This document shows, one piece after another, positions 1 through 64,000 of a stretch of 64,000 nt of DNA. The stretch covers positions 558,001 through 622,000 of the forward strand of contig BQFW01000008.1 in assembly GCA_020891255.1 (NCBI GenBank), read 5' to 3'. The number at the start of each line of letters is the position of its first letter. Positions within the stretch are counted from its first letter, which is position 1. The DNA comes from Entomortierella parvispora E1425. Lineage: Eukaryota; Fungi; Mortierellomycota. The position numbers were made by a program, and so were the translations under genes. The notes under the pieces are model-generated. The model was not told the DNA's origin. It saw only the letters and a list, made by a program, of their open reading frames with translations, and searched no databases.

Positions 1-2803
1 TTGGGATCACTGGCAAGAGCTGTCAGTGCCTTGAGCATGTGTTCCTGAGGGACAGCTGCACCGGGTGTCTTTCGAATGGGTGTCAGTGTGCCCTGAAATG
101 CAATTGAGAGAAAAAGTTAGAAATTGGTAATTGTTTCTTTCTTTTCCCTTTGTATCCGTGTAGAAAAGAAATGGGCCTTACGTCATAATCAAACATGAGT
201 AGACGCTTCTTTGCGTTCCTGTACTTCTCAGCGATGACTGGCAGATCCAGATAGGGTGTTGGAGTAGACTGGTCCCAGGTGCCGACATTGAGAATCAACT
301 CCTGGATAAAGTTCTTTGCCCAGAACTGAGCAGTGTGCGTAACAACGTGCTCGTGAAGTTGCTAAATTAGAAAAGATAGGAAGGGCAAAGTGGTCAGCTT
401 TTAGTCACTGGAGTAAAAAAAACACGCTAGACATATCTGCAAACATATGTATTGAGATTGTGAAACTCACTGCATGACGAGCCGCCCTGTCCTCCTCAGA
501 GAGGTTCAAAGCCTCATAAATAACTCTGGCGACACCTTGGTAATCCCAGGGGTTCACCATCAAGGCTCCTCCAAGACTTCCAGCCGTTCCTGTAAACTCA
601 CTCAAGATCAATGGGCCATGGTTCTCGTTTTGGCACATGATGTACTCGAGCGATGTGGTGTTCATACCGTCCCGAACGGAAGTGATCAGTCCAATATCTG
701 CGACCGACAACAGTGCATAATACTCGTCCCGATCGATGTGTTGATGGTAATGATGCACTGGCGTGAAATTGAGCGATCCATAGGTTCCGTTGATATGAGC
801 CACTAATTCTGCAATCTTGGCCTCCAGTTTTGGGTTTTCTACCAAGGGCGGGGAGGTGACCTGGATCAGGACCACCTTGCCCTGCATCTCTGGGTAGTCA
901 TTCAGGAACTTCTCGAAGGCTCGAAGCTTTTGTTGAACACCCTTGACCAAATCCAGCTTATCACGACCGACAATGATGTGTTTTCCCTTGTAGGTTTTGC
1001 GAATGGCGTCCATCTTGGGTAAGACTCCTGGGGCTTTACGTTGCCGCTCAACGCGCTCAGCATCGATGCCAATGGGGAAAGTTCCGACCCAGACTGTGGA
1101 ACCCATGGCATCAACTCCACGAGGAGTAGACTCGTAGCCGTTTACGCGGGTGCAGCAACTGATGAAATGGCGGGCATAGGAATAGGTCTAAAAAAGAGAA
1201 ATGAAGCAAGGTCGGCTTAGTTGAAATAGTCAGAGGAGCAGAAAAATCCACCTTTTAGAGGGGAAAAGGTTGACCACATACCTGGAATCCGATCTGGTTA
1301 GCACCCAAAAGTCCGTTCAAGACCTCGACGCGTTCTAGTGATGGTACAAACGTTAGGTGATATTAGAAAACCAATCTGCTTTTCGTCTACTGGACTCTAG
1401 GAGCAATTGAAGATATTATCTGACTTACTGGGAAGACACCTGAAGATCTCAGAAGAGGGGAAAGGTGCATGGATGAAGACTCCGATAGCGGCGCCGGGCA
1501 GCTTTTGACGGAGAAGATGGGGCACAAGAAGCAGGTGGTAATCATGAATCCAGACTAAAGCGAAAAGGGAAAAACGAAATGCACGCAAACAACAAAGATT
1601 CAAAGCGATAACACACGTTAGTTTCGACTCAAATGCAAAAAAAAAAAGGTCTTCGTCATCGTGCAATTGTGCAAATTAGCGTTGTGTCGCCCCTTCTGTT
1701 CTTTTCCTTTCTATCTCTCTTGTGTCTTACCGATATCGCCAGGCTGATACTGCTCAACAATGGCATCCGCAAACTGTTGGTTGACAAAGACGTAGTCGTC
1801 CCAGTTCTTTTTCTCGATGCGACCATCAGTCGCCTCGTCCCAGAGGATGTAATGAAACAACGGCCAGAGCACTATAAGGTTTTCAATCAGATACAGGGAA
1901 AGAGGTCAGTGAAGGCAATCGGAAAGAGGATTTAGTCCAGGAACAATCTTCAAAAGTGATGACCGCAGAATGACATCGTTGCGCCACCCTCCTTAATCAT
2001 GATCCGGGATCCGACAGCGGGCATGCCGCAAGCAGTCCTGGAGATCCCCTTTCCCACAAGCTTCTTTTTTTTCTACCCCCGACCTCATAATCGTCGTCAC
2101 CACCTCCAAAAAAAAAGTATGGGGAAAAAAGAAAGAGGTTGTTACCTGTCTTGCAGTATCCTTCATAATGTCCGGCAGCACGACTATCCTCGAGAAAGAT
2201 GGGCACAACTTTCTCCTTTTCCCAAAGCTTCTCCCTGAGGTTGGTTTTGTTCTTCTCGGTCAGGTTCTTGGATGGCACCACGTACCCGTCCTGATCAGAC
2301 AATTCACCGACCCACCCGATCTGAATAGTTTCTAGATCATTGCCGAGGGACATGATACCGGAGTACATGGCCGAATGACCTCTCCGTTGTTCCAGAATGC
2401 AACCATTATCCTCTGTTGCTACTGCCTCTGCTGATGGCTCCGTTGTCGATCCATTTATGGCCTGAAGGGACTGAGAATCGATCGAGTTTGGAGGCTGTTG
2501 GCGAGACATGGCCAAGGATGCCCGTCTGTTGGAAGGGGAGGAGGATGAACCTCCGTTGGAACCACCACCACCGGCACTGCCGACAAAGGTGGATCCATTG
2601 GCATTATTGCAGTTTGGGCTCGTGCGGTTCCGATCAATCAGGGTACAGGCATAGGGGATCTGGTGGGTGACGTTGATCAGCCTTGGTTTGTCGCCGAGGA
2701 CAATATGGGCCGTCTCGGGGAGCTCGGTCAAAGGCACGACCCTGGGCGTGATACCTAATGAGGTGGTGGAGGCGGTAGAGTGGAATGTGGCTATAGAGGA
2801 CAT
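1..2803 (-). CDS. TPS2: Trehalose-6-phosphate synthase/phosphatase complex subunit (TPS2-like), 3' end runs off the window
   Basis: Exons 2803-2146, 1871-1731, 1554-1429, 1334-1282, 1187-471, 361-182, 92-<1, all GT-AG and in frame. GT20 motifs LWPLFHY, WIHDYHL, FIHAPFPSSEIF, GRDKLDLVKG, DGMNTTSLEY, then the HAD phosphatase motif FDYDGTL. Confidence 0.93.
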
Positions 2804-5092
2804 AGGGTCGATTCGGGGTATGGGAAGTAAACACGCGTGGGAGAAGAAGGAAGAGAAGGAGAGATGTAAAAGCTGTAACAGGGCTCAAAAGAGAAGAAGG
2901 GGGAGAGCGATTGAGCGAGGGGGGATGGGAAGGGGTGAAAGTAGAGAGTGGAGAGACAAGAGACGAGGAAGAAGAAAAAAGAAAGAAGGAGAAAAGAGGT
3001 AATGAGACGAGAAGGGTCATGAATGAATGAATGAACGAACGAACGAATGAATGGCATTCAAGTGGCGGGGGTGCACACCACAGGGCGATAAGACTCTGTC
3101 ACATCGCGCACGGTGCAGAGGTGTGCAGTCGGCAGTCGTCACTGTGTCCCATGAGGTCATATCAACTCTGCCTCTCACCTCCTCACCTCTTTATCTTCCC
3201 ATCCTCCCACTCTCCATCGATCCTCCTGCCCCCAAGGCCGATTGCGAGCTCGCTGCCTCGCTCGCTGCAGATCGATCTTCACCTGCATCGATGCTGTATC
3301 TCACCCCATGATGACATGTCCACGACCTATGGCCTCTGCATGACGACGACGCCCGTCCCCGTCCCTGTCACTCACTGGCGACTCGCCCTCTTATCCTCCT
3401 ATCTTTTGCAACCACCTTCCTTCACTCGTTACCCACCGACCATCGCGCATTGAGCGCACAATCCACAACCGACCTTTTTTGCCCTGCACCTGACACAGAT
3501 GATAGGACCACAGTGCTCGCCAGGCCCAGTCCGAGTCCTCTGTCCTACCATCGAAAGCAGTCTGCCCCTGACAGATGAGGGCCGAAACAGAACGTACGAC
3601 CGCTGTCGACACAGCTGTCCGCGTGTGATGACCGTCAATCGCGTCTACAATTGTTGACTCTGTGTGCTCGCGTACTCAGTGGACGATATTTGCCTAGGAT
3701 ACCTCAGCCCCTGCCTCCTTCATTCTAGCCTTCTGGAATAACCCCGCTGGCGACCTTACCAGTCCGGGGCCACTAAAATTCGTAATATGTGCCTATGTGC
3801 TTTCCACATTTTAAACGGAAGCATGGCGTGTACTTTCCACAGATACAACAACTGACGCCTTCCTTGAGGGGGTGGCGCTCAGAAAACATGAACTGTCTGA
3901 TACTTTACGCATGTCTTCCACATTAGCTCACCTCGTTTGATCTCAAACACAACCCTCGCCCCAGGCTGTCATCCCTGTGACCAACTTGCAAAGTGGAGTT
4001 GGACAAACGGACTTTACATGTAAATTACGGCGTCAGGACACGCTGGCACCAAAGACAGCAACAATTGGTCAGATGTTGTCAGAACGACGAACGACAGAAT
4101 GTGAGATGTGGCGCTTTTTCTATGTTACCCGGAGATCTTCCCATGGAGAGAAAGAGCTTTGAGTCTGTCTTCAGCAGGGTAGGGGTTTACATGGTACCGT
4201 ACCCTCCTTCGGCCTTCAGGGCACCAATTGAGCCCTGTGCGATTGCAAAGGGGTAAAAATAAATAGCAAGAGCGAATGCAATTTCGATCCCCCTGGGTGA
4301 TTTGCTGAAGTTTATTGCTGGCGTGCCATCTGTCCCCGGTACGCATTGATTGCTGCCAGCAAGCTATACATACCTGGAGGCAAGTACCACTTCGTCTCAT
4401 CGTTGAAAAGGACATCACATAGACCCCTGCTGATCAGGTTGTGGCAGACTATCGAGAAGGATAAAGACCCGCCGAGAGCAGTTCACGTCGAGGTTGACCC
4501 GGCAAAATGGGACGATCCACATTCACCTGCTGGCGTGCTGGGGGAAGGGAGGTTAGTGAGCTGGGTCACAGGAGCCGTTGGACCAGAGAGCACCAGGTCC
4601 AAGGGGAAAAGGGTCGAGAGAAAGTGGCACAAGGCACGAATTGTTCATAATAAATTGGAGAAGCTAGAAACAAACCTTCTTGCTTGGTGCCCGAGAGCAC
4701 TTTCACCCTGCAGTCTCCCATCCGCTTTCTTCGTTCGTTCTCGCTGCACTTCTGTCCATCATCCACGATGAAGAACGCTAGAGAAAAGACAGTGTGGATG
4801 AAGGCTCTTCGTCAGACAACCAGTTGTCTGCATGTTGGGTTTCGTCCATATCACCCAGGGTGCCAGTTTGGATTTTGTTTTCTTTTCTTTCTTCTTTGTC
4901 ACTCTCTTCCCCCCTGTCCCCAACTCCCGCCGTTGTCTGCCTGTCGTGAGGTCGCAGTATCCTTCTCTTCCAACTCCTCCTCATCCTCATCGACACCCTT
5001 CCCGCCCTTTCCAGGGACTTCCCTTCATCCATACCCTAATACCGCTCATCGCACCTTTTCAATCCCTTTGATCTGATAACAGGTCTCCTATA

Positions 5093-7580
5093 ATGAAAAT
5101 CGCCAGTATCCTTACCCTCGCCGCTGCCTTGTGCGCGGTCTCTGTCAACGCCGCTGCCGCTGCTGCACCCCACTCTACGACTACCACAAAGCATGTTGCA
5201 AAGGCTACTTCCACTACGACAAAGCACGCCAAAGCCACCACCACAACCACCAAAAATCACAAGACTACCGCCAAGGCAAAGACCACCGCCAATGCAAAGA
5301 CCACCACTAAGGCGAAGACCTCTACCAAACCCGCCACCAAACCCGCCACCAAACCCACCAATGCCCCCAAGGCAAAGGACCCCTGTGCCACCCTTGCCCA
5401 GGAAGGCAAGAAGGAAGGACTGTCGCTGTCGTACGCTGCCGTTAAGGGATGCTATGAAGCCCAGCCCTTCAATGCGGATCTGGCTGCCAAAACTCTGGCT
5501 GCAATTGAGAACTCGCTCGGCAACTTTTACGCCTTTGTTGATCAGGCCAAGAGCGGTCCCACTACTGTCTCTGGTTCGCCTCTTCAAACCGCAAAGGTGG
5601 ACATCATGGGCCAGCTTGCCAAGATCAAGGCGACAAAGTGGAAGAATGATTATGAGTTTCAGATGGCATTGACCTACCTTACGTTGTCTGCCAACGATGG
5701 CCATCTGGCTTACACAAGTAAGTACCTCTCCCAGGAGTAGCAGTAGTAAAAACACTAATACCACCGTTGAATGGCTTCAAAGGATGCTCTCATCTGAGCA
5801 AATCATTGCGGTCGAATCACAGTCCTCTGCGCCAAAACCTCATCCATCCAGGCCAGGTTTTTTTAACGCCACCAATTTTTTTTTTTTTGTCCAAAGACAA
5901 CTGCTACAGAACCGCCACCTTTTCCCAGCCATTGTCCCTCTACGCTCCAGTTGTCAATGGAACCCAGGACGTTCGCGTCTTTTTTGTCGACACGACCGTC
6001 ACCAAGTCTGGCTTGCCCAAGGATCCTTCGTCTTTGTTGGATTGCAAGGTCGTCACCATTGATGGCCAGCCTGCTCTCAAGGCTATCCAGGACTTCACGG
6101 ACCGCACCTCGGCCATCTCCAAGGATCCCGGTGTTCGTCTGAACGACGCCCTCGCCAGTACTTCTTGGTACTCTGATTGGTCTACCAGTCCTGGTGGTTT
6201 TGCTAAGCGTTGGGAGGTTCCTGCCAAGTCCTCGATGGACTACACTCTCCAGTGCGGCACCAAGACCCAAAAGTTGACCATTCCTTGGGCTGTCGAGCCT
6301 TCCGACAACTTTGAGGCCAACACCTTCAAGGACAGGGCCACGTATTGGAATGTCCAGTGCGTTGCTAGTCCATCTCCCTATGACAGCAACATTCACACTC
6401 GCGCTCTCCCCGATACCGAGCCTGCACCTGAGAAGAGAGTTATCGTTGCTCCCGCTGTCCGTCTCTTCCGCGAGCGTGGAACCATCGCTCTCCCCAAGGG
6501 AGGCCCCCGCAACGGCGATGGCAAGGCGCCCTCCATCATCACACAGGCAACTCATCTCTTCACTGCCTCGACCACAATCTTTTACCAGTTGAAGGGTAGC
6601 TCCAAGAACACTTGTGTTGCTGTAATTGCTACTGAGGAAGCCGCTAACTTCCAGTATGACGCCAGTGACTACACTGACTTTATCAAGGGCATGCAGCTCA
6701 TGCAATCCAAGGGCTGCACCAAATTGATCTTGGACATGACCAACAACGGAGGCGGATCAGTCGATTTTGCCTACTTTGTCAACCAGCTCCTGTTCCCTAC
6801 AGCCAAGCCCTACTTTGCTCAGGACCTTCGCGATAACAGCCTTGTCCAGGGTGCTGCTAAGATGGCGATCAAGAGCACCCGGGGTCTCTCGATCTTTGAT
6901 GCTCGTGGATATGTCAGTGATGCCACCAACAAGGCCTACAAGGATGGCTCCATGTTCACCAAGGGCGTGAACTATTCTCGCGGGGGTGCCACCGTTACCT
7001 TCTCCCAGCGCACCTACTTCGAGCACTCTTGGCCATTCCTTCCTCTCAAGAAGAATGCTTTGAAGTGGAAGCCCAAGGACATTTCGATCATCACTAACGG
7101 ATTCTGGTAAGTTTTTTTTTTCCCTTGCTTGCTTGGATGATCTTGTACCCACTGAGAATCCCAGACTAACTTGATTTGACGCTTTTCTCCACACAAACAA
7201 ACAGCGGCTCTGCCTGCACCATGATTGCCACTCGCTTTGCTGTCGTTCACGGCATCAAGACGTACTCAATTGGAGGCATTGCCAAGCGTCCCCTCTCGTA
7301 CTTTTCCTTCCCTGGAGGCTTTGTGATGGACAACGCTGCTATCGTTTCTGACCTTCGCTCGATTCAGTTCAAGGGCGGCAAGACCGCACCAGTGTCGCTG
7401 CCTATCATGGGTTACCTTAACTTGGCTGTGGGTGAGATCTATGCCAAGGACAACAGCACCTTGCCAATTGAGTACGACAGTCAGTGGTTTGCTGCCAATG
7501 TCCACTTGGACCAGGACCCAGTGTCTGCTAGACACCCTGACCAGGTCTGGGTCAAGATTGCCAAGGACTTTTCCAAGTAG
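5093..7580 (+). CDS. Secreted peptidase S41-family (CPAF-like) serine protease, 736 aa
   Basis: Exons 5093-5717, 5897-7106, 7205-7580 (2211 nt, in frame). Signal peptide, K/T/A-rich linker, motifs NDGH, LILDMTNNGGG, and TNGFCGSAC (formed across the last intron), followed by GGFV. Confidence 0.85.
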
Positions 7581-8251
7581 ACAGGATATTTCTTTTCAAA
7601 CTTTTTATTTTTTTTCGTAGACAGATGATGTAGATATAAAAAAAAAAGAGAAGCCTCCAATAGACACTTTACATGATTCAACATCGAACCGACCCATCAA
7701 TCAGGGAGATAGAGAGAGGGAGAACGCGCGGGGTCACAGAGGGGAAAGAGAGATGGAGAGAGAGTATGTGGTCCATGAGACCGTTTCGTCCGTTGCCAGC
7801 ACGCACGCGAGGAGGAGGAGGCAAGGAGGGGATCGTCAGCAGGGAGTGCGATCGCAGGCTCTGATCTCTCGGAGCAAGACCAATTCGAATCTTGTCTTGA
7901 TCCCGCCATGCTCTTTCCGACGCGTCTCTGCCCCAAATCCAACAAATCACATTTTGGCCGAAATCGAAAACGAATTTTGAGTGATTTTTGGCCAAAACAC
8001 ACAAAACACACAAAACACACCCAAAATTCGACGCGTCGTCGGCAGTCAATTTTCGGCCTCTCTCGTTTTTGCCACTCCGTCTTTGTCTGCCGGTGTGTCC
8101 TCGCTCGCTGTCTTCTCTTCTTCTCTTTCCTCTCCTTCCTTTCCCCTTTTCCTTCCTTTCCCACATCTCTCATCTCAACCTCCATCTCAACATCACCCCG
8201 TCCATCACCCACCCCATTCCCCCCCAATCAACCCCACTTTCATCACTAAAA

Positions 8252-9312
8252 ATGGCCAACGCTCGCACCAAGAAGGAAGACGCTGCCCCCGCCAAGGAGG
8301 TCGCCGCTGCTGCCCCCGCCGCCGCTGCCGAGAAGGTCAAGAAGGCCCCCAAGGCCGCTGCCCCCAAGAAGGAGGCCGAGCACCCCCCATACAAGGTAAC
8401 CATCCTCACTACTCTCTGGCACCATCACCACCCTCTGCTTCCTGTGCGGAAGGGGGGTGAGCTAGTGGTCCACTGGGGTTCGGTCAGGAGACATTTTCCC
8501 ACATGACCTCGGGACATCACAAGGAGGCAATAGTCTGGATGACGGTTCTGCTGCCAGACCCATCCAGACTCCTTGTTGGTTCTCAGTCTGGGGTATCGGC
8601 TCTCTTTCATCATCACTTCCTTCGAGGAAGGATAGAGAGAGTGGCATTCGTTCGTTTTCATCAGACTATCGTCATCCAAGGTTGCTAACGCAATTTTTCT
8701 TCCTCTTTTTTTGTTTTGTTTTACAAATGGGATGTTCAATAGGAGATGATCATTGCTGCCCTTGTCCACCTCAAGGAGCGCAACGGTTCCTCCCGCCAGG
8801 CCTTGAAGAAGTACATTAGCGGCAACTACAAGGTTGGCGAGAACTCTGATGTCCACTTCAACGCTGCCATCAAGCGTGGTGTTGATGGTGGTGATTTCCT
8901 CCAGCCCAAGGGACAGTCTGGTCCTGTCAAGTTGGCCAAGAAGGAGATCAAGAAGAAGGAGGTCAAGGAGAAGAAGGAGCCCAAGGAGAAGAAGGCCAAG
9001 AAGGCTGCTCCTAAGAAGGCTGCCCCCAAGAAGGCCGCTGCCAAGAAGGATGCCACCGTAAGAAACCAATTTCTTGCAAGGGATTGAATTGGTGTTCGGA
9101 TCATTTCAGTTTTACTGATTTTTTTTTTCCTTTTCATTTTGAATCCACAGAAGGCTCCCAAGAAGACCGCTGTTAAGAAGGCTGTCAAGAAGGCCGATGC
9201 CAAGAAGCCCGCTGAGAAGAAGGCCAAGGCCACCAAGAAGGCTGCCGCCCCCAAGGAGAAGAAGGCTAAGGCTGCTCCCAAGGAGAAGAAGGCCAAGGCT
9301 GTCAAGGCCTAA
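8252..9312 (+). CDS. HHO1: Linker histone H1, 206 aa
   Basis: Exons 8252-8395, 8743-9057, 9151-9312. Globular domain [30 protein letters not shown]...GQSGPVKL with K/A/P-rich tails. Confidence 0.97.
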
Positions 9313-10050
9313 ATTGATTCCTCCTCCAATCTTCCCATGTCTCGTTTTCTCTTATACTTTGAATCGTGATTCAAGGAATCAATTGCCTCTCCTCGCTCGA
9401 AAGAGGGGAAGGAGGTTGAACTTGAACTTTCAAAGGAACAAAGGAAAAAGAGAACCAGAAGGGAAGCAGCGTCGGAGAGGAAAATCCGTTTTCATATATA
9501 CCTTTCCTCTCCCTCGCCAGTTTCTCCCAAGCTTCTTTTTTTCCATTTTGCCCAGTTCAGTTCGTTTTGTTCTTTCCCTGATTTCCCCCGTTCATTAATT
9601 CTCCACACTCTTTCCCTTCCCCCTCTTGTAACAAAACCATCTTGTATTTCTGATTTGCTTTTCTATTCTATTGACGTTTTTTTTCTCAAATTAAAAACTA
9701 TTCGTCTGCAGCGAAAAAAAAAAAAAAAAATCTTTTGTCTTCATGTTTGGTTTGCTGGATCGGATATGTAAACCCACCCGCTTTCAGAAGAGCAGCAGCA
9801 TCCTACATTTTGGTCGTACGAAAGAAATGCATTGCAGTTCGGGCATGGCAAATGTCTCCTGGGCGTCACCTTTTTTTTCGCGCCATTTCTATGCCAATGC
9901 ACCACAGAACAAGTCCAGCACACACCCCCTTCTTTTGATTTTCATCTTTTTTTTTTCTTTTGTTCTCACACAACAAAAAACAACAGCGACAACCACAACG
10001 AACACCTCCCCCTCCTTCCCTCTCAATCCTATACGTCCAACCCAACCACC

Positions 10051-11418
10051 ATGAATGAGAGCAGAGCCGAACTCGTGGCCTGGGTCAACGATTTGCTAGG
10101 ACTGAGCTACACCAAGGTTGAACAGCTTGGTCAAGGTACAACTGCACCCTCCCCTTCCTGCGAGGGCCTAGAAACCTGGTCCTTCCTTTTTAGTCCACTC
10201 TGCGCCATGGGAACATGCATTCGTGACGATGGTCAAGGAGAATGTCGCGGCAGAGTGACGCGTCCGTTTAGCAATGCAACGAGAATGCTGACACATGCCT
10301 CCTTCCTTCTTCCTTCCAACGGCTGCCCGCCTTTCTAGGAGCTGCGTATGTTCAGATCATGGACTCTATCTATGGCAAGTTCAATGACCTTTTTTTTGTT
10401 TTCACGAGGGAATCATTTTATCTCTTCTTTTTTTTTTCGCTTGCATGGCGAACATGCTTTGGAACTGACGAGAGAGATACAAAAAAAAAAGGATGAAAGA
10501 AGAAGGCTCTTGTTTTTTTTCGTCGAAAGAGATGGTTTTCATCTCCCAGCTGACACTTGAATTGTTTTTGACTTGTGGTATGTTTCAACCACCTCTTGTG
10601 CAGGCGACCTTCCCATGTCACGCGTCAAGTGGACTGCAAAAGGAGAGCACGAGTTTCTTGTCAACTACAAGATCCTCCAAAGGTGTTTCACGGACAGGCG
10701 GATCGACAAGGTAAGCGTGTGAGGAAAAGGAGATACTAGCCATAGAAAGAGGAAGACTACGACCGAGAAAGAGAGAACTTTGGGTCCAACCCCTGACAGT
10801 CAAATTGACAAGAAAAAACCCCCCCCACTTTGGTTCTTGCCTTTTGGCTTCTAGGGCATCCCAATTGAGAAATTGATGAAGTGCAAGATGCAAGACAACC
10901 TCGAGTTTCTTCAATGGATCAAAGCATATTGGAATCAAAACTTCCCAGGGGAAGTCTATGATCCAGTCATTCGACGGGCGGGCGCGCCCGTGGAGACCCC
11001 AGGCGGGAGTCGATCCACCAACAACAGCACGCCTGTCCGGAGGGCACCCGTCAGCGGCGGTGCGAATCGATCCGTCTCGGGTCGAGGATCCTCTCTTGGC
11101 GTGGGCAACATATCATCAACCTATCGATCGAGTCCAGACCCTTCCGTGGTGTTGACGCTTCAGAAGGAACTTCAGGAGGAACGCAACACGATTGCGGCGC
11201 TGGAGAAGGAGAGGGATTTTTACTTTGGAAAGTTGCGCGATATCGAGGTCTTGATCCAGGATGCCTTGACGGCAACCCCCGAGATGCCAGAGGCGCCGTT
11301 TATGAAACAGGTTCAGGGTGTGCTGTACAATACAGAGGAGGGCTTTGAGGTGCCCGTGGAGGGAACGGAGGATGAGGCGGCGTTGGCAGAAAATGAATAC
11401 CCAGACGAGACATTTTGA
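10051..11418 (+). CDS. BIM1: EB1/Bim1/Mal3 microtubule plus-end binding protein, 263 aa
   Basis: Exons 10051-10135, 10339-10374, 10604-10710, 10855-11418; the second intron is GC-AG. CH domain (SRAELVAWVN, CKMQDNLEFLQW), EBH domain (LEKERDFYFGKLRDIE), acidic-aromatic end DETF. Confidence 0.96.
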
Positions 11419-12698
11419 ACATCCTCCCCCCATCCTATTCACATCCTCGGGCAACCTGCAACCCACGCAAGTTAGGCGGCCTGGGATAGATTTTTGTTCC
11501 TACCGGAAGAATTGAAGATCTGTCGACGACAAAAAAAAAAAAAGTTGTGATGAAGAGTCGTACATTAAAACAGACCTTTACCCTCTATATCAGAGCGTCT
11601 TCTAGACATGCCATGATAATGACGACAACAGGGCATGTTCAGCAAGCTAATTTTTGACTTTCAGATCTCTGCTGTTGAAAAGTCAAGGGGAAAAGGAGGT
11701 AGAAGGAGGACAAAAAAGGTTAAAGGAGGTGGAGCCAGGGACTCTTTCCATCCAGAGGGGTGATCCTGCACTGTATTCACCCACCACCTCCTCAGCACCC
11801 CCTCCCTCCATTTCATGATAAGGCCCTGAGACAAGTCCGGGACCCCTTCCCCTTGGATCAAAGCTTACGGCCAGACACCGGCGAGCTACTATAGGCAGCA
11901 TGGTATTGCGTGGTGCGCCGCATGAGTGTGAGAAAAAGGTTCATCGAAGCGACATCGGGTATTTGCGTCTCAATGGAGTCGTGCTTGTGCACCCTTGGCG
12001 ATAGGGAAAACCACCACCGAGAGAACCCTTGTCCACCACTGCCCGCAAGTCAGCAGCAAAGAAAAGCGCATGGCAACTGAAAGCACAATGCGACGGAGGG
12101 TACTTTTGTTTGTTGATGAGGTGCTTAGCATGGTTGTAGGTCATCACCGATAAAAGTAGGTTCCAATCGGTCCCAATTAGAAGAGAGAGAGAGAAGGAAA
12201 AAAGAAAGAGAGGGAAAGAAAAGTGTGTCAACAAAAACCTCCTGGCCAGCAGTTGACCGCAACTGACTGCATCGTCTTGGGGCTGGAAAAAGGGCCGCAA
12301 AGCGGGCATCCTGTCCACGACCTGCATTGCATCGTCCTCCTGTGGGCTGACTTGGGTGCGTTGTCTCTTTTTTGTTTCCTCTCTTCTTTTTCCTTTTGTC
12401 CACTTTTCTGTTCTCCAACACCTTGTTCACCTCCACCTCCACCTCCGTCTTCGCCACGCTCTTTGCCTCCACAGATCCCTTTGGCGTAACTGCCATTAAT
12501 TTCGCTCGCCCTAATTATACCGTCATCATAAGCGCTCTCCTCCACCTTCTATCTTCTTTTCTCTCTATCCTTCCTTCTCTCTCTCTCTCTTTCTCTCTTC
12601 TACTCTCCACTTCTTATTGCTCCAATCCTTGTTTTCGTCTCCTCCTCCTTCTACGTCCACTGCTGAAATAAAGAAGCCAAGCCCTCGACTCCCCGATC

Positions 12699-15630
12699 AT
12701 GAAAGAAGTTCCGCCCAACGCCTGCGCCCGAATTAGCAGTCCAGATGCAAACGGACCCCAGAACCGGTCCAGAACCAAGAACTCAACAGTACTTCACAGC
12801 AGCATTGACAACAGGAATGGCAATGGCAAGACCCATTCACCTACAGCACCTAATCGGCCAGGCAAGGACAACAGTCAAGAAGACGATTTTTTTGCCGCGT
12901 CTGGTCCCCCTGTCCACCACCTGCCTGTCCGGAACATGACCATCCAGTCGTTTTCGTCTCCAAGGACGCCGACACCGACGCGAAAGAGGGCAACCTCTCT
13001 GGTCCAGGAAAGGGACGGCGCGCAACTACTGGACGGGTCTTGCAGCGGTAGCAGCGGTAGCAAACCAACGGGCTTCTCCTCTTCCTTCGGTACTAGCAAC
13101 AGCAACAATAAGGACGACGGCCGGATAAAAAACCTTTTCACGACCACTCACAGCAATCTGACGACCACTACATCCACGACAACAACCACAACTACAACAA
13201 CTACTACCACCACAACGGCAGCAACAGCAGCATCCTTGGAACAGTCATCACAGGCCACGCGGCCCGCCGTATCTGTATCTGTATCAATACGGTCCTCCTC
13301 GCCATCATCAGCACCATCAACAGCATCCTCTTTGTCAATTGCATCAGTCAATTGGACTTCACCTATGCCTTCCGGAACTGGACGGAGCGGAAGTGGAGCA
13401 GCAGCGACAGCAAGCGGAGAAAGTATGACCAGCGGATCGGACAGAGCAATGTCACCCACGTCAGGTTGGAGGGTCGTGGCGCTCCATCAGCAACTTCATC
13501 GATCGACTCTCAACGCTGAATCCTCTTCGTCCGCTGCCACCTCCTCTTCTGCGGAGTCGGGCTTATTCGGTCTTAATGGGAATACGACCATCATCGGTCA
13601 CGCAAAGCCCTCCAACCAATGGAGCTCAACTCTCAACAACAACAACAACAACAACAACAACAGCAGCAGCAGCAGACGATTCGAGGTTGCGCTCAACAGC
13701 AGTAACGCGGCTTTCCCTCAGTCCTTTGGGACCAGTGGTAACAGCCATGGAAATGGTACGAGTGCAGGCTTGATGGTTCCTATGACACCATTGCACTCTC
13801 ATCAATATTATAACCATCAACAACACCATCAACAGAAGCAATTGACCTCTCTTTGGACGCAACCAACAACAGGAACAGCTGCGGATTCGCAGTCGGCAGT
13901 GACCACACTGCCCGGAAGTGGATTTTTCCACTCGGATTCGGATGCGGCAAGCTTGGATCAAGTTCAGGATGGTCATAGCGGAGTGATCATGGCTCTTCCT
14001 GGTCCAGGATTAAACTCGTCCACAGGCAGTCTCAGCGCCATGCCCTCCTCACCCACGCACGGTCGCGGCACCGGTGGAAGAGGATACTTTCACCGACTGA
14101 ACAACTCCATGTCGGCCCTGGCATCTCAATCGCTGGTCTCTCGTCTGTACAGTCATCGACCTCAGTTCTCAAGCATTGGAACCACCAATTGGTCCGTTGT
14201 CAGGTAAGGGGTCATTTTTTTTTCAATCCTCAGTGAAAGGGACGGGAGCGGAGGGAAGGGGCATGGACGAATCGAACCAAATCAACAATGGTGCTTGGGG
14301 CACAATGCACACGCACCGACCTGACATGGCCTGACCTTTGTGCGACAGTCCCATCTCCCCCCCCTTGCTTGCCTCCTTTCGGTCCGTCTTTTTCCTTATG
14401 TCAAACATGTCTTGGAAACTAACATCGTCATTTGATCGTGCTATTTGTTTGTTTTTTTTTCCTTTTTCTCAGGGTCGTGAATACCTGTCATCTGCTCTAT
14501 TTGATTCCTGTGACCACTATCACAGTAGGACGACTTCTCACGACAGAGTAAGTAACTCTGGTTGTCAACAATTGGGGAACCACAACAAGAAAAAAAGACA
14601 GAGACATGTGCGGATGACCGAACGCAGCTTCGAAAACTGACCTCCCCTCTCTCTCTCACTGACAAATCTTTTCTACCACCCAAAAAAAATAGGCTGATCT
14701 GTGATGAGCAATTGTTCAGTTGGCTTACGGTCCAGTCGTTCCTGTTCATGGCCCAGATTATCAGTGCTTGCTATATTCTTCAGAGGCAGACCATGTCGAC
14801 ACGGGTCACCATTCTGGATCAGCGGGCTCGAGTGCTCCTCCTCGTCTTTATGATCTGGACTGTAATTGGCGTCGGATTCTTGGGCGCAGATGGTCGCAGC
14901 TCTGAACAAGGACCTACCTGTGTAAGTTTGGATACGTCTTTGGACAAAGGATGTTTTTCCTGGTGTATATTGGCGTGTGAGCGAGAGCTTTCGATTGACT
15001 CCTTTCATTTCAAAATGCAGGTTGCTTCTGAAGACCCGATCTACAGTCTCGCGTTCAAGATCATTGCTTTCCACGTCTCCGTGATCGGATTCTATCTCTT
15101 GGTAAGCCCAATCTATTGCAGTCTATGTTCCAATCCTGTGCTCTTTTGACTAAACATTGGCTCTTTTGTTTTCTGGTTACCTACAGCCATGCAGCTCTTT
15201 CCTCCTCTCATACATTCTTCCTGGATCGATCTCTTCTGGAATGACAAGGACAGCCACAAAGCCCATGATTGACAAGCTTGGATCCATCCCCATGACGGAA
15301 GGGCTCTTTGGCACGGATCCCGAAGAGGCAACGTGTGCGATTTGTTTGGGCGATTATACTGTGGACGAGACAATCCGGTTTCTGCCCTGTCAACATCATT
15401 TCCATCAAGAGTGTGTGGACCAGTGGCTCTTGACGGACAAGAGCTGCCCGTTGTGTAAACATGATATCGATAAGCCCCTAGAGGCTGAACGGGCAGCTCA
15501 GGTCAACTCGAGGATGCAGCTTCAACAGCAACAGATTCAGCAATTGCAGCAGGGTGCAGGAAGTAGCAGCAGGAGCCATGATTGCGCGCTGACTATGCAC
15601 CCAAATGGCTTCCAAGTCATTGTCATTTAA
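12699..15630 (+). CDS. Membrane-bound RING-H2 E3 ubiquitin ligase, 777 aa: long S/T-rich disordered N-terminus, about 4 TM segments, C-terminal RING
   Basis: Exons 12699-14203, 14473-14547, 14693-14921, 15021-15101, 15187-15630 (2334 nt, in frame). RING-H2 motif CAICLGDY...LPCQHHFHQECVDQWLLTDKSCPLC. Confidence 0.88.
13635..13661 (+). repeat. (AAC)9 microsatellite encoding poly-Asn in the RING gene
   Basis: Read directly from the sequence. Confidence 0.9.
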
Positions 15631-15866
15631 CTTTCCAAGACGAAAAACAAAAAAAAAAAGAAAAAGAACCATCATCTCATCTTGTACCATGTAAATACCA
15701 TCCTTCCCACGTTCCCAGGAGCGTGTCTCCCTTCCAAGAGTGCAGACTTGTTAGTTTAGAACAAAAAGCAGCCCATCTCAATGTAGCTTATGAAAGAAAG
15801 AAAAAAAAAATTATCCATGACAGACACTACGGTAATTTGGCGGCAAGAATTAGCCCTGGGAAGTTT

Positions 15867-18800
15867 TTACTGGTTCTTTTTGAAGCTACTATAGAGGGCG
15901 GAGGCGACTTCGCCCTCGACCTTGCGAACATGACGCTCGACGGTCTTCAAACATCTCTCCAATTCCTCCAAGTCCAAAAGGGCGATTCCACCGCCACCGT
16001 TTCCGCCCACTCTGTTCGTGACCTTGGGTCTGTTTCCGAAAGAAGACGAGGAGGGCTGATCTGGGCAGCTGGATGAAGTCAAGATGGTCTGTTGTTGTTC
16101 CCAAGTTCGAGAGCCGAGACTTTGATCCCAATGGCCCTCCAATCCCCTCCAGAAGGCCTGCTCCTCGCGCTCGAGTCGCTCACGCTCATGTTCGTCCTCA
16201 ACAGTGAGACGGATCCCAAAGACAGGACAATTCGCTGGCGGCGTTGGGATGATCAAAGGAGTAGGACTAGGTGTCGCGGAAGCTGTACTAACGGAGCTGT
16301 TACGATGGCAGCAGGTTGTGTCTAACTTTTTGTCTGTGGAGACGGTCAAGTTGAACAAATGGGCGGGAAGCTCTGAGGGAAGAGGGTCGCGCTGCAACCC
16401 CGGAGCAGAGTAGAGAATGTCGTCTTCTGGAGATCGGATAGGGATATAGGACGGTGGTGAACGTGCCTTACCCTTGTCCACCAAAGATGGGAAAGGACTT
16501 GATTCGGACAAAGGCAAGGTCGTGGAGAGTGAATGACCGTCTCCCTTCTTGCTCTTGATCGATGACTTTCTGCCTAGTCGCCATGCTTGGAAGATCGATT
16601 TGAACGAGCGGTTTGCTGGAGAGGACTTGTTCTTGCTGTTCTTGGGAGACATCCTACCCCTTCTCGACGTCGCAGAAGGCCGTCTCCTAAGTCCTGAAGC
16701 AGCCCCTGAGGACCCAGCTTCCGATGAAGCGGCCCACCAAGCCTCTTCGTCTGACGTCCGGTGCGGCTCAATACTCAATGAATGGTTCAGCTTCGGTCTC
16801 TCTGCCTGCCTAGGAGATCTGATTGCCGTGGCTGAAGTCCTTGGAGGCGTTTGTCTGCGCTTCATCGACGCCTCCTGCTCTGCAGCTTGTCTCTGGGCCG
16901 CTTCACGGTGCAACTTTTTGAAGTTTTCCTGGGCTCTCTCAATCTGCAGCAATCTGTGTTCTTCTCGATCCCAGGCAATCTCTTGACGCGCTGCAATCGC
17001 CTCGGATAACTGAGCTGGTGTCAAGATCGTAGCGCCGGATTCCAAAAGAACCACCATGTTTTGGAGGGTCTTGCTCACACTTACCAAAGCTCGCAAGATC
17101 GCGGCTGTAGCCGTAGAGGAAGGGTCTGTGTTGAAGTCGGTACCATCATTACTGTTGTCATCAGAGCTGCTGCTGCTGCTGCTGCTATCGCTGGGGATGG
17201 CAGGAGCAAGTTCACTTGGTGCACTTGGTTGGGGGTCCTCGGAAAGCGCGGCCAAAGAGGACGGCACCTCAAAGTCATAGATGAAAGACTCGCCAAACTG
17301 GTCAAGTGACTCGAGCTCATGAAGCATCCAGGCATCATCGTTATTCTCGTCTTCACTGCTGCTGCTGCTTCTGCCATCGTTTCCACCAAAACTCATGAAG
17401 GTGCCTGTGGCGCTATTGGTTGAGGATGATGATCCTCCTTGAGAAAATGACACTCTCAGGTCGCTACGGGAGGAAGAGGCTGATGGGGAAAGATTTTTCA
17501 ATGGACGCAAAGTCTCGATGCTGGCCACAGAGACAGATGAGGACAATGTGGCGGCGGTGGTCGAGGGAGCTTTGGTGTCCAAGGAGGCGATCGTGAGAGT
17601 GTCCTTGCAGTCAGTGAGTGTCGTTGCCATATCGCTATTCTTCCTTGATTCGTGTTTAAGCGATTGTTGGAACTGAGTCCAGCTGCGCGTATGGACGCGT
17701 CGGGAGACAGGGACGAGTTCTCCCCCTCTCATGGGTGGTCCACTACTGCCACTGCCTGAGCCGCAAGGGCCACTGTCTCTATTTCTTTCACCGTGAAGCA
17801 TATTCGGGCGCTGGAGATACGGCAGCGACAAGGTGGAGGAGGATGACATATAGAATGTCACGCTTGTGGCCGGAGAATCTACAGATGGCATCGAAGGCGG
17901 GGGTGTGAGAGAGAGAACCTCCTTTGTAGCAACGCCGTCCTTGGATCCCTTACCCATCTTGAACTTTGAACGAAAACTTTGATAGCCGGTGCCTTTGGCC
18001 TCCGCATTCGGGTTGAATGAAGAGGATAAGGATGATGCGCCATCGCTGCAAGAGCAGGTCGGTGTCGTTGGCACTGGAGGACCTTGCTGAAAAGTCATAA
18101 ACTTTGACGGGACGGTCAATTCCAAAGCAAAAGCATGGTTCACGATCGGCCACGGTGCGGGATATTTGGTCGAGTAATCCAGTGAAAGAGTTGAAATGCT
18201 CGAGTCCGAGCTGGGTGGCCCGTCCTCTCCAGAGTCACGGCTTCCATTGCCATTTCCCGTCCGGTTGGCTCCATCAAAAACGGGCGGTGAATTTTTCGTT
18301 CCAAAAAGAGCGCTGCTACTTCGTCGCAAGGACCCAGACAGCCTTTTGGCGATGGTCGACAACATGTTTTTTTCGGGCTTTGGTTGCACTATAGGCGGGG
18401 GAGGCGTGCGACCGCCCCCACCCATGTGCCAAAATGTGCTTGGAGCCGCTTCAACAAAGGGTGCCTGCAAGTTTTCTTCATAATTGGGCAAAAAGCCTGC
18501 ATGGCTCCAATTCAAAACCGCCAAGACCGTTCCATTCCTCCTGCTGTGTTGACGCGAGGCTACAACCCAAGAGACCGGCTCCAAGGGTGCACCATGTGAC
18601 AAAACACATTCAACTCCTTCAAAAATATCCTGTGGTCTGAACGCAAGCAAAATCTCCTCCATTCCCTGGGTGGCGACTGTCCTTCGGCGCGGCAAGACGA
18701 CAGAGTGCACAAAAAGGAGTTCGTCATGAACTAGGGCTAAGATTCGAGGCAGCAGACGGAAAAGCGCCGTTGGGAACCTAGAATTAGACCCAAGAGCCGA

Positions 18801-20436
18801 GTCTAATCTCTCCAATGCCACCAGAGCATTCCAGAGACGAATTTGTTCATGTTTTGAAACTGAACAAGCTGGACCTGTAGTGGAATCGGGGCCGTCAATA
18901 CTGTCCGGGCCTGGCGTGATGAACTCCATGGGCCAGGTCAAGACATTCTCAGTCGACCACTCAAACAACTCGGCGTCTTGCGAATCATCGTCACATTTGG
19001 TTGGCTGCTCTGCAGGCGATCGCCCGTCTGTAGCTTTTCCCTTGCCTTTGTTGACAGCGGACGGTATATCTTGTGAGTTCTTCCTCCATGGCCCCACATG
19101 AAAGATATCGATGACTGACTTGCGAGACTTTTGTGACTCTGATCCCGAAGCAGCTGTCTTGAGACTATCAGGCTCCCTCAATGAGGCTGCCAACGGCCGC
19201 AAAGCCGCCTTTCCTGAGGGTGTGTGTGGGCGGGAACTCTGCTGTCGAGATGACACATGACGGTTTGTCGGTAAAGAAGGTGTGTACCTGCTCTCGCGAA
19301 CTTGTCCTGCCCCAGTGAAGGAGCTTTTCTGGCTGCGCCGACTGGAGTACACAGTCATATCTCTGTCAAAAGCCGAGGACACTGAAGTGGACGACGGCGT
19401 TGCGGACGATCGCTTGGATAGAGTGATACTACAACTGCCCCTGATGCTTTTCGCTAGCGACGTTGGCGAGGTTGGCTTCTCGTCTTTGGACTCTTCTTCA
19501 CTGCTGGACTCTCTCGACAAAGTCTCCTGGGTGGCTACTAAATCAGCAGCTCGAACCATGTGGCGGAGCGGCGAGCTGGGCTCTCGCTTTGGCCGATGGA
19601 GTGGGTGCTGCGCCTCGGGATCGTCAATGTTGAAATGGGGTAGTGGACGGCCGCCTCTGGACAATAGATGTCGGCCCTTGCGTCGCAGGATACCAGAAAA
19701 AGTGGGACGCTGATCTGCAGAGTAGCTGGTGGACGGAGATAATGGTCTGGATGAAGACGTCGATGATGACGCAGACGGAACTGTTGCGGCATCATCCGTA
19801 GCACGAAGAGCGTCGATCACCAAATCTATGTGGATGATCAGGTCGTTTTTAGCTTTTTGCCACTAATTCACCCTCCTTGCCACCAACATGGTGCCTACGC
19901 CACCAATTTTGCCACCAAACAGTTTCATGCTTACCAAATCTCGACCGGATTTCCAACGGCTTTAAACCTGGATCCCCACTAGCGACGTCGCCTGTGCTCA
20001 TCTGATGCAATTGCGTCTTCAGACTGATGCGTTTGTCGCTTGCTGCTGCTCTCACCGCTGTTTCCGGAACCGAAAAGCTCGAAATCTGGTCCATTGTGAT
20101 CTTTCTCATTTCGTGCACCATCTAAAAAAAAAGTAGGGTCGTTAAGAGGATGGTTGGTCATGAGAGAATATCGGAAATGAGACAATGCTATTCCTACCTT
20201 TGCGACTTGCTTGTTGAAATGCTTATGGGCTTGCTCCGTGAGTCGGCATTCTCTTGAGGGTCCTTGATAGAGAATACCTTCCTTCGGGAACTCGGCGAGG
20301 ATACAGCCCAAGAGTCCAAAGCCCTCCAATATTTGAGTCGTGGGTCGGCTCTGACCATGGTGTGCAAAGCCCATAAGTTTTGTAGAAAGTACTCTCGAGC
20401 TATAGGGAAGAGATGTTCCAGTTAGCAACAAGGATC

Positions 20437-20468
<32 letters not shown>

Positions 20469-21389
20469 CGAAATCAATTACCAATTCTCCTGTACCCATT
20501 GCATGGCCCCAATCTCGTTTTCCATCGCGCGCTGGACCATGGTCTTTAAAACATCCCTTTTACCCCCTACTGCGATAGTGGCCGGATGTTGGAACGGACA
20601 CTGCTCAGGATAGAGTGTCAACAAGAACTTTGTTGGCTCTTCCTCTTCGTCCGGCTCTGGCTCCTCTTGTTGCGATCCCGCCTGACCACTTCCAGAAGCT
20701 CCACTGCCACCATTCCTGCTGTTTTGAGATGGCTTGGTTGGCAAAGAGTATGGATCTACGGTCGAAAGAATAAATCGTCTCGAGAGCAAATCACGATCAC
20801 TGTTGAACTGGACTCTTCGATTGCGCTGCATTCCTAGGGATTCATCCGAGACTTTAAAAGGATCCAATATGATATCCCTGCTGTGGCCACCGTCGGAATG
20901 AAAACCGCTCAATCCCCTGCCAATCTCTTCCTGAGAATTTTCACGGTATGGCTGCTGCAAGAGCTCCTGAACGAATCGTATCATGATTCTGTTGTCCATA
21001 TGAATCGCTGGAGACGCCGTTATAGGTGAGGGAATGCTGGTCACTGAAGGGGGTGACGAAGAGGAAGACGACTCGACTGATGGCTTTTTGACAGAACAGC
21101 CGGGACTCAAAATAGTCAAGCCGCCTGTGCGATTTCCATGCTGATGCTGATATGGTTCCGATCGGGTTGAACTGCTTGGGCTGTCGGGATCGTTGGAAGA
21201 ACAAAATGAAGAGGCGGAACTGTTGACGGCGGAGGATGATGCTCCTGGTACAAATTTGAGCACGCGAAGTAACTGGGTCACTTTTTCAGGTGTTGGCTCC
21301 ATAGGACGTTGCGCTGCCGGAAAATCAGGGTCGCGGTTGGGGTACATGCGAGGGTCCAAGAGTTTGGACACGATGACCGGTGGGGCCAT
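15867..21389 (-). CDS. Large low-complexity protein, 1751 aa; candidate APH/choline-kinase-like pseudokinase
   Basis: Exons 21389-20482, 20399-20198, 20121-19935, 19825-15867 (5256 nt, in frame) join four separate ORF-track entries. The gene model is well supported; the domain call is motif-level inference (see findings). Confidence 0.75.
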
Positions 21390-22186
21390 CTGGGCTTTGT
21401 ATCTGATATCTGCTTTTTTTAATGTTCCTTGCCTGTCAATAACTGGAGAAAATAATGATGAAAGAGACAGATGGGGGAGGGGGGAAGGGAGAAAAAGTGA
21501 CGGAGGACAAGAATGAGGAACAAGGGAGGCCGATGTTGTATTTGGTCCGCGTGTCTAAAGCGGAAGAGAAGAAAGAGGAGAAAGACGGGGAGGAAAGAAA
21601 GAGTGGAGTTGGATGCGATATATGGAGGAAATGCTGGATGTCCCTTGTACTCAACTCGTTTTATGAACCAGGCTTTAACCTCCCTATAAAGGTCTATGTT
21701 GTCGCGTAGCTTTCCTTCCAAAAGGAACCATGGAAGAACAAAAAGGGTCTGGAGTATCAATAACGAACGACCAGCACTCTTTCAGCATCATAAAGAAGCA
21801 TCTTTCAAACGGCGAAAGAACATTGATTGTCATACATCGAGAGAGATGACCGCAGTATCTGAAAGAACCCTTGCTTTGTTTTCGGCCTTTGCCTTTTGCT
21901 TCGTGCTGCAAAGGAATCACAGAAACAAGGTAACCTAGAACCTGATCCAAAGCTGTATACCTTAATTTTGAAAACCGCCACCCATTGACCTCAATGTAAT
22001 GATTGATATGGAACGTAATGTGTATTATTTGAACACTGTTATACAAATGGAAGAGTAAAGAGATGATACAAGCTACTGAACAAAAGAAAAGAAGAAACAA
22101 GCTGCTTTCTACAAAAAAAAAAAAAACACAGAAAATATAGAACAGAAGTAGGAGAAAATGAACTAACTAAAACTTTCGACGCCTCC

Positions 22187-24784
22187 TTAACAACTCCAAC
22201 CAAGCCCTGCCAAAACACTGGCGCACTCGAGTTCGTCCAGGTTGAGGTCCCGAGGGACACGGGCAGGAGGGCTCGGGCTGGAGATGCGACTGCCAGGATG
22301 ACTGTGGCTGGGCTTAATATCTGCGGAAGCGTGAGATACGACAGTCTTGCGAGGGGAGGAAAATGTGGTCGAAGTGGGTGGGAGTCCAGACCCCAATTCA
22401 CCATATCCGCTCCAGGTCCTGTTTCGCTCCAAAGTTGGGCCGTCTGGCCCATCAAGAGAGTGACCACCAAAGTCCCGGACGGCTGAAGGTGATGATCCAG
22501 CAAGGGATAGAGTCGATAGGGAAGTCTTCAAGCTCTTGGTGCGAGAGTCCATGTTTCTGTAATGACCCTCCCGCCCTGGCTGTAGAGAGAGGTGATGTGC
22601 GACAAGGCGATGGCGACTATTGGGTGACTCGAATGTACCCCGCGTAGGCGTCAGAGTCAAACGCTTCTTGACATGTGCGCTCTGGGCGAGGAAATCCTCT
22701 TCGTCTGTCTCATCTCCGTCCTCAGATTCCTTGTCTCCGCCTGCCAAGGTCGTCAAGGAAGTTGATGGGGCGGGAGAGGCTCGAACACGGCGCTTTCGAG
22801 CCTGTCTTGAAGGAGGACTAAGAGCGTCATCTGTGGCGTCTTCGTCCGTCTCCGAGTCAAAGAGATATTTCCCAATCGACAGTCGACGGGCTCGGACAGC
22901 TGTTTGTCCCAGCCCAGAGCGAGACGAGGGTCGGTAGAGAGGGAGAGCCCGACGATCAGCGACCTGCTGTTGAAGTTGACGACCCCACTGAGAAAGATTT
23001 GTCATTGAAGTCGAGATTGTTGAGGATGACGTTGATGGCGAGCGATATCCAGAGGTGATGTTGTTACTGTTGTACATTCCTTGACGTTTGCTGGCATTGG
23101 ACAAGGAGGATTGCCGAAAGTTGGTTGATGAGTGTGGAGGGGTCTGGTAATGTTGATGTTGTTGTTGCTGGCGGTTGATAACTTGCTCCATGAGTGACAT
23201 TGTTCGAGGATAGAGCGAAGGTCCGTGGGGGTAGTAAGATGAAGATCCGTGGTTGGACTCTGGCCGATGCTTCCGACCGCTACTGGTCTTGCTGATGGAT
23301 CGGTGGTGGAATTGCCCATGTCCTCCACTACTACCAGGGAACTTGATAGATGGTGTTGACATGGATCGGCTTGGAACAGGCAGACACGCCGTCATGGACT
23401 GAGACGTGCCAGAGAATGTCGGGTTGAGGACAGGCTTGTTGGAGGTGTCTGCCCAGAGTGCCATAGGTGGATTCAGCCCTTGTCCTGACCGTTTTTTAGC
23501 CTCCTGCAGCAACATGCTCAGATGCATGTCGGCTGTCTTTGAGTCCACAATCCCAGGAACAACGGGAGCAGGCGTCTCCTTCTGATCGACATCCTGCTTG
23601 ACCTTTTCATCACCACTCGACACGGCGGAAGACAAAATCTGGCGCAGGGACAACTCAACGGCCTCAGCCTTGATTACCGGCTCCGACTGGGTAGAGTCAC
23701 TATCAGTCGACTCTCTTGGCTGGGACAAAGGCTTGCAAGGAGAGACCGAACGCAAGTGGGGGTCCTCGTGGCGCGGAGGAGTAGGCAGAGGCGAGACAAT
23801 TGTTGGCAGCGATGAGCAAGTTTCTGCCCTTAAAAACGTCGTAGAGTCTGCAGATGGGTGAAGGACGGGAGAGACAGAAATGAGGTCGGAGCAAGACTTG
23901 GATGCCTTCTTTGAGAATTGTCTCGGTCCACCCAAAGGCGACAACAGCGGGGATGGGGACAGGAGGACAGACTCCCCAGAAGATCGACGATACATGGAAT
24001 CGTGCAATTCACCCTCGGACCTGGAGCTATCTTCTTCAGAGCCGGTATGATGGGTGCCGCCTCCGTTGGAACAAACAGACTTCTTCCTCAAAGTCTGACG
24101 GCGGTTTTGGAACCAAATCTGCACGGCACGGACGCTCATCCCAAGTCTCTCTCCTAGTTCCTGTCGAACGGCAGCATCTGGCAGTTGGTTCCGGGCAAAG
24201 GCGTCTTCAAGAATATCCAACTCTTCCCGGTTCGTCCTCCTTCGTCGCTTGCGAGGGTGCCTCTCGGGCGATGTGGCGTCAAAGTGGGAAGGCAAGGCGT
24301 TGACCCAGTTCAGAGTCTTTTTAGGGGTCGAAGGCGAGGTTTGATCGAAAGGGTGGAGTGAGGGTGACTGTTGGCCGTGTGGTTGTTGCAGCTGTAGGGT
24401 GAGCGTTGGTCGGGGCTGAGGAAGATCGATGTCCTGTTGTTGCTCTTGTTGTTGTTGTGGCTGCGATGGTTGACACTCTGTATCTGAGAGCGGGTACGAC
24501 GAGGGCTCTTGAAGACAGTCCTGGGATTTTTGTGAAAGAGGAGGCGACATGAGGACGTCGTGATGGCGATGAGTTGATCGGACGTGCTTTGGGATCTCTT
24601 CTTCGTCCGTGAACGAGTCGGACCTTTGAGGAATGCGGGGTGAAGGTGTGGGAGATGACATTATGATGTGGTTGTGGTGAGGGTAGGGATGAGGCGGTGT
24701 TGGTGGACAGGCACCAGAGTCATGCGAGGGGGAGGAGGGGATGGGGAAGACGAATGGCAACGAGGATGGAGGGGATGCACTCAT
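22187..24784 (-). CDS. Homeodomain transcription factor (Yox1/Yhp1-like, Q50), intronless, up to 865 aa
   Basis: Homeodomain RKRRRTNREELDILEDAF...LGMSVRAVQIWFQNRRQ. The true start could be a downstream Met (MSSPTPS). Confidence 0.9.
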   Translation of the reverse strand: MSASPPSSLPFVFPIPSSPSHDSGACPPTPPHPYPHHNHIIMSSPTPSPRIPQRSDSFTDEEEIPKHVRSTHRHHDVLMSPPLSQKSQDCLQEPSSYPLSDTECQPSQPQQQQEQQQDIDLPQPRPTLTLQLQQPHGQQSPSLHPFDQTSPSTPKKTLNWVNALPSHFDATSPERHPRKRRRRTNREELDILEDAFARNQLPDAAVRQELGERLGMSVRAVQIWFQNRRQTLRKKSVCSNGGGTHHTGSEEDSSRSEGELHDSMYRRSSGESVLLSPSPLLSPLGGPRQFSKKASKSCSDLISVSPVLHPSADSTTFLRAETCSSLPTIVSPLPTPPRHEDPHLRSVSPCKPLSQPRESTDSDSTQSEPVIKAEAVELSLRQILSSAVSSGDEKVKQDVDQKETPAPVVPGIVDSKTADMHLSMLLQEAKKRSGQGLNPPMALWADTSNKPVLNPTFSGTSQSMTACLPVPSRSMSTPSIKFPGSSGGHGQFHHRSISKTSSGRKHRPESNHGSSSYYPHGPSLYPRTMSLMEQVINRQQQQHQHYQTPPHSSTNFRQSSLSNASKRQGMYNSNNITSGYRSPSTSSSTISTSMTNLSQWGRQLQQQVADRRALPLYRPSSRSGLGQTAVRARRLSIGKYLFDSETDEDATDDALSPPSRQARKRRVRASPAPSTSLTTLAGGDKESEDGDETDEEDFLAQSAHVKKRLTLTPTRGTFESPNSRHRLVAHHLSLQPGREGHYRNMDSRTKSLKTSLSTLSLAGSSPSAVRDFGGHSLDGPDGPTLERNRTWSGYGELGSGLPPTSTTFSSPRKTVVSHASADIKPSHSHPGSRISSPSPPARVPRDLNLDELECASVLAGLGWSC

Positions 24785-26633
24785 TTGCTTTGCGGTTCAG
24801 TTCTGATATCTGGCTCAGTCCATGGTAAGAGAGAAGAGGACTCTGTTCTCCTCCGCACCCCCCCCCCGCCTCTTGCCCTGTTTCCTCACTTTCTCACTTT
24901 CTCTCGGTCGCAGCAAAACACGAAAGACACGACCGCAGGGACACCGACGCGTGCCGAATTCGCGCCTTTGCCAATTTCAATTTTGAGGAGGCATTTTTAG
25001 GGGAGGGCGAAAAATTCATTTTGGACCGAGTGCGGTGATTTCATGAGACGCGTCGGGTCATGTGATAGCGATCGGACGAATGTGTTAAGGGTATCGTCTG
25101 ACTGGCTGGGCTGTACCCTTAACGCCTGCAGTTGATTGAAAACGTTGTCTGAGAATGGTCCCTCTGACCCCTGCATGTCGACAAGAAACCAGCGGTGCGC
25201 GCAAAGCACAAAACGCAAAAGAAAACTGCAAGCCAGCGTGAGAAGTGTTTATATAGACGCCATATGTTCATATGAAAACCAAGCATCACGATGTCGTTGG
25301 CTCTACGTAGGACCACCTCCCTCGTGCTCGCTAGATGACTACCAGATCCAGCTTTTTCGATATCCAGAGAAACTTTGAGAAGGGGAAGGCAATGCACGCA
25401 AGGGTGGCAACCTTCTTTTCCTGATGGTCTCTTTCCCTTGGTTTCTGCTCCACAGCAGCTGACGAACCTGCAGGGTGCTCCAGCAACAACAGCAGAGACC
25501 AGCAAGAAATGGGAAAAAGTGTCATGCCATGAGGATATCACCGCTCAAGAGCGCTTCTTTTATTTTGTCAGTCCGTCATGAGAGCAAACGCTGTTGAGCA
25601 GCACTTCAAAGACGAGAATGATCAAAACGAAAAAGAGTGAGGAAAAAGAATAAGGAAAAAAAATGAGAGCGTCGTCCCTCCCTACTATCTCTAGGCCTCA
25701 TCCGGAGTCTTTTTCTCCGTCTCGCACTTTATATTCTCAAGAGCTTTTTCAATATCATCGACCCTAGACTCTTTTATTTTTTTTAAAATGACGCAGAGCC
25801 TCTTCATGAAAAAGTCCAAGTGGGCAGGTTGGACCGATAATGAAATCGATGAGAAGAAGAGACAAGTGAGTGAGAAGTTGGAAACTGAAGAATCAAGAGA
25901 GAGGGGATCGGAGATTTGGGGCAGCAATTGCACGACGAGAGGGTGGAAAGCGCAGACTGATTTTCGATCTAAATTGCACCGAAGGGCTGGGCCTTTTTGG
26001 AGCTATTGTGGCACCCAACCCGTGCCAAGTTCATTTTATTTGCACATGGCACAAGAAGAACAATAACAACAACACAAAACAACAGTAACCGGAACGTTGG
26101 CATCGTCGTTCTTGACCCTTTCTCTATATCAATGAGATAGTCAAGGTCTTGGGAGTGCTCTCTTTGCCTGGCGGAATGCCACGAGGAGAGAGGGAGAGAG
26201 TAAAAGAGAGAAGAGCAGACAGTGAGAGACGAGATGAGACGGGCTGGTCCTTCCTTCTTTTCTCTCTCCCGCTCCACTCTTACTCCACCACCACTGCCTT
26301 GACCACGCCTCGATCCAAAGACCGAAAGGAAGAGATGAACTAAACTTTGACTCTGCAAACTCCACCTACCCAGTTGATAATGCGGCTCTTCGCATAGAGT
26401 TTAGACGCTTCTTTTGTTTTTTTTCGTTCTCCACTTGTCGAGTCGACTGCCAATTTAATATATTTTTAGGGTCCTACTGGTCCATCGCTTCGTGTTTGGC
26501 ACAACCCTCATGGGCAACATTGATGAGGAGAGAAAGAGAGAGACAGGAAGGGGAATGACAAAGCGTTGCATTTATTATCTTTTTTAATGTATGAACGAGG
26601 GAATATATAAGGAGGCAGTGGATGATCGATTAC

Positions 26634-27608
26634 TTAATACCTGTAATCATCATTTTGTTGCTGCATGGGTCTTCCGAATGGCGACTGCGTTCCTGAAGAC
26701 GATGAGGGCATGGGTTGTTGGTTCGGGTGGGGAACTCTTGGGCTACGGCCTCCCATCGATGGCGTCATGGCAGGGGCCATCGTTGGCGAGAGGGGGCCTG
26801 AGGTATAAGAGGGAGCCGAGGTCATTTGCGAAGGAGGATAGGGCGACATGGGAGGCTTGTCTTTGTGGGGGTTAAACATCTCGTATTCATCCATGACCTT
26901 GCGCTGCTGCTGTTCCACATAACGCTTTCGCTCGGCCACACTGCTGGGACCATACTTTTGACCACTCGTGTCCGAAAGCTCATACTCGACCAAGCCAGGG
27001 GTCCGATCACCATAGTAAGGGTGGTTGCGAGCATCCCCATCACTCTTGTAACGCGGGTGACCCGTCTGGTCCAAATCACCATCATCCTCCACATAGACAC
27101 TTGGAGGCTTACGGATCGTGAACGATTTCGCCAACTTGGCCTTATCTCCCCGGGCCTCCTCCTCGCCCCCACTGAGATTTCCATTTCCATTGCTGACGCC
27201 CGTCTGGTTGTGCTTGGTGCGACTCCTAGTCTGGTGCGAGTTCAGGGTCGAGGTGCGGGAGTGGGATCGATAGCGCTGGATGAGCAGACCTGCAATAGCC
27301 AGCACGGCAACGCCTGCCACCGTAATACCGATGATCATTCCCAGGTTGGATGTGCTGCCAGAGCTGGATCCACCTGCGTTATAGTTGGGGTCGTTGGGAC
27401 CTGTGCCCGCAGGCATGCTGGGGTAGATGTATGGGCCGCCCGAAGGCAGGTTGAAGACAGGTGAGCCGCTTCCTGTGGGCTGACTTTGTCCTCCGTAGCC
27501 TGGAATATTGAAAACGGGCCCGGTGGTTGTGGTCTGGGCAGGAGCAGGAGCACTAGTGGTTGCAGCCGTAGTGGCTGTTGCTGCCTTTGTCTGTGTTGCG
27601 GTGGGCAT
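26634..27608 (-). CDS. Single-pass membrane protein, 324 aa: T/A/P-rich N-terminus, one TM segment, S/P/Y-rich cytosolic tail
   Basis: ATG at 27608 (MPTATQTK) follows a pyrimidine-rich leader. TM segment LGMIIGITVAGVAVLAIAGLLI is followed by the basic RYRSHSR. The upstream part of the 545-aa ORF is microsatellite-derived and unlikely to be coding. Confidence 0.8.
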   Translation of the reverse strand: MPTATQTKAATATTAATTSAPAPAQTTTTGPVFNIPGYGGQSQPTGSGSPVFNLPSGGPYIYPSMPAGTGPNDPNYNAGGSSSGSTSNLGMIIGITVAGVAVLAIAGLLIQRYRSHSRTSTLNSHQTRSRTKHNQTGVSNGNGNLSGGEEEARGDKAKLAKSFTIRKPPSVYVEDDGDLDQTGHPRYKSDGDARNHPYYGDRTPGLVEYELSDTSGQKYGPSSVAERKRYVEQQQRKVMDEYEMFNPHKDKPPMSPYPPSQMTSAPSYTSGPLSPTMAPAMTPSMGGRSPRVPHPNQQPMPSSSSGTQSPFGRPMQQQNDDYRY

Positions 27609-27931
27609 TATGTACGAGTGCAGGGGTGAAAGAGGGCAATGGAGGTGGTGGTGACAGGAAGGGGACGATGAGTAAAGAGAATCTCGGAGGAGGGTGACGA
27701 TGAGACAGAAGACGAACGGAGAAAGGAGGGAAGGGGGGAGAGGGGGGTGATGGAGGGGCGAATGAATGAAGTCAGGGATGGATGTGTAGGGGTGATGTGA
27801 TGACAGGAAGGTGGCACGAAGGGAAAGAGAAAGGGAGCGAGGGCAGAAGCGACAGAAGAGCGAGAAGAGAGAGCACGAGCAAGACGAGACGAGACGAGAC
27901 AAGGAGAGGGGGGCGCACACACCGACCGACC

Positions 27932-27971
27932 GACAGACAGACAGGCAGACAGACAGACAGACAGACAGACA
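27932..27971. repeat. (GACA)10 microsatellite with one GGCA variant unit
   Basis: Read directly; lies upstream of the 27608 ATG. Confidence 0.9.
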
Positions 27972-28328
27972 CTCAGACAGGGGCAGGGCACACAGTTGCA
28001 GTGGTCCCAACGGCCCGCCCGCTCTCCTCCCTTCACTTTGAAGGAAAATGTGATCGTGCAAAACAACAGTTACACCAATGACGAGAGCCTTCTTGCTTTT
28101 TGGCGCTTTGCGCTGTTGGCTGCACTCGCTTCTCTCTCCCTGAGTAGCTGAGTGCCCTCGTGGGGCAGACACGCTCTGCTCTGTGCCCTTGTGCACACAA
28201 CACACGCACAAGCATTCATTTCCTCCGAAAAAGCCTTCCTTCCTTGTTAGAGGCCTCCAGTCATGCCCCACAGTGCTTATTTGGGAATGTGGTATTTCGG
28301 GTTGCGGTATCGCTCTTTTCTTTTATTG

Positions 28329-30748
28329 TCAAGTGCCTTCAGGTCCCTGCTCGGGACGGTCCTGGAGTTCTCTTGAGACCACCCTTCGTTCGGACTCGTC
28401 ACCTTCAATAGCTGCGTCCATCTCGCCTTCACCATCACTCGAAACCACAGGGGTTGCAGCAGGGGGCGGCGCAGAGGTCTTCAGTTCTGGGTATAGGGCC
28501 TCAAAGCGGTCAAGCTCCTTACGAAGGGCCGCCCGTTCGGCATGTAGCGTTCTACATAGCTGCTCTAGTTTTATCCGCTTCTTGCTCGCTTCTTCCAATG
28601 CCCGCTGATGGTTGGTACGCTAGAAAATAAAAAAGTGTTGTAGCAAAAGTAAGACGACAGCCAATGATCTCGTGTCAGATATATCTCCACCACTGTCATG
28701 TTCCATATGCATCATTGTGTAGCGTAATTTACCTCTTCTGCCATCTCGAGGATGTTGCGGTTCATGGTGTCACACTTTGTTCGGATAGCCAGATTGACCC
28801 TTTCCAGGCTGTTGCCTTTCTTGGACATGGCCTCCATCTCCTTGCGAAAGGTCTGGAACAGAGAGTTACTCTTGTTCAATGTCTCCTCCACTTGCATGAA
28901 CTTGTCCACATACACGTTCAATTGCTTCCGAAGTTCGGCCTCTGTATTCGAAAATGCATTCAGCTGAGACTTGAGAAGCTCCACTTTAGCCGACTCTTGT
29001 TGAGCGACCTGTCGTTGCTGCTCCAGCTTCGCCTGCGCCAGCTGAAGTTCCAGGTCCTTGGATCGCACTACAGAATTGAAGTGCTTCTCCCGAACCTCAT
29101 ATTGCTCCAGAAATCCCTGGAATTTTTCGTGCAGTCTATCAGAGCGTATCAAAAAAAAAAAAAAAAAAAAAATCAGTACATGATGGCAACCAATGTATCG
29201 GACCAGATCTCATATACATGTCAACTATCCCTTACAATGTGTCATTCGCATCCATCCGCCGTTGTTTCTCTGCTATTTCAGTTTCGACCTTGTCCTTAAA
29301 CTCTACAATCGCCTTCTCAAACGTGCCCGAGATATGGTCTGTTCTTTGCAAAACGTCTTCCTTGATCCTCTTGTTGTCGCTATACATTTGTCGACAGAGT
29401 CCCTCTAGTTTTCCACACAATAAATCGGTTTTGGTCGTCCGTAAAGTGCCTAGAAAGCAGTATGCGGAGCAAAATATTTGAGTTTAGTTTAGATGAGGGG
29501 GGCCCCAAGGCACGCTGCAAACCTGACGTCCATCCCCCTGACTAATGCCCTTTCTCCGCAAGTCAACTGAACTTACTGGATTGCTGATCCTCCAGTAACT
29601 GATTTCTCTCTACAGTCAGAGCCTCGTTTGCTTGTTGAAGTCGATCCTTCTCCCGTTGTACCATGTCTTTCTCGCGTTGAAGCAGCTCAGACTTCTTCTT
29701 CAGCTTCAGGTGGTCCCGTTCCTGCTTTCGCATATCCTGGAACTATTATAGAGTGAAAAACAATGATTAGATTGACGATCAAAATAGGACATGACCTGTC
29801 CATTTTTTGAGCTCTTGTTTTTTTTGTTGTTGTTGTTGTTTTCGAATGAGGATACATTACCATTTCCAAATACTTTCGTTGCATAAAACTGATTTTCCCT
29901 TGGTGATCGTCCTGACCATTGCCTACTTGAGCCAATTCCTTGTGCATCTTTTTCATGACCTTGGCTATTATCAATTAAAAAGAAATGATGGCGTGTAATC
30001 GTCGAATTTAGAATCAACACATCTCAGGTCAACTCAAGCCTCGGTTGCTGGAGAATGAAGCCCGGTTCTTACCTATCACTTTCTCCTCGTCATCCTCTTT
30101 TGATGATGCAGACTCAAGCTGGGAGATTTTCATCTGGATCAACTCGTTCACATCCAGTTGACTGAGCACTCTCTTTGATCTCTTTGGGGATGATCCATTC
30201 TGACCTGCCGCTGCCGCTCCTCCGGTCGCCGCTGGTGACAACAAGGTATCCTCCTCTCCACTGTACGGGACAGACGGTGACATGTCGAAAGATATTGATC
30301 CCATTGCTCCTCGATTGCCTTCTGCTCCGTTCTGTTGTTGTTGTGGCTGATGCTGTGGGTGTTGTTGAATGATGGCCAGAGCTTCTTCATAGCAAGTTCT
30401 CCTAAACGTCTCAAATGTGACATCTAACTCGTGAAAGTCGTCTTCGTGGCTAAGATGGTCTTTAGGCTGCAGAGGATGATCTGATCTCTGGTCTCCTAGA
30501 GTCAACAAGGTCTCGATCCGATCATTGATAGAGGATAATGATCGTCGACGGCGTTCTCCGTTATGGCTAATATTGCTATTACTATGACCATTGCCCAAGC
30601 CGGTAGCAGTGCTGCCGGTGGGCGGTGGTATTGACTCTGCAGAGGAAATGGACTTTGAAGGCGACTGTTGCTGCTGCTGCTGCTGCTGTTTCTGGTGGTG
30701 GCTGTGGCTCTTGGAGTTCTTTTGTGATGTTGTGAATCGAGTGGACAT
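28329..30748 (-). CDS. Taxilin-family coiled-coil protein, 617 aa
   Basis: Exons 30748-30073, 29964-29861, 29742-29577, 29449-29236, 29135-28733, 28619-28329 (1854 nt, in frame). Motifs KLEGLCRQM, FLEQYEVREKHF, YVDKFMQVEETLNKSNSLFQTFRKEMEAMSKK, KLEQLCRTL. Confidence 0.9.
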
Positions 30749-31541
30749 CAAGAAACGTAAAGACGCTCTCTTACACGCAGAAGAAGCGCCAATCGCCTGG
30801 GTAGTTTAGAGAGGAAATAAGTGATGGAGGAGAACGGTAATGGCAGTATAATGCCGAGATGTAGAATGTCGATAAACGTTTCCGCCGAAAATAAAAGCGG
30901 AGAGGTTGGAAACGCGAAAGCTGGAAATGGGACTAAGCAGGGGGGGGGGGGGGTAGTTGGTAATGGTACAGTGAAAGTAATAAGCAGGAAAGAGCAAGAG
31001 AGACTGAATGTAGCAGAGAATGGAAAATGAAAGAGAGAAAGCAAATGCATCGAGTGCATGCGCAGAAGGAACGCCTCTGTTTCCAACCCAGCGTCTCTTA
31101 GGAGAGAAAGCCACATTTGCAGAGCGAGAAAGCCCTTTTTTTTAGTATTCGATTTTTTTTTATTGCGCCTTTTCAGGTCCCTTGGCACACCCTCCCCGTC
31201 CCTCGAACTTGTCCAGCAGTGTCTTTAACAAGGCCAATGCTTACACTCACAGGAGAAAACAAGAACGCACACACGATATAATAAAGAAAACACTTTACAG
31301 AGGAAAGAGCAAAAAAAAAAGGGGGAGAAACAGATAACTGCTTGACAACAGGACAAAAAAAACAGGAAACAGGGAAGAGAGAGAGAGACGAGAGAGAGAG
31401 ATTGGGTTGAGCTTTTTTGATTCACTGGAAGCCCAACGTACCACAGGGGCAACGTGAGGGCGAGGAGCCACCGTGACAGAACAGAGACTGAGGTGGTCGT
31501 CCTCCAGGCACGCCTTCGGTTTTTGTACGTTTGTCCTGTTC

Positions 31542-33916
31542 CTAATCCAACGAGATACGGGTCGCACTTGGTGGAACCGGTACAAAGTTATGGATATCGA
31601 TTCCACGAGAGGCCAACTCAGCTTCACAATGACGAGGCACCAACATGGGGATCAAATCAGGGCGGATCGAGAGTTCTAAGGAAATACAAAGATGCGGTTG
31701 AGTTAATTTCGCGTCACGGACGTTTTTCATGGCATATCCAGCTTATGCATGGAGAGCTGGGAGTGCATGCAGAGAGGTCGTACCGAGAGGCGTAAAGTTG
31801 AAGAGAGGTGGGAGATCCTTGCCATTGGGCAATCTCGTCTCTGGGTTCCTGAGCTCGTCAAAGAAGGGGTGGATCATGGCCTCGATGGGTGTGAAACGTC
31901 TGGATGGCGTGTATTCCAAAAGACGGGCAATCAACTCCAATGCCTCTGGAGGAGTCCTGGACCGGAAGATTTTGTTGAAGGGATGGGGTTTGATTTGGGG
32001 GAACTTGTGCTCCATGTAATTGGGGTTCATCGTCTTGATCTGCTCCCGCGTAGGTGTTCCAAGCACTTTGATAATCTCCACAAGCTGATCAATGCCACTC
32101 TCGCCAGGGAACAAGGGCTGTCCAAGCATCAACTCGGCCATAACACATCCAGTCGACCAAACATCTATTTCGAATGATTAAATAAGCCACACTGTTAATA
32201 TCACTTGCTCTCTCCATAGTGCAAAATACCAAGGTCCTGCGAGGCTGCCAGGAAGGGGACTCACCGATGTTGGTAGTGTAGTTGGTGGCACCGAAAATCA
32301 GCTCGGGTGCTCGGTAGTAGCGTGAGCAGATGTACGACACATTCGGCTCTCCGGCGACCAAAATCTTGGCACTATCCGCAACAAGCGCAATGGAAGGCAG
32401 ATGATCGTTTTGTTTGGTGGTTAGTAAATGCGGAGATCGAAACTCTCTGGACGTGGTCCTTGGGTGGTCAAGGGACGGACAATGAAGGCCTGGTGACACA
32501 ACGCACACACGGGCGTGGCTGCATGAACATTTGGGAATAGAAGGAAAGCCTGTTCCCGTTTGCCTCTCTCCTCTCCCCTCCTCCTCCCCCTTCTTCTCCA
32601 ACCAATATCTCCACCTCACAATGCAGCGAGAGAGGGGTTCGAAAAAAAAAAAAGAAAGATCAAAAAAATTGATTTTTCCATCGCGCGCGACCTGTCTTTC
32701 GCTCTCGTCCACTCCCTGCCTTCTCCTAAACAACTTCAATCCCAGCCAGATCATGTGGCACCACAAAAAAAATAAAGCAAGACACCAAAGTAATAGCGCG
32801 CAATGCACACGCACGCATTTACACACACAACTCACAAGACTACAACCCAGAACCCCAACAGCCAGCAATAACCCTCGTCCCATTTGTGCGAAGGCGTGAG
32901 TCTGCATTTCTGGGCGCGAAGGGCGGCGTTCTTTTCAAGTCCAGAGATCCATCCATCCACGGAAAGACAAGGCGCCTACTAGTAAATCTCACTCGGACCG
33001 TTCAACCTTACCTTCCAAAATCGCAGAGTTTCAAAATTCCAGTTGCGGGATTGAGGAGCAAGTTCTGGGGCTTGATATCACGATGGCAGATTCCGAGAGC
33101 ATGGATGTAGGCCAAGCTTCTGAACAATTGATACATGTACAACTTGATCTGGAGCATGGGCATCGTCTGCTTGATCTTGGAGTAGTGGCGAGATGCGCGA
33201 TAGACCGTCTCTGGGATATATTCGAGCACAAGGTTGAGGAAAACTTCATCCTTCTACAATACAGTCCAAACATAAAACGTCAGTATCACGGATGAGAGGA
33301 GAATGCGGACAGGGGCTATCAACTGTGGTTGTCCAATTTTGGTCGTATTCTCGTACCTTGTCTCCGTTGGAATAAAAGAAGGCCTTCAAATCCACAATGT
33401 TGGGATGGGAGACGAGTCTCATAATTTGAAGTTCACGGTTCTATCACAGATGCAAAAACCAAAGAGGAATTGTTCCGTTAGGACGCTCAGTTCAACAGTC
33501 CGCAATCATAGCGACGTCTGGGGTAAGGAAGACAAAGCGTTACCTTAAACCGCTTGTCTTGAAGGACCTTCTTGATAGCAGCATCCTCGTTGTTGCTGAC
33601 CAACTTTGCTTGGAAAACTACACCAAACGAACCATTGCCAATGACTTTGCAGTTGGTGTAGGCAAGCTCTTGAGGCTCTCCAGACTTGCCTTCGTTCGCC
33701 ATGACCTTGATAATTTTTGAAGGATCAGACTCGCCTGCAGGTAGAAGAGTTCCGGGGTAAAAGAGAAGCATGGACATGCATGGAAAAAAAAAGTGTGAGA
33801 AAATGCACATTTGTGCGCATCCGTCGAGGATTACCGTCATCACTTCCTCTTCTTCAGATGAGGATTTGCTCCTTACCACTGATCTTGACACCGTTGATGG
33901 GGGAAGCGGAAGCCAT
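31542..33916 (-). CDS. GSK3: Glycogen synthase kinase-3 (GSK3/Rim11/Skp1-type), 392 aa
   Basis: Exons 33916-33877, 33734-33544, 33440-33357, 33253-33012, 32371-32265, 32164-31784, 31675-31542. Motifs [51 protein letters not shown]. Confidence 0.97.
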
Positions 33917-36900
33917 GTTGGACGTAACTATTCTTGTGGTGGTGGTGTGGTGGTGTTGGTGTTGCGTGTAAGTGTGTGTTGATTGCTTGATAGATGGGTT
34001 CGGAGATTTGGGCCGCTTATCATTAACCAGTGAACAATGGTGCTGAAAAAAGACGACGACGACGGCGACGAAGAATAAAAAAGCGAGGAGAAAGATGAGC
34101 TTGAGAGGAGTAATCCAAAAGTGGATGCTAATTTTGTAAGAAGGACGGGTCAGATGGATTGTCAGGAGACAAGACGACGGAAAGGAGTCAGGGACGGGGA
34201 CAAAAGAAAGAAAAAATGGAGGGAAGAAAGGAAGGGGTCTTTTTCGAGAAGAACGAGAGCAAGAAAGACGGATGGGGGGGTGAGGAAGAAAGGATTGAGC
34301 AAGTGGCGATGTGGGGATGGATTTGGAAGAAAGAGATTAAAACGGTTTCGATGAGAAGAGCAGAGCGAAAGAAGAAGGAGAGAAGGACGGAGGGGGGAAG
34401 GCGACGGGAACGTGGGGTGTGAGTGAACGGGGGACAAGACAAGTCAGACAGAAAATGATGACGACAAGGAGCGGGCGGGCGGACACACAAAAGGAGGCCA
34501 GCAAAGGCCAGAAACGAGCAAGCTCGCGATGGGGCCTCCTCCAAGCCTTGCTTGTTATTTGCGCTGTTGTGCTTGTCCCCTCTCCTTCCTTCCGTCCATC
34601 CGTCCTTCTTTCCTTCTTGCCTTCCGTCGTCCAGACGCCATTCCGGCTGCTCTAGCTGCTCTGGCTGCTCTGGATGCTGTGCTCTCTCTCAGTCTCTCCC
34701 GGCCTCTCTCTTTCTCGCAACACACACTCGCCACTACACAGAAACGCGCTGGGCTCGCCCGTTCCCCCCTCGCTTGATTTAGTCTATCATCCTGCAATCG
34801 AACACGAGACTCAATTCCTTGTGCGCGCAATTTTATCTCTCAGCCTGCTTGTCGCCGCCTGCCCGCCTCGTCTTCTGCAGTCTCCTGGGTTGAATGGAGC
34901 ATGGGCAAGCGCGCACACGATGAGCAGTAATCCCCCGTCGCCCAAAAGTCCTAAAACTCCTCAAAAAAATGCAAGTCTCGTGGGCGCTTGCAGGAGGAGA
35001 AGGGCAGGAGGCAAATGAGCCTGGAAGCGAGGGAACAATTGTCGGTTTTGCTCAACAATTTATAATCGGATTGCGGATTTGGCTTCGGCCCTTTGTTCCG
35101 ATGCCCAGAAGAAAAGATCTGTAACTCTGGCTCACTCTTGTTCAGGATCAACTTTCCACGACGCGACTCCCCAATCCCAACAGGCAGGGGCAATGATCAA
35201 GATGGATTACCAAATAACAGGAAAAACCAAAAGCGGGGGAATGTGTACACCAAAGAGGAGAGGAACTTGACAGGGCAAGAATGAAGGAACGGAGGAATGA
35301 AAAGAAAGAACTTACTGCAAGCTGACAGATAAGGAAAAGAGGGGAAGAGGAGAGTGAGCGGATTAAAGTAAAGGATGGATGGGATGGAGATGGAGCAAGA
35401 GGGGACGAAGGAATGGATGAGATGGAATGTGATTTGCAGGAGAAGAAAAGAAAAGAAAAAAGTGACCCCGTGGCCACCTTCACTTCACACTCAGTCCGTC
35501 GCCTGTCCAAATCGCATGCAGTCAGCAAAGGACCCCTCGTCTGCGAACGCGAGGGGGCCCACCGCGCCGGATGCGCCTTGCTCCCGTTCAAGCAATGCAT
35601 GCTCTGTGGATCTCACTTGGCCAGGATGACAGACACTCGGCAGGACCTAACCTCAACTTGTAGCCGTCATGCTGCCGTTCCTCCCTGCTGCTGCAGCATG
35701 CACCCCTTCTCTCTTCTGATTCCTGTTCTGCCCCGAAGTGCGAAACGAAAGACCTTTCTTTCTTCCCGCCATCCCCGGACTTGTGTTGTTGGTGTTGGGC
35801 GGGGAATCGTGGCCAATCAGTGCTGCCTCAGTTCATTCATCTGGGCCGCTGGTCTTTCTGAAACTCAGCAACTGACCACTGTTGGCTGGGCAAACCTGAC
35901 CTAAATCCAACAGAGCGTCTGCAGGAAAAAGATATAGACACTCCCTGATAGGAGCAAGCACCTCGCCGTGCTCGGAGATCACCACTGGGGTCATGACGAT
36001 GTCGTGCATGCAGGCAAGGGGATGCAGACAGAGACAACGGTACCTTTGGAAGGAAAATAATAAACCGTAACTTTTCAACAGCACGCAAAGACCATCTGCA
36101 GCTATGCTTTTTGGAGATATGTCATCACCTTTCGTGGCTGTGCTTATGATTATTACGTTCAGGTTATTCCCCCACCCACACGGACTGCCTGACCTCCACA
36201 AACACCAAACACAGAAATGTTCTCACCTGACCAATGGTCGAAGTTTACGCGTAAACGCTGCTATTGCACTTTGGGTAAGAACTCTCTATCTTATCTTGAC
36301 TTCATATCTTTGATAACAGCAATTGACAGCGGTCAGATCCTTCTTTTTAATTCTGCTGCAATTGAATAAAGAGACAAAAGATTGTATATATCAGAGTATG
36401 CTTGGCTGCAGAGAATAAGCACTGCAACAATAGCCCTCTTCGCTGTTTCCAAAGTGCTGTGGATCCTTGCGTGAGTGCCGTGGTCAATAAACCGAACTAT
36501 CCTGAACTGAACGCCTCTCGTTAAAATGCCTCATCTACGTCAGCATGCTCTTTGTGCCTGGACACGATGCAGTCTGCAGATCTGCAGATCAACCTTGTGC
36601 CTGCTTTGCTTACATACCCGGTCCTTTACCTAGTCCTTCTCATTAACCGATGGTTTCTTATCATATATCTACCCAACTGCATAGAACCGCAAGTCTAGAG
36701 TCGTATCAACTTCTCTGTCATGTTTGATCTGTCGAAGCTGGAACTTTGGTCTTGATATACAGGTCAAGACCGTCGTAGTCTTGTTCTAATGCACAGAACG
36801 ACCCCATATAGAAAACCTGGCAGAAGTGAAGGAAACAGACAAACAAACAAGCAAAAAAAAAAAAAACGACATGGTCGTGGGTGCCTTTCCCCCCAACCAA

Positions 36901-36935
36901 CCAAAAAATACAGATACGGAAAACGCAAAAGTGAA

Positions 36936-37008
36936 TGCTCTCTGGCAGGTTCGAACTGTCGACCTTCAGATTATGAGACTGACGCTCTGCCAACTGAGCT
37001 AAGAAAGC
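36936..37008 (-). tRNA. tRNA-Met(CAT), elongator, copy 1
   Basis: 73-nt cloverleaf GCTTTCT...AGAGAGCA with anticodon loop CTCATAA and T-loop TTCGAAC. G1-C72 and T54 mark it as elongator. T-runs follow downstream. Confidence 0.97.
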
Positions 37009-37028
37009 TTTCAGGGTTGAAGTAATTG

Positions 37029-37637
37029 TGTCGTGAATCAGACTGCTTTTATCCCCGCCAGCTCCGCGTCTGATCACATGACTTACGATCACCTGACCGC
37101 CGACACGCCTGATGAATGGACCCTTGTTGCGCGCCCTCATTGCACTTGTGCCGCGCGTCATCGTCGTTGACTATCACCAGGTCGACTACCCTCAACCGTG
37201 TATACTCACGAACGGAGCATTTCATGTTTCTCCGACATTAACCTACCAACCGTTGCCAATCAAAAGCTTGTCTCCACGCCGGTCGACCAAGCTCTTTGAA
37301 ACCTCGGACGTTAGGGCCCCTATTCCAGAATAGTCATAAGCCCTTCACTATTTATTTCCATAGTGTCAGCAGTATAGTCTCACTTCACTACCTTCAGTAT
37401 ATAAGTAGCTCTGTATCGAGACTTAGAACGGCATCCTTTCTTTGCCCTTCCATCTCGATTACAGGTAACCCTCTTGAGAACCCTATCAGTAGTAACACAC
37501 AGAATATCTTATTAAACATATCCTTTCTTTTGCCCTTCCATCTCGATTACAGTCAAGGTAGCTGACTGTGGTGCCCAGTGTAGAAGAACACGCTCGACAC
37601 ACCCTAAGGATCAGTCGTGATACCGAGAGTCACGACA
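37029..37637 (+). repeat. 5' LTR (609 bp)
   Basis: TG...CA with 8-bp terminal inverted repeat; TATATAAG at 37398-37405. By eye identical to the 3' LTR except one extra T in the run ending at 37531. Confidence 0.97.
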
Positions 37638-37641
37638 AATT

Positions 37642-37653
37642 TGGTAGCAAAGG
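37642..37653 (+). promoter_or_regulatory. Primer-binding site TGGTAGCAAAGG, probably for initiator tRNA-Met
   Basis: Begins 4 nt after the 5' LTR. TGGTAGC is complementary to the ...GCUACCA 3' end of eukaryotic initiator tRNA-Met. It does not match the adjacent elongator tRNA, which would require TGGTGCTCTC. Confidence 0.75.
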
Positions 37654-37752
37654 ACAGTAGCAGTCCTACCGCCACGCCCATCCAAAGGACAGTAGTAGTC
37701 CTACCGCCACGCCCATTCAAAGGACAGTAGTAGTCCTACCGCCACGCCATTC
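37649..37752 (+). repeat. 3 x 35-bp tandem repeat in the retrotransposon leader
   Basis: Units 37649-37683, 37684-37718, 37719-37752; consensus AAAGGACAGTAGTAGTCCTACCGCCACGCCCATTC. Confidence 0.95.
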
Positions 37753-37787
37753 AAGACGACCACCTTCCCTACCCACTTCCTTACATC

Positions 37788-38711
37788 ATGAATCAACATC
37801 AACACAACTTCGACGACGATATTGACGAGGAGCCCAACACGTCAAGCTATCACGCCGCCTCCACCTTCACCGTTCCCGAACCTGTGATCCACAATGATCG
37901 TCCCAAAAAGAACCTTTTGCCCTCGGATCATGAAACTTTCAATGGCACCTGCTCCCACCACGAGGCCCGAGCATGGTTGCTACAGACAGAGTTGATTGCA
38001 GACATCAGTGAGATTCCTAGACCGAAATGGCCCAGAGCCGCGATTGCCAAGCTTCGAGGTGACGCAAGAGTCTGGGGCCTGAATTACAACTCACTCCACA
38101 CCAATGCCACGTGGGACACTTTCTCAGCCGCCTTTTTAAGTCAGTTCAGCTCAGAAGACTTGGAAGAGACCCTTCGCAACGAACTCGATAGTGTTGTCTG
38201 GGAAAAGACAGACACCCCCAACACCTTCTTCCACCGTTTTCAGTTTGCTTTGATGCCTCTTGGTACCAATGTATCTGAAGGAGAAAAAGTACACGTCTTC
38301 AAGACCCGAAGTCCACAATTTTTGCGAAAATTTCTGATCGAACACCAAGTCAAAACCTGGCAACAAGTCCGCCAACACTGTGAAATCCGAACAGAGATGA
38401 GCACAAGCCTTGGTATCATTTCCCAATCCGCGCAGAACCGAATCAACCAAGCCAGACAAACGCCGCCGTCTCGCCCTTTTGTTGATCCATCACGCTTTGG
38501 TTCCCCAAGACTTTTCCAACACCACGCTGCTGCAACAGCCCCGCCCCCTCGTCCCTCTCACATTACTGGAAACCCCACTACTGGTTTTTCAACTGGAAAA
38601 CGCGTTAGTTTCTCTGGTCATCCGTTTTCACGCCCTCCAGATCGACGAGACAGCACCCAAAACCAAAAATCAAAGTCAAGGTCGTCGATCTTCGATGGAT
38701 ATGGACGTTGA
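37788..38711 (+). CDS. gag: Retrotransposon Gag, capsid part (frame ends before the nucleocapsid)
   Basis: Gag-type motifs AKLRGDARVW and TWDTFSAAFLSQF. The zinc knuckles lie in the +1 frame. Confidence 0.9.
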   Translation: MNQHQHNFDDDIDEEPNTSSYHAASTFTVPEPVIHNDRPKKNLLPSDHETFNGTCSHHEARAWLLQTELIADISEIPRPKWPRAAIAKLRGDARVWGLNYNSLHTNATWDTFSAAFLSQFSSEDLEETLRNELDSVVWEKTDTPNTFFHRFQFALMPLGTNVSEGEKVHVFKTRSPQFLRKFLIEHQVKTWQQVRQHCEIRTEMSTSLGIISQSAQNRINQARQTPPSRPFVDPSRFGSPRLFQHHAAATAPPPRPSHITGNPTTGFSTGKRVSFSGHPFSRPPDRRDSTQNQKSKSRSSIFDGYGR

Positions 38712-39126
38712 TGTGTTCAACATCGAGTGCCACAATTGCGGAGACAATCACAAGGCCGCAGAATGCCCCAAGCCGCAAACTTGTTATAACTGTGGACAGC
38801 GAGGACACTACAAACGCGACTGCCCTCAAGGAGGACAAAACCAAGGACGACCACAACGAAGGAATCGCCCAAACGTGAACATCAACATGACCCATATCGA
38901 TCCACAAGATTTCAAGCCCGAAACTTGCCCATTGATGGTCGTACCCCTCTACGTCGACGGTTGGCAATTCGACGCCCTTTTTGATAACGGCGCCAACGTC
39001 AACGTTATTTCTTCTCGTGCCCTCGAAGTTATCCGTGAAGAATCCCCGGAATCCATCCTCGATGAAAAACGAATCTATGAGCCGACCCCTGTACGAACAG
39101 CCCATGCAGGGAGACCTAGGTGCTAA
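38670..39126 (+). CDS. Middle retrotransposon frame: nucleocapsid (two CCHC knuckles) plus N-terminal half of the aspartic protease
   Basis: MDMDVD, CHNCGDNHKAAEC, CYNCGQRGHYKRDC, ALFDNGANVNVIS. In +1 frame relative to gag; the start coordinate is the inferred frame junction. Confidence 0.85.
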
Positions 39127-42100
39127 GGCACTAGGCGAAGTCATCCTTCGAGTTGTTATTGGAGAACACACCTGCCGTTTCACAGCCACGGTTGTTCCCG
39201 ACCTAGCTCACGATGTTTTTATTGGACTTCCATGGATGTTCCGCTACAAACCTCAAATCAATTGGGATCGCTACTCATTGACTTGGCAAGTCAATGGCCG
39301 AAAACACGAAGCCATCGCCAGATCTCAGCCCGCCAGTACCCTTCTGCAGAACGAACAGGTACCTGAACTTGCATATGTGCAGACGAACGCACAGCGGTTC
39401 TTACACACCATGGCCGCCGATGATACACAAGAAGCAGGAATCGTTTGGTTAATGAAAACCCACGTTCCAGAACACACCCGAGCAGAAGAGCTCATGACCA
39501 ACCCGGACCTGACAGTAGAACAGCAAGCTCAAATCGATGAGATAGTGAAGGAGTACCAGCAGGATGTATTCGCTCCACTCTCAGAGATGCCACCAGCCCG
39601 TCCCGGTTTCGATCACCAAATCCCCACTGGAGTAACAAGTCCTGTGGTCAAGAAGATATATAAGATGTCACCCCTCGAGCTCAAGACTCTCAAAGAACAG
39701 TTGGATGAGCTGTTACGGTTGGGGTACATCCAGCCCTCAACGTCGCCGTGGGCCGCACCAGTCCTGTTCGTCAAGAAGAAAGATGGAACATTGAGACTGT
39801 GTATCGACTATCGTGGACTCAACGCCGTCACGATCAAGAACAAGTATTTTCTCCCGCACACCGATGAATTTTTCGATCGCATGCGAGGAGCCCGTTATTT
39901 CAGCAAGTTGGATCTCCAGCAGGGATATCATCAACTTCAAGTTGCAGAAGAGGACAGACCCAAGACAGCGTTCTCTACCCGTTATGGACACTACGAGTAC
40001 TGTGTCATGGCTTTTGGTCTTACCAACGCGCCCGCGTCGTTTCAAGCCTTCATGAATACGATTTTCAGTAAAGAGTTGGATCAGTTCGTTGTTGTCTACC
40101 TCGATGACATCCTGATCTACTCCAAGACTTTCGAAGAACACTTGAAGCACATCCGAACAGTGCTATCAACGCTGCGAAAACATCACCTACATGCCAAGCA
40201 GAGCAAATGTGCGTTTGGATTATCCAGCATCACCTTCGTCGGACATGTGATATCCTACGATGGAATTCAAGTGGATCCAGCCAAGGTCGCAGTTGTCAAG
40301 AACTGGCCCACCCCAACCAACGTACAAGAGCTTCGTTCATTCATTGGATTTGTGAACTACCATCGCCGTCATATTTTCCACCATGCCGAAGTCACTGCTT
40401 GTCTTACAGACTTGTTGACCACTGGTCCAGGCCCAAACAAAGGAAAGTTGCGACCCGTGCCTACTTGGGGCCCAGTTCAACAAGCCGCTTTCGATGGAAT
40501 CAAAGAACTTCTAGCGACTACCCCTGTATTGTGCCTTGGACACCCCGATGAGCCGTACTATATGGAAACCGATGCATCCGACATTGCCACAGGAGGAGTC
40601 CTTTATCAGATGCACGAAGGCAAAAGACACCCAGTTGCCTATGAGTCACGAAAACTTAAGCCAGCCGAGAAGAACTACCCGGTCCATGAGAAGGAACTCC
40701 TCGCCATTGTTCACGCATGCAGAGCATGGCGCACGTTTATTCTTGGCGCCCCCGAAAACGTGGTCTACACTGACCATGCAAGTCTACGATTTTTGTTGAC
40801 CCAGCCACACCTGAGCCCGAGAATGACCCGTTGGGTTGAATTTTTGGCCCCCTACAACCTGTCGATCCAGTATAAGGCAGGAGCCACCAACATCGCTGCA
40901 GATGCGCTTTCCAGATTGCAAGTCAACAATGTGACAGCAGGACGTCACATCGACACTTGGGATTGGCCGTTGCTTGTCCCTGCATTTCTGGATGATGGTT
41001 CTTTTCCGCCCCATACCGATGGAGACACCAAGAAGAGAGTCCGCAAGGAGGCTCATAACTTCACGACTGATGACGACGAATTGCGCTACATGGTTGAAGG
41101 AAGAGCAGTTCCCTTCGTTCCGTTTGCAGAGCGCGCAGATCGTCTCATTGAGTTGCACACCGACATTGGACATCTTGGAGAGTCTGGAACGTTTGATTTG
41201 GCCAAGACTCGCATGTGGTGGCCCAGTCTTCGAGCAGATATCAAAGCAGTAGTACGTGAATGCAAGCCGTGTCAATTGGTCAAGCCCGGTGGTGACCGCT
41301 CTGTTGCACCGTTGCATCCATTGGCGCCAGCACGTCCGTTTGAGCGCTGGGGAATTGATTTTATTGGTCGCATGCCAGCCACCAAGAAAGGAAACCGTTG
41401 GATCATTACCGCAATCGACCATGCCACGAACTGGCCGATCGCAAGAGCCTTGCCAGAAGCAACCGCCGACGCCGTTGCTACTTTTCTCTATGAAGAGATC
41501 GTCTTACAGTTTGGCTGCCCTAGCGAGATCGTTAGCGACCGAGGAGCCAACTTCATGTCTGACGTTCTTCAACGCTATTTGGAGAAGCTGCACATCAAAC
41601 ACAAGGCTACGTCTGCTTACCATCCAAGGTCGAATGGAAAGTGTGAGCGTCTCAATGGTGTTATCGGACACATGTTGAGCAAGTATGTGGGTACACACAT
41701 CCACAGCTGGGATCAGTACCTGCACCAGAGTCTGTTCGCTTGTCGCGTACACATCTCTCAGCGAACCAAGGTCAGCCCATTTCAACTTGTTTATGGACTT
41801 GAACCCCGTTTGCCGCAAGATCCAGTACGCCCATTCTTGTTTGATTTTCAAGATCAAGACGATTTTGCAGAACATCGTCGCAAGACTTTTCGAGAAATCG
41901 ACGCCCTCCGAGAAAAGCACCTGCAGGCCCAGCAGACCGCCGCAGATGATATGGCCGCACACCATGAAGAGACACACACGGTCACCGATCATAAGTTCGC
42001 AGTTGGTGATTTTGTCCTGGTCAAGAACTTCGGCCGTACGAAGCTTCAACCCCATTTTTATGGCCCGTTGGAAGTGATCCGTATTACGCCCTTGTCGACT

Positions 42101-42670
42101 TATCAGCTCCGCTTGGGAGATGGTGAGTTGAAGACGGACTTAGTACACCAAGACCGTCTTAAGCGTGCTTATCCGCCAGATGAAGCATCTGCACGCCGTG
42201 CTTGGGTCACTAAGACAAAGCACACCATGGAGCAAGCCAACGACAACTCTGACGATGGTCTTCCAATTGAAAGCCGCACTGAGGAGGAACAGCGCGTGGA
42301 GGAGGCCCTCGCTCTTAGAACCGCCAATGAAGATTACCTTGCCCGTCGCGATCAACTTGGCACTTACGAACCGCCTATGATGGGTTCCGCCGCTGAAGCT
42401 GCCCGCGTGTACAGACAGGCACTTGCTGCTTCTGCCCCGAAGCCTCGTCGCCGTGGCCAACGTACTCGCGAACCCAGAGTCAATCAGTTGCAGGCAGGCC
42501 GAGGACGGCCTGAAGCCTGTGGGGGGAGTGTCGTGAATCAGACTGCTTTTATCCCCGCCAGCTCCGCGTCTGATCACATGACTTACGATCACCTGACCGC
42601 CGACACGCCTGATGAATGGACCCTTGTTGCGCGCCCTCATTGCACTTGTGCCGCGCGTCATCGTCGTTGA
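39112..42670 (+). CDS. pol: Retrotransposon Pol: protease C-half, RT, RNase H, integrase
   Basis: PR end VFIGLPWM; RT LCIDYRGLN, FSKLDL, YLDDILIYS; RH TDASD, KELLAI, TDH, ADALSR; IN H-X4-H...C-X2-C, WGIDF, SDRG, NGKCERLN and GPY/F. The start coordinate is the inferred frame junction; the ORF runs 142 nt into the 3' LTR. Confidence 0.95.
42521..42528 (+). promoter_or_regulatory. Polypurine tract GGGGGGAG
   Basis: Directly abuts the 3' LTR start at 42529. Confidence 0.85.
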
Positions 42671-43136
42671 CTATCACCAGGTCGACTACCCTCAACCGTG
42701 TATACTCACGAACGGAGCATTTCATGTTTCTCCGACATTAACCTACCAACCGTTGCCAATCAAAAGCTTGTCTCCACGCCGGTCGACCAAGCTCTTTGAA
42801 ACCTCGGACGTTAGGGCCCCTATTCCAGAATAGTCATAAGCCCTTCACTATTTATTTCCATAGTGTCAGCAGTATAGTCTCACTTCACTACCTTCAGTAT
42901 ATAAGTAGCTCTGTATCGAGACTTAGAACGGCATCCTTTCTTTGCCCTTCCATCTCGATTACAGGTAACCCTCTTGAGAACCCTATCAGTAGTAACACAC
43001 AGAATATCTTATTAAACATATCCTTTCTTTGCCCTTCCATCTCGATTACAGTCAAGGTAGCTGACTGTGGTGCCCAGTGTAGAAGAACACGCTCGACACA
43101 CCCTAAGGATCAGTCGTGATACCGAGAGTCACGACA
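42529..43136 (+). repeat. 3' LTR (608 bp)
   Basis: Direct repeat of 37029-37637. Confidence 0.97.
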
Positions 43137-43140
43137 ATTG

Positions 43141-43278
43141 GAAATCCGAACATCCCCATTCTCACTGGAAGCACCGAAATCACGTGAGCCGCGTCATGTC
43201 ACGTGAACATTACACGTGATTTCGGTGCTTCCAGTGAGAATGGGGATGTTCGGATTTCCAATTACTTCAACCCTGAAA
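43141..43278. repeat. Inverted-repeat core between the two tRNA-Met genes (arm to 43186, 26-bp spacer, arm from 43213)
   Basis: 43137-43186 is the exact reverse complement of 43213-43262. The remaining part of the left arm lies at 37009-37028, on the other side of the retrotransposon. Confidence 0.95.
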
Positions 43279-43351
43279 GCTTTCTTAGCTCAGTTGGCAG
43301 AGCGTCAGTCTCATAATCTGAAGGTCGACAGTTCGAACCTGCCAGAGAGCA
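43279..43351 (+). tRNA. tRNA-Met(CAT), elongator, copy 2
   Basis: Identical (73/73) to copy 1; T4 runs at 43357-43360 and 43364-43367. Confidence 0.97.
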
Positions 43352-43735
43352 TTCACTTTTGCATTTTCCGGTTCCGACTGCTAGACCTGCTACATCCTTT
43401 TGTCTGTTCGTTCACCGAGATTGACTCTAGTTTGAACCTTTGTCTTCTTTTTTTTTTGGCTAGTTTTTTGATGGCGGCAAGAGGTTCATTAGCAGGCAAT
43501 CAATATCCTTCCTAGTTATCGTAGAAGGGGTGGCGCTGTCCTTTATTTTCTTTGTAGTAGATTCAAGAAGAGAAGCAGGGGTTTCTGATCCCTGGGTTGC
43601 TTTGAAAGTCGACAAAATATAGTTTGTGGGTTGTTCAGGGCATTTTTGGAGGGCGAAGTGCTAGTTGAATGAATCTTTCTTTCAACTCCATTCGCGAACC
43701 CTACCTTCTACCTATAAAGAACATACGCTCGAACC

Positions 43736-44201
43736 ATGGATGATTGGTAAGGTTACTCTTAAAGTTGTCTTTTTTTTTTTTTTTTTTTTTAGCCATTGCA
43801 GCTAACTCATTCAAGTGAACACATGTCCGCGTAGTGATGGATGTGACAACTGTCATGAACTGTGCCATGAAGACTGTTACAATGCAATTTGCTGCGATGG
43901 ATGCGACAACTGTCACTTAAACTGTAGCGATGGTGCTCACGATCCCTTGCGTTGGTGGTGGTGGTGGGGTGGAGATAGTTCTGGCAGTGGATCAGCAGCA
44001 GCAGTTCAGCCAATTGTGGTCCCGAGCATGACAAGGCCGGACTATGGGTCAAGCGCGTCGACCTCGAATTTGAACGGCTCGACTTTGCAACGGCAGGCAC
44101 CTCAGTCATCGTCGAGGCGAGAAAAGCGAGCTGAAAACGCGTCGGAGGAAGCGACGTCTCTTCTTGCTCCTCCTCCACCCTACTCTAAATCGACCAAGTA
44201 A
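43736..44201 (+). CDS. Small Cys/His-rich protein with WWWWW and C-terminal PPPY, 125 aa, unknown function
   Basis: Exons 43736-43746 (ATGGATGATTG|gtaagg) and 43835-44201; branch point GCTAAC at 43801; TATAAA at 43713. The three nearer AG acceptors all give immediate stops. Confidence 0.72.
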
Positions 44202-45032
44202 AAACTCGAAAAATAAAAAAAAATACCGGGAACCCGAGCGAGGGAACCGTGCAATGTCAACCTCACGCAATAGCAGCCTGTATTGCCGTAGGAGGATTCA
44301 ATTGAACAGAGCAGTTCCGCCAAAACGGCGCCTTGTCCGCCGATCTCTCCGATGCAAAAAATAGCCCTGACATGATCTGTCGAGAACATGGAGACAGGAC
44401 CTTTTTATTTTAACATTTCAGAAATCTGTCTGACAACAAGCAACAAGGGGAAGATGGCATGAAGGTCAAGGTCAACAATTGTAATACCATGTCGGTTGGC
44501 GCAATTGCTTTACGCCGTGGACCCAACTTTTATTAATAAGTTTTTCTCAGGAAATGGAAAAACGCGATTTTGGTTCTGCACTGACAACCTTGTACAGGAG
44601 ACAACAATGGTCGTGGCGAAGTACACTTCAATCAGGACTGAGAGAGCCATGGCAACAAAAAAAAAAAACGACAGCCCATTTGAACGGAGACCTGGGAAAA
44701 GTAAGTTTCTTATTCCCTTGATCTTTTTCTTCAGAGTTACCCAGTTACCAAGAGAGATCCAATCTGAGCGGGGCCGGGTGGAGGCATGTCGAAGACGTTC
44801 TTTCTTCTGTCTATTTTGGGATGAGGCAGCGCGTCTCCTGCGACACACAACACACACTGCCAGTCCTCTTGAGAACAAAAAAAAGTTTGTTTCGAGTATC
44901 ATTTAAAAAGGACTGGCAGGGTGGTCCATCGGTGGGGCATTCACCTCCGTCCTCCCATTTCGAAATTCACCATTCCATTCACTTTTCGAAGCTCCTTCCA
45001 CGACTCTTCCCTGGCTTTTTTCTTTTGCAACA

Positions 45033-46210
45033 ATGGCTGACTGGTGCGTGCCTGTTCATTTTCTATCGTTCGGATTGTTTTTTGATTTTTTTTTTTTCGA
45101 TCGTGTCCACATCTGATCTGTCCTTCTACCTTCAATTAACGCTTCTTTCCTCTTCTCCAGTGGCGACTGTGGAGGCGATTGTGCGAGCTGTGGAGACTGT
45201 GGAGACTGCTGCTGTGATTGCGGTGATTGCGGTGGATGTTGCGACTGCGGGGTCGATTGTGGTGATGGTTGTTGCCTCTTCTTTGGTGACTCGTTCTGCT
45301 GTGATGCAGGGTTGGCGCCTGTGATGTCTACCGGAGGTAGTGGGCATGGACTTATAGGCGGTTTTGACGGTGGCAGTGGTAGCGGATCGATACCCCTCGT
45401 TCCAACTTTGAACACAGATACCAGCGTCATCCCGGCTATCCATTCTAATTCAGGACCAAGCGTTCGATCAGAGCAGCCGATGCCTATTTTCATGAACTAC
45501 CACACCTATGGCGATGTCCTCTACCGAGATGTTCATGAAGACAATCGACCTCGGGCTGTTAGACGCACTCCGGCTAGAAGACAATATAGCACACTGAGAG
45601 TTCTCAGTGCTTGGATTATTGTTGTCGCTGTTCTCGCATGTGTAAGAATCCCAGCGTTCCTTCTCTGTCGCTTTCATGGACACCAGTACTTTGCCAAAAG
45701 GTCAGGCCGCCGTTATGAAACTCACTCCTATTTCTCTTTTCACTTCACTTATATTGACAGATGGTTGTTACCTTGGCCCTTACAAAGTCTATCCCTTTTG
45801 GAGGCAACTGTGGCAATGCCCATCGTGCTTTATTGGGTATTGGTATCGTACTTGTCCTCGCCGGCGTTGCCATGCCTATTTACTATAAATACCTGCAAAA
45901 CGATCTCATACGCAAGGATATACAGAGGTTCGAGAATGGTCAGCTGCTCAGGTTCCACGAAGAAGAAACTGCTGTCCAGAGAAAGCCTCGATCTGTGCTG
46001 GCATCAAACCGATTTGCAGCCGCGTTGTTCCTGATGTCATTCGTCATGATGTTATTCATGGTGTTGGGCTGGTATTATCTGTGGAGCACAGAGAACAGAT
46101 GCACGGATCCAAAGCTCTGGGCAGTGAAGGGCTGGTTCATTGTTTTCCTGGCTCCAACGGCCTGTATCATCTTCTTTCTGTTGATGTCCATGTTTAAAGC
46201 TAGTAAGTGA
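45033..46210 (+). CDS. 4-TM membrane protein with N-terminal Cys/Asp/Gly-rich metallothionein-like domain, 313 aa, unknown function
   Basis: Exons 45033-45043 (ATGGCTGACTG|gtgcgt), 45161-45641, 45761-46210 (942 nt, in frame). 18 Cys in the first 51 aa; four hydrophobic segments. Confidence 0.8.
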
Positions 46211-46885
46211 GGCTGACCAGCAAAGCCACTTTGGATGATGAGAGAGTCTTTGCCCGTTGAATCAACAAATTGACGAGTCTGTTCCCCTCCTTCAATCTAG
46301 ACAGCGAGAAGAGACTCGAAAGAAAGTTGGAGCGGGAGAAGGTCAAGAATGAAGAGGCCCAAAGGAGGACTGGTCCTCTCATTGACACAGCGCCAACACC
46401 TACGATTTCTACACCTACCTCGCCACCTCCGTCGTACACCCTGTCGCCGGCAGGCGAAGGAAAGCAAGAACTTTGAGAGCAGCTTTGGAAATCACTGCAA
46501 GCATTCTCTAGACCCCAATTGTCGAGTCAATAACATTGTTGAGGAAGCTGTCCAATCTCTTTGCCTGTCTGTCTTGCTGTCGATGTGCATGGTTGCAAAA
46601 ACTTGTGAAGAAAAGGAAAGAATGTGGCATGGAAGCAATTTTGGCTCTCGTGCCCAGAGTATATTCTCCATGTCCCATATCCGCCCTTGTTTGTATTTTC
46701 TTTTCTTTTTCCTCCACTTTCTCCTGATTCATATTGCATTCGCTTACATCTGCCCCACCATCCCTCAGCTCATTTCCCCCCTTTTCACCATTCATCCGCG
46801 TCATTCGACCCTGTCTTTGCTTCGCACCGCACCTTTCAGCTCCTCAGTCACTTGTTCCAGCGTGTTTCCTCTCGTCCACGATATC

Positions 46886-48334
46886 ATGGCGCCACCACAC
46901 CTGTCTCTGGCAGAAGAGGCCCTCCGGGAAGATCGGGCGCCTGGTAGTCTTCTCCGTTTGAACGCCATCTACATACACGCCATACCTGACAAGTGGAGAG
47001 CTGTGGCCCTGAATACCTTCAGCGAGTTTGGCCCCGTCCAACTGAGGCATCTTCAGGGCAGCCTCCTGTCCGCGGGGAAATCGTTTGTTGAGTTGGATGC
47101 AAGGTTGCTCTGGTGCTGTGGTCGCACAGGCCACATTCTTCATACAGAAGCATCGTCCTGGAATCCAGCCTCAGAGGAACAATCGTCATTAGACTCGCCG
47201 CCGTTCACTCTTCACATCAGGGCACTCTCGGATAACTGGCACAATCTGGAGCCATTGCCTTGTCCAGGGCTCGGACTCTCTGGCCGAGGAGGCCTCGAAT
47301 TTCGTGTTACAGAGTCATTGTCGAAGGCCGAGGCGAAGGCACAGTTTCCTTTTGACTCGAGCGAGGGCGACGTCAGTTGTTGGATCGAGATCAGGTCTAA
47401 ATCACTGCCCAACATACATCCTTTGGTTCTTCCCATCCAGCTGCCGACCACCATGCCAACGGCGGCAAGTGACGGCGACATCCGTATCATGAGGCCAATT
47501 CTGCTTCCGAAATGGGATTTGGACCCCACACACACCTGCCGATTGATATTACTTGAAGAGAATCAAAATAACGTCCCTCAAGGCCGTATTTGGGATTCAG
47601 CCTTGGAGCTGGCAAAGTTTTTCTCCACTCTTGTGTCTACGGGGATTCAGGAGGGCCAACCTCCGCTTTTGGCTCGGAAAAACACTCTGGATCTAAGTGC
47701 CGGCACTGGACTTTTGGGGCTCTATCTAGCGGGGTTGGCACAGTTGGAGCTTTTGGCAGAAGGAGAATCCACAAGATCAAGGCTGATCAGGACACAATCC
47801 GATTCCTCAACATCATCTAGTTCTTCCCCACTGACTACTTTGCCTGTCTCTCTTCCGTGCTCTCTCGCCTCGACCTCATCCATGTCCTTAATCAGAGATG
47901 ACAGGTCGTCCAGCCCAGAAGTTGACTCTACGACAGTCATCCTCACAGATGTAAAGGATGCCCTGACTCTGATCAACACCAATGTTCAAGCCAACCAACG
48001 CCGTGTCGCGCCAGACATTACAATAGAGACTAAGGACCTCCGATGGAGCAAGATTAATGTCAGACAGCTAAGCCTCGAGCCGTTGGACACGGTGGTGGCC
48101 TCGGATGTGATTTACGAGCCTGAGCATTTCAATTCACTCCTTGAGACACTGGTTGAGATATGCACTCCGGGGAGAACCCAAGTCTATGTCGGATACAAGC
48201 CCCGTGGCCTGGATCAAGAAGTCGAGGCACGGTTCTTTCGGCGACTGTTTGGACCGGGTGGTGAGTTCACGGTGACAAAACAGTTTCAACTTGAGTATGA
48301 CGTTCGTGTTTTCTGTTTGAGGCGTCCAGAATAA
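46886..48334 (+). CDS. METTL21/Efm-type (family 16) protein-lysine methyltransferase, 482 aa, intronless
   Basis: Motifs GRIWDSALELAKF, LDLSAGTGLLGL, VILTD, DLRW, VVASDVIY, YKPR. Confidence 0.85.
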   Translation: MAPPHLSLAEEALREDRAPGSLLRLNAIYIHAIPDKWRAVALNTFSEFGPVQLRHLQGSLLSAGKSFVELDARLLWCCGRTGHILHTEASSWNPASEEQSSLDSPPFTLHIRALSDNWHNLEPLPCPGLGLSGRGGLEFRVTESLSKAEAKAQFPFDSSEGDVSCWIEIRSKSLPNIHPLVLPIQLPTTMPTAASDGDIRIMRPILLPKWDLDPTHTCRLILLEENQNNVPQGRIWDSALELAKFFSTLVSTGIQEGQPPLLARKNTLDLSAGTGLLGLYLAGLAQLELLAEGESTRSRLIRTQSDSSTSSSSSPLTTLPVSLPCSLASTSSMSLIRDDRSSSPEVDSTTVILTDVKDALTLINTNVQANQRRVAPDITIETKDLRWSKINVRQLSLEPLDTVVASDVIYEPEHFNSLLETLVEICTPGRTQVYVGYKPRGLDQEVEARFFRRLFGPGGEFTVTKQFQLEYDVRVFCLRRPE

Positions 48335-48765
48335 AAAAAAAAAAAAAAAAGGGAAGAAAAAAGCCATAGGTGTCATTTTGTGAATGCATTGATTGCTCTG
48401 GGGGTGCACAACACAGGAGCAGGGCGTGAGTTGAAATTAGAATCATTTCGAACGCGCACCCTTTTTTCCGTTCCTGTGGTACTTCTGCGCTGTTTATTGT
48501 GTGGGCAACAAGGAGAGAGGACATTCCCATCTGTTCCTCCAGTTCCTCCATGCTTCTCTTGCCTCGGGGAGAATAGAATCTCTTGAGCTGGCAAGGCTTC
48601 ACCTTTGTCTTGAGTGCAGCTCTTTTTTCCCTTTCTCATCCTCTCTCTCAACTGTCTTTTTTTACCTTTTCTTCTTTATCTTCTCTCCTTCAGATCTGTA
48701 TTGTCCTTTCCCCTCTTTATTCTTTTAACGACCAAGAAAACCGAGTCTCCGAAAAAACTATCATA

Positions 48766-50814
48766 ATGGGGCGCCGACCACTACTCCACGCGTTCTTCCA
48801 TTCGATGGCCTCTCTAGGCTATATTCCTTTTGCGCTCTCGTCCGTCCTCCTCTCGTCTTCCACGCCTTTCATCTCTATTCCTCCAGTAGGGATCATTCTT
48901 TTGGCCTTTGTACCACCATTGACCATGTTCCCTCTCCTCTGCTTTTCCTACCGGTTTCTGGAGGAGCGCTTGTCGTTTGTGTCTTTGACGGTACAAAGAG
49001 CCAGGACATACATCATGTTGGCAGGGACAGGGCTCTGCCTTCTGGTTGGAGTGCATTTGATGGTGGCCCATCTCTTGTCCAATCCTCATAACAGCGACTA
49101 CCATAGGATGATGCTACATGCCCCACCTGCCACCTGGAAGACAGGGCCTGGTAGCAGCACCGGTAGCAGCAATGTTATTTTCCAAAGTGGATCACTTCTC
49201 CAGGCTGGAGATGTTCCCGCTGCGGTGATCCAGGGGGATGAAAAGCCATTGGCAGCAGCACTGGCGACCGAGCAACCCCAGCAACCCCAACCGCAACAGG
49301 AATCCAGCCCAAAGGTTCCAGTTCAGCCAGTTCAGCCAGTTCAGCCAGCTCCACCAGCTCAGCCAGCTCCTCCAGTTCAACCAGTCCAGCCAAGTTCCGG
49401 AACCCCAGCTGCACCAGAAGAACCCTCTCCTTCATCACCGAATCCTGCGACACCCATCGCATTCACGTTACCAGACTTTTTAAAAGAAACTGTTAACAAG
49501 GCAGGAACATGGCCTGAGGCGTTTCTGTCGTCGATTCTTGTAACGGTGCCCGCAGAATACAAGGAGCTCGAAAAAGAACAAGAAAAGGCTCTTGGAAAGA
49601 CCCATGATGAGTTGCGACAACAGCAGCTGAACCAGCAGCAACAGCAAGAGTTCTGGAAGCAGCAATTGGAGGCCCATGCGTCTATCCGAGAAAAGCAACG
49701 AATGCAGTGGTTGGAGGAACAGCGCGAACATATTCAGGAGGATATGATGCGCGCCATGGCCGCATCGGGTGTTGGACCCATGCCAGGTGCGGTCCCACCA
49801 CCATCGCCACCTGTTGCTGTACTGAATGGACCTTTGTTGATCAAGCGCGACGAAGTCGAGCATCCCGTCTCAGCCGAGGGCGTTCCTGCCCCAGCACCCT
49901 TGGACAAGTCCCGATTCAACAGCTTGATCCCTAACCATATCTTGAACCCCAACCAGGAAGCCCACCTGAACGAAGACACTCTGCAGCCCCAAAATGCCGA
50001 CGATCTCTCAAAGGGTGTTTTCCCTCCACAGGAACGCGACTTGAATGCTTCCCCAGATCAAACGCAACAGCAAACGGCCTTGTCCGTCGGCGAGATTATT
50101 CCCTCGTCATCTTCCGCACCAGAGTCCACAATTCAGGACACCCCGTCGACCGAGTCTGTCCCGGCTAAAGTCATTGAGGGTGCAGTCGAGCAGACCGTTT
50201 CATCCCCTCCTCCTGCCCCGTCCACACCTGCCGCTGATTCTGAAAAGACAGAACAACCAAACAGCAGCGACAATAGCGGCGACGCGATCTCAGCACCTGG
50301 ACTTCCAAAGTTTGTTGATCCAGTCTCCATCGTCCTTAACAACCTTCAAGAAGTACCCCCAACACCCCCTCAACCTGACGAGGCTATCCTCTTCCGCAAG
50401 TTGATCTCTTCTTCCTCTCCTCCCTCAGACCCTTCCTCCCCTTCCACGTCTTCTACCGTCATTGTGCCAGGTTTCAACCTCGCGGGCATGTACTGGACCC
50501 TTTTTATCGCGTCCCAAGCCTTCCTTATTTTCTTGCTTGTGACCCTCTTCCTCGGCGTCCTGATCCTCACTGAATTTGTCCTTGACCGTGAAGATGAAGA
50601 CTATGCTCAATTGAAGTACCTGTATTGGGGTCGCGTCTTTGGCATCGCGGTCGCGACCATTGTCAGCGCCATCCATGGTTCGTTGGTGAGCGGCTATGTC
50701 ATTATCGACGGTCATTCAGATTGGATCGCAAAGGCCGCTGTTGGGTCCATTTGTATCTATTGGGTGAGCATGACCTGGGTCATGAACAGGATTACAGGTC
50801 CTTTACCTTACTAA
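48766..50814 (+). CDS. Uncharacterised multi-pass membrane protein, 682 aa, with a long P/Q/E-rich central loop
   Basis: Single long ORF with about 3 hydrophobic segments at each end. ATG at 48766 follows a pyrimidine-rich leader. No family recognised. Confidence 0.75.
   Translation: MGRRPLLHAFFHSMASLGYIPFALSSVLLSSSTPFISIPPVGIILLAFVPPLTMFPLLCFSYRFLEERLSFVSLTVQRARTYIMLAGTGLCLLVGVHLMVAHLLSNPHNSDYHRMMLHAPPATWKTGPGSSTGSSNVIFQSGSLLQAGDVPAAVIQGDEKPLAAALATEQPQQPQPQQESSPKVPVQPVQPVQPAPPAQPAPPVQPVQPSSGTPAAPEEPSPSSPNPATPIAFTLPDFLKETVNKAGTWPEAFLSSILVTVPAEYKELEKEQEKALGKTHDELRQQQLNQQQQQEFWKQQLEAHASIREKQRMQWLEEQREHIQEDMMRAMAASGVGPMPGAVPPPSPPVAVLNGPLLIKRDEVEHPVSAEGVPAPAPLDKSRFNSLIPNHILNPNQEAHLNEDTLQPQNADDLSKGVFPPQERDLNASPDQTQQQTALSVGEIIPSSSSAPESTIQDTPSTESVPAKVIEGAVEQTVSSPPPAPSTPAADSEKTEQPNSSDNSGDAISAPGLPKFVDPVSIVLNNLQEVPPTPPQPDEAILFRKLISSSSPPSDPSSPSTSSTVIVPGFNLAGMYWTLFIASQAFLIFLLVTLFLGVLILTEFVLDREDEDYAQLKYLYWGRVFGIAVATIVSAIHGSLVSGYVIIDGHSDWIAKAAVGSICIYWVSMTWVMNRITGPLPY
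49318..49389 (+). repeat. 8 x 9-bp coding minisatellite (CCAGTTCAG; PVQ/PAP/PAQ)
   Basis: Read directly. Confidence 0.85.
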
Positions 50815-50948
50815 GAAAAAAAAAAAACAGTCAAAAAAAACCAGCAAAAATATAATAAGCATATCATTGAACCACCTCAGAAAGTCTTCATGTCGATAAT
50901 GAGAAGGGAGGATTTCTTTTTATTGTTCATAGCAGAAAGGGAGAGGGA

Positions 50949-53208
50949 TTAGAAAAGAGCATCTCCTCCATCCGATCCGAAATGACTCAGGTATTTTACG
51001 ACAATCTCGCCTCCTGCAACCACCACGGCAATCACAATGAGAATGATAATAATCCAGGTGATGTAGTTCATGTTGTTGGAAGCAAGGTCATCTCGAAGCA
51101 TCGTCAACAAATCAGAAATCACCAAACAACGATCGCTCAGCACCTTAGCACGCTGTCCGATCTCAAGGTATCCTCGAATGGCATCATACAATGGCTGGAG
51201 CTCAGGCTCTGACCAGAAAATCTCAGGCGAGTCTATTTGGAGAGAAATGAGAGAGAAAACGGCTTTGTTAGAGAAAAGGAGGAGGGATGCTGGCAGTTAT
51301 TGAATGATTTTTCATGGTTGGTACGTACCGAGGACATTAGACACCAAATCGACATTCATACGGAGCTGGAACAAATGACCAGAAATCCTGGTGATCTGAG
51401 GTCGAGAGTAGTTGAGCTTTCCAGTCTGCGCCAGACGGATGGGAATAATCTTGGTGTCATCAATGGTGTCGTCCATTTGACACTCATACAACGCCAGCTT
51501 GACCGATTGCGAGATGGCGTGAGATATCGTCAACTTGATCATATGGTTTCCTCCACGCAACGTGATCCTAGGAAGGGGCGATATCGTTAGGAGCTGAGAA
51601 TACAAGTACAATAATATGTTTCTACGTTGGATCATCCTTACATGTCGTTATAAATTCTTGGCGTGGAGTATCCAGCATATTCGAAATGGAACTCCTCGGT
51701 CTGCACATCGTCTGGCATCAATCTCTTGATTTCAAACTGAGAGAGATCGTCCAAGATCCATGCCTCCTGCTCTACAGTCATATTCCAGAATACGGTGACT
51801 CCGTAGTCGAAGAAGAAAACCTCACCGCCCATGAAAGGTGGGGCAATAGGTGTGGGTGTCATCAGTGTATCCGTGCTATCGGCGTTTTCTTCTGATGGGT
51901 CCTTGAGCGCAGTAGACTGACCCTGAGCCACATCCTCGAAATAGTCATGTGGTTCATGAGTGGAGCTTGAAACCGGCATCTGATCTACATCAACATCGTG
52001 GCTCGACATGGCCAAACCAGTATCGTCGTCCTCCACGTGTCTGCTGGAACGACTACTGGCTCGTCGACGGCTCTTTAGTTTTTTGCTGGTAGTACTGTTC
52101 CGCCCAATGCTATTTCTTCCAGAGCCAATAATATCTTCTTGCTCTTGCAGATGCTGATGATACTCTTCGTTCGCAATATCATGTCCACTGGCGGATCGTC
52201 TAAATCGCTCCTCGTTATCTTCACGCTCCAGAGAGCGAGAGTAATCTTCTGCTGTGTTATCCTCGTACTGTTCCAGTTGCTTGTCCAGAATTGATCCGCC
52301 TCCTGGTGATCGGATTGGTGGAGCAGACATCAATTTACTGGTCTTTCCAGGGATCAAAGGAAAGTGGTAGGCGGCGTAAAGAGCCTCATCGTACAGTCTG
52401 GGATGAACTCCGTGGTTTGCCTTCAGATATGCCGACAGTCGCTTTTGATCGTAGCCTTCCGCGGTACAGTACGCAACAACTCTAGAGGAGTGACAAGAGT
52501 CCGTTAGCGTGACATTCTACCCTCGCTGCTTTTAATTTTGAGAAATGTAGGGCCAACTGTGCATGTGCATCGTTGGAATTGTCCTCCCCCCCCCTTGGAC
52601 TTGTCGTGCGATTTGCATTTTTTTAATGGGAAGGTAACATACCTGGCCAATCCTTTGGCATTTCTCTGTTCCTTGGTCAGCAGTTCTGAGTGAGTTGGTG
52701 CGCGTCCATGAAGACCTCTCCTTCTAGGTCTGTATTCAATATCATCTCTGAAGGGATCCATGTGCTGATCTGAATAGATTCCTTCTTCCATATCGTCGTC
52801 TTCATCCTCCTCTTCCTGATCTTCTGGCAGGAGAACTAGCTTCTGAGAAACTTTGGTCGTACGGAGAGGGACCTGTTTCTGCTTGGGAGTACCAGGGCCA
52901 GGGCTATTGAATCCAGCTTGGTAAGCAGTGGCGTTGACGCCAGAGGTATTGATGCGCATGGGTCCATTGATCGCGCCATAGGGCGTGCTTCCTGGAGCGC
53001 CTCCACTAGCGGGGTGGAACGCACGTCTGGAGCGCGAGGTCTCTGGAAAGAGCTGGCGAGGGTTTGGCAAGGGACTAGAGGAGATGAACTGGATATGGTT
53101 CTGGTGCTGGTAGTGACTGGGGACTGCCGACTGGTGCTGGCGCTGCTGCTGCTGTCTCCGCTGGAAGAGCGGCGAGCGCGCGTTGGGCTGTTGAGGCAGC
53201 TGAGCCAT
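50949..53208 (-). CDS. RMD1/RMD8/Sif2-family (DUF155) protein, 642 aa
   Basis: Exons 53208-52643, 52481-51642, 51567-51329, 51232-50949. Motifs RVVAYCTAEGY, EVFFFDYGVTVFW, ISHAISQSVKL, LDSPEIFW, YLEIGQRAKVL, and a C-terminal TM segment. Confidence 0.92.
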
Positions 53209-54068
53209 CGTGTTTGGAGTCTGAGCGAAGAATTGATGGCTAGTCCGGAACTAGGCGATGGACAGATTGAATGGAAAGAGAGAGAGGGACAAGGAGGATT
53301 GGATGCAAAGGACAATGTGCAAGAAAAGAAGAAAGAAAGAAAGAAATAAAAAAAATGACGTCTTTGTGCCACTCTGGGCGTGGATTCTCCTCTTCTGCCT
53401 GGATCGTGCTCCCATGCTTTCTTTTCTTTCTTTTCTTCTTTCCTTGCCCTTCTGGCGGAGACAAAAGTGGTGCGGTGCAGGACAAGGGCCAAGCCACCCT
53501 CCGAGTCACGTGCATTTGTTCATATCACGTGAGAGGTCTTGGCTGTCACAGTGCAATCGCGAGCCATGTCGCCCCACAGGCGGTCGGTTCGCACATTCCC
53601 CTCGGTTGAGAGCGGTGCGGCTGCCGAAAAGAAGAGCGTCCCCTCCACATTTCTTTTCCCGCGTTCTTTTCTCCATGGCTTGGCTATCGTGGAGAGCGAG
53701 TGGAAGAAGAGGCGCTTCAACGGTGAGCGAGCCGAAAACTAGGGTGCTCTAATGGATCGGACCACGAGAGCGCCAACCTTCGTTCGATCCGTTCAACCTG
53801 ATCCGGTGCAACGTGGCTCCCAAGCCAAGCTCGGCTGGATGGCAATTGACATATGGCAGCACGCAGCTAAACGCAAAGGCCAGCTCTCAAAGTGATCAAA
53901 TATAAAGACGCACCTTGTTTCTTGCTCCCGCCCTGTTTTATTTTCGTTACACTCTTCTGATCAACCCATTTGCCCAAGGTCATTCGCTCTCTCCTCTCCA
54001 CTTCTATATCTCTTATACCCCTTCCTTTACACAATCGACATTCGACAGGCACGCATTTACATTCGAAC

Positions 54069-55966
54069 ATGAGTACATCCATTGTTTCTACAATCGTCCA
54101 CATCCTCAAGAACAGGATTCAGCAGGGTGCAAGGAGCCGAACTCAAAAGGCTGGACTCTTTGCTTTGATTTCTTTTCTCTTCCTCCTTGCCAAGTACCCC
54201 AATCGAGCAATTGGCACGCGCCCCAGACCGGATCTGGATGGTATCACATGGAAGGGTATGCCTTTGATCGGAAACACCTACGCGTTGATCAAGAACCGCA
54301 ACCGTTTCTTGGAGTCCATCGTCGAGAACTTTGAGAAGGTGGACAGAGATATCATGTAGGTTGATGCACGGACTAGGGAAAGATTAACGTCTGAAGAAAA
54401 GGATCAAGTTTCGCTCACAACTGTTTGATTGACCCCTGCATCAACAGGTCGACCACCATGCTTGGTCTCGGAAGAATCATTGCCATCAACGACCCCGTCT
54501 TGCTGGAGCACATTTTGAAGACCAACTTTGAAAACTACGAGAAGGGTTATATTCTGAACTCGATCCTTTCCCAGATTCTCGGAAATGGTAGGTGCTTTGA
54601 AGTAGATTATGTCATTTTTTTAGTAGCAGAGGCAGGAGCAAAGTTTGACGAACGTCTTTATGGTTAGGTATCTTCAATTCGGATGGAGCGCTCTGGAAGA
54701 TGCATCGCAAGACAGCCTCGCACGTGTTCTCGACAAAGATCTATCGCGCTCTCATTGATGGCGCTTTCACCACACATTCCACGCAGTTGTGCGCAGTTCT
54801 TGATAGGGCAGCCAAGGAGGGACGCCCTGTAGATCTTCAGGCCCTCTTCCTCCGACTCACCCTGGACGCATTCGCGAAGCTGTCTTTCGGACTCGAGATC
54901 GATTCCTTGGGCAAGGATGGCAAGGACCCCTTCGGATCAGCTTTCGACTATGCTGTCGTGGAGACGGATGAACGCTTCATGAACCCCTTGTGGAGAGTAA
55001 CAGAGCATCTGAGCAGTAAGGCCGACAAGATGAAGAGCGCCGTCAAGGTCGTGGACAAATACGCTTATGAGGCCATTCAGGCTCGTCGTAAGGAAACCCC
55101 TGAAGAAGCCAAGGAACGTCAAGGAGCTGGAGCTCGTGAGGATCTTTTGGACTTGTTCATGAAGTGGCGTGACGAGGATGGTCGTGCGCTCAATGATACT
55201 GAGTTGCGAGATGTCTTTATCAACTTTATCATGTAAGTGAAGCATCCATCAAGTGAATCTGAATCAGCGGCCCTACCAAGATATTTATTGTTCTAACGAC
55301 TCGTCGACCCCATTTCATTTTAGTGCTGGTCGTGACACCACCGCACAGGCCCTGAGCTGGATGTACTACGAAGTCATGAAGTGTCCTGCAGTGGAAAAGA
55401 ACATTTGGCGGGAAGTGGACCAGCTTGGAAAGCCCACGTACGAGATGTTGACCAAGGACATGCGCTACTCAACTGCTGTGTTCATGGAGGCTCTTCGACT
55501 CTACCCACCAGTCCCCCGCAACTTGAAGACCGCTGTCGCAGATGATGTGCTTCCCAACGGAACCCAGGTCAAGGCTGGTGACCGTATTATGTTCTCCACC
55601 TATGCCATTGGTAGAAACAAGGCTGTCTGGGGACCACAGGCGCCCGAGTTCTTGCCCGAGCGTTGGTTCGAGGGTAACAACATTGAGATCGAAAAGGGTC
55701 TTTTGACCAACTCGACCCCCAGCAACGACCACGTCTGGGCCAAGGTCCGCAAGGAATCCCAGTACAAATTTTCAAGTTTCAATGCCGGTCCCCGTATCTG
55801 CTTGGGTCAAACCTTTGCAACTTTGGAGGCCTTGACTGTCATCAACATGATTTCCTCAAGATTCCAATTCAAGTTGGTTCCTGGTCAGGGTGCGCCAGAG
55901 CCTGTTCCTTCGTTGACGTTGCCCATGAAGAATCCTTTGATGGTGCATGTCATCCCTAGGAAGTAA
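54069..55966 (+). CDS. Cytochrome P450 (CYP86/CYP704/CYP52-like lipid hydroxylase type), 544 aa
   Basis: Exons 54069-54355, 54448-54587, 54668-55232, 55324-55966. Motifs AGRDTT, EALRLYP, PERW and heme motif FNAGPRICLG. Confidence 0.95.
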
Positions 55967-56157
55967 ACCTATTCTACCGAGCTGTCCATCCACCACACAC
56001 TACATACACATCTAACAACAAGTCATGAACGTATAATTATGTCTAGTTAGAGAAGGCAAGCTACAAATACCACAAGACATATACTGTAAAATAGAACCAT
56101 AGCCATAATGTATACAGGGACAGCTCATTGGGTTACATGGATTGGATTGAGAGGTTG

Positions 56158-56961
56158 TTAGATCTGGCTCGCAAACAGAGGGGTATAGCGGTTCTTTGTC
56201 TTTCCTAGGAGATCCTTGATTTCGTTTGGAGGGTTGAGATCCTAAAAGAGATTGAGTCGCAAAGGTAGTATCGATAGATTAGCAAAAGAGAAAGAGGAAT
56301 GGACGTGTGTCGAGGGGGTGCCTGCTGTTATTTTATTTTACCAGCAGAGCTGCACGTTCCCAGCGTTCCAGGCGCGTCAGCCCCAAGCATGGTCCATACT
56401 TGGATGTCAGATCAAACTGGCGAAGCAATAGCTCGTTCAGGTCCTCTTGGTGGGCTACTCAGTGTATAACAAAACAACGCGCACAATGGGACAAGGAGAA
56501 TAAGGAGAGAAAGCGGTCAGTTTGGTCCATTAGTAAACACAACAGTTCGAGGCAACAGGCATGATGCCACTACCCGAGGGTTTGAGGTCGATCTTTGTGG
56601 AAGAACCAAAGTCCTTGAAAGAAGATGACTTGTTCTTGACAAATCGATTCTTCAGACCGAAGAAGTTGTCTTCGTCGGAAAGCACCTCATTGAGGTCGAG
56701 ATCCTCTCCAAATCCATCGTCTTCACAGGCCGTGTCTGGGGCTGGATGTTTCCTGGAGATGGGGAGAGTTGTGGAGAGATTGCTCAAAGGTCTCCTGTCA
56801 ACATCGATTTGAACAATCGCCAGGGGCGATTTCTGGTAGGGGTTCTTGAGTGGGGTGGCACGTATAGATGTGGATGGTTTGGCTGGTTTGAAGAAGTCAG
56901 CGGCGGACACATTGACTGCGCCAGTGGCTGGGGAGGCGGCGACACTCTTCTTTGGCGGCAT
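56158..56961 (-). CDS. POLD4: DNA polymerase delta subunit 4 (p12/Cdm1), 194 aa
   Basis: Exons 56961-56574, 56454-56342, 56241-56158 (585 nt, in frame). Signature LLRQFDLTSKYGPCLGLTRLERWERAALL-DLNPP, which is absent from the ORF track. Confidence 0.88.
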
Positions 56962-58562
56962 GCTGGTCAGGACCAAGACAAGACGAGTGGAAGGGCTGTG
57001 GGAATGTGGGAAAGAGAGAGGAGAAAGGTGTCTCTCTCACACCTCACTCGTCCGTCGGTCGTCGCTCCTCTCATTTGACTCGTCCGCCACCATTTCTCGT
57101 CAGGAGCAGTGGCAGTCACTTTTTTTTTTTTGGGAGGGGTCCTTCTCATTTCATGTGCTTGGCGGATGCATGCATGTACCAAGAAAATCATTCCTCCATC
57201 TCATCCCAATTCACCTTCGTTCCCCCCTTGCATTAGAGGAATCTTGGCAGAAGCAGCATCAACGACAGCAGAGGTGGATCCTATTCCTCTGCAGTCAGCT
57301 TACTCTCGGCAGCAACAAGCTGGACAAGACATGCCAGGTAACGCAGCATGGCGAGTAAGGTTGGTGGCACTTCCACCCTCCGCTCGAACCCAAGCTTGGA
57401 TGAACTCACGGACCATTTCGCATTCCAGTGAATGGTCACACAAAGACCCAATTTCCGAACACCAGTATCGACACAGCTACCGGCATCTCGCAGGCTGCGT
57501 GGACGAGGGTGTTGTTCTCAGCTCCATACTGCACTTACTCCAGGCGCTGTTCTTTCTTCAGCGTAAAGAGACAGTCATCATCCCCTACGTCCTCCTCCGT
57601 GATGGCCACAATCACACCCTCAGACCTGTCCCTGACTTTACTCTCCTCACCTTCGTCCGCCTCGATGTGGCAGCTCAGCTCAGCTCAGCACTCCGCCGTT
57701 CTTTTTTTAATGTGGCCTGAACCGGACCCTTTCTTTCTTTTTTCTCTCTTTTCTTTATTTTCTCCACTTCTTTTCCTCACCCCTCACCGCTCACCCCTCA
57801 CTCGTTTTCTCGGTTCCTGATCTTGTATGCCCTCCTTGCAGCTAATTCCCCCCTGCACAACAGCATCACCTCCTTCTCCACATACATACACCTTCCAAAC
57901 CACCCCAGTAGAAGCTCAGTCGCTCGCTTTCTTAGTCGCTCATTCTCTACTTTAGCGCTTCTCCACCTCTACTTCATTCTCTCTGCTCCTCCAGCCCACT
58001 TCTTCCTAGACAGGTACACAAGGATATCCGCCTGATCTCTCTTCTTCTTCTTTTCCCCTGTCTTTCGAATCGCATCCAAGATCATGTCTACCCCTACCCC
58101 TCGCACGATCAGAGACAATTCGTCTTAACGGTCTTCACCGTCGAATCGTCCGTCTCACTCGCACATTCTTTTTTTTTTTAAAAAATTTCAAACACCGTCG
58201 CCACGTTGTTTATTGTTGTCCGTATCAGATCCCACAGACTTGAATGGCAAACGTTTCTTTTTTCAGGGGGTCATCGTCCCAAAGTCCACTCTTCCCCACC
58301 TTCGCCATCAACCTCCCCATAAAACACTACTCCCGACCCTTGACCCTGACCCTGACCCTTCACCTCTTTTTCTGATCACACTCTAGATCCAACCAAAGTA
58401 ATACCCACATCAATCAAACAACACCATCCCGACACTCAGAGCCCGGAGTAAAAAGAGATCAGCATCGATTGCCCTCGCTCTTCAAAGAGAAACACAAGAA
58501 AAACTCTGCTTTGGGCAACTGTATCGTTTCCGCCGGCTTTTCAAGCAGAAGCTGCGGTTGCG

Positions 58563-61500
58563 ATGGAAGGCTCATCTAAAGCAACATCGCCTATGGGGCC
58601 TTATGGCCCTATCCTGGGCATGGCACATCGCCATGGTTACCTCTCTGCGGCGGTTGTCATGGGATCAATATGTTTGATCTCAACGGTCATGACCTTTGTC
58701 CTCTCCAAGGCCCACAACGACTTGAAGCAACGTGGACGGTACCTTGTTGCATGGAACGGAATCTCAGCTACAGGCGTCGTTACTGTCTACCTGATGCTCA
58801 ACGCTTACGTTGGAGACTTTCCCTGCTTTATTTTACTATGGAGTAAGTATTTGGAAAGAAGTGCGAGTGGAAAGCTTGTAACTGTCCTCGCTGCCATGGC
58901 TGACCATGACAGGCAGTAATCAGCTCGGATGCAAAGAACTTGTGATGGATGTCTATCATTTTGTTGCTCCTGAACCTTTGCGCCGTGCTGTTAGCCTTGA
59001 ATGAGTCCAAGATTCTGATATCCTGCCCTCTATCCTGTCCTCTTTTAGCGTCGTATCTCCTCATTGTGCCGTGGCTGCTGACATATCTGGCACGAGGATG
59101 GCGTCTCGTTTACATCTACAATCGACAAGTGGACTTTGGCCGTCGGTCACTGCAGAGGATCACCTCGCATAGGAATATCAACTCTTATTCTCGGACTGTG
59201 AATGCAGGCAACGAGGCCGTTGATGACTCTGTGAATCGGCCCACCCTACCCAACCAACCGGGGGTTAGCACTGATGGAGGTCTAGGCCAGGCTCTGTTGT
59301 CTGGATCGTTAATTCAACAGACTGTGACAGGATCATCCTCATCTGGCACACCGTGCGAGGACCCACAAGGAGCAGTAAAGGAGGAATCAACGCTCAGAAT
59401 TGGCCCGACTGAATCGACTCTCGTATCATCGTCCGAGAAACCCCTGCCACTTTTGCCTGCCCCATCCTTTGTGGGCGAGACATCAGGTGTCTCTAACGTA
59501 CCCTCCATCGCCAATGCCATCCCACAAACAGATCCACGGATACAGCCGCAGGGTGTGGTAATAGCCACAGAGCAAGAGCGGACAATATCCTCGCCTCTCG
59601 GAATCGGTATTTTGCCGGACATCACTGGTGTTACGCTTGAAGGCGTCGCGGCACCAACTGATGATGACCAACCTAATGGACAGGGAGGACACAGTGATCC
59701 CGTTGCTGGAGAAGGGATCCACCTTTGGGATCGATACTTACCGTTTAATCAAGCGACGGACGGCAGACTGACCGTGTTCTTGCTCATGTGCATGATTTTC
59801 CCATTCATTCTTTGTCTGGCCATGCAATTCGTGAAGCCGTCCCCAGTTCAAATCAACCCCACTTGCTACAAATGTGGGGAAGGCCCAGTGGTAAGGAGTT
59901 AATCAAATGCAGAGTGCAATACGATGCTCTTTCACGTATGGAGGTCCTCACCTGAAACATATGCCTGATTTTTTCTCGTTCTTTGGTTTTTGTAGTTTTA
60001 TCCTATATACGCCGTCATGCTTGCGTTTCTCGCTATCGGGTGTCCCGTACTGAGCTGGAAGCTGTGGTGGATAAAGGATGGCTTTGGTATCCGAAATGAG
60101 CTTTTGGTCACCATGATGATTGGATTGCCAGGATTTGTGCTTTATTTTATCTCCCCCTTCAAGCTCAAATACCTGGACAAGGGGCATTGGAACCATGTCA
60201 ACTGGCTCATCCTCACTATTTTTTTGGCCCATGTTAATTCGGTTGTCCTACCACTCATCCAGTTCTTCCGGAGGCAGCGGCCCAAAAGCAGAAGTGGAGG
60301 CCACAGAGGCAAACCGATCACAGGCATTTTTCGATGGGATTCCGTTGGAAGAGCTGTTCCAGGAACACCCACGGGCGACTTTGCAAGTGATGGGTCTTCA
60401 TTTTTTTCAAGAGTATCGTCTCAGGTCCTGTCCCCACAATTCCCTGGTATCGACGATGACGGCAACCGGTCTATCGCGGAGCAAAGTGTCCTCTCGCAAG
60501 CCATTGCTGAGGGTCTTGGTCGAGCTCCATCGGCCTCTGCACGAGCCAATCGTACCGACGCCAACGGTCATCGTCTTAGAGGACTGAAGGGGTTTATGTC
60601 AAAGTACGGAATGGACTCGGATGGAAATTTCGTCCCTCTTAGCAAGATGAACCCCCGAGCATTTGAATTCGTGGTTCAAGATCGCGATATGTTGGAGGCA
60701 TTGGTGTCGTTTTCAGTCACCGTCTTTAGTACCGAGAACGCGCTGTTCTTGCAAGAGTATGATGGACTTCGAAAGCAAGTGCGCGAGTACTATCGATTGA
60801 TTTCTCGGAATAGCAGACAGGAGAGTCAGCAGGCACCCGCAGGTGGTTTGGGATCACCTACTCAAAATTGGGATGGAAGCACACCGTCCAGTCCAACTTC
60901 GCGGTCACACAGGCAAACGCAATCTCTTCTTGGAAGCATGGCCTCCTCCATTCAATACAGGCTATCGTCCATCAACGACGATCGTCATCATGGTCGACGA
61001 AATAGCCGAGCTGCATCGGACCCCCTTACAGCGAAGAACACTATCCCAGAAGTCTGCAGCCCAGAGGCGGAGTCATCGAGTGTCATGCCGACGCGACCCA
61101 TTGCCAGGCATCGCCAAAATATGAGCGATAGTTTGTGGCGACTGTCTCTTCAGTCATCTCTCCGACAATCCAGTACTGTGCCATCTTCACCACGGGCGAC
61201 CATGATCCAAATCGAGGATCCAGCGACTCCGTGCCGCCAGTCTGCACACATACGATCGGAATCGTCGCCAACATCGCCACGTATGTCAGAGCGACACTTG
61301 CCCTCTCAGTCCAGTCTGGCAGGAAGATGTTTCCCGAGACTTGCCGCGTCTACCATGGACCCAATGCATGATAACGGATCTGAGGGACCTGATAGTGAGA
61401 GGTCATCGTTTAGCTGGTATGGCCGAGGCAACTCTGGCTCGGCATTGAGTTATCACGATGTCACTCCAAGCGACATTAGCAGTTATCAAGGAGGACTTGA

Positions 61501-62893
61501 AGAGTTTGGAGAGGATCATGGCTCGATCTCGGTCTCGGTCTCGGACGAAAGTGCAGTGGCTGCTCCAGTGTCTGTTCCAGTGTCTGCTGATGACATTACG
61601 ATCCGTAACAACGGGACAGGACCTGTTCGCTCAGCTTCTGCCCCGTTTCCTCTTGCTGACCGACCAAAGGCCCGTGCTGCTGTCTCATCCCAGTCCCAGG
61701 ATAATATCAGCAGTCTTGGCTCTTCAAGATCGAGCGCAAAATCTCCTCTCAGCCCACCTTTCCAACAGGGTTCCCCTCCAGAGACCTCACCCTATGGATC
61801 TCTTCCAGACCCGAAGCAACCGAGTCGACTCTTTCAGCCTATCAGCTCTCAAATCCCTCTTCACTCCCCCAGTTCTTCTGTTTCGGCTCCCTACACTCCT
61901 CGTCTTCCTTCTCAACCTCAATTGCGCGGTTCTCCAAGCAGTATGCAACGCTCCACTTCTGCACGGACAATCTTGACATTAGAGGAGCAGCGTCAGTTGT
62001 ACAATGCATCCTCCGAAGTGGTCTCTGCCACTACAGCGGGACCGTTGAGCGTCTCTCCATTACAGGAAGCGCTCCAGCAGCATCAATCATGTGGAGATTT
62101 GATTCAACAAACGGAACCCAGCGGTGAAGAGGGCTTGCCTCAAGCACAGTCCCCAACAGCGGCGGTCGTACCCCGTGCAAGACCTTTGCATGGGCGTCAG
62201 CGCATGTTGTCTCGAGTCCATCGTCATGGACTGATGATGCCAGTCATGGATCGTATGACCCCTGTTCCCAAAGCGCTCTTGCCTGCCTACTGGGAACTGG
62301 CCGATACTTTTGTCATGCCTTGGTCCGACACCCAGTTGAATCTGCCGGATGAGATTGTTCAAGAGATCCGACGACAGTTCGAGACGTCAGAATGTTATCT
62401 CGAGATGTTTGAGCCTGTGGTTCGAGAGATCCAAGAGCTGGTCTATGTGAATGTCTGGCCCCGTTTCGTGGTCTTTTTGCAGAAGCAGCCCCAGGGATTC
62501 CGAGGTCGAATGAAGTTGGCTTGGAAGAGGTTTACAGATCGTGTCTGGGTCGGAAATCACTTTGCAGGAAATCACCACGATGGCAATGGATACAATGGAG
62601 AGGGTGGAGTCTACCGAGGACCGACGACGCCACGTCCTCATGAGCTCTCACGAACGTCCTCTGGACAATTCCCAGAGACGATTTATCAGGACGAGGAGGA
62701 CATTGCACGAGCACAACAGCAGCAGGCAGAGGGATACATTCAGAATCAGTATAGTTATCTCGGAGGACTTGGAGCAGTTCGACCAAGGGCTGGCGAGGCA
62801 AAGGAGGTTAGCGAAGAGGAGTTGGGTCAGTTTGGCGTGATGCAGGAGCTAGATCTCACGGCTCTTCAGCGGATCGTCGTTGACCCTCAATAA
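58563..62893 (+). CDS. 7TM-RGS fusion receptor (fungal class VI GPCR, GprK-like), 1339 aa
   Basis: Exons 58563-58842, 59049-59890, 59996-62893. Seven hydrophobic segments with FPCF, YLARGWRL and DGFGIRNEL; RGS halves FSTENALFL and LNLPDEI...FEPVVREIQELVYVNVWPRF. Confidence 0.88.
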
Positions 62894-63744
62894 GTACCTT
62901 TTGTTTTCTCTCCATTATTTGCATTCTCACTCCAACTTCTCTCCCCCACTTTTTTTTTATATCTCAGAGTTCTTTTTTTCAGTTCAACTTATCCACTTTC
63001 TCCCTTATCTTCTCCCACCACCATTCATTCATACAACAGAAAAGGGGAAAGCTGGATTGTGTCAATAGTCATGTAAACTAGCTATACCATAGTCACGATA
63101 TTAAACAAAAGGCAGCAGCAGCCGTGAAAACAGGAACATCCATGCTCATTGCCCATTAGTTGCAGCCGCTGTCTTTTCGACCTTTTCCCAAGGTGCTCTC
63201 GAACATTGAGCTGTTCCCACCATCGTGCTACATTGATGATGTATCTGTTGACGATGTACCTGCATCTGTTGTTGAGCTGGATGTGGACATTTGTTTACTC
63301 ATCACTCCTCTCTTGCCACTCTGTCGAGGGTGAGGGCGAGGGTACGGGTACATAGAGAGTCCAATCCACGCCAACAAACAATCACACAAAAAATCGTCTC
63401 TTGCCTCACCTCACCATCTCGACTCTTTCAACCCTCAAAGATCGAGTTTTTTTTTTTTTTTTTTCTTCCGCGGGAGGGAGAACCGCCCTGGGGTCTTTGA
63501 ATGAAACGACCGAGTTTTTTTATATATTTATTTTCCTTTTCAAAAAAGAATGGGGAAGGAAAGGGTTTGTTGACAGTGCCAAAAAGATGAAAGGTTTTGA
63601 AGAGACGAGGCTTGGGAATCATGCCCCCCTTGGCGCGCGGTATGAAAACATGGATCGAGAAGAAACATTACTTTATCCATCATAAAAACAAACAATCAAA
63701 AAAGCATCATTAAAAACACGAACAAAACAAAACTAGTCTTTTTT

Positions 63745-64000
63745 TTAAATCTCTCGATTTCGGACAAGCAGGTTCCAACAGGTATCCAGGTCCTGAGGCC
63801 CAATGGAGAGATCGCAGTCCAAAAAAGTCAAAAACTCATTCTCCATCCGATCCAAATCGTGCACCTGAAGGACCATGGGCGCAGCGTGAGAGGTCGTTGT
63901 GGATGCAGCAGTAGAAGGAGCGGATGAAGAGGCGGTAAAAGCCATGGAGTTCTTGATCGGTGTAGCTTGGATGGGCAAAGACCGGGCTGGAAAAGTTTCT
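63745..64000 (-). CDS. 3' end of a cyclin-like (Pcl/Pho80-type) gene, 5' part outside the window
   Basis: Frame is open to the window edge; DLDRMENEFLTFLDCDL resembles the cyclin-box helix motif (N-x-MERxFL-x-x-LDW-x-L). Confidence 0.55.
   Translation of the reverse strand, partial: ETFPARSLPIQATPIKNSMAFTASSSAPSTAASTTTSHAAPMVLQVHDLDRMENEFLTFLDCDLSIGPQDLDTCWNLLVRNREI

Follow-up and report, generated by a model that had tools for sequence, protein, structure and literature searches.

The 64-kb stretch of DNA analysed here (the window), from the soil fungus Entomortierella parvispora E1425 (Mortierellomycota), harbors a head-to-head pair of identical elongator tRNA-Met genes, which formed a near-perfect palindrome before a retrotransposon arrived between them (Table 1). 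The divergent genes now lie 6,270 nt apart, and a distance of 158 nt holds only for the reconstructed empty site. Removal of positions 37029–43140, comprising the 6,108-bp element and one 4-bp ATTG copy, places the two tRNA-Met(CAU) genes head to head and yields this site.

Table 1. Features of the tRNA-Met locus (positions within the window)
Feature	Position	Strand	Evidence or remark
Left tRNA-Met 3′ trailer, outer 19 nt of left arm	36917–36935	−	mismatch to right arm at 36924
Left elongator-type tRNA-Met(CAU), 73 nt	36936–37008	−	ARAGORN; Rfam RF00005, 60.3 bits; equals right copy
Left arm 5′ flank, gene-proximal 20 nt	37009–37028	−	final 4 nt (37025–37028) are an ATTG duplication copy
Ty3/gypsy LTR retrotransposon, 6,108 bp	37029–43136	+	repeat search; Pfam
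LTRs, 609 bp and 608 bp	37029–37637, 42529–43136		TG..CA ends
gag ORF	37788–38711		
pol ORF	38981–42670		
Residual closely spaced palindrome, 51-nt perfect arms, 26-bp spacer	43136–43263	.	repeat search; fold energy
ATTG target-site duplication, copy two, 4 bp	43137–43140	.	
Left arm 5′ flank, inner 46 nt, parted from gene by element	43141–43186	−	ends in E-box 43181–43186
Non-palindromic spacer, 26 bp	43187–43212	.	middle E-box 43200–43205
Right tRNA-Met 5′ flank, 66 nt (right arm)	43213–43278	+	starts with E-box 43213–43218
Right elongator-type tRNA-Met(CAU)	43279–43351	+	ARAGORN; Rfam; identical to left gene
Right gene 3′ trailer, outer 19 nt of right arm	43352–43370	+	

The empty site comprises 342 bp, and each of its 158-bp arms is composed of a 19-nt trailer, the 73-nt gene and a 66-nt 5′ flank. 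The geometry given in the original prediction holds throughout: joining 37028 to 43141 produces the best palindrome, which a shift of the junction by a single base destroys; both genes are called tRNA-Met(cat) by ARAGORN and Rfam and are identical (73/73); alignment of the arms shows the 66-bp upstream flanks to be exact reverse complements around a 26-bp spacer; and identity continues for 19 bp beyond the 3′ ends with one mismatch, giving 157/158 for the whole arm. Along the arm, 150 perfect matches are followed by the mismatch (36924/43363, trailer position +12) and seven more matches, beyond which similarity is at chance level, and the 139 bp of gene and 5′ flank contain no mismatch. The palindrome is centred between 43199 and 43200, and only one of the 13 mirrored position pairs of the spacer is complementary. 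In the present sequence, a repeat search recovers the arms as 36917–37028 / 43259–43370 (112 nt, 99%) and 43136–43186 / 43213–43263 (51 nt, 100%). The 138-bp stretch preceding the right gene has no match elsewhere in the 38.9-Mb genome; the arms being unique, their interpretation as repeated mobile sequence was rejected.

The capacity to form a hairpin, proposed originally, is supported by predicted folding: as a single strand, the 342-nt empty site adopts a near-perfect hairpin of −209 kcal/mol, compared with −38 for shuffled sequences. The insertion had also been thought to break the palindrome. It did shorten the close arms, but it did not abolish them, since perfect arms of 50–51 bp, in which 46 nt of flank are extended by the 4-nt duplication and a single base that matches by chance, persist at 43136–43263. 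The residual DNA hairpin is predicted at −66 kcal/mol (−12.6 for shuffles). Both the empty site (157/158) and the present sequence (51/51) qualify as closely spaced palindromes with the same 26-bp spacer.

The inserted element displays the features of the Ty3/gypsy class, i.e. LTRs, a target duplication, gag, and pol with reverse transcriptase before integrase, and its Pfam domains (Retrotrans_gag, zf-CCHC, RVT_1, RNase H, Integrase_H2C2, rve) follow the gypsy order. The ATTG duplication at 37025–37028 and 43137–43140 measures 4 bp, which corrects the first reading, and this length recurs in 10 of the 11 other complete copies. The element is oriented with its 5′ end toward the left tRNA gene and lies 20 nt upstream of that gene's mature 5′ end. 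Insertion just upstream of tRNA genes is a property of the family, which comprises at least 12 near-identical copies, each adjoining a tRNA gene: 15 LTR ends lie mostly 14–22 nt from tRNA 5′ ends as delimited by ARAGORN, with two at −6 and −34, and the targeted genes, representing 13 anticodons, are approached in one orientation with the 5′ end of the element toward the tRNA (15/15). At the Met locus, the 20 nt and 46 nt flanking the element add up to a mirror image of the uninterrupted right arm, and the 4-bp duplication is normal; the palindrome therefore existed before the element.

That tRNA flanks normally diverge is borne out by this genome, in which the 66-nt 5′ flanks of same-anticodon paralogues share a median identity of 29% (175 pairs), compared with 27% between families. 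Because paralogue flanks are normally unrelated, the 66/66 identity at the Met locus indicates recent inverted duplication or arm-to-arm conversion, as originally proposed. The 19-nt 3′ identity was rejected as a sign of recency. It is weak evidence, since the first 16–17 nt of the trailer recur at the unlinked C6 paralogue and on metagenome contig L086, and tRNA trailers genome-wide follow a common pattern of a T-run plus GC. The genome contains four copies of this tRNA-Met gene, two of them at the locus. Scanning metagenomes with the 5′ 30-mer of the gene retrieved three contigs, on all of which the gene is solitary; E-boxes lie at −110 and −87 on one of them, and one carries an identical gene and trailer. 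The head-to-head Met pattern gave no matches in the metagenome scan. A methyltransferase gene neighbouring the locus has a counterpart on a Logan contig of 6.7 kb, the encoded proteins being 83% identical.

The original prediction overlooked that the palindrome centre holds a cluster of three CACGTG E-boxes (at 43181, 43200 and 43213), the upstream motif of tRNA genes in this genome, and both arms finish exactly on a CACGTG (43181–43186 and 43213–43218). The E-boxes lie at −66, −79 and −98 of the right gene and, in the empty site, at −66, −85 and −98 of the left gene, an arrangement that conforms to the RTCACGTGA tRNA upstream element of this genome, in which one to three CACGTG copies are placed between about −40 and −120. 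Of 64 sampled uninterrupted tRNA loci, 39 have at least one CACGTG between −120 and −40 and 27 have at least two; none was found between −250 and −121 of these loci, and the whole window contains eight. The cluster may act as a control element. A literature search on E-boxes at tRNA genes returned nothing relevant.

The genome search for other inverted tRNA pairs that was suggested with the original prediction was carried out as a census with a B-box pattern and revealed 17 intact head-to-head pairs beside the Met pair, six of them same-gene pairs. All have gaps of about 131–190 bp, no pair at shorter or longer gaps being found in this census, and about 19% of nuclear tRNA genes belong to head-to-head pairs of this spacing. 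Including the Met pair, 7 of 18 pairs join copies of the same gene, compared with about 8% expected (P about 4e-4), and unlike tRNAs are joined in the remaining 11. At the centre of each pair that was read through, a set to which the Gln/Gln and two Pro/Pro pairs do not belong, lies an E-box cluster or else a TTAAGGG-type motif, and the five mixed-pair spacers read display no mirror symmetry apart from the motifs. The centres of the Glu/Glu, Pro/Pro and Val/Val pairs were read from 80-nt match windows of the pattern searches. Perfect mirror arms (gene plus 34–59 nt) are present in three of the six other same-gene pairs and thus, with the Met pair, in four. In the Glu/Glu pair (C12:97681-97970) the perfect arms extend over the gene and 59 nt, stop at the E-box ATCACGTGAT and enclose a 52-nt spacer. 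The perfect arms of one Pro/Pro pair end 44 nt from the gene and those of Val/Val 34 nt from it, both short of the E-boxes, the latter continuing with 9/12 matches. The flanks match 10/10 and then 6/10 in the Pro/Pro pair at C12:1961277, are alike for 8 nt and unrelated beyond in Gln/Gln, and are unrelated in another Pro/Pro pair. With at least seven same-gene pairs among 18 arranged around a short common motif, the Met pair reflects a local habit of this genome and not a one-off. A literature search for this layout in fungi (narrow spacing, central motif) found no description.

We favour, with modest confidence, an origin by inverted duplication hinged on the E-boxes, the product of which was later struck at −20 by the tRNA-targeting retrotransposon. 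One tRNA-Met gene and the 66 nt upstream of it would have been duplicated in inverted orientation. Two self-complementary CACGTG copies, which would act as a short inverted repeat with an interruption, would have supplied the inner junction: a nascent strand, or one exposed by resection, could have switched template or snapped back on these E-boxes, leaving the 26 nt between them as the spacer. Given the symmetry of the E-box and its location at about −60 to −100, the new copy would possess the same upstream motif cluster, and the product would show the head-to-head layout at roughly 130–190 bp that is seen in the 17 other pairs. The later Ty3/gypsy insertion, 20 nt upstream of the left gene, separated this gene from the E-boxes and displaced 108 bp of the left arm by 6.1 kb. 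Counting against a hinge, the perfect arms of Pro/Pro and Val/Val end 44 and 34 nt from the gene, so the rule is not general. Moreover, owing to the self-complementarity of CACGTG, the arms of any mirror pair whose E-boxes are equidistant will appear to end on one.

Alternatively, the pair may be old, its arms kept identical by repeated arm-to-arm gene conversion initiated within the identical genes and extending into the flanks. This is a serious, if less probable, explanation. The other same-gene pairs form a graded series in which identity is always anchored at the gene (Val, Pro, Gln), and head-to-head pairs can be long-lived, as illustrated by a Ser/Arg pair that is present on two chromosomes with a diverged spacer. 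However, the boundaries of the Met arms are sharp, the 26-bp spacer is without residual palindromy, not one mismatch has accumulated over 139 bp of gene and 5′ flank, and a 6-bp E-box is too short to serve as inner anchor for homologous recombination. Arms of 158 bp are close to the minimum length at which homologous recombination is efficient. Conversion between the arms of palindromes is a well-documented process (PMC3723533, PMC1803023).

Selection for the palindrome as such, with symmetry maintained for itself in a functional cruciform, hairpin transcript or small RNA, appears improbable. The predicted hairpin is very stable, several pairs in the genome have perfect arms, and a survey of eukaryotic tRNA genes proposed head-to-head pairs as possible sources of small RNAs (PMC2888827). 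Yet 11 of the 18 pairs combine unlike tRNAs, and in the five of their spacers that were read, mirror symmetry is confined to the motifs. Among same-gene pairs, the flanks vary from perfectly matching to unrelated; an insertion has split the Met palindrome itself, and no transcript is known across its centre. An error of assembly or polishing, either a chimeric join via the 6.1-kb element or short-read polishing that equalised the arms, is more improbable still. The genome was assembled from Nanopore reads (SMARTdenovo) and polished with Nanopolish and Pilon (PMC8759367), the 12 or more near-identical element copies could mislead an assembler, and reads wholly inside a 158-bp arm map ambiguously. 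An exact mirror of 20 nt plus 46 nt, accompanied by a 4-bp duplication that matches, would not, however, result from a false join; as the arm continues from one side of the element to the other, a chimeric join through it was rejected. One mismatch was kept at a coverage of 409x, each arm runs into different unique flanks, and comparable intact pairs exist at six other loci. Fold-back read chimeras are no concern because the arms are 6.2 kb apart.

Returning to the E-box-hinged duplication, the cluster could do two jobs, acting as a bidirectional Pol III control element and as the physical hinge of head-to-head duplication. This suggestion is tentative and rather unlikely to hold. If it did, the tRNA gene set would expand through mirror duplications centred on the control element of the genes themselves, and about a fifth of the tRNA genes would descend from such events, having later diverged or been reshuffled into mixed pairs. 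The Met palindrome provides a tidy, datable example of tRNA family growth through inverted duplication on a small scale, and of retrotransposon insertion into the product. The pairs of E. parvispora further offer a system to ask whether external symmetric factor sites drive two Pol III genes, whether short palindromic motifs seed inverted duplications, and how a eukaryotic genome tolerates perfect palindromes of 130–160 bp.

Homogeneous head-to-head tDNA pairs, defined as neighbouring, divergently oriented tRNA genes of one isoacceptor with less than 1000 nt between them, are commoner than chance in eukaryotes and have been ascribed to local duplication (Bermudez-Santana et al. 2010, PMC2888827). 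The Met pair resembles them in consisting of adjacent divergent genes of one isoacceptor (73/73 identical), whereas the E. parvispora pairs differ by their narrow spacing (about 131–190 bp), their central E-box or TTAAGGG-type cluster and, in four cases, perfect mirror arms. In yeast, leading-to-lagging template switching generates palindromic junctions at inverted repeats of ~5 nt, 40–80 nt apart, and ODIRA results in a kilobase-scale inverted triplication with a replication origin (Brewer et al. 2024, PMC10766186). Junctions of this type, with short inverted repeats (CACGTG, or ATCACGTGAT in the Glu pair) retained 26–52 nt apart on either side of a spacer, are found in the Met and Glu/Glu pairs. 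In contrast, the inverted duplication at the Met locus spans 158 bp and has its second junction just beyond the terminator; an inverted triplication is absent, as the locus contains two copies and the genome four. A simple duplication, unlike the triplication given by ODIRA, requires this second junction, at about +19, for which there is no explanation; this counts against the hinged origin. As in human Y palindromes (PMC3723533) and C. elegans inverted gene pairs (PMC1803023), the arms far exceed unlinked paralogues in similarity. Arms there measure kilobases to megabases, compared with 158 bp at the Met locus.

The Met arms are also about half as long as the Alu repeats used in yeast, Alu repeats measuring roughly 300 bp. 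Closely spaced inverted repeats are fragile sites in yeast, where spacing and divergence lower instability (Ait Saada et al. 2023, PMC10164571). The Met palindrome shares with them perfect arms and a short spacer, and as spacing lowers instability, the insertion of 6.1 kb is expected to stabilise the outer 108 bp of its arms. Intact pairs such as Glu/Glu (arms of at least 132 bp, 52-nt spacer) indicate that palindromes of this kind are tolerated in the genome. Ty3 of Saccharomyces cerevisiae and DGLT-A of Dictyostelium are Ty3/gypsy-type elements that insert ~15–30 bp upstream of tRNA genes. The E. parvispora element likewise inserts just upstream of tRNA genes, but its family is distinguished by a 4-bp duplication, a strict orientation (15/15) and a host in the Mortierellomycota.

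Exactly two tRNA genes are detected in the window (ARAGORN and Rfam), both tRNA-Met(CAU) and identical over the full 73 nt. Owing to G1, C72 and an ordinary anticodon stem, both can be read as elongator rather than initiator genes by standard tRNA rules. Removal of 37029–43140, comprising the inserted element and one ATTG copy, yields the near-perfect palindrome of head-to-head tRNA-Met genes described in the original prediction. The arms of this empty site extend over 158 bp (150 perfect matches, one mismatch at 36924/43363 and 7 further matches, followed by chance-level similarity) and enclose a non-palindromic 26-bp spacer with the centre between 43199 and 43200. Shifting the junction by one base abolishes the symmetry. 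The 138 bp located 5′ of the right gene occur only once in the genome.

Coordinates of the Met pair, the inserted element and related tRNA loci (unprefixed positions, window; C, genome contigs; L, sampled genomic loci)
Feature	Location	Strand	Characteristics
Left tRNA-Met(CAU)	36936–37008	minus	ARAGORN, Rfam
Right tRNA-Met(CAU)	43279–43351	plus	ARAGORN, Rfam
LTR retrotransposon	37029–43136		6,108 bp; LTRs 609 and 608 bp; TG..CA ends; 4-bp ATTG duplication
CACGTG hexamers	43181, 43200, 43213		palindrome centre
LTR decamers ATCACATGAC, ATCACCTGAC	37073–37082, 37088–37097; again at 42573, 42588		LTR positions 45–54, 60–69
Glu/Glu	C12:97681-97970		perfect arms, gene + 59 nt, ending at ATCACGTGAT; 52-nt spacer with TTAAGGGT
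Pro/Pro	C12:1766838-1767104		perfect arms, gene + 44 nt; 59-nt spacer
Val/Val	C14:160393-160647		gene + 34 nt perfect, then 9/12
tRNA-Ser(TGA)/tRNA-Arg(TCT), two chromosomes	L062 (C2:1554600-1554915), L063 (C14:1354692-1354973)		
Convergent tRNA-Lys duplication	L043:1585-1853 / 3960-4228		269-nt arms, 99%
Convergent tRNA-Ile duplication	L045:2973-3228 / 4375-4631		213+44 nt, 100% and 98%
TTAAGGGT / ACCCTTAA	L044, L045, L058, L059, L062, L063, L071, L074, L079-L084		upstream, −125 to −35

The LTRs, TG..CA ends and target duplication, together with ORFs for gag and for a pol in the order reverse transcriptase, RNase H, integrase, identify the element by its sequence features as a Ty3/gypsy LTR retrotransposon. 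The family, represented in the window and at loci L012–L038, is young and comprises at least 12 genomic copies with near-identical LTRs; a 4-bp duplication is found in 10 of the 11 other complete copies. Measured to ARAGORN gene ends, 15 LTR ends lie mostly 14–22 nt from the 5′ end of a tRNA gene (two exceptions, −6 and −34), covering 13 different anticodons, and in all 15 cases the 5′ end of the element faces the gene. Two of the four tRNA-Met genes were hit at exactly −20. One copy on contig C1, with LTRs 15.8 kb apart and a matching duplication ACGA, probably contains a nested insertion.

Taken together, the 20 nt separating the left gene from the element and the 46 nt on the element's far side are a mirror image, with 0 mismatches, of the 66-nt flank that the right gene still has in one piece. 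In combination with the normal target duplication, this continuity shows that the palindrome preceded the insertion, and excludes a false assembly join via the repeated element. Fold-back read chimeras are no concern, since 6.2 kb now separate the two arms, each of which runs on into a different unique flank. An ORF neighbouring the pair shows 100% identity to an Entomortierella parvispora protein. The E1425 assembly was built from Nanopore reads, polished with Nanopolish and Pilon, and consists of 19 nuclear contigs at 409x coverage (PMC8759367); we regard an artefactual palindrome as highly improbable.

The 5′-flank identity of the Met pair is as unusual as originally proposed: among 175 same-anticodon pairs from the sampled loci, the 66-nt 5′ flanks show a median identity of 29%, compared with 27% for unrelated families, and only 6 reach 70%. 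Four copies of this tRNA-Met gene are present in the genome. Flanks of the C1 copy are unrelated. What the copy on contig C6 has in common with the Met pair is limited to the 3′ trailer and to having E-boxes (CACGTG) upstream. In a metagenome contig (L086), an identical tRNA-Met is followed by the same 16–17-nt trailer, and the upstream region is unrelated. Since the trailer recurs at both sites and 3′ trailers follow a T-run-plus-GC pattern genome-wide, the 19-nt 3′ identity, initially also taken as a sign of recency, carries almost no information on it, whereas the 66-nt 5′ identity is informative. Within the first 20 nt downstream of sampled tRNA genes, the first T-run begins at +4 to +6, with GC next in 34 of 59 genes.

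At the palindrome centre, the outer two CACGTG hexamers (43181 and 43213) constitute the innermost six bases of both arms. CACGTG is the tRNA upstream motif of the E. parvispora genome. Within −120 to −40, 39 of 64 sampled tRNA loci without LTR insertion carry at least one copy and 27 at least two; none of the 64 has a copy at −250 to −121, and only 2 E-boxes occur in the 250 bp downstream of sampled tRNA genes. The consensus is RTCACGTGA, with one to three copies per tRNA gene, and three of only eight copies in the whole 64-kb window lie at the palindrome centre. Relative to each Met gene, the empty-site E-boxes occupy typical positions (−66, −79 or −85, −98); today the left gene is separated from all three. 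On a related metagenome contig (L085), E-boxes precede a variant tRNA-Met at −110 and −87. Where E-boxes are absent, sampled loci often have TTAAGGGT / ACCCTTAA instead, at the same distance and in one to three copies, which could represent a second class of upstream motif, resembling a telomere-like or Tbf1-type site but with an extra base. Each LTR contains two decamers one base off the E-box consensus; only 9 near-matches of this kind occur in the 64-kb window. An insertion at about −20 brings the two decamers to roughly −65 to −89 relative to the tRNA gene, the former place of native E-boxes.

The Met pair has company. A genome-wide census, in which a pair of inverted B-box patterns was searched for at a series of spacings, revealed 17 intact head-to-head tRNA pairs, every gap being about 131–190 bp, and none with gaps of about 80–110 or 200–235 bp; non-tRNA matches were at the level of the reversed-pattern controls. 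Including the Met pair, the 18 pairs account for about 36 of the 192 nuclear tRNA genes listed for the assembly (PMC8759367). Seven combine copies of the same gene (Met, Glu, Gln, Val and three Pro) versus about 8% expected from a biased sample of tRNA genes (P about 4e-4).

The centres of the Glu, Pro and Val pairs were read off pattern-match prints. In the spacer of the tabulated Pro/Pro pair, two E-boxes have a symmetrical arrangement, lying at −68 and −85 whichever gene is taken as reference, and the Val/Val pair has a single central E-box within a 14-bp palindrome; the flanks of the remaining same-gene pairs have diverged partly or wholly. Two tRNA-Pro(AGG) pairs lie 2.2 kb apart (C12:1764580-1767104), one with unrelated flanks and the other with the perfect 44-nt mirror, and a third Pro/Pro pair is located at C12:1961277. 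In the five mixed pairs readable in full, the spacers lack mirror symmetry beyond the motifs, each containing two E-boxes or two TTAAGGG-type motifs. The head-to-head layout can be old, since the Ser/Arg pair is found on two chromosomes with identical genes and largely diverged spacers (186 bp in L062 versus 152 bp in L063), both of which keep two TTAAGGG-type motifs.

Convergent (tail-to-tail) inverted duplications of tRNA-Lys and tRNA-Ile are also present, with arms of 213–269 nt at a distance of 1.1–2.1 kb. Arm identity ends (Lys, Met) or first breaks (Ile) only 18–24 nt beyond the gene 3′ end, which may reflect a favoured breakpoint close to the Pol III terminator.

We are confident that the Met pair is a real inverted duplication within the head-to-head class that predates the insertion. 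The best-supported origin is an inverted duplication with its inner junction formed at two E-boxes: CACGTG being self-complementary, a pair of copies with 26 nt between them amounts to a short inverted repeat with an interruption. In yeast, template switching from leading to lagging strand involves junction repeats of ~5 nt, 40–80 nt apart, which are retained there (PMC10766186), and the Met junction, with two short inverted repeats around a spacer, matches this signature. Arms ending at a motif are seen again in the Glu pair, not in the Pro and Val pairs. However, the process described yields triplications rather than a 158-bp duplication, and a junction at the E-boxes is therefore proposed tentatively, at somewhat below even chances. 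The main alternative differs on age rather than on origin: the pair could be older, its arms kept alike by arm-to-arm conversion. That conversion operates in same-gene pairs is suggested by the gradation of flank identity among them, which in every case starts from the gene, but the sharp boundaries and completely non-palindromic spacer of the Met pair favour youth. Two metagenome scans contained no empty allele.

As predicted, the empty site has pronounced hairpin potential; using DNA parameters, the 342-nt strand forms one hairpin of −209 kcal/mol versus −38 for shuffles. The insertion was thought to have broken the palindrome. It did truncate the close palindrome but did not abolish it, since a 128-nt remnant (43136–43263) folds at −66 kcal/mol versus about −13 for shuffles. 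Because wider spacing between inverted repeats lowers instability in yeast (PMC10164571), the insertion should stabilise the outer arms. Rescue of an untenable palindrome is not argued, as the intact Glu pair, whose perfect arms measure at least 132 bp around a 52-nt spacer, persists in the genome.

The single Met palindrome is a modest finding; the head-to-head class it exposed merits a proper comparative study. The literature searched holds no description of the narrow spacing, the shared central E-box/TTAAGGG cluster, the motif-ended arms or the share of tRNA genes involved. Head-to-head pairs of same-isoacceptor tRNA genes and local duplication are already recognised as a category (PMC2888827), and there is ample precedent for palindromes whose arms are homogenised by conversion (PMC3723533, PMC1803023).

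Follow-up and report, generated by a model that had tools for sequence, protein, structure and literature searches.

Structure of the tRNA-Met locus and its retrotransposon

Within the window, which is the whole 64,000-nucleotide stretch of Entomortierella parvispora DNA that was analysed, ARAGORN and Infernal identified two tRNA-Met(CAT) genes, an intact gene of the elongator type on the minus strand (36936–37008; Rfam RF00005, 60.3 bits) and a second gene on the plus strand (43279–43351). Both are held in a palindrome, the arms of which are 36917–37028/43259–43370 and 43136–43186/43213–43263. The upstream side of the left gene is occupied by a 6.1-kb LTR retrotransposon flanked by a 4-bp target site duplication (TSD), ATTG, read directly at 37025–37028 and 43137–43140. 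The left TSD copy covers positions −17 to −20 of the tRNA-Met, the 5′ LTR starts 21 bp upstream of it, and transcription of the element runs rightward, away from this gene. The mirror-image site in the other arm of the palindrome (CAAT, 43259–43262) is still empty, so the second tRNA-Met gene is the unoccupied partner. The TSD and LTR positions relative to the tRNA, the direction of transcription and the empty mirror site had been stated in the original prediction from the sequence alone, and they held. The upstream sequence that originally belonged to the left tRNA-Met, and that the right one shares, has been displaced to 43141–43278 and contains three CACGTG boxes (43181, 43200 and 43213).

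The LTRs, which were defined by repeat search, sequence and genomic matches (27 in total), begin with TG and end with CA. They lie on the plus strand at 37029–37637 (5′ LTR, 609 nt) and 42529–43136 (3′ LTR, 608 nt), differ only by an extra T at 37528, and have termini that form an 8-nt inverted repeat, TGTCGTGA/TCACGACA. The primer-binding site (PBS), TGGTAGCAAAGG (37642–37653, plus strand), is complementary to the 3′ end of initiator tRNA-Met including CCA; the initiator tRNA-Met gene ends with CCTTTGCTA and is present in five copies in the genome. No tRNA matched a 13-nt sequence complementary to the PBS region, and the 12-nt PBS fits initiator tRNA-Met, from which we infer that this tRNA primes the element. 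The leader contains tandem 35-nt units (37648–37760, plus strand; repeat search and alignment of copies), three in the window copy and four in some others. The polypurine tract, GGGGGGAG (42521–42528, plus strand), abuts the 3′ LTR and is the same at all 3′ LTR loci.

The coding region, all on the plus strand, comprises the capsid part of gag (Retrotrans_gag, 37788–38711; supported by Pfam, tblastn with the single-ORF relative P0002 and alignment of copies), a zf-CCHC nucleocapsid knuckle plus protease region read in a second frame (38660–39126; Pfam), and pol (39109–42670; Pfam, PDB search, alignment and an AlphaFold model). Pol contains reverse transcriptase (RT, ∼39770–40252), RNase H (∼40466–40855) and an integrase composed of a zinc domain (∼41120–41287), a core (∼41330–41626), an SH3-like C-terminal domain (∼42011–42169) and a clade-specific helical tail (∼42185–42433). 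The LTRs, tRNA PBS, polypurine tract and TSD, together with the Pfam order of gag with a CCHC knuckle followed by PR-RT-RNaseH-IN, identify the element as a Ty3/gypsy (Metaviridae) LTR retrotransposon. This was in agreement with the PDB search with pol, in which the top match was Ty3 Gag-Pol (7q5b, E = 3.6e-110); a pol search of a protein atlas returned only generic gypsy clusters without useful taxonomy.

In the window copy the gag frame is broken by an extra A at 38665, and a second change of frame occurs at an extra G at 39109. A programmed double frameshift for a three-frame gag/pol was considered and rejected, because the extra bases are missing from other assembly copies (5/8 for 38665 and 4/8 for 39109) and neither occurs in the short-read contigs from this sample. 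We attribute them to copy-specific lesions or to homopolymer errors of Nanopore sequencing, and the majority form of the family has a single gag-pol reading frame.

Every LTR locus of the family lies upstream of a tRNA gene

The E. parvispora genome comprises 38.9 Mb with 192 nuclear tRNA genes (PMC8759367). The 27 LTR matches found in it correspond to 15 insertion loci: eight uninterrupted full-length elements, two interrupted by another element, four solo or deleted LTRs and one fragment. At all 15, the U3 edge is located 8–36 bp (mostly 15–23 bp) upstream of a tRNA gene, with LTR starts at −8, −15 (four loci), −16 (three), −18 (two), −21 (three), −23 and −36, so that 13 of the loci fall within a window ∼15 nt wide. 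The targets are two genes each for tRNA-Met, -Asn, -Glu, -Leu and -Gly and one each for tRNA-Cys, -His, -Ser, -Lys and -Asp, and span 11 amino-acid specificities (12 anticodons). The tRNA 5′ end faces the U3 edge at every locus, i.e. the orientation is always divergent (15/15, two-sided binomial p = 6e-5). A 29-nt window in one orientation at 192 nuclear tRNA genes amounts to ∼7e-5 of the genome. Because all 15 loci share this narrow window, the targeted position is far beyond chance. Perfect 4-bp duplications, differing in sequence, are present at 11 of 14 loci and imperfect ones at the other three, and neither the duplicated 4-mers nor their immediate flanks have a shared consensus.

The original prediction, based on a single insertion, judged a chance origin of so precise a position unlikely, without taking it as proof of targeting, and would have been refuted if other copies and solo LTRs were not enriched within ∼40 bp upstream of Pol III genes. 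With the other copies counted, that refutation failed, and tRNA targeting is supported for the whole family. Pol III genes of other kinds, such as 5S and U6, yielded no family copy, and two LTR-less internal fragments (contig 6 at 920 kb and contig 13 at 2.17 Mb) lie away from tRNA genes. As a control, based on coordinates only, we used another gypsy family, abundant and with LTRs of 111 nt, which clusters in transposon islands. None of its 41 listed LTRs independently adjoins any of 63 listed tRNA genes, and the four nearest to tRNA genes sit inside a copy of the family described here (family 1); the same 63-gene list includes 5 of the 15 family-1 targets.

The insertions are young and independent

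The copies are 99.6–99.9% identical (differing by 0.13–0.43%), and the LTR pairs within a copy differ by 0–1 substitution. Three other strains (X5–X7) have the flanks but not the family. X5, the strain with contigs spanning the flank (flank identity ∼90%), carries an empty site that corresponds exactly to the C1 tRNA-Met insertion, with ACGA present only once. Short-read contigs from the same sample cover the element at ∼9× depth and confirm the tRNA-Cys junction. The insertions are independent transposition events rather than duplications, since they have unique duplications and flanks, private SNPs common to both LTRs of one copy, and the empty site in X5. The family is young, recently active and apparently still active.

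Insertion positions track promoter elements upstream of the tRNA genes

Insertions lie 7–35 nt (sd 6.8) from the mature tRNA end, whereas they are 41–52 nt (∼47 nt; sd 3.2) from the CACGTG box (r = 0.88, p = 1e-4). Of 13 target sites, 12 have a CACGTG box, and the two outliers, Cys at −8 and Asn at −36, become normal once measured from the box. A TATA-like box is located ∼23 nt from the insertion (22–29 nt at most sites), with the reservation that these calls are fuzzy and that two sites have only very weak matches. The insertion point therefore tracks the upstream elements better than it tracks the mature tRNA end, and host tRNA genes seem to depend on upstream TATA-like and CACGTG elements. 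That insertion takes place at the Pol III start site, as the original prediction stated, is inferred from this motif spacing only, without mapped transcription start sites.

The integrase lacks a chromodomain

Pfam detected no chromodomain in the pol of the window copy, and the nearest relatives, P0002–P0011, are also without PF00385. The element is not a chromovirus, as the chromodomain at the C-terminus of the integrase is absent. In the AlphaFold model the integrase tail forms four helices without a second β-barrel, and a Foldseek search with the C-terminal model matched only the SH3-like part, with no significant match for the tail. According to PDB bit scores, used as a rough substitute for a phylogeny with Ty3, Tj1, DGLT-A and Skipper, the integrase is no closer to that of Ty3 than to that of foamy virus. 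Ty3 was absent from the best 120 hits of the search that returned P0002–P0011. The lack of a vestigial chromodomain, the 4-bp duplication and the single orientation also exclude the element from the narrowly defined Ty3 lineage. As far as tested, these features support the claim of a new lineage, as does an orientation opposite to that of Tj1. Metagenome relatives (P0002 and P0005, 67–77% identity, and three further loci) lie on 1.6–6.9-kb contigs, the four longer of which (5.4–6.9 kb) are wrap-around assemblies of the element without host flanks; none of the five contigs has a tRNA gene, which, with flanks missing from four, is uninformative about targeting in sister species.

Proposed mechanism and alternative explanations

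The narrow window, the variety of tRNA genes, the single orientation, the 4-bp duplication, the independence and youth of the copies and their absence from other strains are shown. Our interpretation, which we consider likely (probability ∼0.8), is that the integrase directs cDNA to the initiation region of Pol III-transcribed tRNA genes; binding to TFIIIB or Pol III is inferred, without binding data. In this model the Pol III pre-initiation complex, bound upstream of the start site, would tether the intasome; the constant distance to the TATA-like and CACGTG boxes and the variable distance to the tRNA end suggest this. By analogy with yeast Ty3, which measures its insertion site from TFIIIB positioned between −15 and −32 relative to the start site, the tether on the host side would most likely be TFIIIB. 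On the element side, given the absence of a chromodomain, it would probably be the helical tail that follows the SH3-like domain. Since the integrase has neither a vestigial chromodomain nor Ty3-specific similarity, its contact with the Pol III machinery would have to differ in detail from that of Ty3.

An alternative in which an E-box-binding bHLH factor at CACGTG is the tether, with the integrase measuring ∼47 bp from it, draws support from the tight box-to-insertion distance, which accounts for both outliers, and from the near-universal presence of the boxes. However, no CACGTG occurs within 160 nt of the Leu site on contig 11, yet this site was used at the canonical −16; a CACGTG pair with 19-nt spacing (53507/53526) and no tRNA gene nearby has no insertion; many sites carry two or three boxes but use a single insertion position; and the TATA-like box is spaced equally well. 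We regard this explanation as unlikely. Direct reading of the target as DNA, either its sequence or a bendable TATA-like segment, without a protein tether, would fit the position of the TATA-like box at most sites, and target use by Ty3 is modulated by DNA bendability (PMC8632968, citing PMC6673722). It is opposed by the lack of consensus at the duplicated 4-mers and their flanks, by the two sites with very weak TATA-like matches, and by the fact that AT-rich TATA-like segments are common but used only when upstream of tRNA genes, which makes it very unlikely.

Also very unlikely in our view is untargeted or loosely targeted integration followed by selection that retains harmless insertions beside tRNA genes. 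The DNA upstream of tRNA genes is a well-known safe haven, and selection could in principle also produce the fixed orientation, as has been cautioned for Tj1 (PMC4600332). Nevertheless, the copies are extremely young, with identical or nearly identical LTR pairs, 13 of 15 fall within the ∼15-nt window, the other gypsy family is tolerated in intergenic DNA elsewhere, and 15 survivors of random integration would require ∼1e5 failed events per success. Lastly, the assembly is Nanopore-based (PMC8759367) and its repeats show single-base indel differences, which could point to segmental duplication or misassembly of a repeat beside tRNA genes. This artefact is all but excluded by the eleven specificities, each with unique flanks and duplication, by the junctions reproduced in short-read contigs and by the empty site in another strain.

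Comparison with known tRNA-targeting elements

Homing to tRNA genes is a textbook case of safe-site choice by transposons. Among the Pol III-targeting elements tabulated in a 2018 review, the fungal cases are from ascomycete yeasts only (PMC5911963). No tRNA-targeting element from Mucoromycota/Mortierellomycota was found in the full-text literature searched, consistent with the original prediction, which knew of no such element in this group; within that literature, this is the first tRNA-homing element seen in this early-diverging fungal group. Like Ty3 of Saccharomyces cerevisiae (Metaviridae), the Entomortierella element is of the Ty3/gypsy type, initiator tRNA-Met primed (inferred here) and inserted in a narrow window, a few bp wide for Ty3, at the upstream edge of tRNA genes, at a site set by an upstream-bound factor (TFIIIB for Ty3, PMC8632968; inferred here). 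In contrast to the Entomortierella element, Ty3 generates a 5-bp rather than 4-bp duplication, can insert in either orientation and requires TFIIIC for directionality (PMC8632968; PMC4600332), contacts Brf1 through a vestigial chromodomain in place of a helical tail, and uses a +1 frameshift instead of a single gag-pol frame. Similarity between the two integrases is only generic, and the host of the present element belongs to Mortierellomycota.

Tj1 of Schizosaccharomyces japonicus is a Ty3/gypsy element that inserts just upstream of tRNA start sites in one fixed orientation (PMC4600332), but this orientation is opposite to that of the Entomortierella element; Tj1 is also self-primed, rather than having a PBS that matches initiator tRNA-Met, generates 5-bp duplications, targets 5S genes as well, and its host tRNA genes are said to be without upstream TATA boxes. 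Dictyostelium DGLT-A, regarded as convergent with Ty3, is likewise Ty3/gypsy, with a single gag-pol frame and insertions 13–33 bp upstream of the mature tRNA (PMC5911963, PMC5006619), but it inserts in either orientation, no full-length active copies are left, and its host is amoebozoan. Beta/Tca8 of Candida albicans and Ylt1/Tyl3/Tyl6 of Yarrowia lipolytica are fungal Ty3/gypsy elements found 5–30 bp upstream of tRNA genes (PMC5911963), but in Saccharomycotina hosts. The Entomortierella family is likely an independent re-invention of the yeast Ty3 strategy. To our knowledge, there is no structural understanding of tRNA homing beyond yeast Ty3, and a fresh, apparently active example from a different phylum, with another integrase tail, duplication length and strict orientation, offers a natural comparison for learning which Pol III contacts are indispensable and how frequently the strategy arises. 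A precise, oriented integrase with ∼190 harmless genomic targets may also be of use in engineering oleaginous Mortierellaceae.

Promoter-like elements at the U3 edge

Insertion moves the TATA-like box and the CACGTG boxes away from the tRNA gene to which they belong. The U3-edge block of the window element (37045–37095), compared with 13 reconstructed native sites and the LTR of a second gypsy family, resembles the tRNA upstream sequence that was displaced. Within its first 70 nt, the LTR has a TATA-like ATAAAAG 25 nt from the edge (native mode 23), with GCTTTTAT at 37045–37052 corresponding to ATAAAAGC when read toward the tRNA, and two E-box-like motifs (CACATG, 37075–37080, and CACCTG, 37090–37095). 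These motifs fall near the positions of the displaced native elements. A bolder reading, which we offer tentatively and would at present rather doubt than accept, is that the U3 edge serves as a surrogate Pol III upstream promoter and, with chromodomain-free reach to Pol III, represents an independent, host-friendlier version of the Ty3 strategy. If so, the target tRNA gene would be kept working after insertion, only the divergent orientation would be seen, and an occupied site would remain open to a second insertion; this arrangement raises the new question of whether a transposon may bring along a substitute promoter for the gene next to it. The second gypsy family (47% RT identity) has the same U3 layout, with perfect CACGTG boxes, and faces a tRNA-Asp gene. 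Between this second-family element and the tRNA-Asp, a family-1 LTR has inserted at the canonical distance.

Family 1 is inserted in one orientation upstream of tRNA genes

The published assembly of strain E1425 comprises 38.7 Mb with 49.4% GC and 192 nuclear tRNA genes, and the paper describing it does not mention transposons (PMC8759367). A search of the genome with the LTR of family 1, the Ty3/gypsy family whose window copy adjoins a tRNA-Met(CAT) gene, gave 27 matches at 15 insertion loci. Ten of these hold full-length copies, eight of them uninterrupted and two broken by a member of another gypsy family; four have only a solo or internally deleted LTR, and one has a fragment of 113 nt. 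At every locus, the U3 edge of the 5′ or solo LTR is faced by a tRNA gene (Met, Asn, Glu, Leu, and Gly twice each; Cys, His, Ser, Lys, and Asp once each), and the divergent orientation is invariant (15/15, binomial p = 6e-5). Relative to the mature tRNA 5′ end, the LTR start is at −15 in four loci, −16 in three, −18 in two, −21 in three, and −8, −23, and −36 in one each. According to the original prediction, the proposed tRNA targeting would be refuted if other copies and solo LTRs were not enriched within about 40 bp upstream of Pol III genes. This refutation was run and failed decisively, since a comparable one-orientation window at the 192 tRNA genes covers only ∼7e-5 of the genome, yet all 15 loci lie there.

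Perfect 4-bp target site duplications were found at 11 of 14 loci, each with a different sequence. The tRNA-Gly locus on contig 1 is only an apparent exception, in which only the final two bases of the 3′ LTR remain, fused to the 5′ LTR with four internal bases, and the duplication (TCAA) is intact. No tRNA gene was found near two internal family-1 fragments without LTRs. One of the two is an isolated 1-kb piece of the C-terminal half of the integrase (L055:3054–3968 in local coordinates; contig 6, ∼920 kb), with 88% nucleotide identity to family 1 and a 304-codon frame that is still open. Close to the targeted tRNA-Lys gene, at a distance of ∼200 nt, is a gene for RNase MRP RNA (91 bits in Rfam; L018:868–1202, contig 8, ∼1.243 Mb).

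A third gypsy family served as a control. It is ∼5.07 kb long, has 111-nt LTRs in at least 41 copies, and apparently generates a 5-bp duplication. It is nested in two family-1 copies (L047:3164–8229 on contig 8 at ∼1.246 Mb, and contig 1 at 2.855–2.866 Mb) and is elsewhere concentrated in transposon islands rather than at tRNA genes. When its listed LTRs were compared with 63 listed tRNA genes, none was independently adjacent; the four nearest lie within a family-1 copy. The same list of tRNA genes includes five of the 15 family-1 targets.

Structure of the window copy

The window contains two identical tRNA-Met(CAT) genes in head-to-head arrangement, detected by both ARAGORN and Infernal (36936–37008, minus strand; 43279–43351, plus strand), with an LTR element of 6108 bp between them. 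The genes belong to a near-perfect palindrome (36917–37028/43136–43370) with a 26-nt center, and the element occupies only one arm. Its LTRs (37029–37637 and 42529–43136) have the termini TGTCGTGA...TCACGACA, differ only by one extra T, and are flanked by the 4-bp duplication ATTG (37025–37028 and 43137–43140). These coordinates place the start of the 5′ LTR at −21 of the left tRNA-Met gene, so the predicted position and direction away from the tRNA held exactly, as did the claim that the mirror site CAAT (43259–43262) in the other arm is empty.

Pfam domains follow the Ty3/gypsy order (Retrotrans_gag, zf-CCHC, RVT_1, RNase H, integrase zinc domain, and integrase core), and the top match among solved structures is Ty3 Gag-Pol (7q5b, E = 3.6e-110). 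The primer-binding site (PBS) TGGTAGCAAAGG (37642–37653) complements CCA and the nine bases before it in the host initiator tRNA-Met, whose gene is present in five copies in the genome, and the polypurine tract (42521–42528) directly abuts the 3′ LTR. A 35-nt tandem repeat (37648–37760) begins within the PBS and has three or four units depending on the family member. The family-1 copy on contig 7 carries three deletions, the same ones in both of its LTRs.

In the window copy, single extra bases at 38665 (A) and 39109 (G) distribute gag, NC-PR, and pol over three frames. We ruled out a programmed double frameshift. The assembly is Nanopore-based and Pilon-polished (PMC8759367), five of the assembly's eight uninterrupted copies lack the extra A and four lack the extra G, and short-read contigs of the same sample have neither base; the indels are therefore copy-specific lesions or homopolymer errors. 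A 1626-codon frame is present in two of the eight copies, and the related protein P0002 is encoded by a single gag-pol frame.

Upstream promoter elements and the insertion position

Reconstruction of 13 pre-insertion sites revealed one to three CACGTG boxes located 55–78 nt upstream of the tRNA in 12 of them; several unoccupied tRNA genes have such boxes as well. Across a wider set (window 43181–43218, the stretches L011, L017, L034, and L039 elsewhere in the genome, and the 12 reconstructed sites), the one to three boxes have a consensus of about TCACGTGA, a spacing of 16–21 nt, and a location 55–110 nt upstream of the tRNA genes, most of which also have a TATA-like box ∼35–45 nt upstream. 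Judged from sequence alone, the boxes look like an upstream Pol III element that is specific to this lineage.

Three candidate rulers for the insertion position can be weighed: the tRNA body, a factor that binds the E-box alone, and the upstream promoter as a whole. The distance between the LTR edge and the mature tRNA end has a standard deviation of 6.8 nt; that between the proximal CACGTG box and the LTR edge is 41–52 nt, with a standard deviation of 3.2 nt, and the positions of box and edge are correlated (r = 0.88, p = 1e-4). The outliers Cys (−8) and Asn (−36) fall within the normal range of box distances (48 and 43 nt, respectively). These observations would also fit an E-box factor acting alone, which is nonetheless improbable: one target lacks a CACGTG box and its insertion is still at −16, and a CACGTG pair with the layout found upstream of tRNA genes (53507–53531; boxes at 53507 and 53526, 19 nt apart) has no insertion. 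No tRNA or other Rfam RNA was found near this pair, so CACGTG boxes are not confined to tRNA genes. A TATA-like octamer lies 22–29 nt upstream of the LTR edge at most sites. Based on the tight box spacing, the resolved outliers, the use of a box-less target, and the empty tRNA-less pair, the ruler is the upstream promoter architecture rather than the tRNA body. Such a ruler would be predicted by tethering to TFIIIB, which is an inference made without start sites or protein-contact data; the Ty3 intasome is positioned by TFIIIB, which occupies −15 to −32 relative to the start site (PMC8632968).

The first 70 nt of the LTR, read towards the tRNA, contain ATAAAAG from 25 nt off the edge (the native mode is 23) and two TCAC-N-TGA motifs, CACATG (37075–37080) and CACCTG (37090–37095), roughly at the positions of the native CACGTG boxes. 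Neither ATAAAAG nor these motifs are present at the U5 end. A second, single-copy Ty3/gypsy element on contig 14 (∼2.004 Mb; L022:2104–2707 and L052:1105–6400) shares 47% RT identity and the initiator tRNA-Met PBS with family 1 and faces a tRNA-Asp gene in the same way as family-1 copies face their targets. The similarity of its LTR to that of family 1 is limited to the terminal TGTCGTGA, to GCTTTTAT in the same register, and to two CACGTG boxes, here perfect. A family-1 solo LTR was later inserted between this element and tRNA-Asp at the canonical distance, which means that this site received more than one insertion. These sequence features suggest, and do not prove, that the LTR edge may replace the displaced Pol III upstream elements, which, if true, could also account for the strict orientation.

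Comparison with known elements and the integrase tail

The tRNA-gene-associated LTR elements listed in a 2018 review are Ty3, Ty3p, Tj1, Beta/Tca8, Tyl3, Ylt1, Tyl6, DGLT-A, and Skipper-2, and its fungal entries are from ascomycete yeasts only (PMC5911963). Full-text literature searches combining Mortierella or Mucoromycota with tRNA-gene targeting returned nothing relevant; within that scope, the statement that no such element had been described in this group held. DGLT-A inserts in either orientation, whereas family 1 is only divergent. Tj1, the only wild-type element reported to have a fixed orientation, points in the opposite direction (PMC4600332). Family 1 behaves like Ty3, but it differs in duplication length, orientation, and chromodomain and therefore falls outside the Ty3 lineage sensu stricto. 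These differences support the predicted candidate new tRNA-targeting lineage, in the absence of a tree with named reference elements.

The family-1 integrase resembles foamy-virus integrase (88 bits) at least as much as Ty3 integrase (86 bits). Beyond its SH3-like C-terminal domain, it has a tail of ∼100 residues that is conserved only in the closest clade (P0001–P0011, 47–82% identity). The metagenomic relatives lack flanking sequence. The AlphaFold model of the tail has four helices and no second β-barrel, and a Foldseek search with the C-terminal model matched the SH3-like part alone. No chromodomain was detected by Pfam in the element or its close relatives. For these reasons, as judged from sequence and model, the contact that the vestigial chromodomain of Ty3 makes with Brf1 cannot be the same in family 1. 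The helical tail would be the obvious candidate for tethering the integrase, which is inferred in the absence of protein-contact data.

Independence and age of the insertions

The private SNPs of each family-1 copy are shared by its two LTRs, which differ from each other by 0–1 substitution; between copies, the divergence is 0.13–0.43%. Short-read contigs of the source sample cover the internal region at ∼nine-fold depth, and the tRNA-Cys junction is recovered in them. In three other runs labeled as the same species, tRNA-Met flank sequence was present but no element sequence at ≥85% identity. Only one of these strains, X5, had contigs over the wider flank, which is ∼90% identical; it reads through the contig 1 tRNA-Met site with a single ACGA, the exact empty site of that insertion. 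The near-identity of LTR pairs and copies, the absence from the three other runs, and the empty site in X5 indicate that family 1 is a recent arrival, or underwent a recent burst, in the E. parvispora E1425 lineage.

Follow-up and report, generated by a model that had tools for sequence, protein, structure and literature searches.

A 64,000-nucleotide stretch of the genome of Entomortierella parvispora E1425 (contig BQFW01000008.1, positions 558,001 to 622,000 of the forward strand; the window in what follows) contains a short tract of codons for cysteine, aspartate and glycine that precedes a sequence encoding four hydrophobic segments. The locus raises the question of whether this tract is translated as the N-terminal head of a membrane protein and, if so, what such a dense array of cysteines would do on the cytosolic side of a membrane. 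A preliminary description drawn from the window had proposed a metallothionein-like domain fused to a four-helix membrane protein, and had placed the gene at 45033-46210. The four-exon gene model, the conserved micro-exon, the range of the family and the set of orthologue models that need correction are the solid results of the analysis reported here.

Gene Structure

The locus is an intact, single-copy gene of four exons that extends from 45033 to 46476 on the forward strand (Table 1). The exons sum to 1110 nt and remain in frame throughout, corresponding to 369 codons and a stop. Exon 1 is a micro-exon that supplies Met-Ala-Asp and two bases of the first cysteine codon, and the base at 45161, where exon 2 starts, completes this split codon (TG/T). 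The preliminary description had attributed the absence of the cysteine tract from the list of open reading frames to the micro-exon. Because the frame has no ATG, GTG or TTG before 45312, the tract can be translated only by way of the micro-exon.

The 3′ end required correction. The TGA at 46208-46210, with which the gene had been thought to end, falls within the third intron, in a donor region that reads GCT A followed by GTAAGTGA, which is a good donor site. The splice from 46202 to 46301 preserves the reading frame, which continues as (N)SEKRLERKLEREKVKNEEAQRRTGPLIDTAPTPTISTPTSPPPSYTLSPAGEGKQEL and closes with a stop at 46474-46476, and exon 4 thereby contributes 58 residues, including PPPSY, with the PPSY at about 46423-46434. 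The third intron is conserved in E. beljakovae (locus L005), where the sequence reads ...ATG TAC CAT GCA G/gtaagt after MYHA, and in Mortierella sp. AM989 (locus L003), where it reads ...TTC CTT GCG T/gtaagt after MFLA. Codon position and phase are the same in both, and the NCBI gene models of these two orthologues splice there. The proteins of most orthologues end in ...SGTGAYC, and this distal tail is missing in the window protein and in E. beljakovae. A further 3′ exon encoding such an end was sought between 46400 and 47400, and since no YC-stop occurs there in any forward frame, the window protein is taken to end at 46476. A Methyltransf_16 gene lies downstream of the locus in the window, and likewise in E. 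beljakovae.

Table 1. Features of the four-exon gene, in window coordinates.
Feature	Position	Strand	Description or basis
Exon 1 (micro-exon, 11 nt)	45033..45043	+	ATGGCTGACTG = ATG GCT GAC TG
Intron 1	45044..45160	+	117 nt, GTGCGT...CAG, phase 2, within the first Cys codon
Cys/Asp/Gly-rich N-terminal domain, residues 4-53	45161..45310	+	CxxCG, CC and CCC motifs
Linker, Gly/Ser/Pro-rich, then basic membrane-adjacent stretch RPRAVRRTPARRQYSTLR	45311..45590	+	exon 2 translation
First half of TM1, LSAWIIVVAVLAC, end of exon 2	45591..45641	+	exon 2 translation, hydropathy
Intron 2	45642..45760	+	119 nt, GTAAGA...CAG, phase 0, inside TM1
Exon 3: second half of TM1, loop 1, TM2, charged loop, TM3, loop 3, TM4	45761..46202	+	translation, hydropathy
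Intron 3	46203..46300	+	98 nt, GTAAGT...TAG, phase 1
Exon 4, cytosolic tail (N)SEKRLERKLEREK...TSPPPSYTLSPAGEGKQEL, then stop	46301..46476	+	translation

Coding Status of the Cysteine Tract

A translation start further downstream, at the Met near 45327, or the lack of splicing at the micro-exon, would turn the cysteine tract into 5′ UTR or repeat DNA. The tract is indeed low-complexity DNA that holds additional open frames on both strands, and the NCBI models of AM989, E. beljakovae and M. alpina begin downstream of it. These additional open frames are by-products of the low complexity. Against an untranslated tract, the cysteine frame is open and contiguous with the downstream coding frame, and its pattern is retained in frame in eight orthologues from Podila, Mortierella, Entomortierella, Dissophora and Benniella. 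Exon 2, used as the query of a word search, revealed a protein of 410 aa from Podila verticillata that starts with MADCGDCGG, a start identical to the one proposed for the spliced window gene. In the DNA of both P. minutissima and P. verticillata, this MADCGDCGG start is encoded without an intron. The ATG of Benniella is likewise placed directly on the tract, and the deposited models of Benniella and Dissophora include the cysteine domain.

The split start of the window gene recurs in two other species. E. beljakovae has an equivalent micro-exon of 11 nt, ATGGCCGAGTG (L005 1060-1070), followed by an intron at the same place (1071-1141). In AM989, a micro-exon of 8 nt, ATGGAATG (L003 4663-4670), precedes an intron (4671-4771) that splits the first cysteine codon in phase 2, as in the window; the deposited model of this orthologue starts downstream, yet the frame upstream of it is open and cysteine-rich. 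The micro-exon and its intron phase are thus found in three species. The position of intron 2 is common to Podila (L002, ...IIAA), AM989 (L003, ...VLAA) and E. beljakovae (L005, ...VIAA), so that, with the third intron, all three intron positions of the window gene are conserved in orthologues. Because the tract is conserved in frame in eight species and the position of its intron is conserved too, we consider it to be translated. The sequence comparison already largely refutes an untranslated tract, which we regard as almost certainly wrong.

A Protein Family of the Mortierellaceae

Database searches were performed with single exons of the window gene and with the complete domains of deposited orthologues. 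A word search with the membrane domain returned four matches, all from Podila (three species) and Mortierella sp. AM989. A profile built from five membrane domains was then compared with 1.84 billion representative proteins, and 12 of these matched at E <= 0.001. The named matches are all annotated as hypothetical proteins of Mortierellaceae (Entomortierella, Dissophora, Benniella, Mortierella alpina, Gamsiella and Podila), and the remaining ones are fragments without a name that come from metagenomes or assembled reads. The distribution of homologues, a check that the preliminary description had called for, thus confines the membrane domain to the Mortierellaceae. The same profile recognizes the window protein with an E value of 5e-69. 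Sequence identity between exon 3 of the window and the orthologues is 42-49% (42% with Podila over the whole membrane domain), and exon 3 carries all 31 invariant columns of the family, of which the membrane domain is the best-conserved part. The signature of the family comprises IPFG-x-NCGN-x-HR in loop 1, P-x-YY after TM2, and G-x-Y-x-LW-x3-N-x-C-x-D-x2-W-x-VK-x-WF around loop 3.

A search of the 38.9-Mb genome with exon 3 and with the family profile returned nothing beyond this locus, even at E <= 10, and the gene is therefore present in a single copy. The layout of the membrane segments had been likened to that of a RING ligase encoded at 12.7-15.6 kb of the window. A kinship in sequence between the two is excluded by this search, and at most they share the number of helices. 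The view that the architecture belongs to no described family was borne out, with no significant match to Pfam, to PDB sequences or to a specific fold. A search of the literature on metallothioneins of Mortierella, on transmembrane proteins with a metallothionein-like domain and on lineage-specific cysteine-rich proteins of Mortierellomycota found nothing on this family. As judged from its sequences, it is an uncharacterised, lineage-restricted orphan family of the Mortierellaceae only. Among the deposited models of orthologues, at least five are without the cysteine domain, miss half of TM1 or have a false extension; because a first exon of 8-11 nt defeats gene callers, the databases under-describe the family.

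The Membrane Domain and Its Topology

Hydropathy analysis confirmed the four transmembrane segments of the preliminary description, the first of which is split by intron 2. No hydrophobic segment is found at the N-terminus, in agreement with the proposed lack of a signal peptide. The basic residues are distributed unevenly around the helices. In the five orthologues with complete models, 6-8 Lys/Arg precede TM1, 9-18 are found in loop 2 and 4-8 follow TM4, compared with 1-3 in the short outer loops. By the positive-inside rule, both termini and the long loop, a charged segment of about 45 residues between TM2 and TM3, are predicted to be cytosolic, and the two short loops to face outward or the lumen. 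The cytosolic location that had been proposed for the cysteine domain agrees with this orientation. In the window protein, the basic stretch after TM4 matches RAVKERRLL of the orthologues.

Outer loop 1 of the window protein is IPFGGNCGNAHR and outer loop 3 is WSTENRCTDPKLW. Each contains the single cysteine that had been noted in GGNCGN and NRCTDP, and both cysteines are invariant in the family, within the contexts N-C-G-N-x-H-R (loop 1) and N-x-C-x-D (loop 3). The simplest reading is that the two probably form a disulfide between the loops, which would stabilize the bundle. No charged residue within the helices is conserved, which speaks against a role of the protein itself as a pore, carrier or transporter.

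A PPxY motif is present in the tails of the window protein (PPSY), Dissophora (PPAY), M. alpina (PPAY) and Gamsiella (PPVY). In the window protein this motif faces the cytosol, given the charge bias that places the tail there. Five other orthologue tails, from Podila, Benniella, AM989 and E. beljakovae, have no PPxY.

The membrane domain was further analyzed by structure prediction. The AlphaFold2 model of the complete E. beljakovae domain, computed from a 12-row alignment, is a helical bundle with a mean pLDDT of 71. A Foldseek search of the PDB with this model found nothing at E <= 0.001, and its TM-scores in the ESM Atlas, by query, are all <= 0.48. With the Benniella orthologue as query, the feature search of the ESM Atlas returned scores <= 0.80, which is chance level. 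In a wide VIA-align comparison, designed helical bundles rank first. Among natural membrane proteins, synaptophysin scores highest (Z 9.2, rmsd 3.4 over 133 residues), followed by PRPH2-ROM1 (Z 8.4) and connexin-50 (Z 8.1), and these three fall below the noise level of about Z 13 that the method states for helical bundles. Because these values lie below noise, the domain is described as a generic tetraspan bundle and is not assignable to a particular family such as MARVEL or tetraspanin.

The Cysteine-Rich Head

Translated from 45162, exon 2 reads GDCGGDCASCGDCGDCCCDCGDCGGCCDCGVDCGDGCCLFFGDSFCCD and continues into the linker, the basic stretch and the start of the first helix. Its initial part, GDCGGDCASCGDC...FCCD, contains 17 cysteines in the first 50 codons, which together with the split codon gives 18 cysteines in 51 residues. 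This recount agrees with the earlier one, as does the lack of lysine; arginine and histidine are absent as well. In the operational sense, a metallothionein is a small polypeptide with about 30% Cys in CxC, CxxC and CC motifs and few or no aromatic residues; the window head, one-third of which is cysteine, has such a composition, but it belongs to a membrane protein of 369 aa and contains three phenylalanines. The composition is maintained throughout the family, with 10-17 Cys, 6-14 Asp/Glu and not a single Lys, Arg or His in each of the eight orthologues. An alignment of these eight revealed a conserved core, C-x2-C-x2-CGDGCC-x3-GDS(L/F)-x-CC, and the window head ends in the corresponding CGDGCC-x3-GDSF-CC. 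Upstream of the core, CxxC(G) units follow one another in a more variable series, and both the length of the head and the number of repeats differ between species. Two short tandem arrays of 9-nt units, at 45188-45208 and 45210-45234, underlie the CGD repeats of the window. Between the head and the membrane bundle extends a flexible linker of about 90 residues, which in the window aligns only weakly to that of Podila (31% identity).

The AlphaFold2 model of the N-terminal domain has a pLDDT of 47. Such a low value is expected of a fold that depends on metal, and would fit plain disorder equally well. Pfam contains no significant family for any exon of the window gene or for nine N-terminal domains, and exon 2 has no match at E <= 10. 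The metallothionein families of Pfam match none of the nine N-terminal domains; CYSTM (PF12734) and PLAC8 (PF04749) are likewise without a match, and the cysteine module is N-terminal and soluble here, not within a helix. The term metallothionein-like, as used in the preliminary description, is for this reason to be read as a likeness of composition only: the cysteine-rich composition stands, and membership in a metallothionein family does not. Two Pfam candidates were rejected, namely Fer4_21, which matches one of the nine N-terminal domains with an E value of 0.054, far below the family threshold, and CbtA, whose match (E 0.029, 14.7 bits against a cutoff of 30.7) is noise. A profile of the N-terminal domain matches no PDB sequence at E <= 10. 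In a word search with this profile, which covers proteins of about 33-105 aa, none of 4159 scored candidates reached E <= 0.01.

Proposed Function and Alternative Explanations

Given the reducing environment of the cytosol, we infer that the densely packed cysteines serve either as metal ligands or as sites of acylation. Zinc ribbons and metallothioneins bind their metals through CxxC(G) knuckles and through CC or CxC clusters. The best reading of the sequence, which we hold tentatively and at somewhat less than even confidence, is a membrane-tethered metal buffer or sensor whose cysteine head binds metal. The roles suggested in the preliminary description, those of a metal sensor, buffer or transporter regulator, are plausible from the composition. 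In such a protein, the head would bind soft or borderline metals (Zn, Cu(I) or Cd) through clusters of thiolates, alone or together with carboxylates, and would be disordered without metal, as are metallothioneins and phytochelatin-like (acid-Cys)n peptides. The membrane bundle would act as an anchor or scaffold and not as a pore. PPxY motifs bind the WW domains of Rsp5/Nedd4. The tail may therefore recruit a ubiquitin ligase of this type, and the protein, together with any metal bound to it, would be sorted through endosomes to the vacuole, which would amount to a regulated turnover of the buffer or sensor. The motif suggests that ubiquitination of the Rsp5 type controls the residence of the protein or its delivery to the vacuole. 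Because PPxY is missing in Podila, Benniella, AM989 and E. beljakovae, this trafficking step cannot be family-wide.

A bolder version of the proposal describes a new kind of metal scavenger, gene-encoded and membrane-tethered, whose acidic poly-(Cys-x-x) head captures cytosolic Zn, Cu or Cd and whose loading triggers PPxY/Rsp5-dependent sorting to the vacuole. This would represent a sacrificial, one-way and transporter-free detoxification that evolved only in the Mortierellaceae, and we consider it improbable in this complete form. An adjacent Cys/His-rich gene with a PPxY motif has the same micro-exon design, and the two genes could together form a small metal-handling module.

The main rival to metal binding is a string of S-acylated cysteines. 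Palmitoylation by DHHC enzymes would fasten the N-terminal end to the leaflet on the cytosolic side, as happens in cysteine-string protein and SNAP-25, and the protein would organize membrane domains or control sorting with no metal involved. The runs of CC and CCC belong to a protein that is already anchored in the membrane, and the model of the N-terminal domain shows no folded structure. In addition, an ECC pair is found a few residues ahead of TM1 in several orthologues, which is a typical place for membrane-adjacent acylation; the window protein, however, does not have this pair, and its head is separated from TM1 by the length of the linker. Strong acidity and the lack of basic or hydrophobic neighbours are found in all eight species; known acylated strings differ in this respect, and an anionic leaflet would repel such a head. 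The conserved CxxC(G) spacing is, moreover, the pattern of a metal knuckle. Because of this spacing, the alternation of thiols and carboxylates and the lack of basic or hydrophobic neighbours in every species, metal binding is favoured and acylation at the membrane surface is less likely, so that we rate the acylated string as unlikely.

The cysteines could alternatively hold iron. In a membrane-bound sensor of cytosolic iron, oxygen or redox state, the CxxCxxC runs would carry [4Fe-4S] or [2Fe-2S] clusters or form reversible disulfides. The CxxCxxCxxC spacing of the window and Podila proteins and the marginal Fer4_21 match would agree with such a function, but the match is confined to a single member, no CP or other ferredoxin signature is present, and the number of CxxCxxC runs varies between close species, falling to none in AM989 and E. 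beljakovae, while the conserved core is rich in CC. We regard this sensor as quite improbable. A different weighting of the two domains leads to a lineage-specific scaffold, in which the tetraspan membrane domain would be the functional core, as an organizer of the MARVEL or tetraspanin kind, and the head an interaction or low-complexity module that takes no part in metal or lipid chemistry. The better conservation of the membrane domain, with its 31 invariant columns, fits this explanation, as do the variable length and repeat number of the head and the tetraspan nature of the best membrane fold matches. Those matches, however, score below the noise of helical bundles, no tetraspan family of Pfam is matched, and the composition of the head is strictly kept across eight species, which implies selection for its chemistry and not for a mere spacer. 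The scaffold is accordingly a doubtful explanation with a modest chance of being correct, and the metal-binding head is retained as the preferred one.

Significance

The Mortierellaceae are abundant soil fungi that are used industrially for their lipids and are often dominant in metal-polluted soils. If the head binds metal, the protein would be the first membrane-anchored module of the metallothionein type on a tetraspan scaffold, and it would provide a handle on the buffering or sensing of metals at membranes in early-diverging fungi. If the head is acylated or inert, the gene would encode an ordinary lineage-specific membrane protein. In either case, the corrected four-exon model offers a template for mending the deposited models of the orthologues.

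Comparison with Known Systems

In kind, the protein is probably one of many in which a membrane protein bears a cysteine-rich, metal-binding cytosolic extension. One close likeness of the head is to the fungal metallothioneins, such as the copper metallothionein type of Neurospora crassa and Cmt1/2 of Cryptococcus, with which it shares a very high cysteine content in CxC, CxxC and CC arrangements, the lack of an aromatic core, the cytosolic location and a predicted lack of structure without metal. By contrast with these small soluble peptides, the head is fused to a four-helix membrane protein of 369 aa, is rich in aspartate and without Lys or Ser spacers, and has no Pfam match; its metal binding is a prediction. 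In phytochelatins and in synthetic (Glu-Cys)n peptides, thiols and carboxylates alternate, and the CGD repeats of the head are chemically alike. Unlike these peptides, the head is gene-encoded and made on ribosomes with alpha-peptide links as part of a membrane protein, and the two have no evolutionary relation. Cysteine-string protein and proteins with other S-acylated clusters are likewise associated with membranes and densely set with CC and CCC; in the present head, the context is acidic and not hydrophobic or basic, the conserved spacing is that of CxxCG, and the cysteines lie far from the membrane helices.

Further likenesses concern the membrane-bound part. LAPTM4/5, yeast Sna3 and Bsd2/NDFIP are small tetraspan or few-pass membrane proteins whose ends lie in the cytosol and whose PPxY-bearing tails recruit Nedd4/Rsp5, and Bsd2/NDFIP act in the control of metal transporters. 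The present family differs from them in having no relation by sequence or Pfam and a PPxY in only about half of its members, which may bind WW domains. The CYSTM and PLAC8/PCR proteins likewise unite a cysteine-rich segment and a membrane anchor, and a part in metal stress has been proposed for them. However, the cysteines of CYSTM reside in a C-terminal tail anchor, as opposed to the N-terminal acidic module with four helices seen here, and PLAC8 has its own CCxxxxCPC fold, without the four helices and the N-terminal acidic cysteine module. The bundles of MARVEL proteins, tetraspanins and connexins share with the present domain the four helices, the cytosolic location of both termini and the short outer loops with conserved cysteines. 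The Mortierellaceae protein differs from all three in that it lacks a large outer loop and a CCG motif and has no match in Pfam, and its structural scores against them lie within noise.

A probable partial duplicate of the Cys-rich head

The gene upstream of the tetraspan gene begins with a micro-exon of 11 nt, ATGGATGATTG, followed by a phase 2 intron (43748-43834) that lies within the first Cys codon. Its product opens with a Cys/His-rich head, DGCDNCHELCHEDCYNAICCDGCDNCHLNC, which can be aligned with the heads of the Mortierellaceae tetraspan family, and continues with five consecutive Trp residues, WWWWW, and a PPPPY at the C-terminus. This product lacks a membrane helix and matches no Pfam family. 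A search of the genome with the head profile retrieved this gene as the sole further locus, with a score that is partly circular because the gene is itself a row of the profile. The neighbour probably arose by partial tandem duplication of the tetraspan head exon.

Features at and around the tetraspan genes
Feature	Sequence	Position	Strand	Remark
Upstream neighbour of the tetraspan gene	Window	43737-44201	+	Exon design as in the tetraspan gene
Long ORFs in other frames	Window	45056-45493	-	Over the Cys tract
Long ORFs in other frames	Window	44821-45324	+	Over the Cys tract
Mechanical ORF, 661 aa	Window	46349-48334	+	Overlaps tetraspan exon 4 in a different frame
Unannotated ORF, 71 aa	Podila verticillata DNA (L002)	4785-5000	+	About 1 kb upstream of the tetraspan orthologue
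Conserved C-terminal end	Orthologue proteins P0004, P0009, P0011, P0015, P0016, P0019

Overlapping reading frames

The ORFs of 145, 103 and 167 aa that cover the Cys tract in other frames, with sequences such as QSPQSPQ and VATVEAIV, were rejected as genes and are regarded as by-products of the TGY-GGN-GAY repeat. At the opposite end of the tetraspan gene, the 661-aa ORF extends into a gene for a lysine methyltransferase (Methyltransf_16, E 9e-24), and it is likely that only its downstream portion is real. The same methyltransferase neighbour lies next downstream of the tetraspan orthologue in Entomortierella beljakovae.

Orthologous loci

Several deposited orthologue models contain errors (DNA L002, L003 and L005; proteins P0001, P0004, P0006, P0009 and P0015). 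The micro-exon and the entire Cys head are left out of the models from Mortierella sp. AM989 and E. beljakovae, the M. alpina model starts within the head (MGDVLCCEP), and that of P. verticillata uses an early donor, with about 17 residues of helix 1 missing. One Dissophora model carries a false N-terminal extension of 51 residues.

At the C-terminus of most family members, a conserved stretch rich in Gln (Q) leads into (Q)AGYGASGTGAYC and the stop codon, the last residue being Cys. This end is absent from the window protein and from the E. beljakovae orthologue.

The unannotated ORF of P. verticillata begins with MLEDDDCDCHGCVECANTCCDCLSIFNDPCCFIPSCD, and continues into FPYILWGLLFLIFCFIFAMYLMF, a single hydrophobic helix. 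In Podila, too, a small Cys-rich gene therefore adjoins the tetraspan gene, although the C-terminal half of its product differs from that of the small Cys-rich neighbour in the window.
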